DNA from: Podarcis melisellensis
Taxonomy: Eukaryota
NCBI GenBank assembly: GCA_964234715.1
Contig: OZ174275.1
Strand: one strand, 5' to 3'
DNA: 64,000 bases
The notes beneath the pieces were generated by a model that was not told the DNA's origin, searched no databases, and saw only the letters and a list, made by a program, of their open reading frames with translations. The translations under genes were made by a program, and so were the position numbers. This document shows positions 1-64,000 of the stretch, one piece after another (position 1 is the stretch's first letter; each line of letters opens with the position of its first letter).

Positions 1-849
1 TGAAGTTTCTCTTGGGGGACCTGCACAGTGGTTTATTTTGTCTGTTCAGCAGATTTTTCAGTACCACTCTTCTCCAGCCAAGGGCTGGACAAATAAGTTT
101 TGCATGAGAAATATAGTCTGTGAGTCATCCGAACCCCCTTCAATTTCTATGTTGCATTTCCAAAGAGTTGGTAAACTGGTCTGCAGTGCAAAATTAAGTA
201 GAGGAAGTGCAACTCTATAGTTTTGTATTTAGTACCACTTTATTAGCTGAAATTTTCTAACTATTAAACATTGACTTTGTGATGCAGGAGAGAAAACCAC
301 AGAGAAAACTACTGCTGTTAGGAAGCTGCCTTATATCAACACTGACCACTGGTGGCCATTTATGCATCACCAAAAAAGGAGGGTGCTTGTTTGAATATAA
401 TTTGCATATGCTTATATGCAAATTTAGAAAACGTTCCTATAATTGATATAGAAATGCAATACATTTCATCATAATGAGAGGGACTGCTTGTGTGACAGCT
501 CAGCTTGCTGTTCAGTGCTGTTGAGGGGCAAAGGCAAGGTTTCTGCTGTCCAAGGTCCAATCTCCCTTCTAATGGTTCATTTTCCTTTAAAGCCCTTCAG
601 ACTGGAGGACTATTCACAGTAAAGACATGCAGTCACTCTATTCATACAGTACTGTCTTCTGCAATGGGCAGTGGCCATCCAAATTCTCCAAGCAGAGGGG
701 TTTTCCTGCAGTGTTTCCTGAGATCTTTAAAAGCGGCATTCCCAGTGTTTGAACCTGCCCCCTGTTCTCTGCCATTCAGTAAAGCTGAAACAGCGACCCC
801 TCTCCTCTCGAATTGTCTTTTATTGATTGCAAATGTTCAAATTTTGTAA

Positions 850-1005
<156 letters not shown>

Positions 1006-4000
1006 TGACCATTCCTTAACCTTTGATGAGTGTATCCTTGAAAGGGTTTCACATACTATGGGCAGACTCATAGCTGGAACTGAGGCTGGGTGAGAATGAT
1101 ACCAGTAGGAGGAAGACATATTAACATAACTTCAAATTTCACCATATTCTTACATTATACTTTTAAGCCAGTACTACTAATCTTTTTAATGAAATGGGAC
1201 CCCATCTTACAGCCTCCATATTTAACCATGAAGGGAAATATGTGGAATTTCATCCAGGCTGGCAAAGGAGAGATGGTGTGATCTGTTTTTTCTTCACCAA
1301 CTAACTTGGCTTCCGTGCTAACAATTGGTGGAAGAAAGGGGCCTTCCTCCATGAACAGCATGGAAATGCAACAGACTGGCTATTGGCCAAGATGCAACAG
1401 ACTCTTCAGTCCCTCCTTCACCATGAAGCTGTTAGCAATCTCCTTCAGTGGGGTTGCACAAGCACTTCTGAGCTGGCTTTGCACAATGGCAGAGAGCACA
1501 AATAGCAAAGAAACAACAGTAAACAGATCCTTGTGGCTTTGTCTGAGGTGGTTTGGCCACTGTGAGGAAAAAGCTGCTGTACTAGATGGACCTTTGGTCA
1601 AATCCATTGGGATTTTTTTGTTTTTTGTTTGTTATGCGTGTGCAGTATGCAAATGTAAAATGTAAAAATGCCCTGAAAATGATTAAAAAACCCCCAAAGC
1701 TAAAGCTAAAACCAGCCTCTTTCAGAACCTATAAGTTCATGTAGAAAGGCAGCTTGGAAATTTTGAGCGAAACAATTTGTGTGCATGTGCTGAGGAAGGC
1801 TTCAGCAACGGCCTCCCTTGACTCAAAATAGCAGCCTCCCAAGGCTATCCTGTATTGTCTAACTCATTGAGGATATGATATGATGATGATTTAAACGTTG
1901 GGGCTTTATTCAGTGCATTTGCCTGGAATGTTTAATTTGCCTCACAATGTCCTGAAATGGCAGGCAACCGTGGGAGGGGGGTTGACCTTGTTGTTTGCAA
2001 GGCTTTTTCAAGTAGACGAAGACTTCAGTACTAAAGTGCCACATGCTGTGTGAATATGCAGCTACTGTGGTTATTATAAACCTTATGAACAAATGTTGAC
2101 AAAGCAGCAGGGACGTTGCAGTGCAGACAAGTAATGTGAATCTGGCAGGTGCCTGCTGTTATATATCCCAGACTTGTTTCATACAGTACTTGCAATAGTA
2201 TTTATTAAAAAAAAATCCTGCTTTTCAGTATTTAGGTCTCAAAACAGCATACAATGACAAAAATATACAAAATTTTAAAATCAGCATTAAACCCAAAAAA
2301 TGTAAATCCTCAGAAATTAAAAAAAATCAGAAGTGTAAATGCATATAATCACAATCAAAAGGGGTGAGGGATTGTTGGCTTTGCAGGCAAGGGGTGGCAT
2401 AACTGGACTCTTGAGCCCCACGGGGTGCCACAGAAAGAATGAAGTTGGTCAAGGGAGCCACAGACCCAAAAAGATTGAAAACCTCTGGACTAAGTTATTC
2501 AGGGCTTTGTACACTAGTACTAGAATTTGGCTTGTGGCAAATAGGAAGCCACTGCAGGTATTTTAACACACATATAGTATGTTGGCAGTAGCTTCTTCTC
2601 ATCATCAGTCTAGCTGCAGCTTCCAGACTAGACCCAAGGGCCCACTTCCATAAAGAGCATGTTTTAGTAATTCAGTCTTGAGGGTAATAATTTTCATGAG
2701 CCCTATGGAGACCTTTTGGCAGGGCTGGTCAGATGGGAAGGAAGAATAGTATGTGAGTTGGGAAACCAATTCTGGGGAGGGGCCCAGCAGCTTGCCAGGA
2801 GGAAGTTCAGTGACAGTGGATGCCCTGAGTGCCAAGAGAAAGGTTTTTGAACCAGGCTGTGCTCCAATCTCTTGCTAGCAAAATGCTTCCCCCCTAGGTC
2901 CGACAGTGAACTCGCACTGTTGACTTTGTCTTACAAGGATGTGATGCTGATTGTGGTGGCATGAGCAGACCCACAAGCATGCCTCCTTGCCCATTCTCAC
3001 GGTTCAGGATGGGATTTCTGTGAACGATTGTGCCCGCCCTCCTCTTCAGAAGGGTAGCTCAGGGGGCACGTCAAGTCTTGAGACAATGTCTTTGCTTACA
3101 CCTATCCATGTATCCTAGAGCTTTGCAATAATCTGCTAAGTGCGTACCTTCCAACTTGATATGTGTTTAGGTCATGTAGCAAATTCTGGAATAAAACATT
3201 TTGTAATAACCAAGCAGAGAGTCTGAGTATTACGTCCACAAGTGGGAGCCAGGACAGTCATGGAGGTGTTAGCTGGGAGAGGAACTGTATTTATTGCATG
3301 ATGGGTAGGAAGATGCAAGAATTCTGAAACACGAGCACTTCCATTTTGATCTGCAGCAAATTAGTAAGAAGACCACTATATATATTGTTCTAAACTGACG
3401 GTGTGGACAAGGTTTTGAATGAATGGGGAAAAAATGTCAGCTTCCCTCTGGTGCCAAATAGCAGCTTTTCTGTGATTATTTGCATGTTTTAAACATATTT
3501 TATGTATGTATATATAGTTTTAGTTCTGTTAGTGTTTGCTTGTTTTTTAATTATTATTTATGTTTTAGTGATTCTTGTTTTTATTTGTAAGCTGCATTGA
3601 GTACCATCAGGGGAATAAAAAGCTGGGGTATAAAAAACAAACAACCAAACAGCATGGGCTTTTGTTGATGCTGGTACTGCCCTACATTCCCAACTGTGGT
3701 CAGACCACAAGTGGCTACCCAGTCCTTCTTCTCCCTCTCCTTCTCCTCTACATGTAAAAAGGGGCACAATTCCCACTCCACAAATGGATCTTTGTGGATA
3801 ATCTTTTGCTTGATCGCCCAGGTCTCTGTATTTACTTCTGCTAGTATAAGTATAAAATAGCCCAGTTCATTGTTCATCAAGCCAGTTGCTTACGCTTAGG
3901 CTGCTATAAGCAGCAGTCTATTTCCACAACCGTGGAATTATAGTTGGGGCAACTAGAGCACCAAAGAAAGCTGATCCGGTGCAGCTAAAGAGCCTTCTGT

Positions 4001-4930
4001 ATTCAAGCTGGTATCCCAGGAAGGATGGAAATGGCTTCTGGGCTTCCACTGCAAAATGGACCGATTGTTTGCTGTGTTCCTGTGAAGACAGGCAGCTGTC
4101 TTTGATTTGCCCTGGGCTGAGAGTCTCTTTTTGTTACAGTCCATGCAGGCACATGGTCTGCTGCGAAAGTGGAAGAGATATAAACTTAGCTGTCTCTCTC
4201 ATTGCACAGCGCTGTCATCTTTTTCTTTTTCCTGAATGGGGAGGGAAGGGGGGATCTTGTTCTAAATACCTTGTATGTCCATTCAGAGAACGACAAGCGT
4301 GCTTCCTTTTTACTCTGCGAATGGCACGAGATCTCCCTCCCTCTTTGCTTAGAGGCTGACTTTGCTACGTGACACACAAGCCGAACATGACTTGTTTTTT
4401 GGCAGCGGTACTAACATTCCGGTGGTCTCAGGCCCCTCTGGAGTTTGACGAGCAGCACAACTGGGGATGGTCAGGAGGAGGAGGATTCTTCCTCCTAGGA
4501 TGATCTGCATTCAGTTACTGTCCTTTGCGCTATTTCCATCAGAATAAGCTGCTGTACAAAATCCTGCAGATAGCTGCATGCTTCCTCTTGCCACTAGAAC
4601 CCCCACCCCAAAGCAAAAGGTGTATAAATACATTTTATTAAGACCCAGCTGAAATGTCACAGAGTAGTGAGCAAGCTTCTGAGCCTCCCAGAACTTGTCT
4701 TCAGAGAAATTATTTTCAGTAAAATGGTAAAAATGGGGGCACGGGAGGAGAAAAGATGTTTCAGAGCAGGATTTTTTAAAAAGACCCACGGTCAGCAGTG
4801 TAAACAGAGTAGACAGAATATAGACTTTAGAAGACTAGATCAAGACTAGGTGCAGAGAAGATTTGTGAGAAGGTTGTGCCAAGGGCTACAGGGAAAAAGA
4901 AGCAAGAACTGTTTTTCAGAAAACATAATA

Positions 4931-5300
4931 AAGGTAAAGGTAAAGGTAAAGGTAAAGGGACCCCTGACCATTAGGTCCAGTTGTGACCGACTCTGGGGTT
5001 GCAGCACTTATTTCGCTTTATTGGCTGAGGGAGCCGGCATACAGCTTCCGGGTCATGTGGGCAGCATGACTAAGCCGCTTCTGGTGAACCAGAGCAGCAC
5101 ATGGAAACGCCGTTTACCTTTCCGCCAGAGTGGTACCTATTTATCTACTTGCACTTTGAGGTGCTTTTGAACTGCTAGGTTGGCAGGAGCAGGGACCGAG
5201 CAACGGGAGCCCACCCCGTCACGGGGATTCGAACCACCGACCTTCTGATCAGCAAGTCCTAGGCTCTCTGGTTTAACCCACAGCACCACCCGCGTCCCTT
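4931..5300 (-). mobile_element. Full-length Sauria-type SINE
   Basis: (ACCTTT)n tail reads as (aaaggt)n at 4931-4958; tRNA-like box B (ggattcgaacc) near the other end; perfect 13-bp TSD agaaaacataata at 4918-4930 and 5301-5313. Confidence 0.9.
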
Positions 5301-6241
5301 AGAAAACATAATAGCCAGTAGCTACCTGTTGCTCTTTTATAAAATTCTTGATTAATGTTCACCTCTTGTATCAGAATTGATGCAATGAAACATGAATAGT
5401 TAAGCCAAAAGAGCAGAAAACAAGCTGCTCCAAGTACAATATATTCCCAAACTGAAGTTGACAATCCATGGGCAATATTGGCTTCTCCTTATGCATTGTG
5501 GGGCGATCTAGTTTTCTATGCAACTGTGGCACTGACCCACTTGCAATTGCATGCTCAGATGTGATTGGCTCTTGATAGCTTACATAGCATTATAGTGGCA
5601 AAACATATCTGCTCTGACAGCCAATTAATACTGTTTGTGTACATGTCTAGAGTTCCTCACATCTATTAGGAACATAGATCGGTATTACTGGTTCACAGTG
5701 ATATCCCTGTATTGAAGGGAGATGGGGACACTGCATCTTGAGGCTGAGAGAGTGGCTTATAAATTCATTGCTCAAAGGCAAGCTTTGAACCAAGGACCTT
5801 CTGCTTCACAGTTCATTTTATTCAGCTATGGCACCAAATTAGCTTTCAGTTCAAAGCTCACCTTGGGCACAAGCTTAGTAGTCACATGAAAGCTGCTACT
5901 ACCTCAGTCCCATTAGCATTATGGTAAAAGCATGTACCTTAAGGAAAGCTTGCTCTTCAGCCTCCCCAGATGTTGACCTACTGCATTCCTTCAGCTTTGC
6001 ATGCAAAAGATCCCAGGTTTCATTCTGGGATCCAAGAAAGCTATTTTAAGATATATTCAATGTAAGATACCAGCATCTGATATGAATGGAGCTGAAAGAG
6101 ATGTGGATTGCCATAACTCAAGTGGTAGAGCATCTGCTTTGAATACAGAAGGTCCCAGGTTTAATCATCAGCATCTCCAGGCAGGGCTGGGAGATGAACC
6201 CTTGTCTGAATCTTTGAGAGCCACTTCCAGTCAGTGTAGAC

Positions 6242-6323
6242 CAGGGTTTCCCAAACATGGGTCTCCATCTGTTTCTGGACTACAGTCCCCATCATCCCTG
6301 GCTAGCAAGTTTGGGAAACCCTA
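6242..6323. mobile_element. Short hAT-type MITE nested in SINE
   Basis: TIRs cagggtttcccaaac / gtttgggaaacccta; 8-bp TSD gtgtagac / gtgtaaac. Confidence 0.75.
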
Positions 6324-6370
6324 GTGTAAACAATGCTGAGCTAGAGGGACCAATGGTCTGACTTTGAATA

Positions 6371-6583
6371 AAGTATTTTTCGCTCTATAAGACGCACCAG
6401 ACCGTAAGATACACCAAGTTTTTGGGGGAGGAAAACAAGAAAAAAAAATTCTGAATCCCAGAAGCCAGAACAGCAAGAGGGATCGCTGCACAGCGCAGCC
6501 TGCATTCGCTCCATATGACACACATACACTTCCCCTTACTTTTTAGGAGGGAAAAAGTGAGTCTTATAGAGCAAAAAATATGG
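6371..6583. mobile_element. Tc1/mariner-superfamily (Tc2-like) MITE, same family as 49159-49383
   Basis: TIR gtatttttcgctctataagac / gtcttatagagcaaaaaatatgg; TA on both sides; internal sequence shared with the 49159 copy. Confidence 0.8.
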
Positions 6584-7291
6584 TAGCTTCCTATGTAGCT
6601 CATAGGGTGTGTGGTGACCAGAGGCACACTGATTGTAGAATTCCCTTCAACAAACTGGCTTGGTGTCTGCTTTGCTATCTCTTAGGGACCAGACTTGAAA
6701 CTATTATCTTCTTCAGAAATACCGGTAGTTTTATTGCATAGCCTACTCTTTCCTTTCAAGAGAGCGTGTGTTTTGCATTTGTTAAGTTTGCATTGACTTT
6801 TTTAATTCTCACTGCAGACTTCTCGGGGGTGTATATTATTAAGAGTGGCACATAATGTTTATGTATTACAGTGCTTGCAAATGGATGCTTATCAAGAACT
6901 GATCCTGGTTTCGTGCATGGCAGCTGCTGATGTGACAAGCAGTTTTCTCATGCCTCTTTCTGTTACACCTGGAGCTGCTCGAAGGCTCTGCTTGTGCAGG
7001 GAGGCAACCTTGATCTGCTGGCAGGGAACAGGTGGGCTGCATATGCAGACATTCCCTGCTTGTGGGAGTGGTTGGCAGGGAAAGCATCAATGCTAAAAAT
7101 AATTCCCAGCATGTTCTTTTGACTTACAGAGAGAGTTGTGGTTGAGTTCAGAACACCAGCCAGGGTCTTCTGTGGGAGGGAGGAATGCTAGAAATGATGT
7201 TGGGCATGGACTTGTTCTGTTGGTTAGAGAAGTGAGAATATGGTTACAGCCTACTTTGGTCAAAGCAATAGCTCATCTGCTCTCCATAGGT

Positions 7292-7425
7292 CAACCTTTC
7301 CCAACTTGGTATCTCTAGAGTTTTGGACGACAACTCCCATCTTTCCTAACCGGTGGCCATGCTGGATGGAGCTGATGTGAGCCATAGTCCAGAATGTTTG
7401 GAAGGTACCAGGTTGGGGAAGGCAG
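7292..7425. mobile_element. Palindromic hAT-like MITE remnant
   Basis: Terminal inverted repeats (caacctttcccaac / gttggggaaggcag); core gacaactcccatc...gatgtgagccatagtcc shared with copies at ~8803-8933 and 37774-37901. Confidence 0.6.
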
Positions 7426-8802
7426 TTTCTTTCTCCACCCCCCTTCTAACTTTCTAATTTTGTAGTACTCATTTAGCCACAGAGACATTTGGGTGTGCAG
7501 GAATAATGAGCCTCTCTTGTGATTGAAGGGTGAAAAAGGGTTCCTTAAAGCAGCAAAGTTGCTAGCTGAAAATGTTCATATCAACTGTCTAAATAGCAAA
7601 TCTGTTCTCGGGAATCAACTGTGAGCTACTGGGATTGATTAAACAACCTTATCCATCCTGCTCCTTTCCTTTTACTATAAACACTGGGTTGGAGCACTAT
7701 GTCAGTCTGTGATGGGTGAATAATGAATGATGCTGCCGTTATTCATTCCCTGTGAGGACTTTGAGGATGTGTTGGGATTTGCTATGAAATGACAGCTAGC
7801 AATCTGAACAGGTGAACAATGTAACTGTGCAAGAGACAGGCAGTTGTGCCATTAAATGGGGCAGGATATGGGGGCAGCCATCCAGGCAGGGCCCCATTCC
7901 ACAGAAAGAGCAGGAGGGACCCTCAGTACATGACTTTCTCACTTATTTCAAAATAAGTGAAATAACATTCAATGCCACCCAAACAACCAGTAAGTCTGGA
8001 ATCTAAATTTAGTTTAAGATTACTTAACTGCACTACTTAAAAGAGGAGAATAATAGTAGGAAACGCCTCCTCAAAGCTTAGTAGCACCTGAGGCAGATGT
8101 TCTGTGAGTTTGCTCTCTTTAAAACCCCCTTTACTGAGATGAAAGAAAAATTGAAATGCAATATTATGTATGACTGTCAGACCATGGCACCCCCCACCCT
8201 TTCCCTGCATCCTCCTTTTGGAAGATCTTCAGCTGCTTTTGTGGTAGCAGAAAATCCTGCTCAACCATTTGTTAAATATAGCTGTGAAAGGGCAACCAGC
8301 ACATGACGATCCTCTATCCTTTGTGTTCTTTGGAAATAAGTTGTGAAGACAGAACCATTGGGAAAGGAGAGGTTCTGCCATATCTGAAAGGTGTTGGAAA
8401 TGCTGGTCAAGTCTGAGAATTAAAGCTGGAAAAGGATCCCTTCCAAGAAGGAGTTGCAATTCCGCATCAAACTGGGGCCCTACTTTGGCTGTCAAGTACT
8501 TGGTGGTGCTTGTAGTTGATGAAATTAAGGTTGTCGTTCTTGTTTGTCTTTCTCTGAAGTAGACTGTTGAAATAAGGGAAGACTCTCTGATTAATCAAAT
8601 GACATCATAAAAAGGCCTTAACCTGGCACGTAAGTGAAGGCTTTGTTTGGGGATAGTGTTCCATAAATGGAGCACTGCCACTAAGAAGGCCCTCTCTCTG
8701 TTTGCCACTCCCATGGTGAAAGCATAGTGAAAGGTTGATCCTAGAGATTAGGCAGGTTCACAGGGGAGAAGGCTGTTCTTCTAAGCATCCTGATCTTTGC
8801 AG

Positions 8803-8933
8803 CAGGGTTGGTGAATCTGTGGGCCTTCACTTGTACTACAAATCTCACAACCCCTGACCGTTGACCATGCTGCTTGGGGCTGACGGGAGTTGGAGTCCAA
8901 TAACATCTGGAGGACCACAGGTTCCCCACCCTT
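8803..8933. mobile_element. Palindromic hAT-like MITE remnant
   Basis: cagggttggtgaatctgtgg ... ccacaggttccccaccct inverted termini; same core motif family. Confidence 0.55.
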
Positions 8934-9058
8934 TCTTGAGAGCTTGAAAGATCAACACCAGCACTTTTGATTACTTGTGCCTGGAAAGAAACTGTTGCCT
9001 TTTATTTTATTTTGCTGCTGTGTAGCCTACTTACTGATTCCATTTACTGTCTTTTCAG

Positions 9059-9113
9059 ACAGAGGGAAGCAAGCTGCAGAAGGATCTCCGGACATACCTG
9101 GCTTCAGTAAAAG
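9059..9113 (+). CDS. BIN1: BIN1 exon 3: TEGSKLQKDLRTYLASVK(A)
   Basis: ttttcag|ACA...AAAG|gtaaca; 55 nt, phase 0-1. Confidence 0.97.
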
Positions 9114-10329
9114 GTAACACCTGGAAAAATTGCTGTGATGTCATTCTCCCCACAGAAGACAATTCTAAAAATGCTCTCAGGGCTTGTGTGAGTTTTATTC
9201 TTGGTGTCAAGAGTGGCCAGCATGGTGGGGCGATGCTGCAGAGCTGCCCTCCCACAACAGCGGAGGCACTGCTACTTATCTGGACAGTTCTGGGATGGGG
9301 GAAGGTGGAAGTGAGGTCAGGGCTGTATGGGTGCACCAGAGGGAGCACTGGATTAGGCTATGCCACTGTGCCACATGGTCCCAACCACACCGTGGCATTG
9401 ACCCCTCCCTACCCTGCTCAGGTAAGCAGCAGTGCTCTGCCCCACCACACTGGCCACCCCAGTATACCAGCAAAGAGGCACTGTCTGCATTAACAAGAGA
9501 AAACTACACATACAGAACTAAGCAGTTTCAGGAACTTTCAGTGGAGGACAGCAAATATCTGTCAGGGGCAGCTGCTACTTTGTTCTAATGTAGCATGGGA
9601 AGTTCTCATCCCCTGGGTGCATGCCACAAAAACACAATGTTCAGACAAGACTCCAGTGGTGTTTATAAATGCTGGGATCACTTGCTATCAAGGGATTTGC
9701 CCTCTGTGGCATTTCATGTGATCAGTAACCGGTAAGTGGCATCTTCTATAAGATGCACTTATTCCTTTGATACAGGATGGAGTTTAGACAAACAATCAAA
9801 ATGGAAAGCTTATCTTCTCAGTTGGTCCCTCTCTCCCCTTTCTCTTTCTAATATTTTTGTTTATATATAGGATCTCTCAATATGCTTTCTATGATTATAG
9901 AGAGGGGAGAAGGGAGAGAAAGAGAAATCCAGTCCATTGTAAAAATTGACCAAGTAAATACTTAAATGTAAATGCAAACCCTATCCCCCCTATCTATTTA
10001 TGTTTAGATCTAAAAATTGGCCACTTCCAAAAGTATTGGTTTACACATTTTTGAAACAAAAATTTATACTTCTCTCTTGGATGCCTACACTGGAGGAATA
10101 TATGTTATATTATATAATAGCTCTTGGTTTGTGTGTGTGTTGCCTCTGTGTTATACGCCCTGCTTTGCTTGGCTTGGAAACAATTCTCTTAAAGAATTGC
10201 CATGGGTTTGGGATAAGGCCTTGGTCAATAAGGAAGATTCATTTCCCCTGTTCGCTTTTTGGGTTGGGTACTTGATGGGACGCTACTGTGTCATTCAAAA
10301 TTTGGAGTCTCTTTTTTTCTATCTCCAAG

Positions 10330-10424
10330 CAATGCACGAAGCCTCCAAGAAACTGACAGAGTGTTTGCAAGAAGTGTATGAGCCAGATTGGCCGGGAAGA
10401 GATGATACTAACAAAATATCAGAG
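10330..10424 (+). CDS. BIN1: BIN1 exon 4: (A)[31 protein letters not shown]
   Basis: ctccaag|CA ATG...GAG|gtgagg; 95 nt, phase 1-0; AAG acceptor. Confidence 0.97.
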
Positions 10425-10594
10425 GTGAGGTTCTGTTCCATTAGCATCACTTATGTATTATGATCTGCATTCCCTCATTCATTCATAGGGACCATAGCTG
10501 TTGAACTGATTTTGGGGTTATAGCACAGTGACCTGGTTTGGACAACACCACTGCATCTATCAATGCATGTATCCCAGCCAATGCAGCAAAATGT

Positions 10595-10747
10595 GATGCC
10601 TGTGGATAGCTCAGTCGGTAGACTAAGTGACAATCTCAGGGTTGTGGGTTTGAACCCCACATTGGGCAAACGATTCCTGCATTGTAAAGGGTTGGATTGG
10701 ATGACCCTCGTGGTCCCTTCCAACTCTACAATTCTATGATTCTATGA
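10595..10747 (+). mobile_element. Short tRNA-derived SINE with CR1-type 3' tail
   Basis: Box A-like tagctcagtcggtaga, box B-like ggtttgaaccc; CR1-like end ggtcccttccaactct...(attctatg)2. Confidence 0.8.
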
Positions 10748-11034
10748 ATAAATCTGCTGAAGCCTCTGGCATGCACCCTGCCCCTTACCCCTTCTCCAGT
10801 GTGGCCCCAAGGAACTTGTTGGAGGCATCCTGTGTACAGGAGCGGTCAGTGAGGAGGCACTCCTGCCATTGTGCCTACACAGTATCAGCCTCTTCACCAC
10901 ATCTCCCTCCCGATAAGCAGCAGGAACTCTGCTGCTGGGAGGCTAGCTGTGCAGGAGCAGCCCTCGCCGCTGACTGCTCCCGATCTTGCTTGTCCATGAT
11001 TTATCATTAAGACTGGAAATGTTTTAGTAAACTA

Positions 11035-11276
11035 CAGTGGAACCTTGGTTCTTGAATGTAATCTGTTCCGGACGTCCGTTCGACTCCCAAAACCGTTCAG
11101 AAACCAAGGCGCGGCTTCTGATTGGCTGCAGGATCTTCCTGCACTCAAGCGGAAGTTGCATTGGACATTTGGCTTCTGAAAACCATTTGAAAACTGGAAT
11201 ACTTACTTCTGGGATTTCAGCATCCAGGAGCCAATTTGTTCGCCAACTAAGCCATTTGAGAACCAAGGTTCCACTG
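11035..11276. mobile_element. Tc1/mariner (Tigger/pogo-like) MITE
   Basis: Perfect 18-bp TIR cagtggaaccttggttct / agaaccaaggttccactg; TA TSD. Confidence 0.85.
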
Positions 11277-11958
11277 TATAGTGAAATTGACCACAACTTT
11301 CCCCTTTCAGCTATAACCAAAAACTGTTGTTAGGTTTAAGTAGGAAGTGGGTGCTTCCTCCTTGTGGCCTCACCACAGGAAGTAGGGGGGAGAGTGGAGT
11401 GGGAGGAACACATGAGCCCATGGCTTAAGCAGGCTTGTTCATATAATGTCATGTCATTGGAACCAGGCCAATGTGTTCTATGCCACACTACACCAGCCAT
11501 GTGATCTTAAATATTCTGCATTGTAACAACAAAAGCATAATGCTTCACCTTCAGCTATAGTGATGCCGCTGTTGGTGTGCATTGCCTCCCTTCTCCACTG
11601 ACTGCTTCTGGCCCCACCTGCAGCATGGCAGACAGAAATTCTGCAGACCCAGCTTTCCTTTGCTGTATGGGAGATGTAGTGACAATGAATTCTTTGCCTG
11701 TTGAATTTCAGGAGGTCTGTGTAGCATTTGAAGTTACAGGAGCTTTGTAAAAGCGAAGAAAAAGAAGAGGTTAGGCATAGTTTCCAGTGGGTTTTTTTTT
11801 TAACATGCACATCTCTTTAGAAAGTAGATATCAACATAACAAACATATCTGAGACATGTATGAGACATGTATCTTACAGGTACTCCTATCAGTGTTTTGA
11901 GAAACAATGGCAGCTCATTTCTAAGCCTGGGTTTGCCCTCCAGACAAATGTGTGAAAT

Positions 11959-12124
11959 CAGTGGCGTAGCGTGGGAGGTGCAGGGGGGGCCGGCCACACC
12001 GGGCGCAACATCTGGGGGGGGCGCGCTCGCACTCGCAGCTCTCTGCCCCTACTAAAATCCACGGGTTAGGGGGTGCAAATTACTTGCCTTGCCCTGGGTG
12101 CTGACAACCCACGCTACGCCACTG
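11959..12124. mobile_element. Young 166-bp hAT MITE
   Basis: TIR cagtggcgtagcgtg / cacgctacgccactg; perfect 8-bp TSD tgtgaaat; CpG-rich. Confidence 0.9.
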
Positions 12125-12211
12125 TGTGAAATCATCCACAAAAAAGCATAGTGTTGCCATGTTTTGCACTGTAGCTGCTGATAGATTACATGTTTCCTTA
12201 TATTCTTCTAG

Positions 12212-12520
<309 letters not shown>

Positions 12521-15500
12521 TAGACCACTGCGCAAGACTTGAAGATGAATCTTTACTTGCCAGGATGGCAACAATTGAAATTGAGTTCAATACAATTTGT
12601 TTCTCTCCCTTGAGCCCTAGATAGGACTTGGGCTTCTTGCTCTAAAAACACAGTCTTTCGTAGCAATGAACAAATCATTAGTTCAGAGCTTGCCTTTCTT
12701 CATAAACACATGAAAACAAATACAATACGATTTTAAAACATACAACCAATAATTAACATACTGCTAGCCTTGGTGTGACTAAAAACATAAAAATCACACG
12801 AATCTGGGAGCAGTGTTTCTGCTAGATGTTTGAACGTAAAAGCCCCTCCAGAACAATTGTAGTTTTTCATGAAACTAGTGCTGTGCTGAGATGTGTCCTC
12901 CAAATTCTGAAAATATTTCCTTCCCTGAGAAGCAGATTTCCTTTTTTTCCTGCTTCATTCTCAGGGCAGAATTCCCTTAGAATTTTCAGTGTGGGTGGGG
13001 TTTTGATCTTACCTTATTGTTGTTCGTGGGCTGAGGGTGCCTGTGCAGTTTCTTTCCAGTAAACATTTCTCTAGCACTCTGCAGCCTCCCCTGGCTGCCT
13101 GTCCTACTTGATCTGATAAAGCCCCCCATGGTGGGAGGAGTGTCCTTGTGATGTCTTCCTCTGGACATGGGCACCTGGGAAGGCTGCAGCGTGCAACCAC
13201 TGGTGAGATGATTTGTAGAATGACAAACACGGATTGACCACCTCAAAAGGGAAGATAAGCACCACAAAAGCCTTGCCCCCCGCACCCATGAGCATTTCAC
13301 TAAAGTTTTCTCTGTCCTTTTTTTGTAAATTTCAAATTCATTTTCTTTCCTCATTATTTGACAGAGGATGATTAAAAAAGACACACTGGAGAAATCATCG
13401 GCACAGCACCAGAGATAGAATTAGGGAGTAGGGGGCTAAATGAATCTGATTTGCAATAAGAGATTTGCCAACATTATAGAATGTGTGTTGCATCAGGAAG
13501 CACTATTCAGTATGATGAAAAAGATTCCTTGCTCAATTTCCTGGCAGATGTTAACTTCTGTGTTACACCGCCCCTCCCCATGTAACATGTACAAATACTT
13601 TCTTTTATAGTTTCCTCTTTCAGATACATAATTTTCTCCCCCTGCATCCAACTCTGATCCATTTATCTGATGGCCTTAAGCATATATAATATTAGCATGG
13701 GAACAATATCTATTCAGGGTTTTTTTGGTCTCATTTAATTTCTACACTCTAATTATTATTATTATTAATAATAAGTGTATAATGAAATGGTACTTTTTCT
13801 TTACTTTGCCTAAAGCTCTTTAAAAAATCAAAAGACCTAAAAGCCAACATCGGACTGTGCATATTTTGTGCAAAAATGCACATTCTGCACATCACTTGCT
13901 CTGCATCACAAGAGCTGAAGCTGTGCATGTAGAATATATTATGTAAACAAAGACTTATGTAAATCTTAATTTAATTTATGCAGTTCTGCAATATATATAG
14001 AAGTGAATTAAAGAAAGTTCATTCGAAAAATTTAAAATAAATAAATAATGCATTTGTGGATGAATTGTTCTCTTTTGTAAATATATGAAGATATATCTAT
14101 TTTCAGCAGAAGGGTCCGGCTTCTTATTCTTTCTCTCCTTCCTTTAATACCCCCTCTCCCCCGAAGGAAACATCATAACAAGGAATCCATTATTGCTGGC
14201 TATGTACTTTTCAGGGATGGCTTGCATCTGGCAAAGTTATTTGGGGGCGGGGGGAAAGTTTTTTTTAAAAAAGGCATAGATTTGCTAGGGATAATTCCAG
14301 TCCTCTCCTGAGAACTTTCCCAAATGCTGGATTCTATCCTGTGACTGCTCCTCTCCCAATTCCTGAATGGCTTTGAGAAGGTTGAAAAAAGGAGATGTAT
14401 TTGCCATATGGCAGTACTTGTAACTACGTTCCCACATGGAAAAGGTCAGCTTGGCTTTCTCCCAGTGAAATCAGATACCCCGTTTAACCCCCTTAGCTGA
14501 ATCCCAAAAGGGTGACAAAAGCAAGCTGCCCTCCCTTCCTCCTTCAATTAATCCATTCTGCAAAAGATACTGTGTTTATGTGTTTTTCCTCCATTTAGTA
14601 TCAGGCAGCTACACGGATAACCTGTGGCTGTAGTTTTTCTTTAGTTAGTGCCATACATAAGTTTCTGCCGACCAGCTTGGCCACTTGCTGGAAACTCTTC
14701 AGCAGGAACAGCTTAGAGCTCAGGAGAGCCTCCTTTTCATAACTCTGTCAACAGTCAGTGGCTGTCAGACTATATATATAGAAATTAAGGGCTCCTCCTT
14801 CCTCAGTTTAGAGTTCACACTCTGGTTAATTTGCACCCAGAAGACCCCTTCTGCCTGGGGTATGGGAAAGTGTTTTTATGAATGTATCACCCTTGGGTGG
14901 TTGCAGGGTATTAAAACATCTGTATTTCAATTAAGGAAATGCAGAAGCTACATTAATTCCTTGGTGTTCCAAATGATCTTGAGATTTCATTGAGCTCCTC
15001 TAAATAGTGGGTAGGACTTCCACTGTTATTGTTGTTTACTTAGAAGTAATAAGTTCCACTGAATTTTGCATGGTGTTCCAAAGTTCAGTGCACATAGGAT
15101 TGTAGCTTTGCAGCAGCACAGCGTAATTCTGTACACACTCCCTGAGACTAAGCCCAATTGAACACATTGGAACTTAGTTTTGAGAAAACATCATCTTGCA
15201 CTGTTAGGGGCCTCCTCATTTCATGGGATTTCATCTCTCTCCCCCTCCCTCCCTTCCTCTCCATCCTCATCTTATTTATCACATTTGCTCAGGAGGGTGT
15301 ACATGGGGTTATCCCATTTTTAATCCTCATAGCAACCCTATAGATAGGTCAGGTTGAGACTTTGCCCAAGTTCATCTAATATGGGTCCTGAACCCAGGTC
15401 TCTATTGTCCATGTACAATAGTTTCTCCACTCCATCCCACTCACTTTTCTTACTATTAGTTGAGAATGTTTCAGACAGTAGAGGGGAAATAACCAGCTGT

Positions 15501-16381
15501 TTTACATGCATCTTTTCCATAACCACTGAAATATTAGTAGGCAAATCTTTCTGGTGGCTTTAAAGGCCTTCTTAATTTAAAGTGGCTTCCTTGTTAGGAG
15601 CATCTGGAATCTGTTCTGGTGTTTTTAATTCCGCTGAGTTCTTGAAAGATGCCCAGTGGCTGCATTCAGTGCTGTACTGGGAATTTAATTAAACCAGAGA
15701 TGGATGAAGCATGAATGAACTGCAGCTGGTCTGGCAAGCCCAGGAAAGGGGTGAGAGAGTGCACAATGGACAGACTGAGAAATAGATGCAACAAAAGCCA
15801 CATGTTCTTAAAAGAAGACACTGCGTAATTCCTTGAAGTGTTTACATGGTTTGTTGTTAGACCTGGCAAACGTAACACTTCATGCCAGTTGTTCCTGAAT
15901 TGTCACCTACTATTTGAAGAAGTGTAGCAGTTATTTAAGAGGGCAGCCTCTGACTGTGGAATCTGATGTCCAATCTACCTTCATTCGGTTTTGCCACATT
16001 TATTTTATTTATTTCATTTGTGTATTGCTTCCCATGAAACACCTTGAATTGATGAATAATATATATATGTTCAAGTCCAGTACAGATAGAGTCTGGGATA
16101 AGAATCTCCACTTCAAAAGGCTTGTAGAAAACAGAGGGTCTTCAATAGATGCTGAAAAGGCAGTAGAGACAGTGGCTGTCTGATACAATCACTTGATTTG
16201 ATGTTTTCAGCACCCGTTAAAGAATTACCTCTTCATCATGTGCTTTTGGAGGAAGTTAATCTGGATGAGATTAACTATGAATTGACATCTGCTTGCTCTA
16301 TTGTACTATGGACGTTATTTTCATGTTGGTTTTAAATTGTTTATTAGAGTTTGGAACCACCTTGTGATCATAAGTGGTGTA

Positions 16382-16632
16382 CAGTTGCACCTTGGATCCT
16401 GAACGCCCTGGAGCTTGGACGTTTTGGCTCCTGAATGCCGCAAACCTGGAAGTGATTGTTCTGGTTTGTGGACGTTCTTTTGAAACCCGAACATCTGATG
16501 GGGCTTCTGCGGCTTCGGATTGGCTGTAGTAGCTTCCTGCAGGCAATCAAAAGCCACGATTTGGCTTTTGAACATTTTGGAAGTAGAACGGACTTCTGAA
16601 ATAGATTCCATTCGATTTCCAAGGTATGACTG
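16382..16632. mobile_element. Tc1/mariner (Tigger-like) MITE
   Basis: Imperfect TIR cagttgcaccttgga / tccaaggtatgactg; TA flanks; internal similarity to the 11035 element. Confidence 0.7.
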
Positions 16633-17998
16633 TAATAGGAAACTGAATGTATGAACATGGACCACTTTTGCTGTGGGAAGATGGTTATAGTTTATATAAT
16701 GTGATGAACTGCTAATGGGGGTTTAATGTTGTTTTATTGTGTTTAGTGTTTGATGTTTTTGTAATTGATATTTTAAATAGTTAATATTTTCATCAGCCTT
16801 TTAGAAGGAAAGGCCAAGGTACGAATGCTTCAAAAAAATAAAACCAATCTGTATGGGCTAGGTTAGGCTGAGTAACCACTCCATGGTGGTTACTGGACCC
16901 GTGAGTCAACAGTTCCTTCTGGTGCAAACAGCTGATTTATGTGCCAATGTCCTCCCTCAGTGTCTGTTGAGTGACAAGCAGCTGCATTTGGTGTGAATTT
17001 GTGTTCTGAAGATTGTTCCTTGACTTCCAGACACTTTCCGTGTGGGAAAAACTACTGACCCCTGTTAGTGCTCTTTCAATTGCTAACATGAATTTAGAAT
17101 CACAACTCAGTATTACTGAATGGTCAGATTTATTTAATTTCATCCTGAAAAATAAACAAAAACCTTTTTTGACATTTGACCATATAAGGGTGGATTTAAA
17201 AGAGTTTCTCCTTGGCAGAATGACAAGGAACATTTTTTATGTGGGAAATTGCCATTGCAGATCATCCTCGATTGTGTAATAAAATGGATACTTAAAAGCA
17301 ATGTTAGCAAGATATTGGCTAATGCTTGCAATTGATCTCAATATTTACAATCAATCTTGTTGAACAACTTACCTCTGTGTGAATGGTATATACACATGCA
17401 ATGAAAGGTGGGGTCAGGGAGAGGGGAATAGGGGGTTCTTTATCTGTATTTACTATTGTATAATCCGACTGGGTCCGGTACGTTTCCACAGCCACCGAAT
17501 TCCCGTATAGCAGCATCTACTTGACATTTACTACTGAAAATGCATGAATAAAGACTAAGAAAATTACACAACATTCTTGCTAAATAGTGGAATTTCCTTG
17601 CTTATTGCCTGTTAAGGATGCTGCTATACTAATGCTAATTGGAGTCTTTCCATGCTCAAGATTTATGCAGTTGGTGGCCAAAATCACTCCACTGAAACAC
17701 AAAAGAGAAGTACTATCAGACTCTGTGTAACCCTGAAGTATTCACACACACACACAATTTTTTTTCCAGGGAAACCCTCCTGAAATTCCTTCTCTAAAAA
17801 CTCTCCAGTTCTGTAATAACTTCTGTGTAGGGAAAGGTTGAATGGATGTCTTTTGATTTCTACTGACCACCTTGCCACTTTAGAATGTTTCAGTGTAAAC
17901 AATTGCAACAACTGCAGAGTGTTGGCATCCTGAGCAGTATGTATGTGAACTGTAGACGGCTGTAAAGATCATTAGTCCACTAATTATCATGGCTCTAG

Positions 17999-18166
<168 letters not shown>

Positions 18167-18190
18167 TGATAAGATAAGACATCCTAAATC

Positions 18191-18192
<2 letters not shown>

Positions 18193-18265
<73 letters not shown>
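18193..18265. repeat. (CT)n microsatellite
   Basis: Pure CT run starting 39 nt after the end of exon 6. Confidence 0.97.
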
Positions 18266-18267
<2 letters not shown>

Positions 18268-20094
18268 TAACTAAGTAATTTAGGATATTGTTGGTGGTTT
18301 TGTTTTTTCAAATATGAAACTACTATTATTTATTTTCCCTTAGAAGAAAGTATAGTATTAATATGTTAATGTCTCTAGCTATGTCCTTTTTCAGAGCATT
18401 TCATAATAAATAAACTAACTTTCTTTCGTCAGAGAACGTATCCTGTTACAAGTCAAAAAAGCAAATGGTAGAACATACACAATTCCTGAAAAATGTGATT
18501 GAAAAGCAGTGCAGAAGCTGATACTTTACTGCACAGATGGTATGTCAACAGGTGCCCGTGGCTGTACTGAGGTGAAGGAATTATGCAAAGGAAGAAAGGG
18601 AAGTCTTCGGAGAATGGAGGCTATTGCAGCCTCAGTAGGGAGAATGACTCCAGGAGCTACCCTTCCTTGGTGATCTCCTTTTCTTCTCAATTGTCAAAGC
18701 ATCTAGGGCTTCTGGATGAGCCCATGCTCTTCTGATTGGACAAATCATGTCCTGGCACCACGCTGAAGCATGAACTAGCAGCAGATTGTTCAAAGGCCCT
18801 AGATATGCTCTTGGGTGAGAGACTAGGGTACATTGTCCTCCTTGAAATAAGGAGCAGCTCTGTTTCCCCATCAAAGGCCACTTCAACTGTTATTGATGAA
18901 GCAAATTGTGGGTGTTATGTGGGGTGATTTATGAGTATGGAATCAACACCTGCTTAGAAACTGGGTTTCAGTATCTTCTTGATTCACCTTCTCTTCATAA
19001 ATGTTCTTTTTGCTCTGAAAGGGATAGACATATAATTACTGGTGGATAATTCTTCTATTCTCATACTCATGGCCTTCTTGTATACTTGCTATCAGTAACA
19101 ATGCAGAACACAATCTTATGCATATTCACATGTAAGTGCCACTGTATTCAGTGAAATGTAAACTTTTGCATAACTGTACACAGTATTGCAGTGACTGTAG
19201 AGAAGAGTATATTGATCGATGCCATTTTCCTTTGGGGAGAAAAGGTGAAACAGATTCGTAGTGTCAAGGGTTAGCACTGTTATGCACCTGCCAAGGTCAC
19301 CCACCTCCATTAACAAGAGCTCAGGGACTTACACCTCTGTTCCACCATTTCCTGTGCTCACGTCTCGTGAGTGCGTCTCGTGGCATGCATGAGTGATGTG
19401 AGCACGTCATGTGGCGTGCACTCATGGCAAGTGTATGTCATTGAGGGATATTGAGGGGCTCCAGCTCCCTCCTTGAAAATTTTGCTGGCAGCAAGGCCCC
19501 TTGGCCCTCCTATCTGGTGCCCATGGTGGCAGTGAGGATCTACTCACAGAGAGAGGAGGGGCATCTCTGTACCAACCTGATGTTTAAAGGCACAAGAATC
19601 ACTCTAAAGAGCAGACTTCGCCAGCTGTGTTTTATAATGTAACATTAAAAATGCTGCAAATTCTGAATAATCCGCATGGCTGTAATAATGGTGTCTCCTA
19701 ATCCTGTCTTTTCTTAAAAGTTGCTGGTGTCTCACAGAGGGGGGGATCCATCTTCCTCCAAGCTGGGTTTTGTTGCTGTCTAAATGACTAACAGTTTCTT
19801 CTCTGTTGCTCTTTGCAGCTGGAGTGCTCGTAAACTCTGCTGGCCTTGGTGTTTTCTGACCCACACCATGGAGCATTAATTACTGCTAGGCTTGGCATGC
19901 CATGTAGGAGTCACCCTTTGACTTATCTCTTAATGGTTTCTTTCTCTCCTGTTTGCCAGGGTTTGTTGTCTCAGCCTGGCCTGATAACCCTCTTACCGTT
20001 TGAGATTTATATATATATATATTTAAAAAACAAAGTTCTCAAAATCTGTCCCATTTGTTTTCTTGTCTTTGTTTTGAAAAACGCTCTCACACAG

Positions 20095-20187
20095 CCTGTC
20101 TCGTTGCTTGAGAAAGCTGCGCCTCAGTGGTGCCAAGGGAAGCTGCAAGCACATCTCGTAGCTCAGACTAATCTGCTGCGGAACCAG
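20095..20187 (+). CDS. BIN1: BIN1 exon 7 (alternative, neuronal BAR insert): [31 protein letters not shown]
   Basis: cacacag|CCT...CAG|gtgaca; 93 nt, phase 0-0; matches recalled human exon 7 peptide. Confidence 0.96.
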
Positions 20188-22026
20188 GTGACAGCCGAGC
20201 CCACCTTGCTCTCTAACCCTGCATGCCCTCTCCCTGGCTGAACCCCTCTGCTGTGCTCTTCACCCTCAGGCAGCATTCACTCTGCTAAGCATCCTTGTAA
20301 GGCACTCCTTTTCTCCAAAGAAGTGACTTAGGTTTCAGTACATTGGAATAAAAATGTAATACAAGGGGACAACACCAAACCAACTTGTATTTTATTCTTA
20401 GAGCAATGTTGTTGTTGTTTTTAAAAAAGACTATGTGATTTTCCAAACTTGTTTTCTTTGTCGGCTATTCCTGCTGTTAAACAAATTTGCCACCAATAGT
20501 ATAGTGCAATGCCTTGCACACCAGCCAGATTTATGGGACAACCAGGTAGAGAATAAGTTGAAAGGTGTTGGGTTAGCTCCACCCTTTCTTGGCCTCAAGA
20601 CCCAACGCCCTAAGGACCGTTTCCTCCACACATGGATGCCAACTAGTGGTTGTTAATCAGGAATGATGAGTTGGTTGTGGAGCTTCTAGTTGATGATATT
20701 TGGTATGGTGCTTCTTGTTTCTGAGACATTACATGGGTGGATGGGAGATAAGGTTGATGTTTAGGTGAAATGCAGATTTCTGCTGCTTATATAGTTTTCC
20801 CTTCTCCTGTCACTTGGGTGCTTTTCCTGTCATAAAAATCTTCACAGCAATGCCTCCTCTCCCCATTTGCTCTCCCGTGCTCAAAAACGTCCTGGTCTTA
20901 CTGAAACATCAACCTTCTTGTTGCTTTGTCCATGCTTCCCATTCCACAGCCATTCTTCTCCTTCCCCATAAACTGGCCATTAATTCATGAGAATCTCTCT
21001 GCTTGAGCATCCCAGGGATGATAGCATTGATGCTTCTGCTACCTCTCTTCTTGCCTCCCTTCCGGCTCATTTGGTCTAAGCATGTGACAAGTTGGGGCGA
21101 AGAGAGTTCCTTTTCCTGAGTCTCCCTTTCTTAGATTGCCTGCAATATCCTTTGTCAGTTCCTGCTTCCCTTTTATAGATTTTAGAGTTGCAAAGGCACC
21201 TCCAATATTTTCTAGTTCACCCCCTGTCATTCTAGGAATTCTACTCCTGCAGCCTCTTGTATGGGTGGCAATTAAAACTTCTAATAAAGGAGAATTCACC
21301 ACTTTCCAAGGGAATCTGTTTTATTGTCAGATAGGTCATTAATTTTCTACTTTGTCTTTTGTTTTGGCTCCTTTCTGCTTTGTGTTTTGGCTCCTACCGT
21401 CTGGAGCAACAAATTTACTTCATCTATATGACAAGCTTTTAGATATTTGAAGATGGCTATCATAAATCTTATTTTATAATTCAGCTTTATCTGAAGTCCA
21501 GAGGTTTTGTAACTGGATCTGGAGCAATATCTAGAGGGCTTGTACATATTTCCACTCCTTCTGCAGTGGATTAGAAACAGGACTGAACTCTGAAGCTTTT
21601 TCTAGCTTCTAGTTTTCCAAAATCATCAGAAGGCGGGGGGGGGGGGGGCGCAGTTGCCAGTTAAAATGAAAATCTGGCAATAATCCTTAAGATTCATGGA
21701 CTGGTTTGGGAAGGAGTTCTGTAATAAACTAATGAAAGTCACTGGACACCAACTTGTCAAAGGAGAGGGAAACTTCAGCCTCCTTATTGGAAACCCTTCT
21801 GGCACAAGGCATTCCTGGGAGTGAGGAGGGGAAGATAGATGATGCAACTGGCAGATGAGGAACTGAGCAACAGAGGAAAGAAAACAAATACTGCCTTAAA
21901 GGACTGGAGGACAATAGCTCATTAGCTTGGCTGGAAGGAACCACATTTCTTGTATGTTCACAAGGAACTGGTTACTGAGTTAATTGCTACTTACAAATTT
22001 GGAGTTTATTCTTTGCCCCTCCCCAA

Positions 22027-22034
<8 letters not shown>

Positions 22035-22083
<49 letters not shown>
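22035..22083. repeat. (AC)n microsatellite
   Basis: Pure run. Confidence 0.97.
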
Positions 22084-22086
<3 letters not shown>

Positions 22087-25000
22087 CTCTCATAGGTTCC
22101 CTACTGTGATACCAAGAAGCTTGCAAATCAATGGAATTATTTGGCCCTCCAAGCCCCCACTTTGTCCATTTCCCCTCTGACTGGTCCCTTGCTGTGATTC
22201 TGTTGTGACAAAAGGTTGTTGTGCCCCCCACAACTTGTCCTTAAAAATAGAAGGGGCACACCCACTCTTTGGTAATGCCTGTTTTGATATTCCGTCCACC
22301 TTCAGAGGGCTGACCATGGGTCAGTGCAACCCCCTGTCTTTAAATGGTTAGCTACCCCTACCACAAAAGCTAGCATTTGGCTACTCAGAACTTTATAGGA
22401 GGCTGCTGAAGTGTTTGGGGGGCAGCTTCTAGAAATAGCTCTCCATGCATTTGTTGGTTTGTAGATTGGGGATTTTATGTTTTACTAGTGTGTGAAATGT
22501 GAAAAGCTGCAAAATATATCTTTAGGCTTGGCCTAGTCAGAACAGTCTGGCTTCAGTGAACTATTAAGACCTCAAAACAGAGACTTCCAAATCTTTAATT
22601 GAGTTACCAGCTTCTTGGTTTACTAGAGATCTTCCTCTGATGTAAAGTTTAAAACCACGATCAAAAGGATTCCCTTTGCTTCTTTCTGGGCTGGTGTGTG
22701 TGTGTTTGTTTGTTTGTTTGTTTGTTTGTGTGTGTGTGTGTGTAAAACTGCCCACTTTTCTGTATCAGGTGATACTTGGCAGGCTGTTGACAGGATTCAA
22801 GATCTGATTTATTCCTGCTTCTTCATGTACAAATTGCCTCAGTTTGTGCAACATCTTAAGCCTGTCAGCTACTGACCCATGGGTTGGACTACATTCCACA
22901 GATCTTTCCTGCTTTCTGCTATCATTTCAGTCTTTTAAATCAGAGTCTTAAAGCGAATTCTTTGCTCCTCAAGCAGTTAAGCTTGGAATGTGGACCCTTT
23001 AAAGATAAATGTGGGAGATGAGCTTTTTGAGAGCTACGCCAGAACCAAAGTTACTTCTCAAGCAGCATGTTCTCTTCTGGAATGTGTTCAGATTTGAGGG
23101 TGATGGGTGGGATGGCAATGGATAGAGACTGATGCTGACTGCTTAGGACAGCAAATTCCTGCCTTTCTATAACTCACTTGAAATGCTGCTGACTAAGAAG
23201 CAACACAGAAGCTTGCTTCATGAAACAGGCCCAGAAACAGCACATCTCAAAGTGGATATGGCAAGCAAACTCCTGAAGCTTGCTGGATAGGATATGCTGC
23301 CATTTCATCTTGCTGAGTTGGGGGCTCTCTTAATAGGGGCGAAATCTAATCAAATCACACTGGAGTCTAAAATTTGACTGAATTCTGAAGCCCAGTGTTA
23401 AGAATCTGCAAGCAAGTTATTGGGTTGGAAAGGTGAAAGGACCTCAGATAGTTAGCAGCAGGCCTTAAAGGATGCTGTTTCTTGACCACAAAGTGCTGTG
23501 CCTGTATTTTAAAAAAGGCAACACAACAATAAAAAGCAACTAGAAGAATTAATCTCCTAAAGATTAGTTGGACACAGGAGAACCAAGAAAAGCAGATGAC
23601 TGACACAACTGCTTTTATGTGCTGTCGTATACATTATAATTTGGGCATTTAAGTGTTTCGGGCAGGGGTCTCTTTCAGCCTTACTTGGAAATGCCAGGGA
23701 TTGAACCTGGGACCTTCTTGTATGCAGAGCAGGTGATCTCCCACTGAGCCAAAGTCCTTCCCTGTGGATAGGTGTGCCTCAAATTCCATTATGTATCGGT
23801 TTGCTTTGAGCTTTCCAAAGTGGCAAATTATTGCAAATATAAATATTTGGTTGGGCAATGTCATTTGGCTGATTCTGTGATGCCCACATGATCCTCCTCG
23901 TGGGAAAACCCTAGAATCTTGGCTGGACCCCCAACTCTCTTCTTGCTTCTTTCTAGAGTGAATGTTGCCTAGGGTGCTTCTTTGTTAGTGCATATTGGGA
24001 TGTCATAATAAGTGCACATTTGTATCAATTGCTTTTTTTGATTCTCTGAGCTGTCGAGCACAAATGGTTCTACCTGGCAAGAGTATAGAAGCAGTTTAGT
24101 ACGGTACTAAGAGACAAAACTATTTAGCAGACTGCTAAAGTTAGCAGACTTTTACACCATAATCCTACTTCTGAATTTTGGCCTATGATCAATTTAGTAA
24201 CCCTTAAACAGAATTTAATTTAGTTTTCTCAACATAAAGATAGATCTGTTTTTTGCTTCTGTCTGTCTGCCCAGAGCAAGAGTAAATTAATTAAATCATT
24301 TATTCAGGCTAGCTTTATAGTAAACACCTTGTGTAAGAAATACTACTACTACTATTACTAATATAATCTATGTTTTAGCAACTAAAAGTTTATTTTTTAT
24401 ATTAGCATCCTAGACCACTGCAATCTCCCTTGTATTTCTTGGCAAGGACAGGAAGTCCAGAATACAAGCCTCCTTTGACAATACAAATATCCAGAGGTTC
24501 AGTCCATGACAATGATGCTTTCTATAAGTGATCTATAGAGGCTTGTGGCATTGTGACATTTTTGCTCTTGTGGTGGAGTATGAGTAAGTTGCTTGCATTT
24601 TTTTCCTGTTAACACAAGCTGCTGAATAGATAAGACTCGAGATTCATTGTTTATCCCAGCTGTGCTAGGCTTTTTGCTGCACCAAATTACATTTATGAAA
24701 CAGATGCATTATAACTGTGCCAGTGATAGCTCTGATGTTGCCAATTGCCTAATAATTTCAGATTCACACTCGGACAATTATTGCAGTATCCACCACATTC
24801 CTAGAGTACCACTTTCCTAGAATCTGCAGCTACACATTGGCATTCTCATCACTACTGGGGAGGAGTGAAAGGCCATGCAGAAAATTAATACGTATTGTGA
24901 TCAAAATAATGAAGAGAAACAACGGACTGTGAGATTGGAGTTAATTTAGATTCAGGATACTAACTGGAAAATGATTGGAGAAGGTGACCAAGACTCTACA

Positions 25001-25757
25001 ATGGAAGTCATCAAGAGTCAGGGAAATTAATCACAATTTCCTGCAAAGATAAACTGAACTTGCAGGGGGTGGGGAGTGGAAGTGTCATAGGGCTCCTGGA
25101 AAACACTGGGAAATTTCTAATAATACCCTTCAGTCTGAATTAGCACCCTGCTAATATCTTTGATGTTACTTCATAACACAATTGTTCTCTGTGGGGAGCA
25201 GGTCTTGAGCTAAGAATATTTAGCCTGGGAGCTATTTTCGTGTGTGTGAAGTTCTACAATGTAGGGAAGCGGGATTTTGGAATGCTACCATTGAATTGCT
25301 TGTGAAACTCACAAACTGCTACGATCACATTGCTTAGATTATATGGATGGGTACCATAAGTCTAAGGCATAGAGTGGCTTTGGAAGTAACACAAAGTAAC
25401 ACGATGCAGACATTGAGGAACAGGAAGTGCATGAGACAGAAACTCTGCTTCCTCAGCATCCACATCACATCTAAAGCCAGTCTCAGAGGTCACTGACAGT
25501 TTCTTCCACTCTGATCATTAGGGCTTCCCTATGCCAGCTCCAGGCTGCAGATGAGACTCCTACACACACTCTTTACAGAGGTGGATTGTAGGGTGGATGG
25601 GAAGAGGCTCCTGGGCAGAAGATCTATAGAAACCCAGTTCTTGGAATGCCCTAGTCTTGACCCACTTACGGAGCATGCAGCAGCAAGCTCATGTAAGCCT
25701 TCCCCTGAATTGTACCCCAGAGGCTGTGCATATCATTGCCCCATCCTTCCTCTCTAG

Positions 25758-25843
25758 GCTGAAGAAGAATTAGTAAAAGCCCAGAAAGTGTTTGAGGAGA
25801 TGAACATTGATCTTCAGGAAGAACTGCCTTCACTATGGAATAG
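25758..25843 (+). CDS. BIN1: BIN1 exon 8: AEEELVKAQKVFEEMNIDLQEELPSLWN(S)
   Basis: ctctag|GCT...AATAG|gtaagc; 86 nt, phase 0-2. Confidence 0.97.
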
Positions 25844-26076
25844 GTAAGCACATGCAGTAGTTAACAAATTGTGTTCATGGGGGATGTGGTTGGAGGGGAG
25901 GGGTAAAGATATCTTGACTGATTCCGGCCATGATGTCTTGGTCCACTTGGTTCCTTTTGCTAAGTGGAAACTCATAAGGTTCAGTTCTACTGAGCATTAT
26001 CGCTCTGTGAGTGAATAATTGGAAGAAAAGCAGCTGACCATGTCTTCAGTAACTTATATTATATTTTATTTTCCAG

Positions 26077-26152
26077 TCGTGTTGGTTTCTACGTCAACAC
26101 ATTCCAGAGTATCGCAGGTTTAGAAGAGAACTTCCATAAGGAAATGAGCAAG
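26077..26152 (+). CDS. BIN1: BIN1 exon 9: (S)[25 protein letters not shown]
   Basis: ttccag|T CGT...AAG|gtaaca; 76 nt, phase 2-0. Confidence 0.97.
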
Positions 26153-28204
26153 GTAACAATGGGTGACATTCTTCCTCTTCCCCCTTTGGGGACCACTGAT
26201 GCTAATCTGGCTTCTCCCCCATGCCTTTCCTCATCCACTGTAAGAGAGGTGTAGCTATGTTAGCTGTTGGAGCTCAGGGATAATGGTACCACCTCCCATT
26301 GCTATTAGGGCATTTTTCCTCACTGGCATATCCCTTCATAATGTTATAGAACAGAAGTGACATGCTGGGTGGGGCCACAATATCAGCTCCATGGCTCACT
26401 ATTTCTTACCAGAAGGGGAGGCTGTGGGGCAATGAGGAGGCTGGCATGGTGGAAATGTCCCTCTGGAGCCAATCAGGTGCTCCTAGTAGTGTGCCAACCT
26501 CCCCACTGCTTTGTCCATCCCTCCTCTTTCCAGTAAACACCAACAACCCACTTGCCGGCAAGCTAGCATGGCAGCTCTGCCCTTACCTGACCAGCTCCTT
26601 CAGTTCCAGAGCATGACCAGAAGCTCACAGTTCAGCAGCTTTGCTGAAACGTAGCAGCTCTGCATGGGAGCACCATGTCTATTTCATTGAGTTTCCCTGG
26701 GGAAGAATAGTGGGACATAAAATACAATTAAATAAATCATCATTTCATTTGGCCCTGGTCCCTCATCCTGTCCCCACTGCATCTGTCTTTAGCTATGCCT
26801 AGTGAGTTCTTTCAGCCAGCTCGTATTTTTTCTGCTTTGGAAGAATGATGCTATTTCCATTTTACTTGTGTGAGCCCACCTGTGAGTAAGAAGCCTTGAT
26901 TTATACTATTATGGCATAGTTTGTTCTGTCAAGCTGTTGAATTGGTACCAATCCATAAAAGGTTTTCGTTTAATGTCCGATGCATATAGTTACATAGGCC
27001 GTGCAGTTGCTTCAGAAAATTTAAATGCCTGCATGTGGAATTATGACTTTATATCTTCTCTTCCCCTGAATTCTGCACAAATCCCAAAATAGGGAACCAA
27101 CAAGTTTAAGGTTCAAAGCAGCGAATGCAGAATAAGACAGGACCAGGCAAACTAGTAAAATGTTGCTTAGCAGTGATGCATTCATCCAACACATTTGGAC
27201 AGCCTGTTACTACTTGGTAACAAGATTTTGTATCCCAATTTCCCCTCTTTTGGCAAAAGATTATGTGTGTGAAAGGTCTCTTTCCTTTGCAGTTATCTAC
27301 ATTTTATTAGAGCCTGGGGGAGGTCGGTTGAATTGCTGCTGTGGCAAACACATGGCTGCCGTCACCCCCTTCCCGCCCCACGGCATGAACGCTAAGTTTG
27401 GCCTAGCATCTTGTTTAGTGACAAACTGTGGTTGCATAGCAACCAAGGCTGCTGCAGTTCCAAGCAAGGCTCCTGGCTGCGGATGGGAAGAGAGAGCAGA
27501 AGAAAGGCATTAAGTCGCAATGAGGAACAAAGACCCTGTGTTGACACAAGGGCCCATAGTAGTGGAAGTATGTGATAGAAGGGGCAAAGGGGGAGAAAAG
27601 GCAGGAAACAGTAGAAACACGAGCTGAATTTGTTTCCCTAATGAGACACAGGCTTCGCTTATGCGGCACCTGTTTCTGGAAGTCAAATGATGCTCACAGG
27701 ACTTGGTGCTTTCAGTTTCTGTGACCATGAATCAGTGGGAATGAATGGAAGACTAGTTTCTGGGTTGTAATGTTATGGGTGGGGAACCTTCAACCTGTGG
27801 GCTTAATTAGGTCTACTGGAAACTTCTGTAGCACAGCTGGTCCCATCCTATAACACCAAACAGCTGATTGGCGCTTATAGGAAACCCACTGACACTTGTA
27901 CTTATAGCAAGCACCAAAGTGGGACTTGTCAGAAGGGAAAGTTGCATTGCCAGCTTGAACTGAAGCCAGCGATGCAAAATACCTCTCTCTGCTGGTTTAA
28001 GCTGTGTCTGCAAATAGGTTCTGTTTTGTTTTGGGTCACCTGACATCATTATGACACCAGCCGATTGACAGGTGGGAGGCCCCACCACCTGTCAAAATGG
28101 CCTTTAGGGTATGTTTGTTGGGGGAGGGTAGAATTTGACCCACTGGCCAGATCCTGTTCCCAACCCATCCTCTAGGTTTTCATGCATTTTTATAAGCTCT
28201 TGTA

Positions 28205-28446
28205 CAGTGGTACCTCGGGTTACAAACTCCTCAGGATACAAACACTTCGGGTTACAGACTCCACTAACCCGGAAGAAGTAACTCAGGTTAAGAACTTTAC
28301 CTCAGGACGAGAATAGAAACTGCGTGCCGGTGGCGCAGCGGCAGCAGGAGGCCTCATTAGCTAAAGTGGTACCTCAGGTTAAGAACAGTTTCAGGTTAAG
28401 AACGGTCCTCCGGAACAAATTAAGTACGTAACCAGAGGTGCCACTG
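28205..28446. mobile_element. Tc1/mariner (Tigger-like) MITE
   Basis: TIR cagtggtacctcgggttac / gtaaccagaggtgccactg; TA TSD; ends 71 nt upstream of exon 10. Confidence 0.85.
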
Positions 28447-28517
28447 TATAAAAATTGTGAGCTTAATTCTTTCCTTTGTTGATCTTCTATTTATTCATTT
28501 TAAATTTTTTGTTTCAG

Positions 28518-28600
28518 CTGAACCAAAACTTGAATGATGTCCTTGTGAATCTAGACAAAGCACAGGCAACAAGCACCTATCCTGTTAAAGCTCAGCCAAG
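28518..28600 (+). CDS. BIN1: BIN1 exon 10: LNQNLNDVLVNLDKAQATSTYPVKAQP(S/R)
   Basis: tttcag|CTG...CCAAG|gttagt; 83 nt, phase 0-2. Confidence 0.96.
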
Positions 28601-31600
28601 GTTAGTCATTACTATATCTAGCATTGTGGGAAGGTCGGGGCAGGTCGGTGTTTGTGTTTGTCTTATTCTCTTGACTATGGTCTCCAGTGATACACTGGTT
28701 GTTAATCTTCTACCCCACCAGCCCAAGAATTGGCCCACTGAATGCTTTTCTTTCTGTGTGCTGTTGCAGATACGGTAGCCACTGTGAGGGCGCCATCTCC
28801 CATTGCACATCAAACATCACATGGTTCTTGACATTTGTTGACTATGGTGATTTTGTGCACTTTTAAAAAAATAGTGTGTTTTGTTCAGAAGCAACATTTT
28901 GAAAAACAGTAGTGATTGAAGGGCAGGGAGGGGTGGGGAGCATAGGAGTGGTGAGAAGCAACAAACATCTCTCATGCTTTTTATGAATGGAGTTCTCAGT
29001 TATGGTTGAAACCTCCTTTTTCTCTGCCCCTGCTCCTGTGTTTTTAACAGCTGACTGACACACAGAAATTAACCATTGAAGCTTTTCCTGGTATGTCATA
29101 CAGTGGTAGGAACAGGAAATTTCTCTGTGTCAGACTGCTGTTTTAAAGGCACCAGAGCAAGTCCACTTAAAAAGGCGCCAACCTTTGGCGCAATACCCTT
29201 GTCCTTGTGTCCTGTTCATACTCAGCCTGTAGCTAAACCTAAGTATGTGTACCTGAACTAATCACATATTCTTTCCCTGTTTCACCCCTGCCTTCCCCCC
29301 TTTCCTCCCCTTCCTATGTTTTTCCTCCCTGTGTCAAATTTTAGATTGTAAGCTCCTTGGGGGCAGACACTTGTTCTCTTGTACTCTGTAAAATGCCTTG
29401 CACATTGATGGTGCTATATAAATAATAATAATAAAAATTAATAATAATAAACCTTATTCTCAGCTCTGGGGCTAAAGGCTGGCCCTTTGGGCTCCTTGAC
29501 TCTGTTCCTTGCAGTCCATATTATTAAAAGCTGAGGGTCCCTGTGAAACACATGTTAACACACTTGTATGTTCAGTAAAAATGGATGGGGTTCAGGAAAA
29601 AAAAATTGAGTTCTACAGCCTTGAGGGATTAATATAGTTAAACTAATTGTCAGTCATTGAGATGAGAGCTGCATAGCTAAACATACAAATCACAGGTTTT
29701 TTGCTCTTTTTCCATTCTGCATGCAGCTGTGGCATCTAACCACACAGTGATTGCATTTAGACAATCACTATCTCATCTTAATAAGCCCACAATATTTATG
29801 AGCCTTTTTGCACATCCATCCCCTTCACACCTCCCTTTGAAGTCAATTTTCAGTAAGTTGTCTGAAATGGGAAACTGTGATTACCAGCTTTGGAACAAGG
29901 CAGGATATTAAACCAACTTTCAGCTTTGCCCCTTCTTCTCAATCTTGTCGCTGCTCTCATTGACATGGTATCTTGTTGACCCAGCCCAGCATGTTGGGTA
30001 TCAGTGGCATTCTTTTGCAGTGGTTCCAATCCTATGTGCACATTCAGAGGGAGTAGCATTTGGGGTGGGCAGAAACTATACTTACCATCATTTGGAGTGC
30101 TGCAGGGCACAATTTTGTCTGTTCAACATCTATATAAAGCCAGTGGAAACAGAGATTTTGAGCATGGTGTCCTCATTTCTCCATAACATCTGTATCAGGT
30201 GTGACTGTGCGAGCCCTGGGGTAGTGTCTGGATGCAGCAGTAGGCTGTATGTAGGTCAGCAAACTGAGCTTGAATCCTAGCAAGATGGAGACTCTGTGGC
30301 TGAGTGGCCTCCCAGCTCCAAGAGATAGGTCAGTTGCCTGTTCTGGTTGGGGTTGTGCTCTCTTTGAAGGATCAGGTTGCAGTCTAGGGATGCTCTTTGG
30401 TCCATCTTTGTTGCTTGAGGCTCAGATGGCCTCAGTGACTTGCAGAGTCTTTTATCAACTTTGACTGATGTGACAGCAGAGGCTGCTCATGGACTGAGAT
30501 AGCTTATCCACTGCGGTCCAGGGACTGATAAACTCATGACTGGATTGCTGTAGAAGTAGGAAAATCTTTGGGTTCCTGGAGGAAAAACAATCAAGGCCAC
30601 CTAGCAGTTTCTGTTTTTGCCCTAACACTTTAAGGACTCGTTCAATGACTCACTTCCCCTTTTCATTTGTAAAAGAAATCCATTGTATCTTAGAGTTTTG
30701 TTTTGAATAAACCCAGCACAGCTTATGGGCACAAATAGGAATAAGGAGGAACTGGCTAGGGTTGTGTAAATACACACACTTCTCTTTCCTCACCCTCTGC
30801 TCTTAAGGAGAAGGTAGGCCTCACTCCTTGGATGAGATGGCCTCTGGCTCTCACCCAAATGCATGAGTGATGAAGCAATTTGGGAACTTGGACTCCCAGC
30901 TGCTTTGAGTCCCACATGCTGTGTTAGCAGTAATGAGTTGAATGTGCCAAGACTGCATTAGGCAGAAGGAGAACTGTGGCTTGACTCCACCCTGCTTTGG
31001 CAAAATCAAATGGAGGTCAGTATGATATTTTAAACCCAACTGCTTTACGCTCACTCTTTTGTAGGTGCATTGAATTAAATTAAATGTAGAAGCTAAGGAA
31101 ATTTTTTTAGCAGACACCAGGGAGCTCGCGGTTCTCATACTCTCAGCAATGAGCCGAGCACTTTGTGTAACCCCCAAGATGTGGAGTGCTTTCGTATCGA
31201 CCATTCATGAACACAACTCTGCACAATGCTAAGTAAGAGCAATGCATAAGACGAATGAGAGGGAGAGGCTGAACATGGATACAGTTTTATCAGTATCCTT
31301 TGTTTATGCAAACAAGTACCACTCTAGATGTATCGTGCCATGAGGAAAAAGAGAGAAGATGCTAGGGCTAGCTTTTGGTCTCCAGGTGTTGTTGAACTCC
31401 CATCTGGAGGGACACAGGTTAGCCAGCCCTGATTTAAATGTATAGGAACCCTGGAGAGAGCAATTTAGATGGACGCCTTCCATTTTAAGGTTCATTTCTT
31501 CCTCATCCTTAGGTTCATAGTGACTTCAACTTAGATGTCATTTCAACACTACAGTTTTCTCTCTGGGGACACTTTGGAAGGAGTGCTCTCATAATTGAAA

Positions 31601-33173
31601 CAATCTTTTTATTTTGTCCTGTTGCTCTTTGCATGAGGTCTGCCAGAATGACACCAGTTTATACTTGGTAATAAGTTTGAAGCTTGGGAGAAAATGGCGA
31701 GATGGTAAAAAGAGCAGGCGGTCCCTATACAATATTGTACCAACACTATGCACAATGATATGCGCAAGAATTTATTTTTAAAGTTAAAACACCCGGATAT
31801 ATAGTGTAAAAAACAACAACACAAATATGCAGATAACAGGAGATAAAAAAATTCTCAGAGCAGCCAGTAGACTAGGGGCAGCTAGCCTATGGGGCATATA
31901 TGCACACCCCACACTGCAAGAGGTTTGTTTTTTGTGCCTCTAAAATTTATTTTTTCAATAATGATAGAAGTTTTCTTTTACTGCTTCTGTTGCTCCCCCT
32001 TGCCCCCTAAATCTGCCTTCGGGGCTGGGGAACCCCCAGAACAGGTTTAGCGGGCACATGCATGAGTCATTTTGTGCACATATATCCTTCTTAGCATTCC
32101 TCTGAATTCCACCCCTACATTTTATTTTACTTTTTTTATTTTTATTTTTGAAAAAACAAACCCACTCCTGAGGGTTCCTGGCTGTGATTTTATGACATCA
32201 AAAGGTTTTTGTGATGCTTTCTGGACCACTCAAATATCCTTTTTATTTAATTTTAAAATGCCACATTCACTTATACACTTTGACATGTGGCCCTTGGAAC
32301 GTTGGCCATGGGCCAATGGGGCCCTCAGCCTGAAGAAGGTCAGCCATCCCTGCAGTAGACTGTGCAAAAGGCAGGAAAGTCCACCCTAAGAAACTTGTGA
32401 TGGGATATGAAGGACATGAAAGTAAATACTTCTCAGGAGCTTCTGATTTCACCCAAAACCTCCCCCCCAGTGGTTGTTCAGCCCCCTATTGGTTTTGTGG
32501 GGGTAAGTTCTCCACCATCTTACGGTACAACATCATTGGTGGAATGATCGCTTCGGACCTTAAGAAAATATTGCTGCATTGTTAGGGTTATGGGTGAAGA
32601 TACTTTGGAAAGGACTTGCACATTTGGTGGGATGGTGAGTGGGTGCACATGGTGGGATCATATGCCAAATGGTGATACCCTCAGAAGGTAACTCCCATGG
32701 TGTTAGTGTAAGGTTTAAAGAAGACACAAGCTTATCTTTTGTAGGCTCACACTATTGATATGTTGATTGATAGCCAGTGGTCCTTGGCTCACTCAGCCGC
32801 CTGCTGGATTGCTTAGCTTTCTAGTTTTCAACCTCTACCTTTGCCCTCCATATAACTTTGAGGTAACTTGGTAGATCAATGGTGGCAAGTAGCTTCCAAA
32901 TGGAAAGCAATGAGCCATTGATCTCTCCTCTTCCTATCTCCTGAACATTCACACAGCACTTAAAAGGATATTTTTCTACTGAAAATGTCCGGCGGACTCC
33001 CTCTCTGCCAAGCTAATCAGATGCACACTGAGGGATGGCCCCATAGGTCCTCTTTGAATAAGTCTCTTCACGGTAACTATGTACATTAGCTCATGCACGG
33101 AATCTTCACCTTTCTTTCACATTGGTTGAGCCGTGTTGTAATGGACATCACTTTCGTGTGCCGTCCTCAACAG

Positions 33174-33218
33174 AAAGAAAACTAAACTGTTCTCCAGGCT
33201 GAGGAAAAAGATGAGCAG
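33174..33218 (+). CDS. BIN1: BIN1 exon 11 (muscle-specific phosphoinositide-binding PI motif): (R)KKTKLFSRLRKKMS(S)
   Basis: caacag|A AAG...AGCAG|gtacca; 45 nt, phase 2-2; polybasic peptide like human RKKSKLFSRLRRKKNS. Confidence 0.95.
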
Positions 33219-35274
33219 GTACCAGCAAGCTCCATTCCCTGCCCGCTCTGATTTGGATGTAAAAGCCAAAAGCCAGGCTGTATTCTAACAGCATTTAGTG
33301 CATTGTTAGCTTGGTGACTGAAATGGAGTTTCTGCATGATCCAAATTGCTTTGTTTTGGAATTACGGATTGCATTGGTGTTTCTGAATAATCCTAATAGC
33401 TTTTTACACATGTTTATAACCACTTCCACCCTCCTTTGAAAGTTGGCAACGGAAGATATATGGACCTTTGTATTTCCCAAAGAATAAATGAATATATTGT
33501 GGTCTACTCACGTACTGCAGACCTAACTACTGGAAGTTGCTTAAGAGAGAAAATTGCAGCTGTGTGCCAAGGCCAGATTTCCTTTTAAGTGCAGGGAACT
33601 TCAGGAAAACTTGTAGTGGATCAGGACAGACATAGGTTGGGTGGGAGGAGAGATGGAAAAAATGGGAGCAGTCTTCTTCTCTCCCTCAAACCTTGTTGAA
33701 GATGAGTTTTTAGGTCTCCTGTTCTTCCTTCTTGAAAGTCTAAAGAAAAATAATCTCATATCCTTTTTTTCTTCTATATTCTGTGGCACCTTAGAATTGT
33801 GTTTTTATTCCTCTTTCAACTGAAATTTGTCCTTTTCAGGACAGGAGCCAGTCAGTCTTTTAACCTGTTCCCTTATACTTCCTAAAAATAGTGTAGATGT
33901 TGGATGATAACGTAAGTTGGGTGGATGCTTAGGGGACATGGTGCTTGGTTGTATTGTGTTTATATACTAACTAGCTTGCTGAATTGCATGGTGGCTGGTA
34001 TTACTGTGTAACTCTGAGTTTACAGAGAGAACTCTCAATTGCTTCCTTCCCGCTGTGTATGTCCTTGGATAAGATCTGAGAGCTAAAAGACCTTCAACCT
34101 CCTTGCTGAAACAAGAGTCCCTGTGAGGATACATGCAAGGCAGGAGAATGGTTGAGGTGTGACTTGGTGACCAACCTTTCATTACTTGCTTTCTGCAATT
34201 CCCATATGAGGCTCCCATAAACAAACAGGTTAGGGTCCCCTCTTAAAACCATGTTTCAAATATGTTTATTTAGAAGTAAGTCCTACTGGATTCAGTGGGA
34301 TTTACTTCCTAGTATGAATGCTCAGCCATAGACAGGCCCTGAGCATGTGTTTCCTGTTCTGTTGCTAGAGACAGTTTTCAAACATTCTCAACGATTTCTA
34401 AATACTGAGATGACACAATGTGGTGTGGAAATCAAGCTCTTGTGATTGCTTTCCAAGAACAATGTATTTCAAAACAGCTTGTCTGCTCCAAACTTGAGCT
34501 TTATACTCATATGTTGTTTCAATATGGTCTGTTGCCCCCTATCTTGTTATGTGCCTGTAGCTATCACAGCTAACCAGTGGCTTTGGTGATTGAAATAATT
34601 ATTGCGTAATATAGAGCATGGTGTGGAAGGGTGAAAGACATTGGTGGGGTTAAAGGTTGTATGCTTGATCTATTAGGGGCCCTGTTTAATTTAGTAAATA
34701 TCACATTTACTAAAAGTCAGATTCTTTCTTGTTGAATTCTTAGGGGATAACAGCTTACTGTATGCAAGGGCCAAACTACACGTGGCATTAAACATACAGT
34801 TTGGTATTGCATTATCAGGATCAAGACCACAGAATGCAAGGAGAATGAACTCTTCTTCCCCTCCCACATCACAGACCTGATGAAATCTATTCCTCATGCA
34901 GCTGTTGTTTGACATAGGAAGAAAGTTCCCATGGACATCTTCCTGTGAGAGGCAGCAGCTTATGGAGCGAGTGAATTTTTCTTGGCAATTGTGGTGTGGG
35001 AGGCAAGAGTTAAATGAATATACCCTATGTGTACTGTGCCCACCCAAAAACGCAGCTGCTGTTTGTTTTTGAAGATAACTTCTGCACCAAACTACATGAT
35101 TATTGTCACACATTTTCTTGCATTAAAAGTTTGTGCTATTACAGTAATGGGGCCAGGCATCTGTTGCAAAATAATAATTTGAAAGGGTACTTTCCCTCAT
35201 CCCTTAAAAGCTCATTCAAATGCTGATATTCTCTCTCTCTCTGTGTCTGTCTCTCTCTCTCTCTCTCTCTGCAG

Positions 35275-35425
35275 TGACAGTACCCCAGCAAAAGCAAACA
35301 AAACCCCCTCATCTCCGCCTGATGGGACTCCCATCACCAGCCCTGAGACCAAGGCTATCAACCATGAGCCAGAGCCATCCACTTTGGAAACACCTGGGGG
35401 AGGCATCCCTAAGTCTCCATCTCAG
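35275..35425 (+). CDS. BIN1: BIN1 exon 12: (S)[50 protein letters not shown]
   Basis: (tc)n-gcag|T GAC...CAG|gtagtg; 151 nt, phase 2-0. Confidence 0.95.
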
Positions 35426-37120
35426 GTAGTGAGGATTGCTGCTGCTGCTGTTTATTCCTTGAGGACATACATGACAATGTCATTCATGGTTGGGTTTCCT
35501 TGGCTGCTACTCTATGGAGAGTAATGGACTTTTCTCCATTTATGTTCACCAACAGTTCTAGGCAACGTGTATCAACTAGTCTCTCCATTTCTCTCTAATG
35601 TTGTTCTTGCCTAATCCAGTTTCTTTATCTACAAACGACAGTACTTCCTCTTCAGTAGGGATTCTATGTAGGCCAAGCTGGTCTTGCTGTGTAACAGGTA
35701 TGGTACATAACTGTTCTTAAGGACAAGCAGAGGCTATAGATAAACTAAGAAAACCTGTATTGGCATGGACAGCTTCTGGATCAACTGGTGGCACAGGATA
35801 TCAGTTGAATCAGGAAGTAGAATACGGAAGTTAATTAGAAATTTTTTAAAAGGCAAATGGTTTTGCTAGTTAAGAAAGGTGCATTATGAACTCTTCCATC
35901 CTCAGTGGACAAGAAACAGGTAAGTGAATTGGACCAGATATAAGATAATGATACTAAGAATGACATTTTGGATATTTTCTTTTCTTCTTCTTCAGCATGA
36001 GATGCACTATTGCACAAAACCTGATCTTGACTTTTAAAGTGTAATGAGAGCATTTTTGGGTTGTCAGCTTTGCAGCCATAATGGCCAGTTGAAACCCACA
36101 ACAATCATGTGAAGAGAACAACCTGTACATTGGCAGTTAGACAGTTGTAGGCCTTATGTGAAACAGACTACCTGAAAAGTCTTTGGTATGTCCCATGGTT
36201 GCCCATGCAACTGCTGAGGATTACTGTACATGAATTGCTGAACAGCAAAGATGGCGGTTCTCTCCTAGCAAAAAAGTTACAGCAGGAAAATGTCAAATGT
36301 CAAAATATTTATATTATGTTCCAAACATTAACTTTTTACTATTGCTGGAGTTATTTTGATTTTTCTCAGATGTACATACAGTGTGAGTGGCTTTTATTTG
36401 GCCTTTTCTGTGCCCATTCCCCCCCCCCCCACCGAGAATGGTAGGTTTGTCCTAGCAGTTAAAGCACCAAACACTAAGTTGAGAATATTGTGCTTGTTAG
36501 AATGTTAACCCATGGGTGCTGAATTCTGGCTGTGGTATATCAAATGTAGGGCATGTTTCATAATATTTACTGTAACTGTAGATTTATGTAAGGGCTGCCT
36601 GTGAGAAGGAATTACAGTATAACCCTCTACATACTTTCACTGTATTCAGCGGGGCTTGGTCCCAGGTAAGTGTGTCTTGGATGGTAACCTTAGTGTCCAA
36701 ACAGAACCTAGCAGAACCATTGAAAGTGTTCTTTGTATATAGCAGTATTTTTAAATACCCACATCCTGTCTTTTGAATAGGGCCCTAAATAATATGCCCC
36801 AAAGAAGAGGTGGAAATTCTAATTGGAAATATCGTATGTTCTGAGAGTAACCTCTATCTCATCTCAGATATGTTAGGTCCAAGAAGGAGGTGGTTCGGAA
36901 AACAGTTAAAACTTGGATATATGGAAACTTGAGGTTTCACTGTAGGTGTTCTGCTGTAAAAAGGAATTTACAGATGGCCCCTTGATGTGCTCCCTGATGT
37001 ACATCCTGCTCCAAACAGCTGATAGGTGGGATTTTAGGTTTTTTTTTAAAGGGGTAAGTAAGTAAAGCCTCAACTTTTACATCAGGGAGATAAATTCTAC
37101 TTGCAGCACCTTCTTACTGT

Positions 37121-37175
37121 GAGTGATTTCCATATCCAGTTAGGTTTATGGAGTGATTTCCATATCCAGTTAGGT
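37121..37175 (+). repeat. 25-bp tandem duplication
   Basis: gagtgatttccatatccagttaggt at 37121-37145 and 37151-37175. Confidence 0.9.
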
Positions 37176-37773
37176 ATACACTCTGCTGGTGTATGTATGT
37201 GATCCCAGGCATTTTGGGGGCAAGGAATTGAAGCACTGCTGACCCACAATCTATATTTGGGATACCAGTTGTTTCTAATTCAGACAAGAAATTCTAAGCC
37301 CCCCTCCCTGCCCCCCTCACAGGGTGTGCCTCTCCTTTCAGGTACCTCTTCCTGGGCTTTTCACTAACCCAGTCCTAACTCCTGACTCACTATGACACAC
37401 TGGCAACCACTGCTACTTGCTCTCTTTCTCTAGCTGATATGGGGTTGGGCCTCTCAGGAAAGGCAATCCTTCTTCCTCATTGCTGCTAGTTGTTTCTTCC
37501 TTGGAGCAAACCACAGCCTCACCCTCTCAGTGCCACCTGTGTGGCTGAAAATGACTTACAACAACGAACAAAGCATGCATTAAAACCAGCCAAAACATAG
37601 TAAAATTTAAAACTCATTCATATTTTAAAAAGGAGGGTTAAAAACATTCCATCCCACAAAGGATTAAAATATTGCCTTCGGGTTTCTGGGGGAAAAAACT
37701 CCACTTCTCTCTATCCCCGCTACCCCTCCCCAAAGTAATACAAAAGAAACATTGTTTACTATAGTATCTAGAG

Positions 37774-37901
37774 CTGACTTTCTCAGCCTTGGGTCCCCAG
37801 ATGTTCTTGAACTACAGTGTGCATCATCTCTGACCACTGGCCTTGCTGGCTAGGGATGATGGGAGTTGTAGTCCCTGGGGAGCCAAAGTTGAGAAATGCT
37901 G
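37774..37901. mobile_element. Palindromic hAT-like MITE
   Basis: Inverted termini (tttctcagccttgg / ccaaagttgagaaa); 8-bp TSD atctagag / atctaggg. Confidence 0.7.
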
Positions 37902-40778
37902 ATCTAGGGAACTTGCCAAGGTAGTGCATTAACAGAAGATACACATGGTGAATGCTGCCATCAGCTGGTGGTTCTTTTTCAGTGCATAGTTCAGCTAATC
38001 ATTGCAGGTTGGTTGTTTCATTTATTATGCTCACACATCAGAGACAGATCCTAATGGGCATAAAACAGTATTTTTAAACCAGCAGATGGGCACATTAATT
38101 TTCCCAGAATATTTTTTAAATGAAATCTAAGCATGCACTAGTAAAGGCATTTCAGCAGGAAATCTATTATTCACTAAGAAGCATTCCTGACAAACCCTCT
38201 TCCACAGTTCAGTGGTTTATACTTGCAGATAAATGACTAAGTTGGGTGTGTTGAGGAAGAAGTGAAATCTGGAACTTTAATGTGAGTTTTTGAAAGAAGA
38301 TTTGACAATGTTGACACACTGGAGTTTAGCAAAGCACTAATCAGCTCAGCAATGAGTTGCTCTTAACCCCACCTCCTCATGCAAACAGCACCAAATATTT
38401 TTAAAATGCAGTCAGCTTCCTGCTCTATACCTACAAGTGCTTTTGTGCATTATTGTGTAATGAGAGATACAATATTTTCCTCCTAAAATCAGCATTCTTG
38501 TCTGTTGCTAGTTCTCTTGCCTGCTCATGAAATCTTGAGTTGTGCAGGTGGAAATAAGTTTATATAGAAAGTTATAGGAAGGATCCACCATTAAAACATA
38601 AAACGACATTAGATTTCTTTTAGAGGCACATAATAGTAGATGGTGCATGCGATTAAATGAAAAATACAACCTATTGCCTAACAAAATCAAATTTAAAAGT
38701 TAAAGTGCAAGCCAAAGTACAGACATCAGGGGAAAAGATATAAGCTATGTCCAGATGGTGTGGCAGAATGTAGAGGAAGGTGGGAAATCCACTTTCGTAA
38801 AGGGAAACGTCTTGAACTCTAAAGGAACGAGTTGACAGCACTGTCTCAAAGTTAGATAATCTGCCTGTCACTGCAATAGTGGATGAATAAGAATTTATCA
38901 CTTGCATGCTGAAGGTGTGTTCTTGTTGGAAATCTAGAATGACTTCACCGGACACAGTGCAAAAATATTTTCTTAAGTTCTCCAAATGAATGTAGCAGCA
39001 TTTGAAGAGGGCATGTGAGGAAACTTAAGCCTATCGGTCTTCTTCTAGATGACATGCCCCCTCTCCAGAACTGTGGAAGACACATTGCTCAGCTGTAGCC
39101 AAAACACTGCCCTATTGAGAGGACATGGTTTCCATTTGATTTTTAGATCCCAGTAGGTGCTGAAAAAGTGCTTGTTAGGTGGTGCGGAGGAAGGCGTAAC
39201 ACTACTTTCCAGAGTTTTAAAAAGCATGAGTAGGGTGTGTGAGAGGGAAGATTGCAGTGCAGATAAACACCCATGTTGCCTCATGAAATCAGGCAGTGGT
39301 CAGAAGCCAAAATGTAGGTTGTGTCTGTTGTTGTTAATAATGGATGTGTCCATTATTAAAAACCCACTCCAGGTTTTCTCCCAAGTCCCCAAACCTCCAA
39401 ATTCAGAAGCCTAATTTAGATTCCCTTCCACCAGTTATATTTAGTGTGTTGCTATTGTTAAAGCAATTACGAGTATTACATTAGTCTTGCCATTCTGCTG
39501 CCATTTGCTTGGAGATCTTCTAGTTGATCTGAAATTACTTTCTGCATGTGCTGGAATTTCTGCAGCTTTTGATTATCAGCCAGTTGATAAACATATGTAT
39601 GAAATGGCAGCACCATCTTGTGCAATAAATGTAGGTCTGCATTTAAAAGAGTTACACCCAGAGATAAGCCACTGTGTTACAAGAAGCACTAAAAAGCAAA
39701 GTGTGTGAATCATGTGACTGTTATTTTTGGCACTCTTGTGACCTGTGAAAGTAGCCAGATTGACTGTTGAAGACCCCAGTATGTAGCTTAGCTTGCTCAT
39801 GCTAAATTGTCTTAACACTTCAGAAAACTAGATCTTTTTGCTAGGCAGGGGCAGCATGACAAGAGTTTCACACATTATTTTGACTGGGAAGCATTTTTTG
39901 AATGGTCAAGTAGCACAACACAACTGAAAACCACCTATTGATATTGCACCTAGAATGAGACGCATTCCAGCTAATTTAGGTTTCTTAGTATGTTTGGTTG
40001 AAAGCATGACACCAAGTGAACATATGAGAAAGGAGATGGAAGAGAAGAAAACCTTGATGTAACCAATCCAGATGGTACGACCCCCAAGTGTGGCCTATGA
40101 TGTTAAAGAAAAATAAAAGCCGCAATGTAACTTGTCGTAGGAGAATATGGATTCCCAGACCAGCATAATTTTTACTCTTGTGACATTTGTGGTTATTTCA
40201 CAGGAATGCTGTGACTCCAAAAAGAATTGGACCCTGATTTCTTTTGGTTTGTATTTCAGCCATATTTAGGATGCCTTTGTGACGCTGAACCAAGGTCACT
40301 TATAAAGAATGGGTTTAATATATTGGGAAGCCTGTTTTTAGGAATCAGTAAAGCTGGCTTGGGTATCTTCTTTCTCTGTAGGCAGACAGGTACTGCTGCC
40401 ACGAGTAATGCTGCTGTCTCTCCTGGCTCCTTAGCACTTTTTTTTTGTAGTATGTAAACTCCCTCCTTGTCCTCCAGAAGGTTGCACAGACTCTAATTAT
40501 GTATGCATGACCTATCTTATGCATATTAATTGTGTTACGCTTCTCCTCTGCAGAAGGGAGACCTGCCCACGACTGAAGTGTAACTAATGATGCGAAGCCT
40601 TCTTTTGGAAGTGTGTGATTGTTTCTCCTTCCTCCCATGTGTGGACAACCCCCCTAGACCTCCTTCCCCTCTAGTTGTGTGTGTGTGTTTTGTATTTAGT
40701 TTTTGCTAACCTGGTTCCTGTCTCTGGTTTTTTGGGTGTTGCTGTCTGTGCCGTCGCCATGTGTTCGCTTGCATGCAG

Positions 40779-40907
40779 TTGCGGAAAGGTCCTCCCGTGC
40801 CGCCACCTCCAAAACTCACTCCGTCCAAGGAGATGAAGCAGGAGAACATCATCAACCTGTTTGATGACAATTTTGTCCCAGAGATCAGTGTGACAACCCC
40901 CTCACAG
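40779..40907 (+). CDS. BIN1: BIN1 exon 13 (CLAP): [43 protein letters not shown]
   Basis: catgcag|TTG...CAG|gttagc; 129 nt, phase 0-0; proline-rich stretch and FxDxF (FDDNF) motif. Confidence 0.96.
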
Positions 40908-42170
40908 GTTAGCTTCTCCTTCTTCCCTGCCCTCCCTTGTCCCTTCCTCTATCCGCTTCACCTTCACCTAATTTTCCTTATTAGAGGTGTCAGGCCATGA
41001 AAACTGCTCAGTGCATGAATGTATGGGGGGCCCAATGTGATTTGAACTGGGCAAAAGGGCCAGTGAGTTTTCCCACCACATATTATTGGTTCAGAATCTG
41101 TGTCTGAGGTAGATGGAGACAGAATACGTGGAGAGGTTCTATTATTTTCCAATGTTTTTCATCAAGGCCATGGAGATCAAACCTATTTCTCCCCAGCTAA
41201 ATAGGAGAGTGAGGCAGGAAGGCATTATTGTTTCAGGACATTGTGTACCCATACACCCACACCCACACACCCACACCCACACACCCTCATGTGAAGTGGT
41301 CCCAGTTCTGCAGCCAAGTGGAGGAAATGAGGTTTGGATCAAGGGCATCCATCCCCACCCTTTAGAACAAGCTTTTCTCCTGAGGCCAACATTCCTTTCT
41401 GGGGAGCTTTTTGGGGGGGCCTGGGCAAAAGTGGATGGAGCACAGAATCTAGGGTAAAGTTTAGAAGCTCTGCCCACATAATTTTTCTTAGAGTGAGGAG
41501 GAATTGTCTGGATGGGGCCCCCTTCATAACTGGGTGCTAGCATGGTCACCCTGGCTCGTATCTTACTTCCCCTCACATGGCTGGGGGATTAAGAATTGTG
41601 AGATTCTTAAATATATGAATGTGGGCTATGCCTCACAGTGGTAACTTGAAACACCTGTGTGGTTTTAGCTGCCTCCAAGAAAGAAGTGCTTTCTTTTCTT
41701 ATTGATAAGAGTCTGAGAGACAGATGGGTTTTGTGTTAGTGACTTTGGATGCTTTCATGCATCAACCCTAGACAGGTCATTCTTGGCCCTGGGCCTGCAC
41801 TTAATATTTTTTAAAGTCACTAGCACCTGCCACCTCTTCAGAGTCTCATGGCCTCTCAAGCTACTATTGTAAAGCTTGAGAAACTGATTGAAAACAAAGT
41901 ATTCTATTGTAGCTAATTGCCTGAGGTAGTGACTAGGCAAATGGATGATATCCACCACATTGTCCCTTCCCGGGGATGATTTAATTCTAGCCCTTGTGAT
42001 GGAAGAAGGAAGAAACAACAGCCTGACCAGTTTTCTGGCTACATTCTCACAACTTGCATCATCATCATCAACAACAACATTCTGATGTATAATTTTTTTC
42101 CATTATTCATAAAAAAATGACACCTCTAGCAGTTCTGTTTCCTGATTCCGCTCTTCCTTCCCTACCTCAG

Positions 42171-42251
42171 CGCGGTGGCCTGCGGCTTTTACCTCTTCCT
42201 CCTGTTCGACGGCCGAAACATTGCGTGAGGGGCCTGGAGTTGGGAGAAAAG
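42171..42251 (+). CDS. Candidate unannotated cassette exon in intron 13: RGGLRLLPLPPVRRPKHC(VRGLELGEK)
   Basis: Branch-like cctgatt, AG-free pyrimidine tract and ctcag acceptor. Two in-frame donors: TGC|gtgagg (54 nt) and AAG|gcaagt (81 nt). Locally CpG-rich. No transcript evidence. Confidence 0.4.
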
Positions 42252-45236
42252 GCAAGTGTAGGCCACAAGTTACAAGGGTTGTGGGATTACCTCACAGTTG
42301 TGGGGATACAGGTCATAGTTCTACAACAGATTAGGATTCCTTATTGAGGGTGGGGAGCAAAGGAAGATATTAAGATGCCACTTAGCTAGCTTTAAACCTG
42401 ATTTTTTTAAAAATAAATAAATAAATAAAAAGTAGGTCTTTGTCATTGCCAGAAACATTTATTGGAATGTTCTGAAACAAATTAACACAGAAATGAGCAC
42501 CAAGTGTGGATTTCTGTCTGGCCATTTAGTAGCAACCATACATATATGGGCCAGTTCTAGTAGAACAGGGTGTGGAGCTCTTTGGAAATGATGGGAGTTG
42601 GAGTCCAAAACATCTGGAGGGCTTCTGGTTCCTCAACCCTGCAAGGGTGTAAACAAAAATCAACAGCTCACAATATATCTCTCCATCAGGACTTGATTTT
42701 AATAGGTAAGGGGGATGTTTATGTGTGGAAACCTCTTGAGAGATGACCAAAGGGAAGGTTCAGAAGTAGAGGAACTACAAGGGAAAAAAGAGGACCCTGT
42801 AGGGGGAATAAAAGGCTTGTAGTACAAAATAACAGAGGTTGTTGGGAGTAGTGTGTGGGAGCAGTGATTTGTTTACATTTGAGAGAGAGAAGTAAATGAG
42901 CCTGTCTAGGATATCTTAGACTAAGGGACTTTTGGAAGAATGCCTGTGGGAAAACACCTGTAGAAAAATGTTATGTGAAAATGCAAAATCAGTGATGAGC
43001 ACAAGGTAGAATTAGTCTCACCATGAGGTACTGCGAGATTATTGTTTCATGTGGCAGGTGCTGAACAGCATTAGAGGCTATCCAAATTGTTCTTAATTTA
43101 GTATAATTTTAATGAGGTGGGAGAATGGAATTTGAAGCAGAAAATTCTTAAATGCGCTGCTAGCCATGCAAAAAGGATCTCACCACCTGTTAGTGGCACT
43201 TTTCTTTCTCAAAATCCTGATATGTAGGCGGTGTGGTTTTAAAGAGGTTAATCATTGGTAACATGCAATAGGCCGAATTTATAGCTTCAGTGAAACGTAC
43301 CAACAAGCATTGCCTTTTCTTTTTGATTTTTCTTCCTAAAGACAAGAGCTCAGAGATAACAGTGGATACCATGGGGAGCTAGGAAGGAGAGCAGAGGCTT
43401 TGCATTAATGGGGAAGCAGAGACTAAAAGTGAGAAGAGTTGCACTTTGTAGAGTCTTTTGGTCAAGGGAACCAGGGGGCTGCCTTCAGTGTAGAAATTCT
43501 GCCTGTATACCCCCCGTTCATTTTGTTATCTGAGAAAGCCGTGGGCCACTGAGCAACCTCCCGTCCTTGTCCACACCTATCTTTTCCTTGTAGCATGCCT
43601 CAAAAACTCTTACACCATGTTTTATATCATACGTTTCTGTGTAAAAACACTTGCCTAAACAGAGCATTCAGCTTGGGACGCGTCCAGCGTGGAGGACACC
43701 TGGCATGTACAGGTTTCAAATGGATGGGTTTGAGTCCTAGATCAGAAACCATAGGGGAAAACCTATGATCAATGTATTTCATGTACTATATGTGATTTTT
43801 TTTCTGTGTATGTGTGTGTTGGGCTAATTATTTGGGAGGAGAGGGAGGGCAAGCTAACAAGAAAGAGGAACCCTCGGCACATGGTGCAGGTAACTCTGGG
43901 GTGTCAGGTAAGCTTCTAGCATGGCTGTACCCTTTTGACCTGAATTGTTTTTTAGTCAAGCACAGAAAATGAATACCTAGAAGGTCTTGCTTCAGTGGTA
44001 ACCTACATAAGAAATACTTAGGTGATCTGCTGTGAGTATTGTGTAACCTTTTAAAATCTAAATCTATTGGAGTTGAGATTATGAGGCAGAAAACCGCCTT
44101 CATTGAAAGCTTGTTCTGATATTGGTAGGAACTAGTGAATGACACAAAAAAGTTAAAGTTGAAATATAAACTGCTGCTGCTTAGAAACTGTGTGGAAAAG
44201 AATGTGCTAGAAGTTTCTCTCTTGAAAGTATGTGGATATATCAAACTGATAAAGGGTTTTGCTTGGAAACAGCAGCAATTTAGTTTTCCTCAGTTGGTGC
44301 ATTTACGTTAGTTTTCATCAGATATCCTAACAATTCAGAAATGTTTACTGCTGTGCCTTGGTTTGGTTCAGAAAGGTTATATTGCATTACTTTGCCTTAG
44401 GACCAGAAGAACTATCAAAGAAGTTGCTGAAATATTTTGATAGAGCTCCTTTCAGAAACAGCAAGCTGGGAAAAAAGGGGTGCCTTGTAAATCATCTTTT
44501 TAGGAATATGGACATTAGTCAAAATTTGAATGCTGCCACTGATGTTCTAATTTGCAACCCCAATAGAATTGCTTCTAGTTAATAAGATAACCTCCTTACT
44601 AAAAAGGGACCTTTTGGCTAGATATATAACTTGAAATGTATATAATAGAGAACTGGAATAATTGATTAATATTGGAAATCACGTCCGAATATAGAAAGCA
44701 TTAGAATATGGGCAGGGGAAACAGATTGCAAAAGCTAAGATCTTAAACAAGGAATCTACTGTGTTTCTGACTATGATGATACAGATTTGCTGCTGTGAGG
44801 CTCATAGAGAGACTTCCACTGAAAATGCTTTGCACATCATACATAGTTTCCTTCTTTTAAGAAGTGCCTAAAGTAGTGGCCTAGCTGTGCTGAAAGTTGC
44901 ATGTGCAAGTATCTTGGGTAGGATTTAGGGACCCTGTCTGGAAAGATCACAGGTGATGGTGACCTCAAGAAGATCCCTGATAAATAAGATGGATGGTAAC
45001 ACGAAAACTGCTCAGGCTCTGTGGAATACTGATGCTTTGTTTTCACGGCTGCGTTTCTGCAAAAGTGTTGAGCGTATTGTGGCCACTGGACACATGTGAG
45101 CATTCATTGCTTGTACCATAGAGTTGTATGCATCTTTTTTTGCACCTTCAGCTCCTGGGTAACACCTTCTGCATACCAGCCTGCATCCTATACCTGACTA
45201 ATACGCAATACTGCTTTTCTTCCTTAATGCTGCAAG

Positions 45237-45347
45237 TTTGATGCCCCTGGGCCCTTCCAGGAGGGAGCCAGCCTGTTGGATTTTGATTTTGATCCCATTA
45301 AACCTGATAACAGCCCTGTAGGGAAGTCGCCTACGCCTGCTGCCCAG
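45237..45347 (+). CDS. BIN1: BIN1 exon 14 (CLAP, clathrin box): [37 protein letters not shown]
   Basis: ctgcaag|TTT...CAG|gttggt; 111 nt, phase 0-0; AAG acceptor. Confidence 0.94.
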
Positions 45348-46638
45348 GTTGGTTTACTGCTGCCATTCCTTCATGAAATGTTAGACAATATAGACCTCAT
45401 CAGTCATGATGAGGATGGGTGTGTATGTATGTATTCATAGCAACAGAAGTACATGTGGAGATTTACAAAATGTATCTACAGAGTCTCACATGACTCTTCC
45501 TGATGGTTTGCATTAATAACCGTAGCTTATGCTTTTTAGGTGTTTCATGTACACTAACTTGGTAATTCTTAGAATAATCTTGTAGAGCAGCCCAGTGTTG
45601 TTTATACTACACTGCTGATGAGGGAGCTGAGACTTGAAGAGATTGACTTGCCTAAGACCATCTAGGAGTCCATGACTGAGTTGAGATTTGAACCACAGAT
45701 ATCCTGCAATTAGTTATGAGTCAACCTTGGTAGGCTTCTTGTTGCCTTGTTGCCATTATTATTATTATTTCAGCTGGGAAAATAATCTGTAGATTCTGTA
45801 CACATAATACATAATATCCAGTAGATAACTGCATTCTGCAGCTGAGTTTCTCCTTCAGGTACCTAGCATATCAGAAGTCTGCTCCACAGAGCTTTCAGTG
45901 TGGCTGCTCCTCTTCTACTTTCTAAAAAAACAACTGAATACATTTTTTGTTTTGACGAATTTTTCCAGCTGGATGTAAAAAGGTCTCCTTTCGTATTGTT
46001 TTTAAACCAATCTGCACCTGGAGTTTTGTAGTGTTCTAAAACTAATTTTTAGCTGTTTTATGGTATATTTGTAAATTGCCTTGAGTTGCATGCAAAAGGT
46101 AATCAATTAATTTAATCAATGGCTCTCCTACAGCACATTATCTGCTGAGCCTGTTTAGCTTCACAGGAATCCACCCTCATCTGGCAGATGCAGAAATTGT
46201 GATGTAGTGAGATGAAAATTGGTGTAAATTAGTAGCAGCTAAATTAAAGAACATGAGGGATGAAATGGATAATTCAAAATATCACACAATAAGCTTGCAT
46301 TAATGTCAATGAATGGTATATTATTAAATGTGGTATCCAGTGCTGGACCTGAGCGGGAGGCAGTTTATGGTGTGTTACTCTCCTCTTCGAATCCCTTCCA
46401 GAGTAGGGATTTTTGTGTGTTTCAGCATGTGTGTATGTTACTGATAGTGTAGGAGGCTCCTACAGGGAGAGCAAGGGTAATTGAAAATTGCCTCCCTCTC
46501 TCTTCCACTGATGGATATCTTTGTTGGAGGAATCCTCTGGGTGGTACAAGGAGACTTTGTATGTTTGCACTTTCTGTGTTGGCTGAATTAATGATGTCTC
46601 AATGTGTTTTTATTCCTGTTGCTCTTTGCTATGCTTAG

Positions 46639-46662
46639 TCTTTGCCTTGGGATTTATGGGAG
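46639..46662 (+). CDS. BIN1: BIN1 exon 15 microexon (W-box): SLPWDLWE
   Basis: gcttag|TCT TTG CCT TGG GAT TTA TGG GAG|gtaaga; 24 nt; PWDLW clathrin W-box. Confidence 0.95.
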
Positions 46663-47676
46663 GTAAGATTTCTATTAATATAGCTTTCAGTGCAATAAAT
46701 TCTACCATGTGGTGCTTGGCATGTGTGAGTACTTCCTTCTGTCATTATCATGCAAAGATGATTATTCTTGCCTTGACCTTCTGTTCTCATCCTCTTCAGT
46801 GCTATGAACTAAAGTGGTGTGGTACAGTTGCAACCTCTTCTGCCCTTTGTCTGTCATGCTGAGAAGAAGTCTCCATCCCCTGTGCTTTGATATTGCCTAT
46901 TATTAATGGCATTGACTGAAGCACAAACCTTCTTGCTGCAATAATTGTAGACCTTGCTGCTACTTTTTACCTTGTCAAAAAACAAACAAACCCCTGCATG
47001 CCATTTCCTACCTCTCAATTGTGTAGTATGCATACTTCTCAACTACCACCAAACAATCCCTTATTCTATACATATATTTAGTATAATGCTGTGCTTGCTG
47101 ATTTGCTGCCGTGGTTCACTAATAACAGAGATTGGAGATCTCTCCAGTACTGCTGGAGAAATGAACCTTTCCTCCTTTCTTATTATGCTGCCAGATATTA
47201 CGCTGTAATAAATCAGTTTAAAAAGCCAATGGCTTGTAGTTTCCAGACTTTCTTCATAACATTTTGGGCATGTTGAGATATACAGCTTTGCTTGAGTCCA
47301 CCTGCTAGCAAGTGACCTTTATTCTTTGCTTTTGTGCATTTCCTGATGTCTTTATTAATTCTATATCTTCACAGAAGGATACTTCTTACATTCTAAGTTA
47401 AAATTTACTCATTTGGCTTACTTTATCTGCCATCAGATATCTTTTGAGGTGTGATTGGCCTTTAAAAAGAATTGGCCTACACTGGTTTCCCATTGTAAAT
47501 TCATCAAATTGTCTCAAGAAGTTGACTCCTTTGTCTTTCCTGACCCAAGAACCTTCACTATTACTTCTTCCTAAGCATTTTCTCTGCTGTTTTCCCTCCC
47601 TTTCCTCCTCATGTAAAGGTTTAGTGAATAGATTGTGTCCTCAGGATAGGTAGCCATTAGATTTAGATCAACCACC

Positions 47677-48419
47677 CCAGAAAAATGGTGCGCTGGGGAA
47701 ACAAGCACCATATTTCTTCAAACAAATGTGTATGAATCTCCCCACCTTCCATTATTTTCCATTATTTTCGTTCAATGAATATATATATTCATTGAAAATA
47801 TATATTATCACACAGCAGGGTTTAACTGCACCAAAACATATAGCAGTCCAGTGAGTAAAGAATTGCTAGCTCAACCACCAAATTATCTGATTTAAATCTA
47901 AACATCATTGAGTACTGTATTACCAAAACTTCAGTTAAAGGGAAGTGCAAGTTGACTCATTTCATTCTGTATAAAAGCAACACAGAGAAGCTAGACAGCC
48001 CCCCAAATAAAGAAGTATGACAAGTCTCACCTTGGTTAAAATTACTCAACAGAAGTTCTGGCTGCTGATTCGGTAGCTTGCCACCCTAGTTAAAAAGCTT
48101 ATTAAGCCCGACAGAAGGCATTGTTGTTCAAAATGTATTGTCAATAAAGCCAACCATTAAAGGCAGGAAGTGAGAAAAAGAATTGTAAGCTACTTGTGTG
48201 GGGTACTGTGGCCTGGCACCTTTCTGTGCAGTTGAGAGCAGCCCGATCAGATGAGAGGTTGCAGTGGACTACCCATGTAGCTGTGCCTGAGCAACTGTGG
48301 TTGTTGAATGGAAAGCCAGTGTGCTGTGGCCTCTCTTGCCCAGTCATAGTGTATGTACAACTACTCCAGAAAAATGGTGCAATTTGGAAACAAGCACCAT
48401 ATTTCTTCAAATAAATGTG
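47677..48419 (+). repeat. ~54-bp direct repeat pair (47677-47730 and 48366-48419), each with an internal hairpin
   Basis: ccagaaaaatggtgc-N6-gaaacaagcaccatatttcttcaaa(c/t)aaatgtg present twice. Confidence 0.85.
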
Positions 48420-48493
48420 ATCTATATTTTCCTAGCTTTAGTTGTGGTATAGGATGTTAAATGCCTACCTTAAAGTAGATAGAGATTATGAAC

Positions 48494-48659
48494 CAGTGGC
48501 GTAGTGTGGGGGGTGCAGGGGGCCCCGTCCGCACCGGGCGCAACATCTGGGGGGGGGGCGCTCGCACTCGCAGCTCTCTGCCCCTATTAAAATCCACGGG
48601 GTAGGGGTCGCAAATTACTTGCCTTGCCCCGGGTGCTGACAACTCACGCTACACCACTG
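48494..48659. mobile_element. Young 166-bp hAT MITE (second copy of the 11959 family)
   Basis: Same TIRs and length; perfect 8-bp TSD ttatgaac. Confidence 0.9.
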
Positions 48660-49158
48660 TTATGAACCACCAATGTTTTGCTTCTCTCTGAACTGCAACC
48701 TTTAACCTAAGACATCTTCTGCTGTTATTTGCTCTGCTTGCTTTTGTAATATCCTTATGTCATGCTGACGGCGTGCTTCTGTAGTTATTGCTGAAACCAT
48801 TATTGGCTGAACAATTCATTAATTTCAGATTCCAAATCTAGACGTTTTTAAGTGGAACGGTTTTCCATGAAAGGTCATGTAATCCATGCTGATGTTATCA
48901 CTGTATGTAGTTTGCTTCTTGTCAGGAACTACCTTTAATTCTTTATAGCAGTGTTTTGTTGCTAGTTAAGCATTTACCTAAAAACAAATACATTTAGTGG
49001 TCGTTCCTTCTTTAAACCCCTGCTCCCACCCTCTGCCAGCAATGGTTATTCTTTAATATATTTTTTTAAGGACTTAATCACCTTCCCCCCAGGATCCATC
49101 CAAAATTATGGCACATTTGACTCTTACCTGTTCAACAGTTCTATTTACCCTGGGATTA

Positions 49159-49383
49159 CCGTATTTTTCGCTCTATAAGACGCCCCCGACCACAAGACGC
49201 ACCTAGTTTTTGGAGGAGGAAAACAAGAAAAAAAATAATTCTATGCAGTGAAAGCAGCAATCCTTCTTGCTGTTCTTGCTTCTGTGATAGCTGCGCAGCC
49301 TGAATTCACTCCATAAGACGCACACACATTTCCCCTTACTTTTTAGGAGGGAAAAAGTGAGTCTTATAGAGCAAAAAATACGG
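49159..49383. mobile_element. Tc2-like (Tc1/mariner) MITE, 225 bp, in duplicate copy A only
   Basis: 23-bp TIR ccgtatttttcgctctataagac (1 mismatch); TA TSD; empty site with a single TA at 52826-52827 in copy B. Confidence 0.92.
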
Positions 49384-49515
49384 TATTTCATTGTCTACTC
49401 TGTCTTACTTCTCACTGCACTCTTCTCATTTTTGTATCTTCATGTAACCATGCCTACGACTATCTCCTCCCATCTCTGTTTCTCTCTCCTCCCTCCTTCA
49501 AATTCCGCCCATCAG

Positions 49516-49635
49516 CCGGAAAAGACTCCATCTAGCAGCGGTCAAACTATGGATCAGTTTCCGGCCGATAATCCTAGCAATAGTGCGTTCGAGGTGGACT
49601 GGCCTGACCAGCCCACTGAGACTAAGATCAGCCAA
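49516..49635 (+). CDS. BIN1: BIN1 exon 16 copy A: PEKTPSSSGQTMDQFPADNPSNSAFEVDWPDQPTETKISQ
   Basis: ccatcag|CCG...CAA|gtaagt; 120 nt, phase 0-0; lies between exons 15 and 17; FEVDWP resembles recalled human FAVSWP. Confidence 0.88.
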
Positions 49636-50166
49636 GTAAGTGAAAGTATTTGAAGTGATCGTACATTTGAAATTGTCTTGTTCTGGCTGGTGTGCTCTAG
49701 CACAAGCCTGACTCAGTTGTTATTCTTTGGAATGCATTAGGCGGGGCAAATTTATGACCTCTTGCACCCAGCACTCTTCCAAAGGAATTAGAATTTACCC
49801 ATTCCCTAGGCACAATAGTAAAGCACATCTCCTTAACCGTTTATCTGGACTGGGGGGAAAACTGATGTGGTCTAGTGACTAAAAGTAATAGCTTGGCACG
49901 GAAATTCTAGAATTATTTTATCACTGGTTTTAGGGATTGGTGATCAGCCGTGTACCCATAATAGAGATGCATTGCATCCCTTGAGTTTTTAAAGCTGAAT
50001 GTTCAGAAAACATTGGAGGAGGGTTCTCTGAGTGTTCAACTTAATATTTGAAGGGTTCGATGCCAGCCCACCTCTGCCTGTTTCCCTCTCTCCCAAGGAA
50101 AAGGACTAACTGTGGGGAAGTCAGAATGGGTATCAGGTGGTGAGAGAGTGCTGTAGAGAAACACTA

Positions 50167-51289
50167 TTTTTTTTTTTTGGGGGGGGGAATATTTACTGCT
50201 AAACTGCTTAATAAAAATGCTTCCAGTTTCTTTACAACTGTATGTTTTAGCATTTTTTTTGGAGTTCCTCATAAATCATGTCGCAATTTTAAAAAATTTG
50301 GTGACAAGTCTGCCACTTTTGGAAAAAGGTTCCTACGGTTTATTTACACCTCCAACACTTGTTACTATTGTTTTTATTAATTTTAGCTAATTTGGATGGG
50401 GTCAGGTACCATCTGTAGGTCATTTCCATAAAGTATTCTTTAATCAGATAGCACACTATAAATTTTAAATCTTTTTTTTCATAATTCTTCCCATTTTTCC
50501 ATTTCAATCGGGTAGCCAAAATGAGCCCACTTCACCATCACTTCCTTTACTTTTCCATCTTACAAATAATAATAATCTATATGTTTTTTATAATGTCTTC
50601 TTATTTTTTTAATATTAATTCTTTTTCTAGGTTTTACATCTTTGTATCAAATCCATTTGTTTTTTAATCTAATTTAAAGATTTCATTTAGGTGGTAATAT
50701 TGTAGCCAGTTCATCTCTGTCTGTTTAAGTTCTTTATATCCTTTAAGTTTTAATTGGTTATTTTCTTCTTCTAATATTTCTTTATAGGTGAGCCAATTAA
50801 TTTCCATGTTTTTCTTTTTCACTGCTATTGCCTCTACTGGAGACAACCATCAAGGGTTCTTGGGGTTCCAATAGTTTATTTCTCCCCCATACTGTAAAAA
50901 GTGATCTCCTTATTATATGGTTAAAGAATCCTCTGTGCATTTTGACTTTGTCATATCCAAGATAACCATGCCAGCCGAACCTATTGTCCCGGCCTTCAAT
51001 GTCTAATATATTGGCATTTTTAGTAGTATCCATTCTTTGAGCCATACTAAACATGCAGCCTCTTAATATAATTTAAGGTCTGGCAGTGTGAACCCTCCTC
51101 TGTCTTTTACTTCCATTAACAGTTTAAACATAATCCTTGGCTTTTTGCCCTGCCATATAAATCTAGCCAGGTCTAGGGGCGACTTCACCTTCTGTTGCAT
51201 CCCTTTCTCTTTCGTCTTGCTGCTCGTCTGTCTCAAGATGGCAGCAGCACAAACTATGACCCGACACTGAGCGTGCTAGTCTGGAAGTC
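50167..51289 (-). mobile_element. Degenerate L1-clade LINE remnant (ORF2 C-terminal region)
   Basis: Minus-strand translation gives LARFIWQGKKPRI...RGGFTLPDLKLY and RWYLTPSKL...CWRC...GTF, typical of the L1 ORF2 post-RT and cysteine-rich regions, with stops and frameshifts. T-run at 50167-50178. Confidence 0.8.
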
Positions 51290-52957
51290 TTTCTAGCAGT
51301 GTTTTGTTGTTAGTTAAGCATTTGCCTTCGTTAAATATTCTCAAAGCCATTAAGAGAGGGTATTCTGTAGATCCAGCTCTATGTTTTGTACAACAGCAAA
51401 ACAAACTACCTTGGATGGGATTGTGTAACCCACCCACACCAAAAGACAATTCAATGAGACCTCGATGAGCATGGTGCTGAGGGTGTGTATAGGGAATGAA
51501 TATTCAAATGCACACCTGCACCAGTTGTTCACACAGATGTTTACTCTACAAGTTGATTTCCCATGCTATTTCCTCCTGAAGAAAGCCAGGGGTTGTGGAT
51601 TGTGATACATATTGTGACATCAAAGACCCATATACTGGTGGGATGGGAAAGCTATTTTAGAATCAAACAGCCTGATATAAATGTAACTGATGCAGATATG
51701 GGCTGCCATAACTCAGAGAATCTGCTTTGCATGCAGCAGGTCTCAGTTTTCAATTCCCAGCATCTCCAGCTAGAGCAGGAAAAGACTGCTGTCTGAAACC
51801 CAGTCAGGGTAGACAATGGTGAGCTAGATGGCTTCCTATATTCTGATATTTTCCCCAGAAGGTGTTTGATCCAAAGACACAAAGAAGAGATAGGGGTTTT
51901 AATCTTTATAATACAACTTTTGCAACAAAATAAGCTATACAGTTAGAGTCCAAATAAAAGGAAATGAATATTTTATGACATAAAATAAATTACCCCAAAT
52001 GTTATAAAATAAGATAAACCAAAATATCAGATAAGCTTGTTAAGTCCATACTCAAATTCACCTCACAGTTTCAGGCTTTAATTTAGCTCACTATAGATCA
52101 TATAATCTATATCTATATACAGTATCTACATATCTGTCTGTATATATTTATATATACTGGTAGATAGATATAGATATAGATATACATATTCTGTGACTGG
52201 AAAACCACAGCTTAAAAACAAATACATTTAGTGGTCTTTCCTTCTTTAAACCCTTGCTTCCATCCTCTGCCAGCAATGGTTATTCCTTTTATATATATAT
52301 TTTAAAGGACATAATCACTTCCTTCTGTGTTATGGAATTAAATCTACTGAGATGCTAAATTCAGTGACAAAATTCAAGATGTGGCCCCATTCCCATCTTC
52401 TGCAGCAGAGAAGGTGTCACTGAGACAGCTCAGCACTGCCTTTATAGATTTGGCAGTGCATAGAAGCAGTGAGGGAGAAAGCAAGAGGTACTTAATGATG
52501 GAGGAGGGATTTTTAGAAATATCCAGGGATGCCTTGACAAGGCTAAACCAGGACAGCATCCTCTGGAGAACGGTGCTGCCTGATGCTTGACACTGGCAGT
52601 CTTCCAGGGCAGTTCTACTTGCACTGCCTGTATCCATGGAAGCTCCATCTGCACCCTAACAATCCACTCCATCCCAAGGTGAACTACCCTGGTCAATAAA
52701 TGGAGGCACTTTTGTCAGACCATTGGCTGCAGGGGTAATGTTGACCCCACCTTCCCCCCAGGATCCACCCAAAATTATGGCGCATTTGACTCTTACCTGT
52801 TCAACAGTTCTATTTACCCTGGAATTATTTCATTGTCTACTCTGTCTTACTTCTCACTGCACTCTTCTCATTTTTGTATCTTCATGTAACCATGCCTACG
52901 ACTATCTCCTCCCATCTCTGTTTCTCTCTCCTCCCTCCTTCAAATTCCGCCCATCAG

Positions 52958-53077
52958 CCGGAAAAGACTCCATCTAGCAGCGTTCAATCTATGGATCAGT
53001 TTCCGGCCGATAATCCTAGCAATAGTGCGTTCGAGGTGGACTGGCCTGACCAGCCCACTGAGACTAAGATCAGCCAA
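52958..53077 (+). CDS. BIN1: BIN1 exon 16 copy B: PEKTPSSSVQSMDQFPADNPSNSAFEVDWPDQPTETKISQ
   Basis: Same splice sites as copy A; 118/120 nt identical to copy A. Confidence 0.88.
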
Positions 53078-53280
53078 GTAAGTGAAAGTATTTGAAATGA
53101 TCGTACATTTGAAATTGTCTTGTTCTGGCTGGTGTGCTCTAGCACAAGCCTGACTCAGTTGTTATTCTTTGGAATGCATTAGGCCGGGGCAAATTTATGA
53201 CCTCTTGCACCCAGCACTCTTCCAAAGGAATTAGAATGTCCCCATTCCCTAGGCACAATAGTAAAGCAGGGTATAAATAA

Positions 53281-53317
<37 letters not shown>

Positions 53318-54214
53318 AGAAGGGGCAGGCAGGCAGAGACTACAACCTCCCCTCCACCCAAACAAACAAAGGCTTACCCACTGCCTACCTACCACTCTGA
53401 TAATTGTCTTTTCTTTGTGTTTTCAATGTAGGGAAGTTTTTTTAATATTTGATGCTTTGATGTGTTTTAATAGTCCGTTGGGAGCTGCCTAGTCAGATGG
53501 GCAGCATATAAATAATAGAATTATTATTATGTTCATCAATTCCTAATTTGTTCAAGAGAGATTTTGCTGTTAGAAGTGTCAAATAAAGCAAGGGTTGCTA
53601 TGTCCTGCTGCATGTGGGATGGGAGTGAGGGGGAGAATTTTACCTAGGCATTGTTTATCCTGCATTGCTGAGTTTCCCTGTTGTCAGAATGCATACTGGT
53701 TCCTTGTGTGTGGTGTTGTTTCAGTGGAGTGTGGCCCACAATTATTTATACCAAGTGTGGAATATGTGTGTATTCTTTGGTATGATTCTCCTGAAGTCAT
53801 TGGAATAAGCTGGTGTGCTTTTAGTGAGATTTCGTTTTCTGCACACTGACAATAATGTTTTTGCAAAATTGGAGCATTTGTCACTTAGCAAGTTTCATTC
53901 CTCCCCTACAAGGAAAAAAGACTGCATTTTCTGGGGCTTGGTAGTCTAGAAAAAAGAAAATTAATGGGGAACATTTTGCAAGGTGTGGAGAAGCAGGATA
54001 GAGAGTACTGTGTGTCTCTCTCCCTCATCATACTTGGGATCACTTGACAATGTTGATGGGCAGAAGCCTTGGGACAGGTGGAGAATTATTAATACAAATT
54101 ATTATTATTAAATACTTATTCATACATTACACCATTAATTTGAGAAACCAATCAAGACTAGTCCTTGATTGTTATATGAAACCTCCAGGTTTAGAGATAG
54201 GATATCTCTGAATA

Positions 54215-54563
54215 CAGTGGTGCCCCGCAAGACGAATGCCTCGCAAGACGAAAAACCCGCTAGACGAAAGGGTTTTCCGTTTTTCGATGTGCTTCGCGAG
54301 ACTTCCCTATGGTCTTGCTTTGCAAGACGAAAACGTCTTGCGAGTCTTGCGATTTTTTTCACTTCCCTCCCTTTTTCTAAGCCACTAAGCTGCTAATAGC
54401 CTTTTAGCCGCTAAGCCGCTAAGCCTTTAATAGCCGCTAAGCCGCTAAACCGCTAATAGTGCTAAGCCGCTAAGCCGCTAATAGGGTTGCTTCGCAAGAT
54501 GAAAAAACCGCTAGACAAAGAGACTCGCGGAACGGATTATTTTCGTCTTGCGAGGCACCACTG
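54215..54563. mobile_element. Tc1/mariner (Tigger-like) MITE with internal (taagccgc)n repeats
   Basis: TIR cagtggtgccccgcaagacgaa / ttcgtcttgcgaggcaccactg; TA TSD. Confidence 0.85.
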
Positions 54564-55368
54564 TATTAGCTACTGGGGAGCAACATTGGGAGGGGGCTAG
54601 GACCTGAATATACCGGTAGGTTTCCCATATTGGCTAATGGGAAACAGGATGCCTGACACGATGGACTACTGGTCAGATCCAGCAAGGGTCTTCATATGGA
54701 AGCTAAACAGAAATAGTTGCAGTTTCAATGTAAAATAATAGTGATTACTAAAAGGGTTTTGGAATTCCCTTTTAATAGACTCTCTCAGTCTTGTGCATCA
54801 GAGCATATCTATCCTGCATCATGTTGCCTTTATGTGGCTTTGTAAGAGCACTTACACAGTGCCTGTATCTTCTTTGCTCCTATATATTCTAGTTCAATAT
54901 ATAGCCAGTTCAGTTAGCTTTGTGCCACTTCCATTGTAGTGTTTCAACAAGAAGACTCTATAATGACTTCTCTGAAGAGGCCTATTAGGAATAGTGCCAT
55001 CTTGGACAATGGCTAGTCAAGTTGTTTAGTGCAGAGATCCGTACTGGAAACGTTTTGAGAGCAACACTTGGATGTGATTTTACTTATCCTATATTGGCAA
55101 TATGTAAGTTTCAGTCAATGGTGGCAAGTGGCATATGCTCTTAAAGCCCTTGTAGACTAAAAGGGAATGTGACGTGTGTTCATTCATACACTGGGAGGTA
55201 GAATGGGCAGCTTTAATGATGTGCATAATATTCCTTTCTACATTACCTACCCACCTGTGCCACTGCCATTTCCCTCATACTCCACTATGTAGATAAATAA
55301 TATACATTTGGGTCAGCATGAAAATGACAAGCCCAGAAGAAAGCCTTATCTATTTCATTAATGGGTAG

Positions 55369-55382
55369 TGTTGTTGTTGTTG

Positions 55383-55426
<44 letters not shown>
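55369..55426. repeat. Compound (GTT)n(ATT)n microsatellite
   Basis: Seen directly. Confidence 0.9.
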
Positions 55427-55427
<1 letters not shown>

Positions 55428-56873
55428 TGCTAAAAATAATCATTATTGTTTATAGCCCCATTGATTTGCATATTTTATTCTTCTGAAGAAAAGAAATGTT
55501 GGTAGCATCAACAAAGATTTCCCTGATCTTATCAGTTTCCCCAGAGATGTGGGGAAGGGGGCACCCATGGTGTGGCTGCCCAAAGCCATGGGAAAAAGGA
55601 GGAAGGAAAAAATGTACTTCAGTTGCAAAGCTTCTGTTCATAGATGAAAGTGGGGGGGGGGGGGAGGCAGGAAGACAGAAATATGATCTGTATATCCACC
55701 ATCCTTCAAGGCAATCATTTTTTGAAACTTCATGTAAATGCATTGAAAACTGCACTTCTATCTTTAACAAATGAATGCAAATGGTAGGAGAGAAGCCAAA
55801 AATCACTTTAAATAGCATTTTGGAACTGTTCACCTCAGTAGGTGAACCTTTCATCATGTCAGGTCCTCTGTTCCATAGGCTCCATTATCAATCTTTTTTG
55901 GTTTTAATCTCTGATAAATGTTTCTTAGCTTGCATTCACACGGCAGTTTATTTTGTTTTCCTGACATTTCCCTAACATAAATTTCTGCCTTATATTCCAG
56001 CTTTCACACAACGTTAAAGACACTTGCAGAAACAGAGTGGAATGTAGCTTGAGTTTAGTGCTCATTTCTGCGTTATTTGCAAATGGATTTTTTTTCTTCT
56101 AGAAATGAGTGCTAAACTTGTGTTATAGTCTGCTTTATTTCTGGAAACGGTTTTTCTGTCACCTGAAAGTTAAAATATATGGCAGAAATCAACAAGGAAA
56201 CACAGGGAAAATATAATAAACTGCTGTGTGAATGCAGCCTAACTGTAAGATTGAGATGCATGTAATCCTATTGATTAACTGCTGAGAGGTAGGAAATTGG
56301 TTAGGTTCTCACTAATCTCTTCTTCAGTGGCCAGGTGGTGGCAGTCTTTGATAGCATTGATTCTCACTATATGTTGCTAACTCTGCACAGCCTTATGTGG
56401 TATAACTGATCAGCAGGGTGTATGCCATCTTCATATCTGATCTGATGGTCTATTATTTTAACTGCTGCTGACTTAGAACGGTGAACTTGGTGACCAGTTG
56501 ACCCTGGTCCAAAAGGCAGCTTCTGTTGTTCTGTTGTCATAAGGGTCTGCTGTTATTAGGAAGGGCACTGCCAGATATCATCAGACTTTCCTTTCCTAGT
56601 CCTGCAAGCAAGAATTTTGTCAGCCACGTTCAAATGTTTTACTCAAGGTGAAGTGCGTCAGTTTTTGAAGCTATGTTACTGTATGATGAGATACAGCAGT
56701 TTTTCACAGCCATAAAAGAAACAGTAGAAACTATGCAATCATGCGGAAGATAGAACCTTCTGGGCACACTGTTGGCTTATGTGGAAAAAGACAGGGTCAG
56801 CACTGGAAAACTTGAGAACATGAGGTTGTTTTCAAATGTGAGGTTTTTAAATAGCTCTTGCTTCAAGCTGCTT

Positions 56874-57800
56874 TGTAATGCAAATGCGAAACCTTTATTA
56901 GCTGGATCATTTTCATAACCCAAGCTGCGCTTCGAAACCCCCAAACATACCCCCCCAAATGAAGATACACAGGATTTTAGTTTAAGTTATTGGCAAAATT
57001 TAGGCCACAACTTTATTAAATACAGAATGTGAGTGGTATTGGCTTAGGCATTGGGTTCACCCGACTATATCAGACTCCCATCTGCTTTGCAGGGAATCTG
57101 ATAAAAGGGTGAAACACCGCCAGAGGGAGCCCTGCTGGTGGGGACCGACTTGAGCTCCCCCGGTGTCTCTGTGGGGTCCTGGTATGGCCCTAGCTCCTAC
57201 CATGGGGTTTCGAACAAGATCCAGGCCAACCACTGATTCCTTTAATGGGATACCCTTAACCTTGGAGGGGCAGGTGATGGCCACCCCCCTCCCACATATC
57301 ACTGATCCAATGCCTAACTGCCAGACTTTACAAAGTTGTGACAATTGCTACGTGGTAGGCAAAAACCAAATGGCCATGCCAGTCTGCCAAATGGAAAAAT
57401 TCCTACCAGGCCCCTGTTGCAAAACAGGTGACCTACAAAGTCCACAGCAAGGCCAAGTGCACCAAGATAAAGGGTGGGAGGGTGGGCGTTCCTCTGTGCG
57501 AAGGCAATGAGGACCAGCAAACAACACGCAGGGCATAAAGTTTTGCAGCCACCCCCTAAGCCACGCCATTGGCTTTAGGGTCCAGGAAACATGCAAAATG
57601 ACCATAGCCCTGCCCACCCCAGCAGATGGGAGATGCTCGGAGGCCCGATCGCAATGCGTACCCTCCATGAAGAGGATCCGATTTAACACAAATAGTGCAG
57701 GAAACCCCTCAAAGGTGTGCCTCCTTTAAACTTGACTCATGAAAAATATCTGAGATGGGTGAGACCGACCCACATAGCACAACCACAAAGACTTAATAAG
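56874..57800. mobile_element. GC/CpG-richer insertion, possibly an LTR-type repeat (boundaries uncertain)
   Basis: Abrupt compositional shift; starts TGTAATG; minus-strand AATAAA. No matching CA terminus or TSD found. Confidence 0.3.
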
Positions 57801-58086
57801 CAGCCAACTCAATGAGCTCCAGGCTACATTCCAGCCCAGGGTCATTTGCTCTTCCTCAAAGTGGTGCAGCTTGGATCTGTGCCAACACATGGACTTGGGA
57901 TACCCAACTGGTGCCGATACCTGACTGTTTTAAGAGTGTGGGTGCTACAGTCCAGCTAAGGACTCAGACTCCGCTCAGCACTGAGCTGCAGATGCTCATA
58001 ATTCTGGCAAGGCCTAAAGATGTGGCAGGTCATGCTCTCCTGGGCATGCTGGGGTTCCAGGAGTTTAACTGGCTTTTGTGTTGCAG

Positions 58087-58188
58087 CCCACAGAAGCCGC
58101 TCCTGCTGGTGCTGAGGCAGCTGGCAAAGAAGCAGCAGCAGCTGGAGCTGAAGCAGCTAAAACCGAAACTGACTCAGGATCTGCCTCA
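58087..58188 (+). CDS. BIN1: BIN1 exon 17: PTEAAPAGAEAAGKEAAAAGAEAAKTETDSGSAS
   Basis: ttgcag|CCC...TCA|gtaaga; 102 nt, phase 0-0; Ala/Glu-rich like human exon 17. Confidence 0.88.
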
Positions 58189-59194
58189 GTAAGACCATAG
58201 GCAAGGGAGAGGGGTGGTGGCGGTGGGATCTCTTTCTCCCATGTTGCTGGCACGCAATATATAATCACTATTTCACTTAACGCAGTGGGATGGGAACCCG
58301 TCAAAGCGACACTGTTGTAGCTTCTGTTCTTCAAGTAGTACAGAATCCTTGATGGAGGGGCCCAATTTGCTGGGTTGTGACTATTGAACAAAGCCCTTTA
58401 ATTATCTGCAGGTGGTCTTCCAGAAGAAAAATGTCCCCTTTGATGCAAACAGCTAAGCATGTAGCAGCAGCAGTTGCAAGTGGTCTGAGTCAGAAAGAAT
58501 ATCTCCACTGTTCTCCCCAGTCCCAGTTAATCACCACCCTGGCTCTTTCATGTCATCCAACAGCCTTTGTTGCTCTGACAGATCCCTCCAGGCAAACCAT
58601 GAAGGCTAAAAGCACAGAACCCTTTCTCATTTCCCCTCCCTAAGTTTTGATTCCACTTTCTCACCATGTCTGCTTCTGCTAAGAAATTTGGCCAGAGGCA
58701 TCAAATTTGTGGCTCTTACAAGGTCACTGAGTTGTTAGTTCTTGTGCATGAAAATGATGCTGAGGACGTAGAGGTCAGAGGCCACCAAGAAGAAGACAGG
58801 TAGCAATTTCAGATCAAGGAAAGGGGAAAAAAAGATTTAGAAGAACTTTTGCCTCTTACTATGAACCTATATCTCCTCTCACCCTTGTGACAGACACCTG
58901 CTGTGTGTTCCATAATCTTTATACCACCCTGATTTTCCCTCTAATATTTGCCACTGTCTGTGATTCCCTTTTTAAAATTCCCATCTTGTCATGAGTCATT
59001 CTCTTCACCTTAATGGCTACTCTGGGCCATAAATTGTAACATCCACGTGGTGGAGGAAAAACACACAATACATTGGCGTTGAATTTTTGAATAATGGGCT
59101 GAACCAGTTTAGTGCAGTGGGGTCTCATTTTGCCAAGTGCCTTGTTTCAAGTGTTCCTTGTGTTTTCTTTGCCTCCCTTCACTGCTATGCTTAG

Positions 59195-59305
59195 AGCTCT
59201 CTGCCTGCTGTAGTTGTGGAGACCTTCCCAGCCACAGTCAATGGAACAGTTGAAAGTGGAGCCGCTTCTGAAAGGGCTGACATGCCACCAGGTTTCCTGT
59301 TTAAG
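59195..59305 (+). CDS. BIN1: BIN1 exon 18: [37 protein letters not shown]
   Basis: gcttag|AGC...AAG|gtgagt; 111 nt, phase 0-0. Confidence 0.96.
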
Positions 59306-59941
59306 GTGAGTGTGAGGAAGAACATTTACCTCAGCCGGGCACACATTCCACACTGATGTCCATTAAACTGAATTTGTTTAATGTGCATCGAGAAACCTTG
59401 TGCATGCTGCTACTCATAGTATGGGTGGCTTTCGACAAGTTAGGATCTGTTGTTTCTCAATGTTAGCCAAAAACATAGCCTTCATAGTTGCATAGCGGAC
59501 TGTCACAAAAGATACATGAGCTGGACCATTTCTGCCCCCTTATAATTCAAGTACTGTCCCAGGCATCTCTTTTTCTAACTTATTTGGTGAAATAACCAAA
59601 AGAAAACAACCAGTTGTGTCTCCCCTCCTTTACACCCTTCGGAGAAAATCATCCTACTGTAGAGCTTCTCCGGTTCAAATTTATTTTATTTTTATTTATT
59701 AAATGTCTATAATGCCATTTGTTTAAGGGTCACAGTGAGGCTTACAATATAAACACACAGAAATACATATTAGCAAACAAAACAACAACTTTGCAGGACA
59801 AGAGGAGGTGGGATAGCGGATAGATAATCATGTTCTCACTTGTTGGTTTGGGTAAAAGTGGGCAGGAGCTGTATGCATCACCCCTTCTTCATGAAATGGA
59901 GCAAGCTCTCTCCCTTCACTGGAGTCATTATTTCTTTACAG

Positions 59942-60043
59942 GCACAAGCCATGCATGACTATGCAGCCACTGACAGTGATGAGCTACAACTGAAGGCTGG
60001 AGATGTTGTCCTGGTGATTCCATTTGACAACCCAGATGAGCAG
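59942..60043 (+). CDS. BIN1: BIN1 exon 19 (SH3): [34 protein letters not shown]
   Basis: ttacag|GCA...CAG|gtaagg; 102 nt, phase 0-0. Confidence 0.97.
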
Positions 60044-60752
60044 GTAAGGAGAGCATATGGGATTTATCATCTTTTTTTGCTTCACACACCAGTGTCATAT
60101 AGTATGTAGAACACTGGATCTGAACCAGAAAGACTTCGTTTGAAAACCCCATTCTCCTGTGTGTGTGACCTTCAAGCAGCCAGCAGATGAATGGAGATGA
60201 TGTCTTGCAAAACCAGAATATCTGAAGTAACTGTCTGCTTGATTCTTTGAAATGATTAGTATAGAGCAGGTGTGGCCAACCTGCCGCCCACAAGCCAGCT
60301 GAAGCCTACAAAGCTGTCTGAAAGGCCCTGCTAACTCCTTACAAAGGCACCTCTTCCTTACTTTCAAGCCTCTCCTCTGATTGGCTCCAATCAGCACAAA
60401 GGGTGAGAAGACTTCTTCTCAGGGGCTAAATCATGTTGTGATTGGGTGGCTCCTGGGTGCTGGAGAGTGGGACCCTGCCGCAGAAATAGTAGTGGGTCTT
60501 CAATCCCTCACAACCCTATGTGCCTCTTGTGTGTCATCATCACTAGCAGATCAGAGCACTCTAGAAAATGGAAGCATTCAGTCCTGTTTCCTGAGTGCCT
60601 TATGCAAACAATGGACATTTTCTTATGCAAGGCCTCAATAGCCTTTAGATACTCTTGATGCAAGAGCCACTTTGTACCTCATGAATGGAAATGACCAAGA
60701 TGTAATCATATTCAGTTTTTCACAATAACAGCTTCCTAGGAGATGCCATAGT

Positions 60753-60755
<3 letters not shown>

Positions 60756-60820
<65 letters not shown>
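60756..60820. repeat. (GA)n microsatellite
   Basis: Pure run. Confidence 0.97.
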
Positions 60821-60824
<4 letters not shown>

Positions 60825-61686
60825 ATTTTGTTCATAGACAAGCTCTCTTCCTAAAGTGATAACAGATTAGGAATATCTCTTCTTAGCAAATATCACCTTT
60901 AAAAATATATTCTCTTCTCTATTGTAGTTAGCTCCTAAGTGACTTTAGAGCAGAAGTGGGGAACTAGATTCAGGCAGCAGGCTGGATCCCTAATTCCCCC
61001 ATCCTCTGTGGGTCAACACTGACAGGTGGGCAGGACCTTACATGTGCAGCTTCAGATAAGGCTTGAATTTGTCAAATGAAAATTTCAAGACAGGCAAAAA
61101 ACCAAAATCAATGGAGCTTAGGAAACATAATGGGTCATATTAAGTTCTGCTGTTCTGCTCACGCAACAGACTTCTGCTTGAACACTCCTTGTGCATCATT
61201 GAATCTACTCCAGAGAATTGTGGGAACCTCCAGAGCAGATTTTGGGTGCTCCTAGAGGGAAGAGGAAGTCCTATTGCATAAACGGAACTCTGCTTGCACA
61301 GCATTGGATACAACCCAGTGTATCCAGAAACAATAACAGAATCTTATAGCGCCCTAAAGACTAGCAAATGTATTGTGCTGTTACCTTTCATGACCTAGAG
61401 TTCACTTCTTCAGAAGCATGGAGTGTTGTCCTCAGCTGACAGGTATATATACCCATGAGGAGGAAAATGTGCAAAGTTCAGTGAAAGCTCAAGTGTATGC
61501 AAAAGCAGCACAGTGATTCTTCAAAACCACAATAATAGATGATAACAAACTTATCACCAATAAATAACTGATTGCCTTATTTGCACAAGGTTGTGATCAG
61601 TGACCTAAGAATCCTAGGCTGCCCTCCTGCTTGTTTTTCACTCTGTACAAACCTTTTGTCTGCCTTTCCCTTTCTCTCCCTGGCAG

Positions 61687-61794
61687 GATGAAGGATGGCT
61701 GATGGGTGTGAAAGAATCCGATTGGCTTCAGCACAAAGAACTTGACCAATGCCGAGGAGTTTTCCCAGAGAATTTCACGGAGCGGGTGCAGTGA
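61687..61794 (+). CDS. BIN1: BIN1 exon 20 coding part (SH3 end): [35 protein letters not shown]
   Basis: tggcag|GAT...CAG TGA; SH3 GW and FPENF motifs. Confidence 0.97.
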
Positions 61795-62630
61795 GGTCCT
61801 GAGGCTTCTAGGTGGCTTCTCGGCATTGAGAAAGCAGAGGTGTTTCCTCTCTCCCTCTTGCCCTGGGGAAAGTCTAAAAGTAATAGAGAGAATTTTAAAG
61901 GGAAGAGAAGCCTAAAGGTTGGATTCTTCACAGAAAACAAGCTTTTAGAAGTACATTGAATTCAAAGTGTTGTTATCAAATATATAGGTAATAAAGAAAG
62001 ACAGGTTGAAAAACAACAACAACTTTTTCCCCCTTTTAATTTGAACAGTGTTGGTGTTCAGGAGGTTTGCCACCAAAGTGGCTGCGTCGTTTTGTGTGAG
62101 TTGGACTTAGGGTAACTCCAGCATCATAAGCCTCAAAATACTAACTGCTCCATTACTCTGAAATGACATACTCTTAAGTTTACCTTGTGGGAAGGTGCAG
62201 TTAACCTGTCTTGTGTCTGAGGCTGCTTATATGGCATCCCCTAGATTTCAGACCCTGCACATTATTCACACCTGCTGCCATAAGCCCAATGCCTGTCATG
62301 CTGTTGAAAAGAAATATGTAGTGTACAGTGTTCACAAATTATGATTATATATATGTGTGTGTGTGTGCGTGCGTGTTTGTTCATCCTTGGGGGGGATGCA
62401 ACAAGAACTGTGATTTTCTACATATAGTGCAAACAAAATTACCTGCAGATGCACATCGGAAAGAAAAAGGAGGAAGTGACGCCTGATCCAAAGCTCCTTC
62501 AAATATGTGTTTTGATATAGTATATTGGCACTTCCTTTTCTTTGAAAAAAGATACTGTAAAAGTATAAACATGACTTCATTTGATTTTTAAAATTATTAT
62601 TAAAAAACCCACTCTGTTGCTGTTTTGTTA
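61795..62630 (+). other. BIN1: BIN1 3' UTR (approximate), candidate poly(A) signals AATAAA 61990-61995 and ATTAAA 62599-62604
   Basis: Follows the stop codon; both hexamers are followed by U/GU-rich sequence. The true end cannot be fixed without transcripts. Confidence 0.45.
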
Positions 62631-63260
62631 AACTGAATTTGGAATGGGCGTCTAAAATCATTTTACTGGATTTGAAAGGCTAGGGTGGAGAGAGAGGCGC
62701 TGTAAAATACTAACACGGGGAAAGACATTTGCAGTTTTTGTTTCTTCCATATTTTGGAGAACTGCAGGCAACCGCACAACCCTCGCCCCCCCATTCATTT
62801 GTTTTATCTCACCTGCAGTTTGTGAACAGCCTGAACAGCTTGAACTTAGAAGTTTTGAGCGGCTGCAGCTGTGTGTAGTAACTTGCACTGCTTGGCAAAT
62901 CCAAGCAGCTGTGTCACCTACCAGTTGCTGCTCCATAATAAGAAGTTAATACCAGTCCATACAGTTTTACCAGTGTGGCTGGCTCTGGAGAAAGGAGCCT
63001 TTCTGGGCAGCCACAAAGATAAAGAAGATCCAGTGCTACACCTGCCATGTCTCTGATACCTGTGTTGTGCACTAGCAATTTTGTCACTGGAGGCAAATAA
63101 CATGCCCTTGTGCTGTTACAGCCTCCTAGCACTTCTTGCAAGATCATTGTTTGTGGAAAGCAAACTGCTGGCACAGCAGTTATTGCACACCACCCACCCT
63201 AAACATTTATTTCCCAGTGCAATGGCTCATAGGATTAAGGTGGGAAAAGAAAATATATTA

Positions 63261-63299
63261 ACAAACAAACAAACAAACAAACAAACAAACAAACAAACA
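63261..63299. repeat. (AAAC)n microsatellite
   Basis: Seen directly. Confidence 0.9.
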
Positions 63300-64000
63300 C
63301 AGTGGATTGAACTTTCTTATTTTTAAACCTTTGCAACATAACCTGCCAGCATGGCACTTTTTCAACTTTTATTTTAGGAAACCCTGTTCCTCGAAGGCTG
63401 CCATGAGCTTTTCAGGGGGAAGGCCTATAACAAGAGGGCCAACGTCAGCTTGCCCACAATTAGAGTGCGGAGCTGGGTGTTGTCTAGGGTGCACTGTCTG
63501 TTCATGCCAGGCCAAGTGCACTGTTGAATTGGATGTGCACCCTAGAACATGCCCTGGACCCCCCTTTTTTTTGCAAGGCCACGGGCTTACAGAGCATATA
63601 TGCAGGGGTAGCCGAATAAAAGGTAGAAAAAGTTTCTGCATGGTAGACAGTTGGAAAACCACTCCTGCCATTTATACAGTTGACCTCATATTGCCTCCAT
63701 TGCTCCTGTTTTGTTTTGCTATGTGTATTGCTAAGTTGCTAGGCAGTTTTTATTGTTAACAGTGCTCTAAGTATTAGTGGCAACAAGTTGGTTTTCTCCC
63801 GACACAACTGAATCCTGCAGTGTTACTTGAATAGCTGACACAGCTACTGAGCTCTTCACATCCTTTTATGGCTGGGTTCATTTACTTCCAAGTTCCACTT
63901 TGGATTTTTTTTTCTATTTTATTTCTTATTTGCCTTGAAGGGATTGCTTTAGAACAGGCTACCTCCTCCTGCCCTGGAATACATTGGAAATCCTTTGTAT

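Follow-up and report, generated by a model that had tools for sequence, protein, structure and literature searches.

Exon 16 of the BIN1 gene of the lizard Podarcis melisellensis is present as two adjacent, intact and in-frame copies, an ordinary tandem exon duplication whose copies have probably been kept alike by gene conversion. The CLAP exons of BIN1 define its neuronal isoforms, and the gene has been linked to endocytosis at synapses and to tau pathology. Within the window, by which we mean the whole stretch of 64,000 nucleotides that was analysed, copy A of the exon (16A) lies at 49516..49635 and copy B (16B) at 52958..53077, both on the plus strand and both 120 nt long with phase 0-0. 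The two copies are identical at 118 of 120 sites, each consists of 40 codons without a stop, and they are separated by an intron of 3322 nt. Exactly two copies of the exon are found in the window. These coordinates, lengths and differences, together with the open frames, had been given in a preliminary description of this DNA and were all reproduced here. No description of a BIN1 exon 16 duplication was found in the literature searched, in agreement with the same description, which knew of none.

The gene is BIN1 (amphiphysin 2), judging from its BAR and SH3 exons, since both match human BIN1 chains better than those of BIN2 or AMPH, and its earlier naming is thereby confirmed. The BAR exon at 18047-18154 is identical to the human BIN1 chain 2fic_A at 36 of 36 residues (62 bits), as compared to 52 bits for BIN2 and at most 47 bits for amphiphysin. 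The SH3 exon at 61687-61788 is identical at 32 of 34 residues to the BIN1 SH3 chains 5i22, 1bb9, 1muz and 1mv3, and BIN1 chains alone were returned for it.

CLAP comprises exons 13-16 of BIN1 (PMC7389646). In the window, exon 13 is located at 40779-40907 and exon 14, which carries the clathrin box, at 45237-45347. The next exon, exon 15, is the clathrin W-box exon with the PWDLW motif (46639..46662, plus strand, 24 nt, phase 0-0) and is the upstream neighbour of the duplicated exon. Downstream, a candidate exon 17 of 102 nt is present at 58087..58188 on the plus strand (phase 0-0, GTAAGA donor); it was found by a relaxed scan and is rich in Ala, Glu and Gly, its assignment being made from composition and position only. 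Another possible exon 17, an acidic stretch at about 58740-58800, was rejected on account of a phase misfit. Exon 18, part of the Myc-binding domain, follows at 59195..59305 on the plus strand and starts in phase 0. The CLAP exons are all of phase 0-0. Judged by this order, with exon 15 on one side and the candidate exon 17 and exon 18 on the other, the duplicated exon is CLAP exon 16, the fourth exon of the insert following exons 13, 14 and 15, as the preliminary description had it.

The lizard exon presumably resembles human exon 16 in its F-x-V-x-W-P core. Searches with the exon itself returned nothing. The 40-residue peptide had 0 matches among 1.84 billion representatives (phmmer), where cluster representatives need not carry the exon, and a PDB search was blank, no solved chain containing the exon. 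A 120-residue open stretch around 16A, of which residues 76-115 were scored, had no match among proteins of 66-210 residues, a range outside which full-length BIN1 falls.

The core splice signals of the two copies are the same, as had been claimed. There are 0 substitutions between 16A and 16B in the 132 nt upstream, both have the donor CAA|GTAAGT, and the 190 nt of intron downstream are virtually the same; the AG acceptor of 16A is preceded by a long pyrimidine tract. The two exonic differences are GGT/GTT (G9V) and ACT/TCT (T11S). The repeat match spans 443 nt at 98.6% identity (blastn, E = 0), far beyond chance. With the same strand, gene, length and phase, adjacent positions and intact splice sites, the pair has the genomic features of a tandem exon duplication.

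The unit of duplication measures about 0.9 kb and extends beyond the span described earlier. Copy A of the unit occupies 48937..49825 (plus strand, 889 nt including a private insertion of 225 nt) and copy B occupies 51285..53268 (plus strand, 1984 nt including two private insertions). The insertion private to copy A is MITE-like (49157..49385), with 25-nt terminal inverted repeats and TA flanks; it is absent from copy B, ends 132 nt upstream of the 16A acceptor, and its words reach a depth of 4-5 x 10^5 in DNA runs. Copy B contains a private insertion of 425 nt (52323..52747) with a possible imperfect target-site duplication of 7-8 bp, and a private segment of 885 nt (51328..52212) that was either inserted into B or lost from A and has no clear target-site duplication. 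These private insertions show, at the level of sequence, that the two copies have had separate histories. Between the units lies a spacer of 1459 nt (49826..51284) for which no similarity was found and which has no counterpart after copy B. The resulting layout of unit, spacer and unit is not that of a simple head-to-tail duplication and counts against the explanation that we prefer.

Identity between the units rises towards the exon. In copy A coordinates, it is about 90% over 48937-49086, 96% over 49079-49158 and 98.6% over 49384-49825; 5 of 442 sites are substituted near the exon as against 13 of 148 in the far flank (Fisher p = 2.6e-5). The exon-proximal block taken alone is within the allelic range, and it could be argued that the assembly has placed two haplotypes or a mis-joined repeat in tandem and that the animal itself carries a single exon 16. 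We regard such an artefact as very improbable, and the data at hand already largely refute it. A far flank that is 9-10% different, three large private insertions and a spacer of 1.46 kb form a non-allelic pattern, and the window contains no runs of N.

The independent samples argue in the same direction. These were short-read contigs from four runs (X3, X5, X15 and X17) with three organism labels and from three studies, of which X3 represents another individual and X5 and X15/X17 represent two related species. Runs X15 and X17 were considered as possible RNA and rejected as such; 28-29 of 30 bins are covered, introns and repeats included, at a uniform low depth, so that they behave like DNA. 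Contigs specific to the A-upstream flank and to the B-upstream flank are both present in all four runs. They stop at a homologous point, namely at 49108 and 52777 in X3 and at 49143 and 52812 in X5. In X17, one contig corresponds exactly to 52748-53268, and its depth is about 2.1x that of the adjoining contigs. These share 30 nt with it (one ending at 52777, the other starting at 49796), which is what a k = 31 graph should give for a repeat present in two copies. For the exon contig of X3, a collapsed repeat of two copies predicts a depth of 1.47x and the depth found is 1.53x; the exon contig of X15 is at about 2.4x. Since short-read contigs collapse the exon-proximal block, the exon body is never seen twice directly, a point in favour of an artefact, and the two exon copies in the other samples are read from contig ends and from depths of 1.3-2.4x across the runs, which fit two copies. 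The claim that the duplication does not come from the assembly thus stands up to the read-depth check, and the duplication is present in lizard DNA beyond this assembly.

By the divergences seen here, the duplication predates the species split. Organism G differs from the window by 2.9-4.3%, which is less than the divergence between A and B in the far flank (about 9%) but more than that in the exon-proximal block (1.4%), and this relation fits an old duplication with later homogenisation. The homogenised state of the exon-proximal block points to gene conversion, as read from one genome and collapsed short-read contigs.

It is possible, although we consider it rather unlikely, that the duplication is real and that one copy alone is used, the other being a silent pseudo-exon kept intact by gene conversion from the functional copy. 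The intactness of both copies is not evidence of selection: at 1.2% divergence, chance would leave the frame free of stops with a probability of 0.96, and at 9% this probability would still be 0.72. All of the exon variants seen (3/3) are nonsynonymous, and, with intact frames expected by chance, selection is shown on neither copy. In other genomes, many unannotated exon duplicates have no support from expression (PMC9013439, as a general point). The distal contexts of the copies also differ, with the MITE 132 nt upstream of 16A and the inserts of 425 nt and 885 nt upstream of 16B, and such differences beyond -132 nt (the MITE in A, the 425-nt insert in B), together with the distal introns, could silence one copy. 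However, a disabling change is visible in neither copy, and the shared 132-nt acceptor flank, donor and 190-nt downstream intron are so nearly the same that exon definition should serve both equally. The content of splicing-factor motifs within the shared flanks is equal for 16A and 16B, and no RBFOX GCATG site is present within 300 nt of either.

Nor does the sequence hold a known device that would force a choice between the copies. Skipping, inclusion of A, of B or of both would all be in frame, since phase 0-0 is kept throughout. Among the known routes to mutual exclusion (a short intron, U2/U12 incompatibility, frameshift with NMD, competing RNA structure), the steric and the frameshift/NMD routes are removed by the length of the intron and by an exon of 120 nt, which is divisible by 3. 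Both exons have GT-AG ends with no U2/U12 incompatibility. No docking/selector complementarity with the exon flanks was found by a gap-free search for inverted repeats of at least 18 nt, the matches being only the MITE's own repeats and microsatellites. The earlier argument that an intron of 3322 nt is too long for steric mutual exclusion is therefore upheld, and no other known exclusion mechanism was found.

Mutually exclusive exons nevertheless arise, in the classical case, by tandem exon duplication (PMC9013439, PMC5740500), and both copies might be used in that manner, each mRNA carrying one 40-residue variant (G9/T11 or V9/S11). We think this improbable. There is no steric block across the intron, double inclusion would stay in frame with no NMD expected, both introns have ordinary ends, complementarity of the docking/selector type was not detected, and the variants are two residues apart in a disordered stretch, which leaves little to select between. 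Moreover, in mammals exon 16 behaves as a cassette and is frequently left out entirely (PMC11297290).

Our own leaning, by a modest measure, is towards a history of duplication, insertions and gene conversion that has left both copies in use as independent cassettes; of this account, the conversion and the use of both copies in mRNA are inferred from the DNA. An ancestor common to this lizard and its near relatives would have acquired a second copy of about 0.9 kb of BIN1, a segment that contains exon 16 and lies in the intron from exon 15 to exon 17; the new copy would have been placed about 1.5 kb downstream. Each copy would later have gained its own mobile-element insertions, while the uninterrupted block round the exon, of about 440-520 nt, may have been homogenised repeatedly by gene conversion. 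Such conversion would be the reason why the two copies still share acceptor, branch region, donor and frame. In cells that include exon 16, the spliceosome would be expected to treat 16A and 16B as independent cassettes because their core splice signals are identical. The predicted transcripts would contain neither copy, A, B or A+B, all in frame, and the A+B form is predicted to lengthen the disordered CLAP-to-MBD linker by a tandem repeat of 80 residues.

A stronger proposal, which we put forward only tentatively, is that a considerable fraction of BIN1 mRNAs in the neurons of this lizard lineage may carry 16A and 16B together, giving an 80-residue repeat in which the conserved F-x-V-D-W-P motif of the CLAP region is doubled and whose halves would be kept identical by conversion. 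If this is true, these lizards would be a natural experiment in which the dosage of an endocytic linker motif has been raised. A naturally doubled exon 16 with two diagnostic sites is a simple system for asking how a choice is made between identical cassettes when exclusion is not forced, and whether endocytic partners bind differently once the motif is doubled.

Tandem exon duplications are reported for about a tenth of animal genes, a figure that PMC9013439 takes from a 2002 survey. Like the exon clusters of tropomyosin, of SCN alpha (exon 5a/5b) and of Dscam, lizard 16A and 16B are adjacent homologous exons of equal length and phase that come from an intragenic segmental duplication. In contrast to those mutually exclusive clusters, no enforcement of exclusion is seen here, and it is an optional cassette that has been doubled; 16A and 16B are also nearly identical (2 residues) and not functionally diverged, and are known here from DNA. 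The 40-codon lizard exon lies in the same gene as human and mouse BIN1 exon 16 and in the same place, between the PWDLW exon 15 and the Myc-binding-domain exons 17/18. In mammals this exon is a neuronal or astrocytic cassette that is frequently skipped (PMC7389646, PMC11297290), and it is single-copy there as far as described, whereas the lizard has two copies.

The arrangement is also comparable to in-frame whole-exon duplications in human disease genes such as dystrophin, where an exon is doubled together with its native flanks. As a rule the spliceosome recognises such a doubled exon, and the mRNA then contains it twice (PMC3982197 and PMC7350004 for context). Those cases, however, are recent mutations of constitutive exons, whereas the lizard duplication is old, fixed and lineage-wide and concerns an alternative exon. 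Finally, the pattern of divergence resembles concerted evolution by gene conversion, the copies being 1.4% apart near the exon as against about 2.9% between species, with far flanks at about 9%. The putatively homogenised tracts in lizard BIN1 are bounded by homology-breaking insertions, and the locus would offer a clean, small case of concerted evolution in which conversion tracts stop at transposon insertions.

The gene is BIN1, as the preliminary description had held. Its exon at 18047-18154 is identical to the human BIN1 BAR chain 2fic_A at 36/36 positions and scores above BIN2 and amphiphysin; the last coding exon matches SH3 chains of BIN1 only, with identity at 32/34 positions. The exons are arranged in the order 13 (40779-40907; proline-rich start and an F-x-D-x-F type motif), 14 (45237-45347; clathrin-box-like LLDFD), 15 (46639-46662; PWDLW), the two tandem copies 16A (49516-49635) and 16B (52958-53077), candidate 17 (58087-58188), 18 (59195-59305) and two SH3 exons. 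Candidate exon 17, with 34 codons in 102 nt, is phase 0-0 and Ala/Glu/Gly-rich and has a GTAAGA donor; it was obtained under relaxed criteria only and is assigned by position and composition. Since exons 13-16 code for CLAP and exons 17-18 for the Myc-binding domain (PMC7389646), the earlier naming of the duplicated exon as exon 16 is right by position. At 10377-10424 a BAR-domain exon encodes Y-E-P-D-W-P...N-K-I-S-E, which bears a weak likeness to exon 16 in its C-terminal half (tblastn E = 0.09, with 7/16 residues identical), probably due to chance.

The duplicated exon, which going by the human protein we take to be similar to mammalian exon 16, is 120 nt long with an open frame in both copies. 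These differ at two sites, GGT/GTT (G9V) and ACT/TCT (T11S), both residue-changing, while the 132 nt on the acceptor side show no difference and both donors read CAA|GTAAGT. The intron between 16A and 16B measures 3322 nt. Re-reading of the coordinates and comparison of the window with itself, which gave a 443-nt match at 98.6% identity, bear out every one of these details of the preliminary description; by blastn and tblastn the 64-kb window, which contains no N runs, has exactly two copies. A full-text literature search found no description of a BIN1 exon duplication, in agreement with the earlier remark that none was known. Tandem exon duplications are a common and well-studied class (PMC9013439, PMC5740500, PMC8373072).

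The duplicated units exceed the exon, with unit A spanning 48937-49825 and unit B 51285-53268. The 1459-nt spacer between them (49826-51284) is not repeated after copy B, so the layout is unit-spacer-unit and not a simple head-to-tail repeat. In copy A coordinates, substitutions number 4/43 at 48937-48979 (~91% identity), 9/107 with 4 gap columns at 48979-49086 (~90%), 3/80 at 49079-49158 (96%), 0/132 in the acceptor flank at 49384-49515 (100%), 2/120 in the exon at 49516-49635 (98.3%) and 3/190 with one indel in the downstream intron at 49636-49825 (~98%). Near block and far flank differ significantly (Fisher p = 2.6e-5). Unit A, but not unit B, holds a MITE-like element of 225 nt (~49157-49385), which is flanked by TA, has terminal inverted repeats of 25 nt and ends 132 nt before the 16A acceptor; its family is extremely abundant, with a word depth of 4-5 x 10^5 in the genomic runs. 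Private to unit B are an insert of 425 nt (52323-52747), possibly with an imperfect target duplication of 7-8 bp, and a segment of 885 nt (51328-52212).

That the duplication is an assembly artefact is very improbable. The far-flank divergence of 9-10% and the private insertions speak against it, as do independent sequencing runs. The stretch was located under label A, the window's organism (two samples, two studies), under five related labels with about half of the words sampled, and under label G with about a fifth. Segment 47301-53300 was compared with Logan contigs of four runs: X3, an independent sample of label A; X5 of label B; and, from two studies of label G, X15 and X17. A reading of X15 and X17 as RNA was rejected, as their coverage is uniformly low and extends over 28-29 of 30 bins, introns and transposons among them, and they behave as DNA. 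Contigs specific to the A and the B upstream sides are present in all four runs and end at the homologous point: 49108 (A) and 52777 (B) in X3, and 49143 (A) and 52812 (B) in X5, exactly 30 nt past the last A/B difference, in the 80-nt block. The homogenised part of the unit (52748-53268) is exactly one contig in X17, at depth 10.7 against 3.4-6.4 in most neighbours, although one of these, covering the insert specific to B (52292-52777), reaches 10. The contig upstream of it on the B side runs to 52777 and the one downstream on the A side begins at 49796, with a 30-nt overlap each. This pattern is that given by a k = 31 graph for a two-copy repeat. Since the exon bodies are collapsed in the contigs, the two are not read separately in these runs. 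The 1100-nt exon contig of X3 has a depth of 14.6 against 8.4-10.5 in its neighbours, a ratio of 1.53 where 1.47 is predicted for a contig with 47% collapsed two-copy sequence; the ratio is ~1.3 in X5 and ~2.4 in X15 (15.1 against ~6), although contig depth is not as such a copy number. X3 and X5 contigs continue past the shared block on the A side without a break, probably because of an (ATT)n microsatellite at 53281-53314, which begins ~13 nt past the end of unit B; another lies at 55380-55426. In the intron that separates exons 15 and 16A, a 174-nt high-copy element at 48486-48659 is present in the window and X3 (same label) and is skipped cleanly by X5, X15 and X17 contigs (joint 48485>48660); it looks like an insertion specific to the species.

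Label G contigs diverge from the window by 2.9-4.3% (15/521, 17/486, 21/483, 44/1050, 14/391), and copies A and B within the window by ~9% in the far flank and 1.4% around the exon. As label G has both flank sets, the duplication is older than the split of these species, and the exon-proximal block, as read from the contig ends, must have been homogenised later. We infer that the homogenised tracts end at homology-breaking insertions, as expected for gene conversion, and between conversion and selection the data favour conversion. X3 contigs break 35 nt earlier than X5 contigs, which fits erasure of the A/B difference at 49099/52768 in that individual and hints at ongoing conversion.

16A and 16B share the same acceptor, pyrimidine tract and donor, together with ~320 nt of flanking intron, and counts of PTB-, NOVA-, MBNL- and SRRM4-type motifs in the shared flanks are equal, so that exon definition should serve both copies equally; no GCATG occurs within 300 nt of either. 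Exons 13-18, both copies included, start and end in phase 0, and therefore skipping, A alone, B alone and A+B would all keep the frame. From these features, it seems somewhat probable that 16A and 16B are two independent cassette exons with four in-frame outcomes, A+B being a minority form. Exon 16 is the CLAP exon skipped most often in mouse cortex (PMC11297290), and whole-exon duplications in dystrophin are normally present twice in the mRNA (PMC3982197, PMC7350004). Mutually exclusive use of the two copies appears improbable: the 3322-nt intron, which the preliminary description had considered too long for steric exclusion, its GT-AG ends and an exon length divisible by 3 stand against it, no inverted repeats pairing with the exon flanks were found in a gap-free search for repeats of at least 18 nt, and none of the known routes to exclusion seems to apply.

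The main alternative to two independent cassette exons, that one copy is silent and kept intact simply by conversion, is possible but rather unlikely. The splice signals are shared by both copies, and neither the exon variants nor the intactness of the frame give a sign of purifying selection on 16A or 16B. Only 3% of possible exon substitutions create a stop, and for a copy free of constraint the probability of remaining open would be 0.96 at the divergence seen here and still 0.72 at 9%. With S21N (49577 G>A), a further variant carried by X3, 3/3 of the exon variants seen are nonsynonymous, as would occur by chance about half the time. All three (G9V, T11S, S21N) lie in the N-terminal half of the exon, and the C-terminal half with its F-E-V-D-W-P element is invariant.
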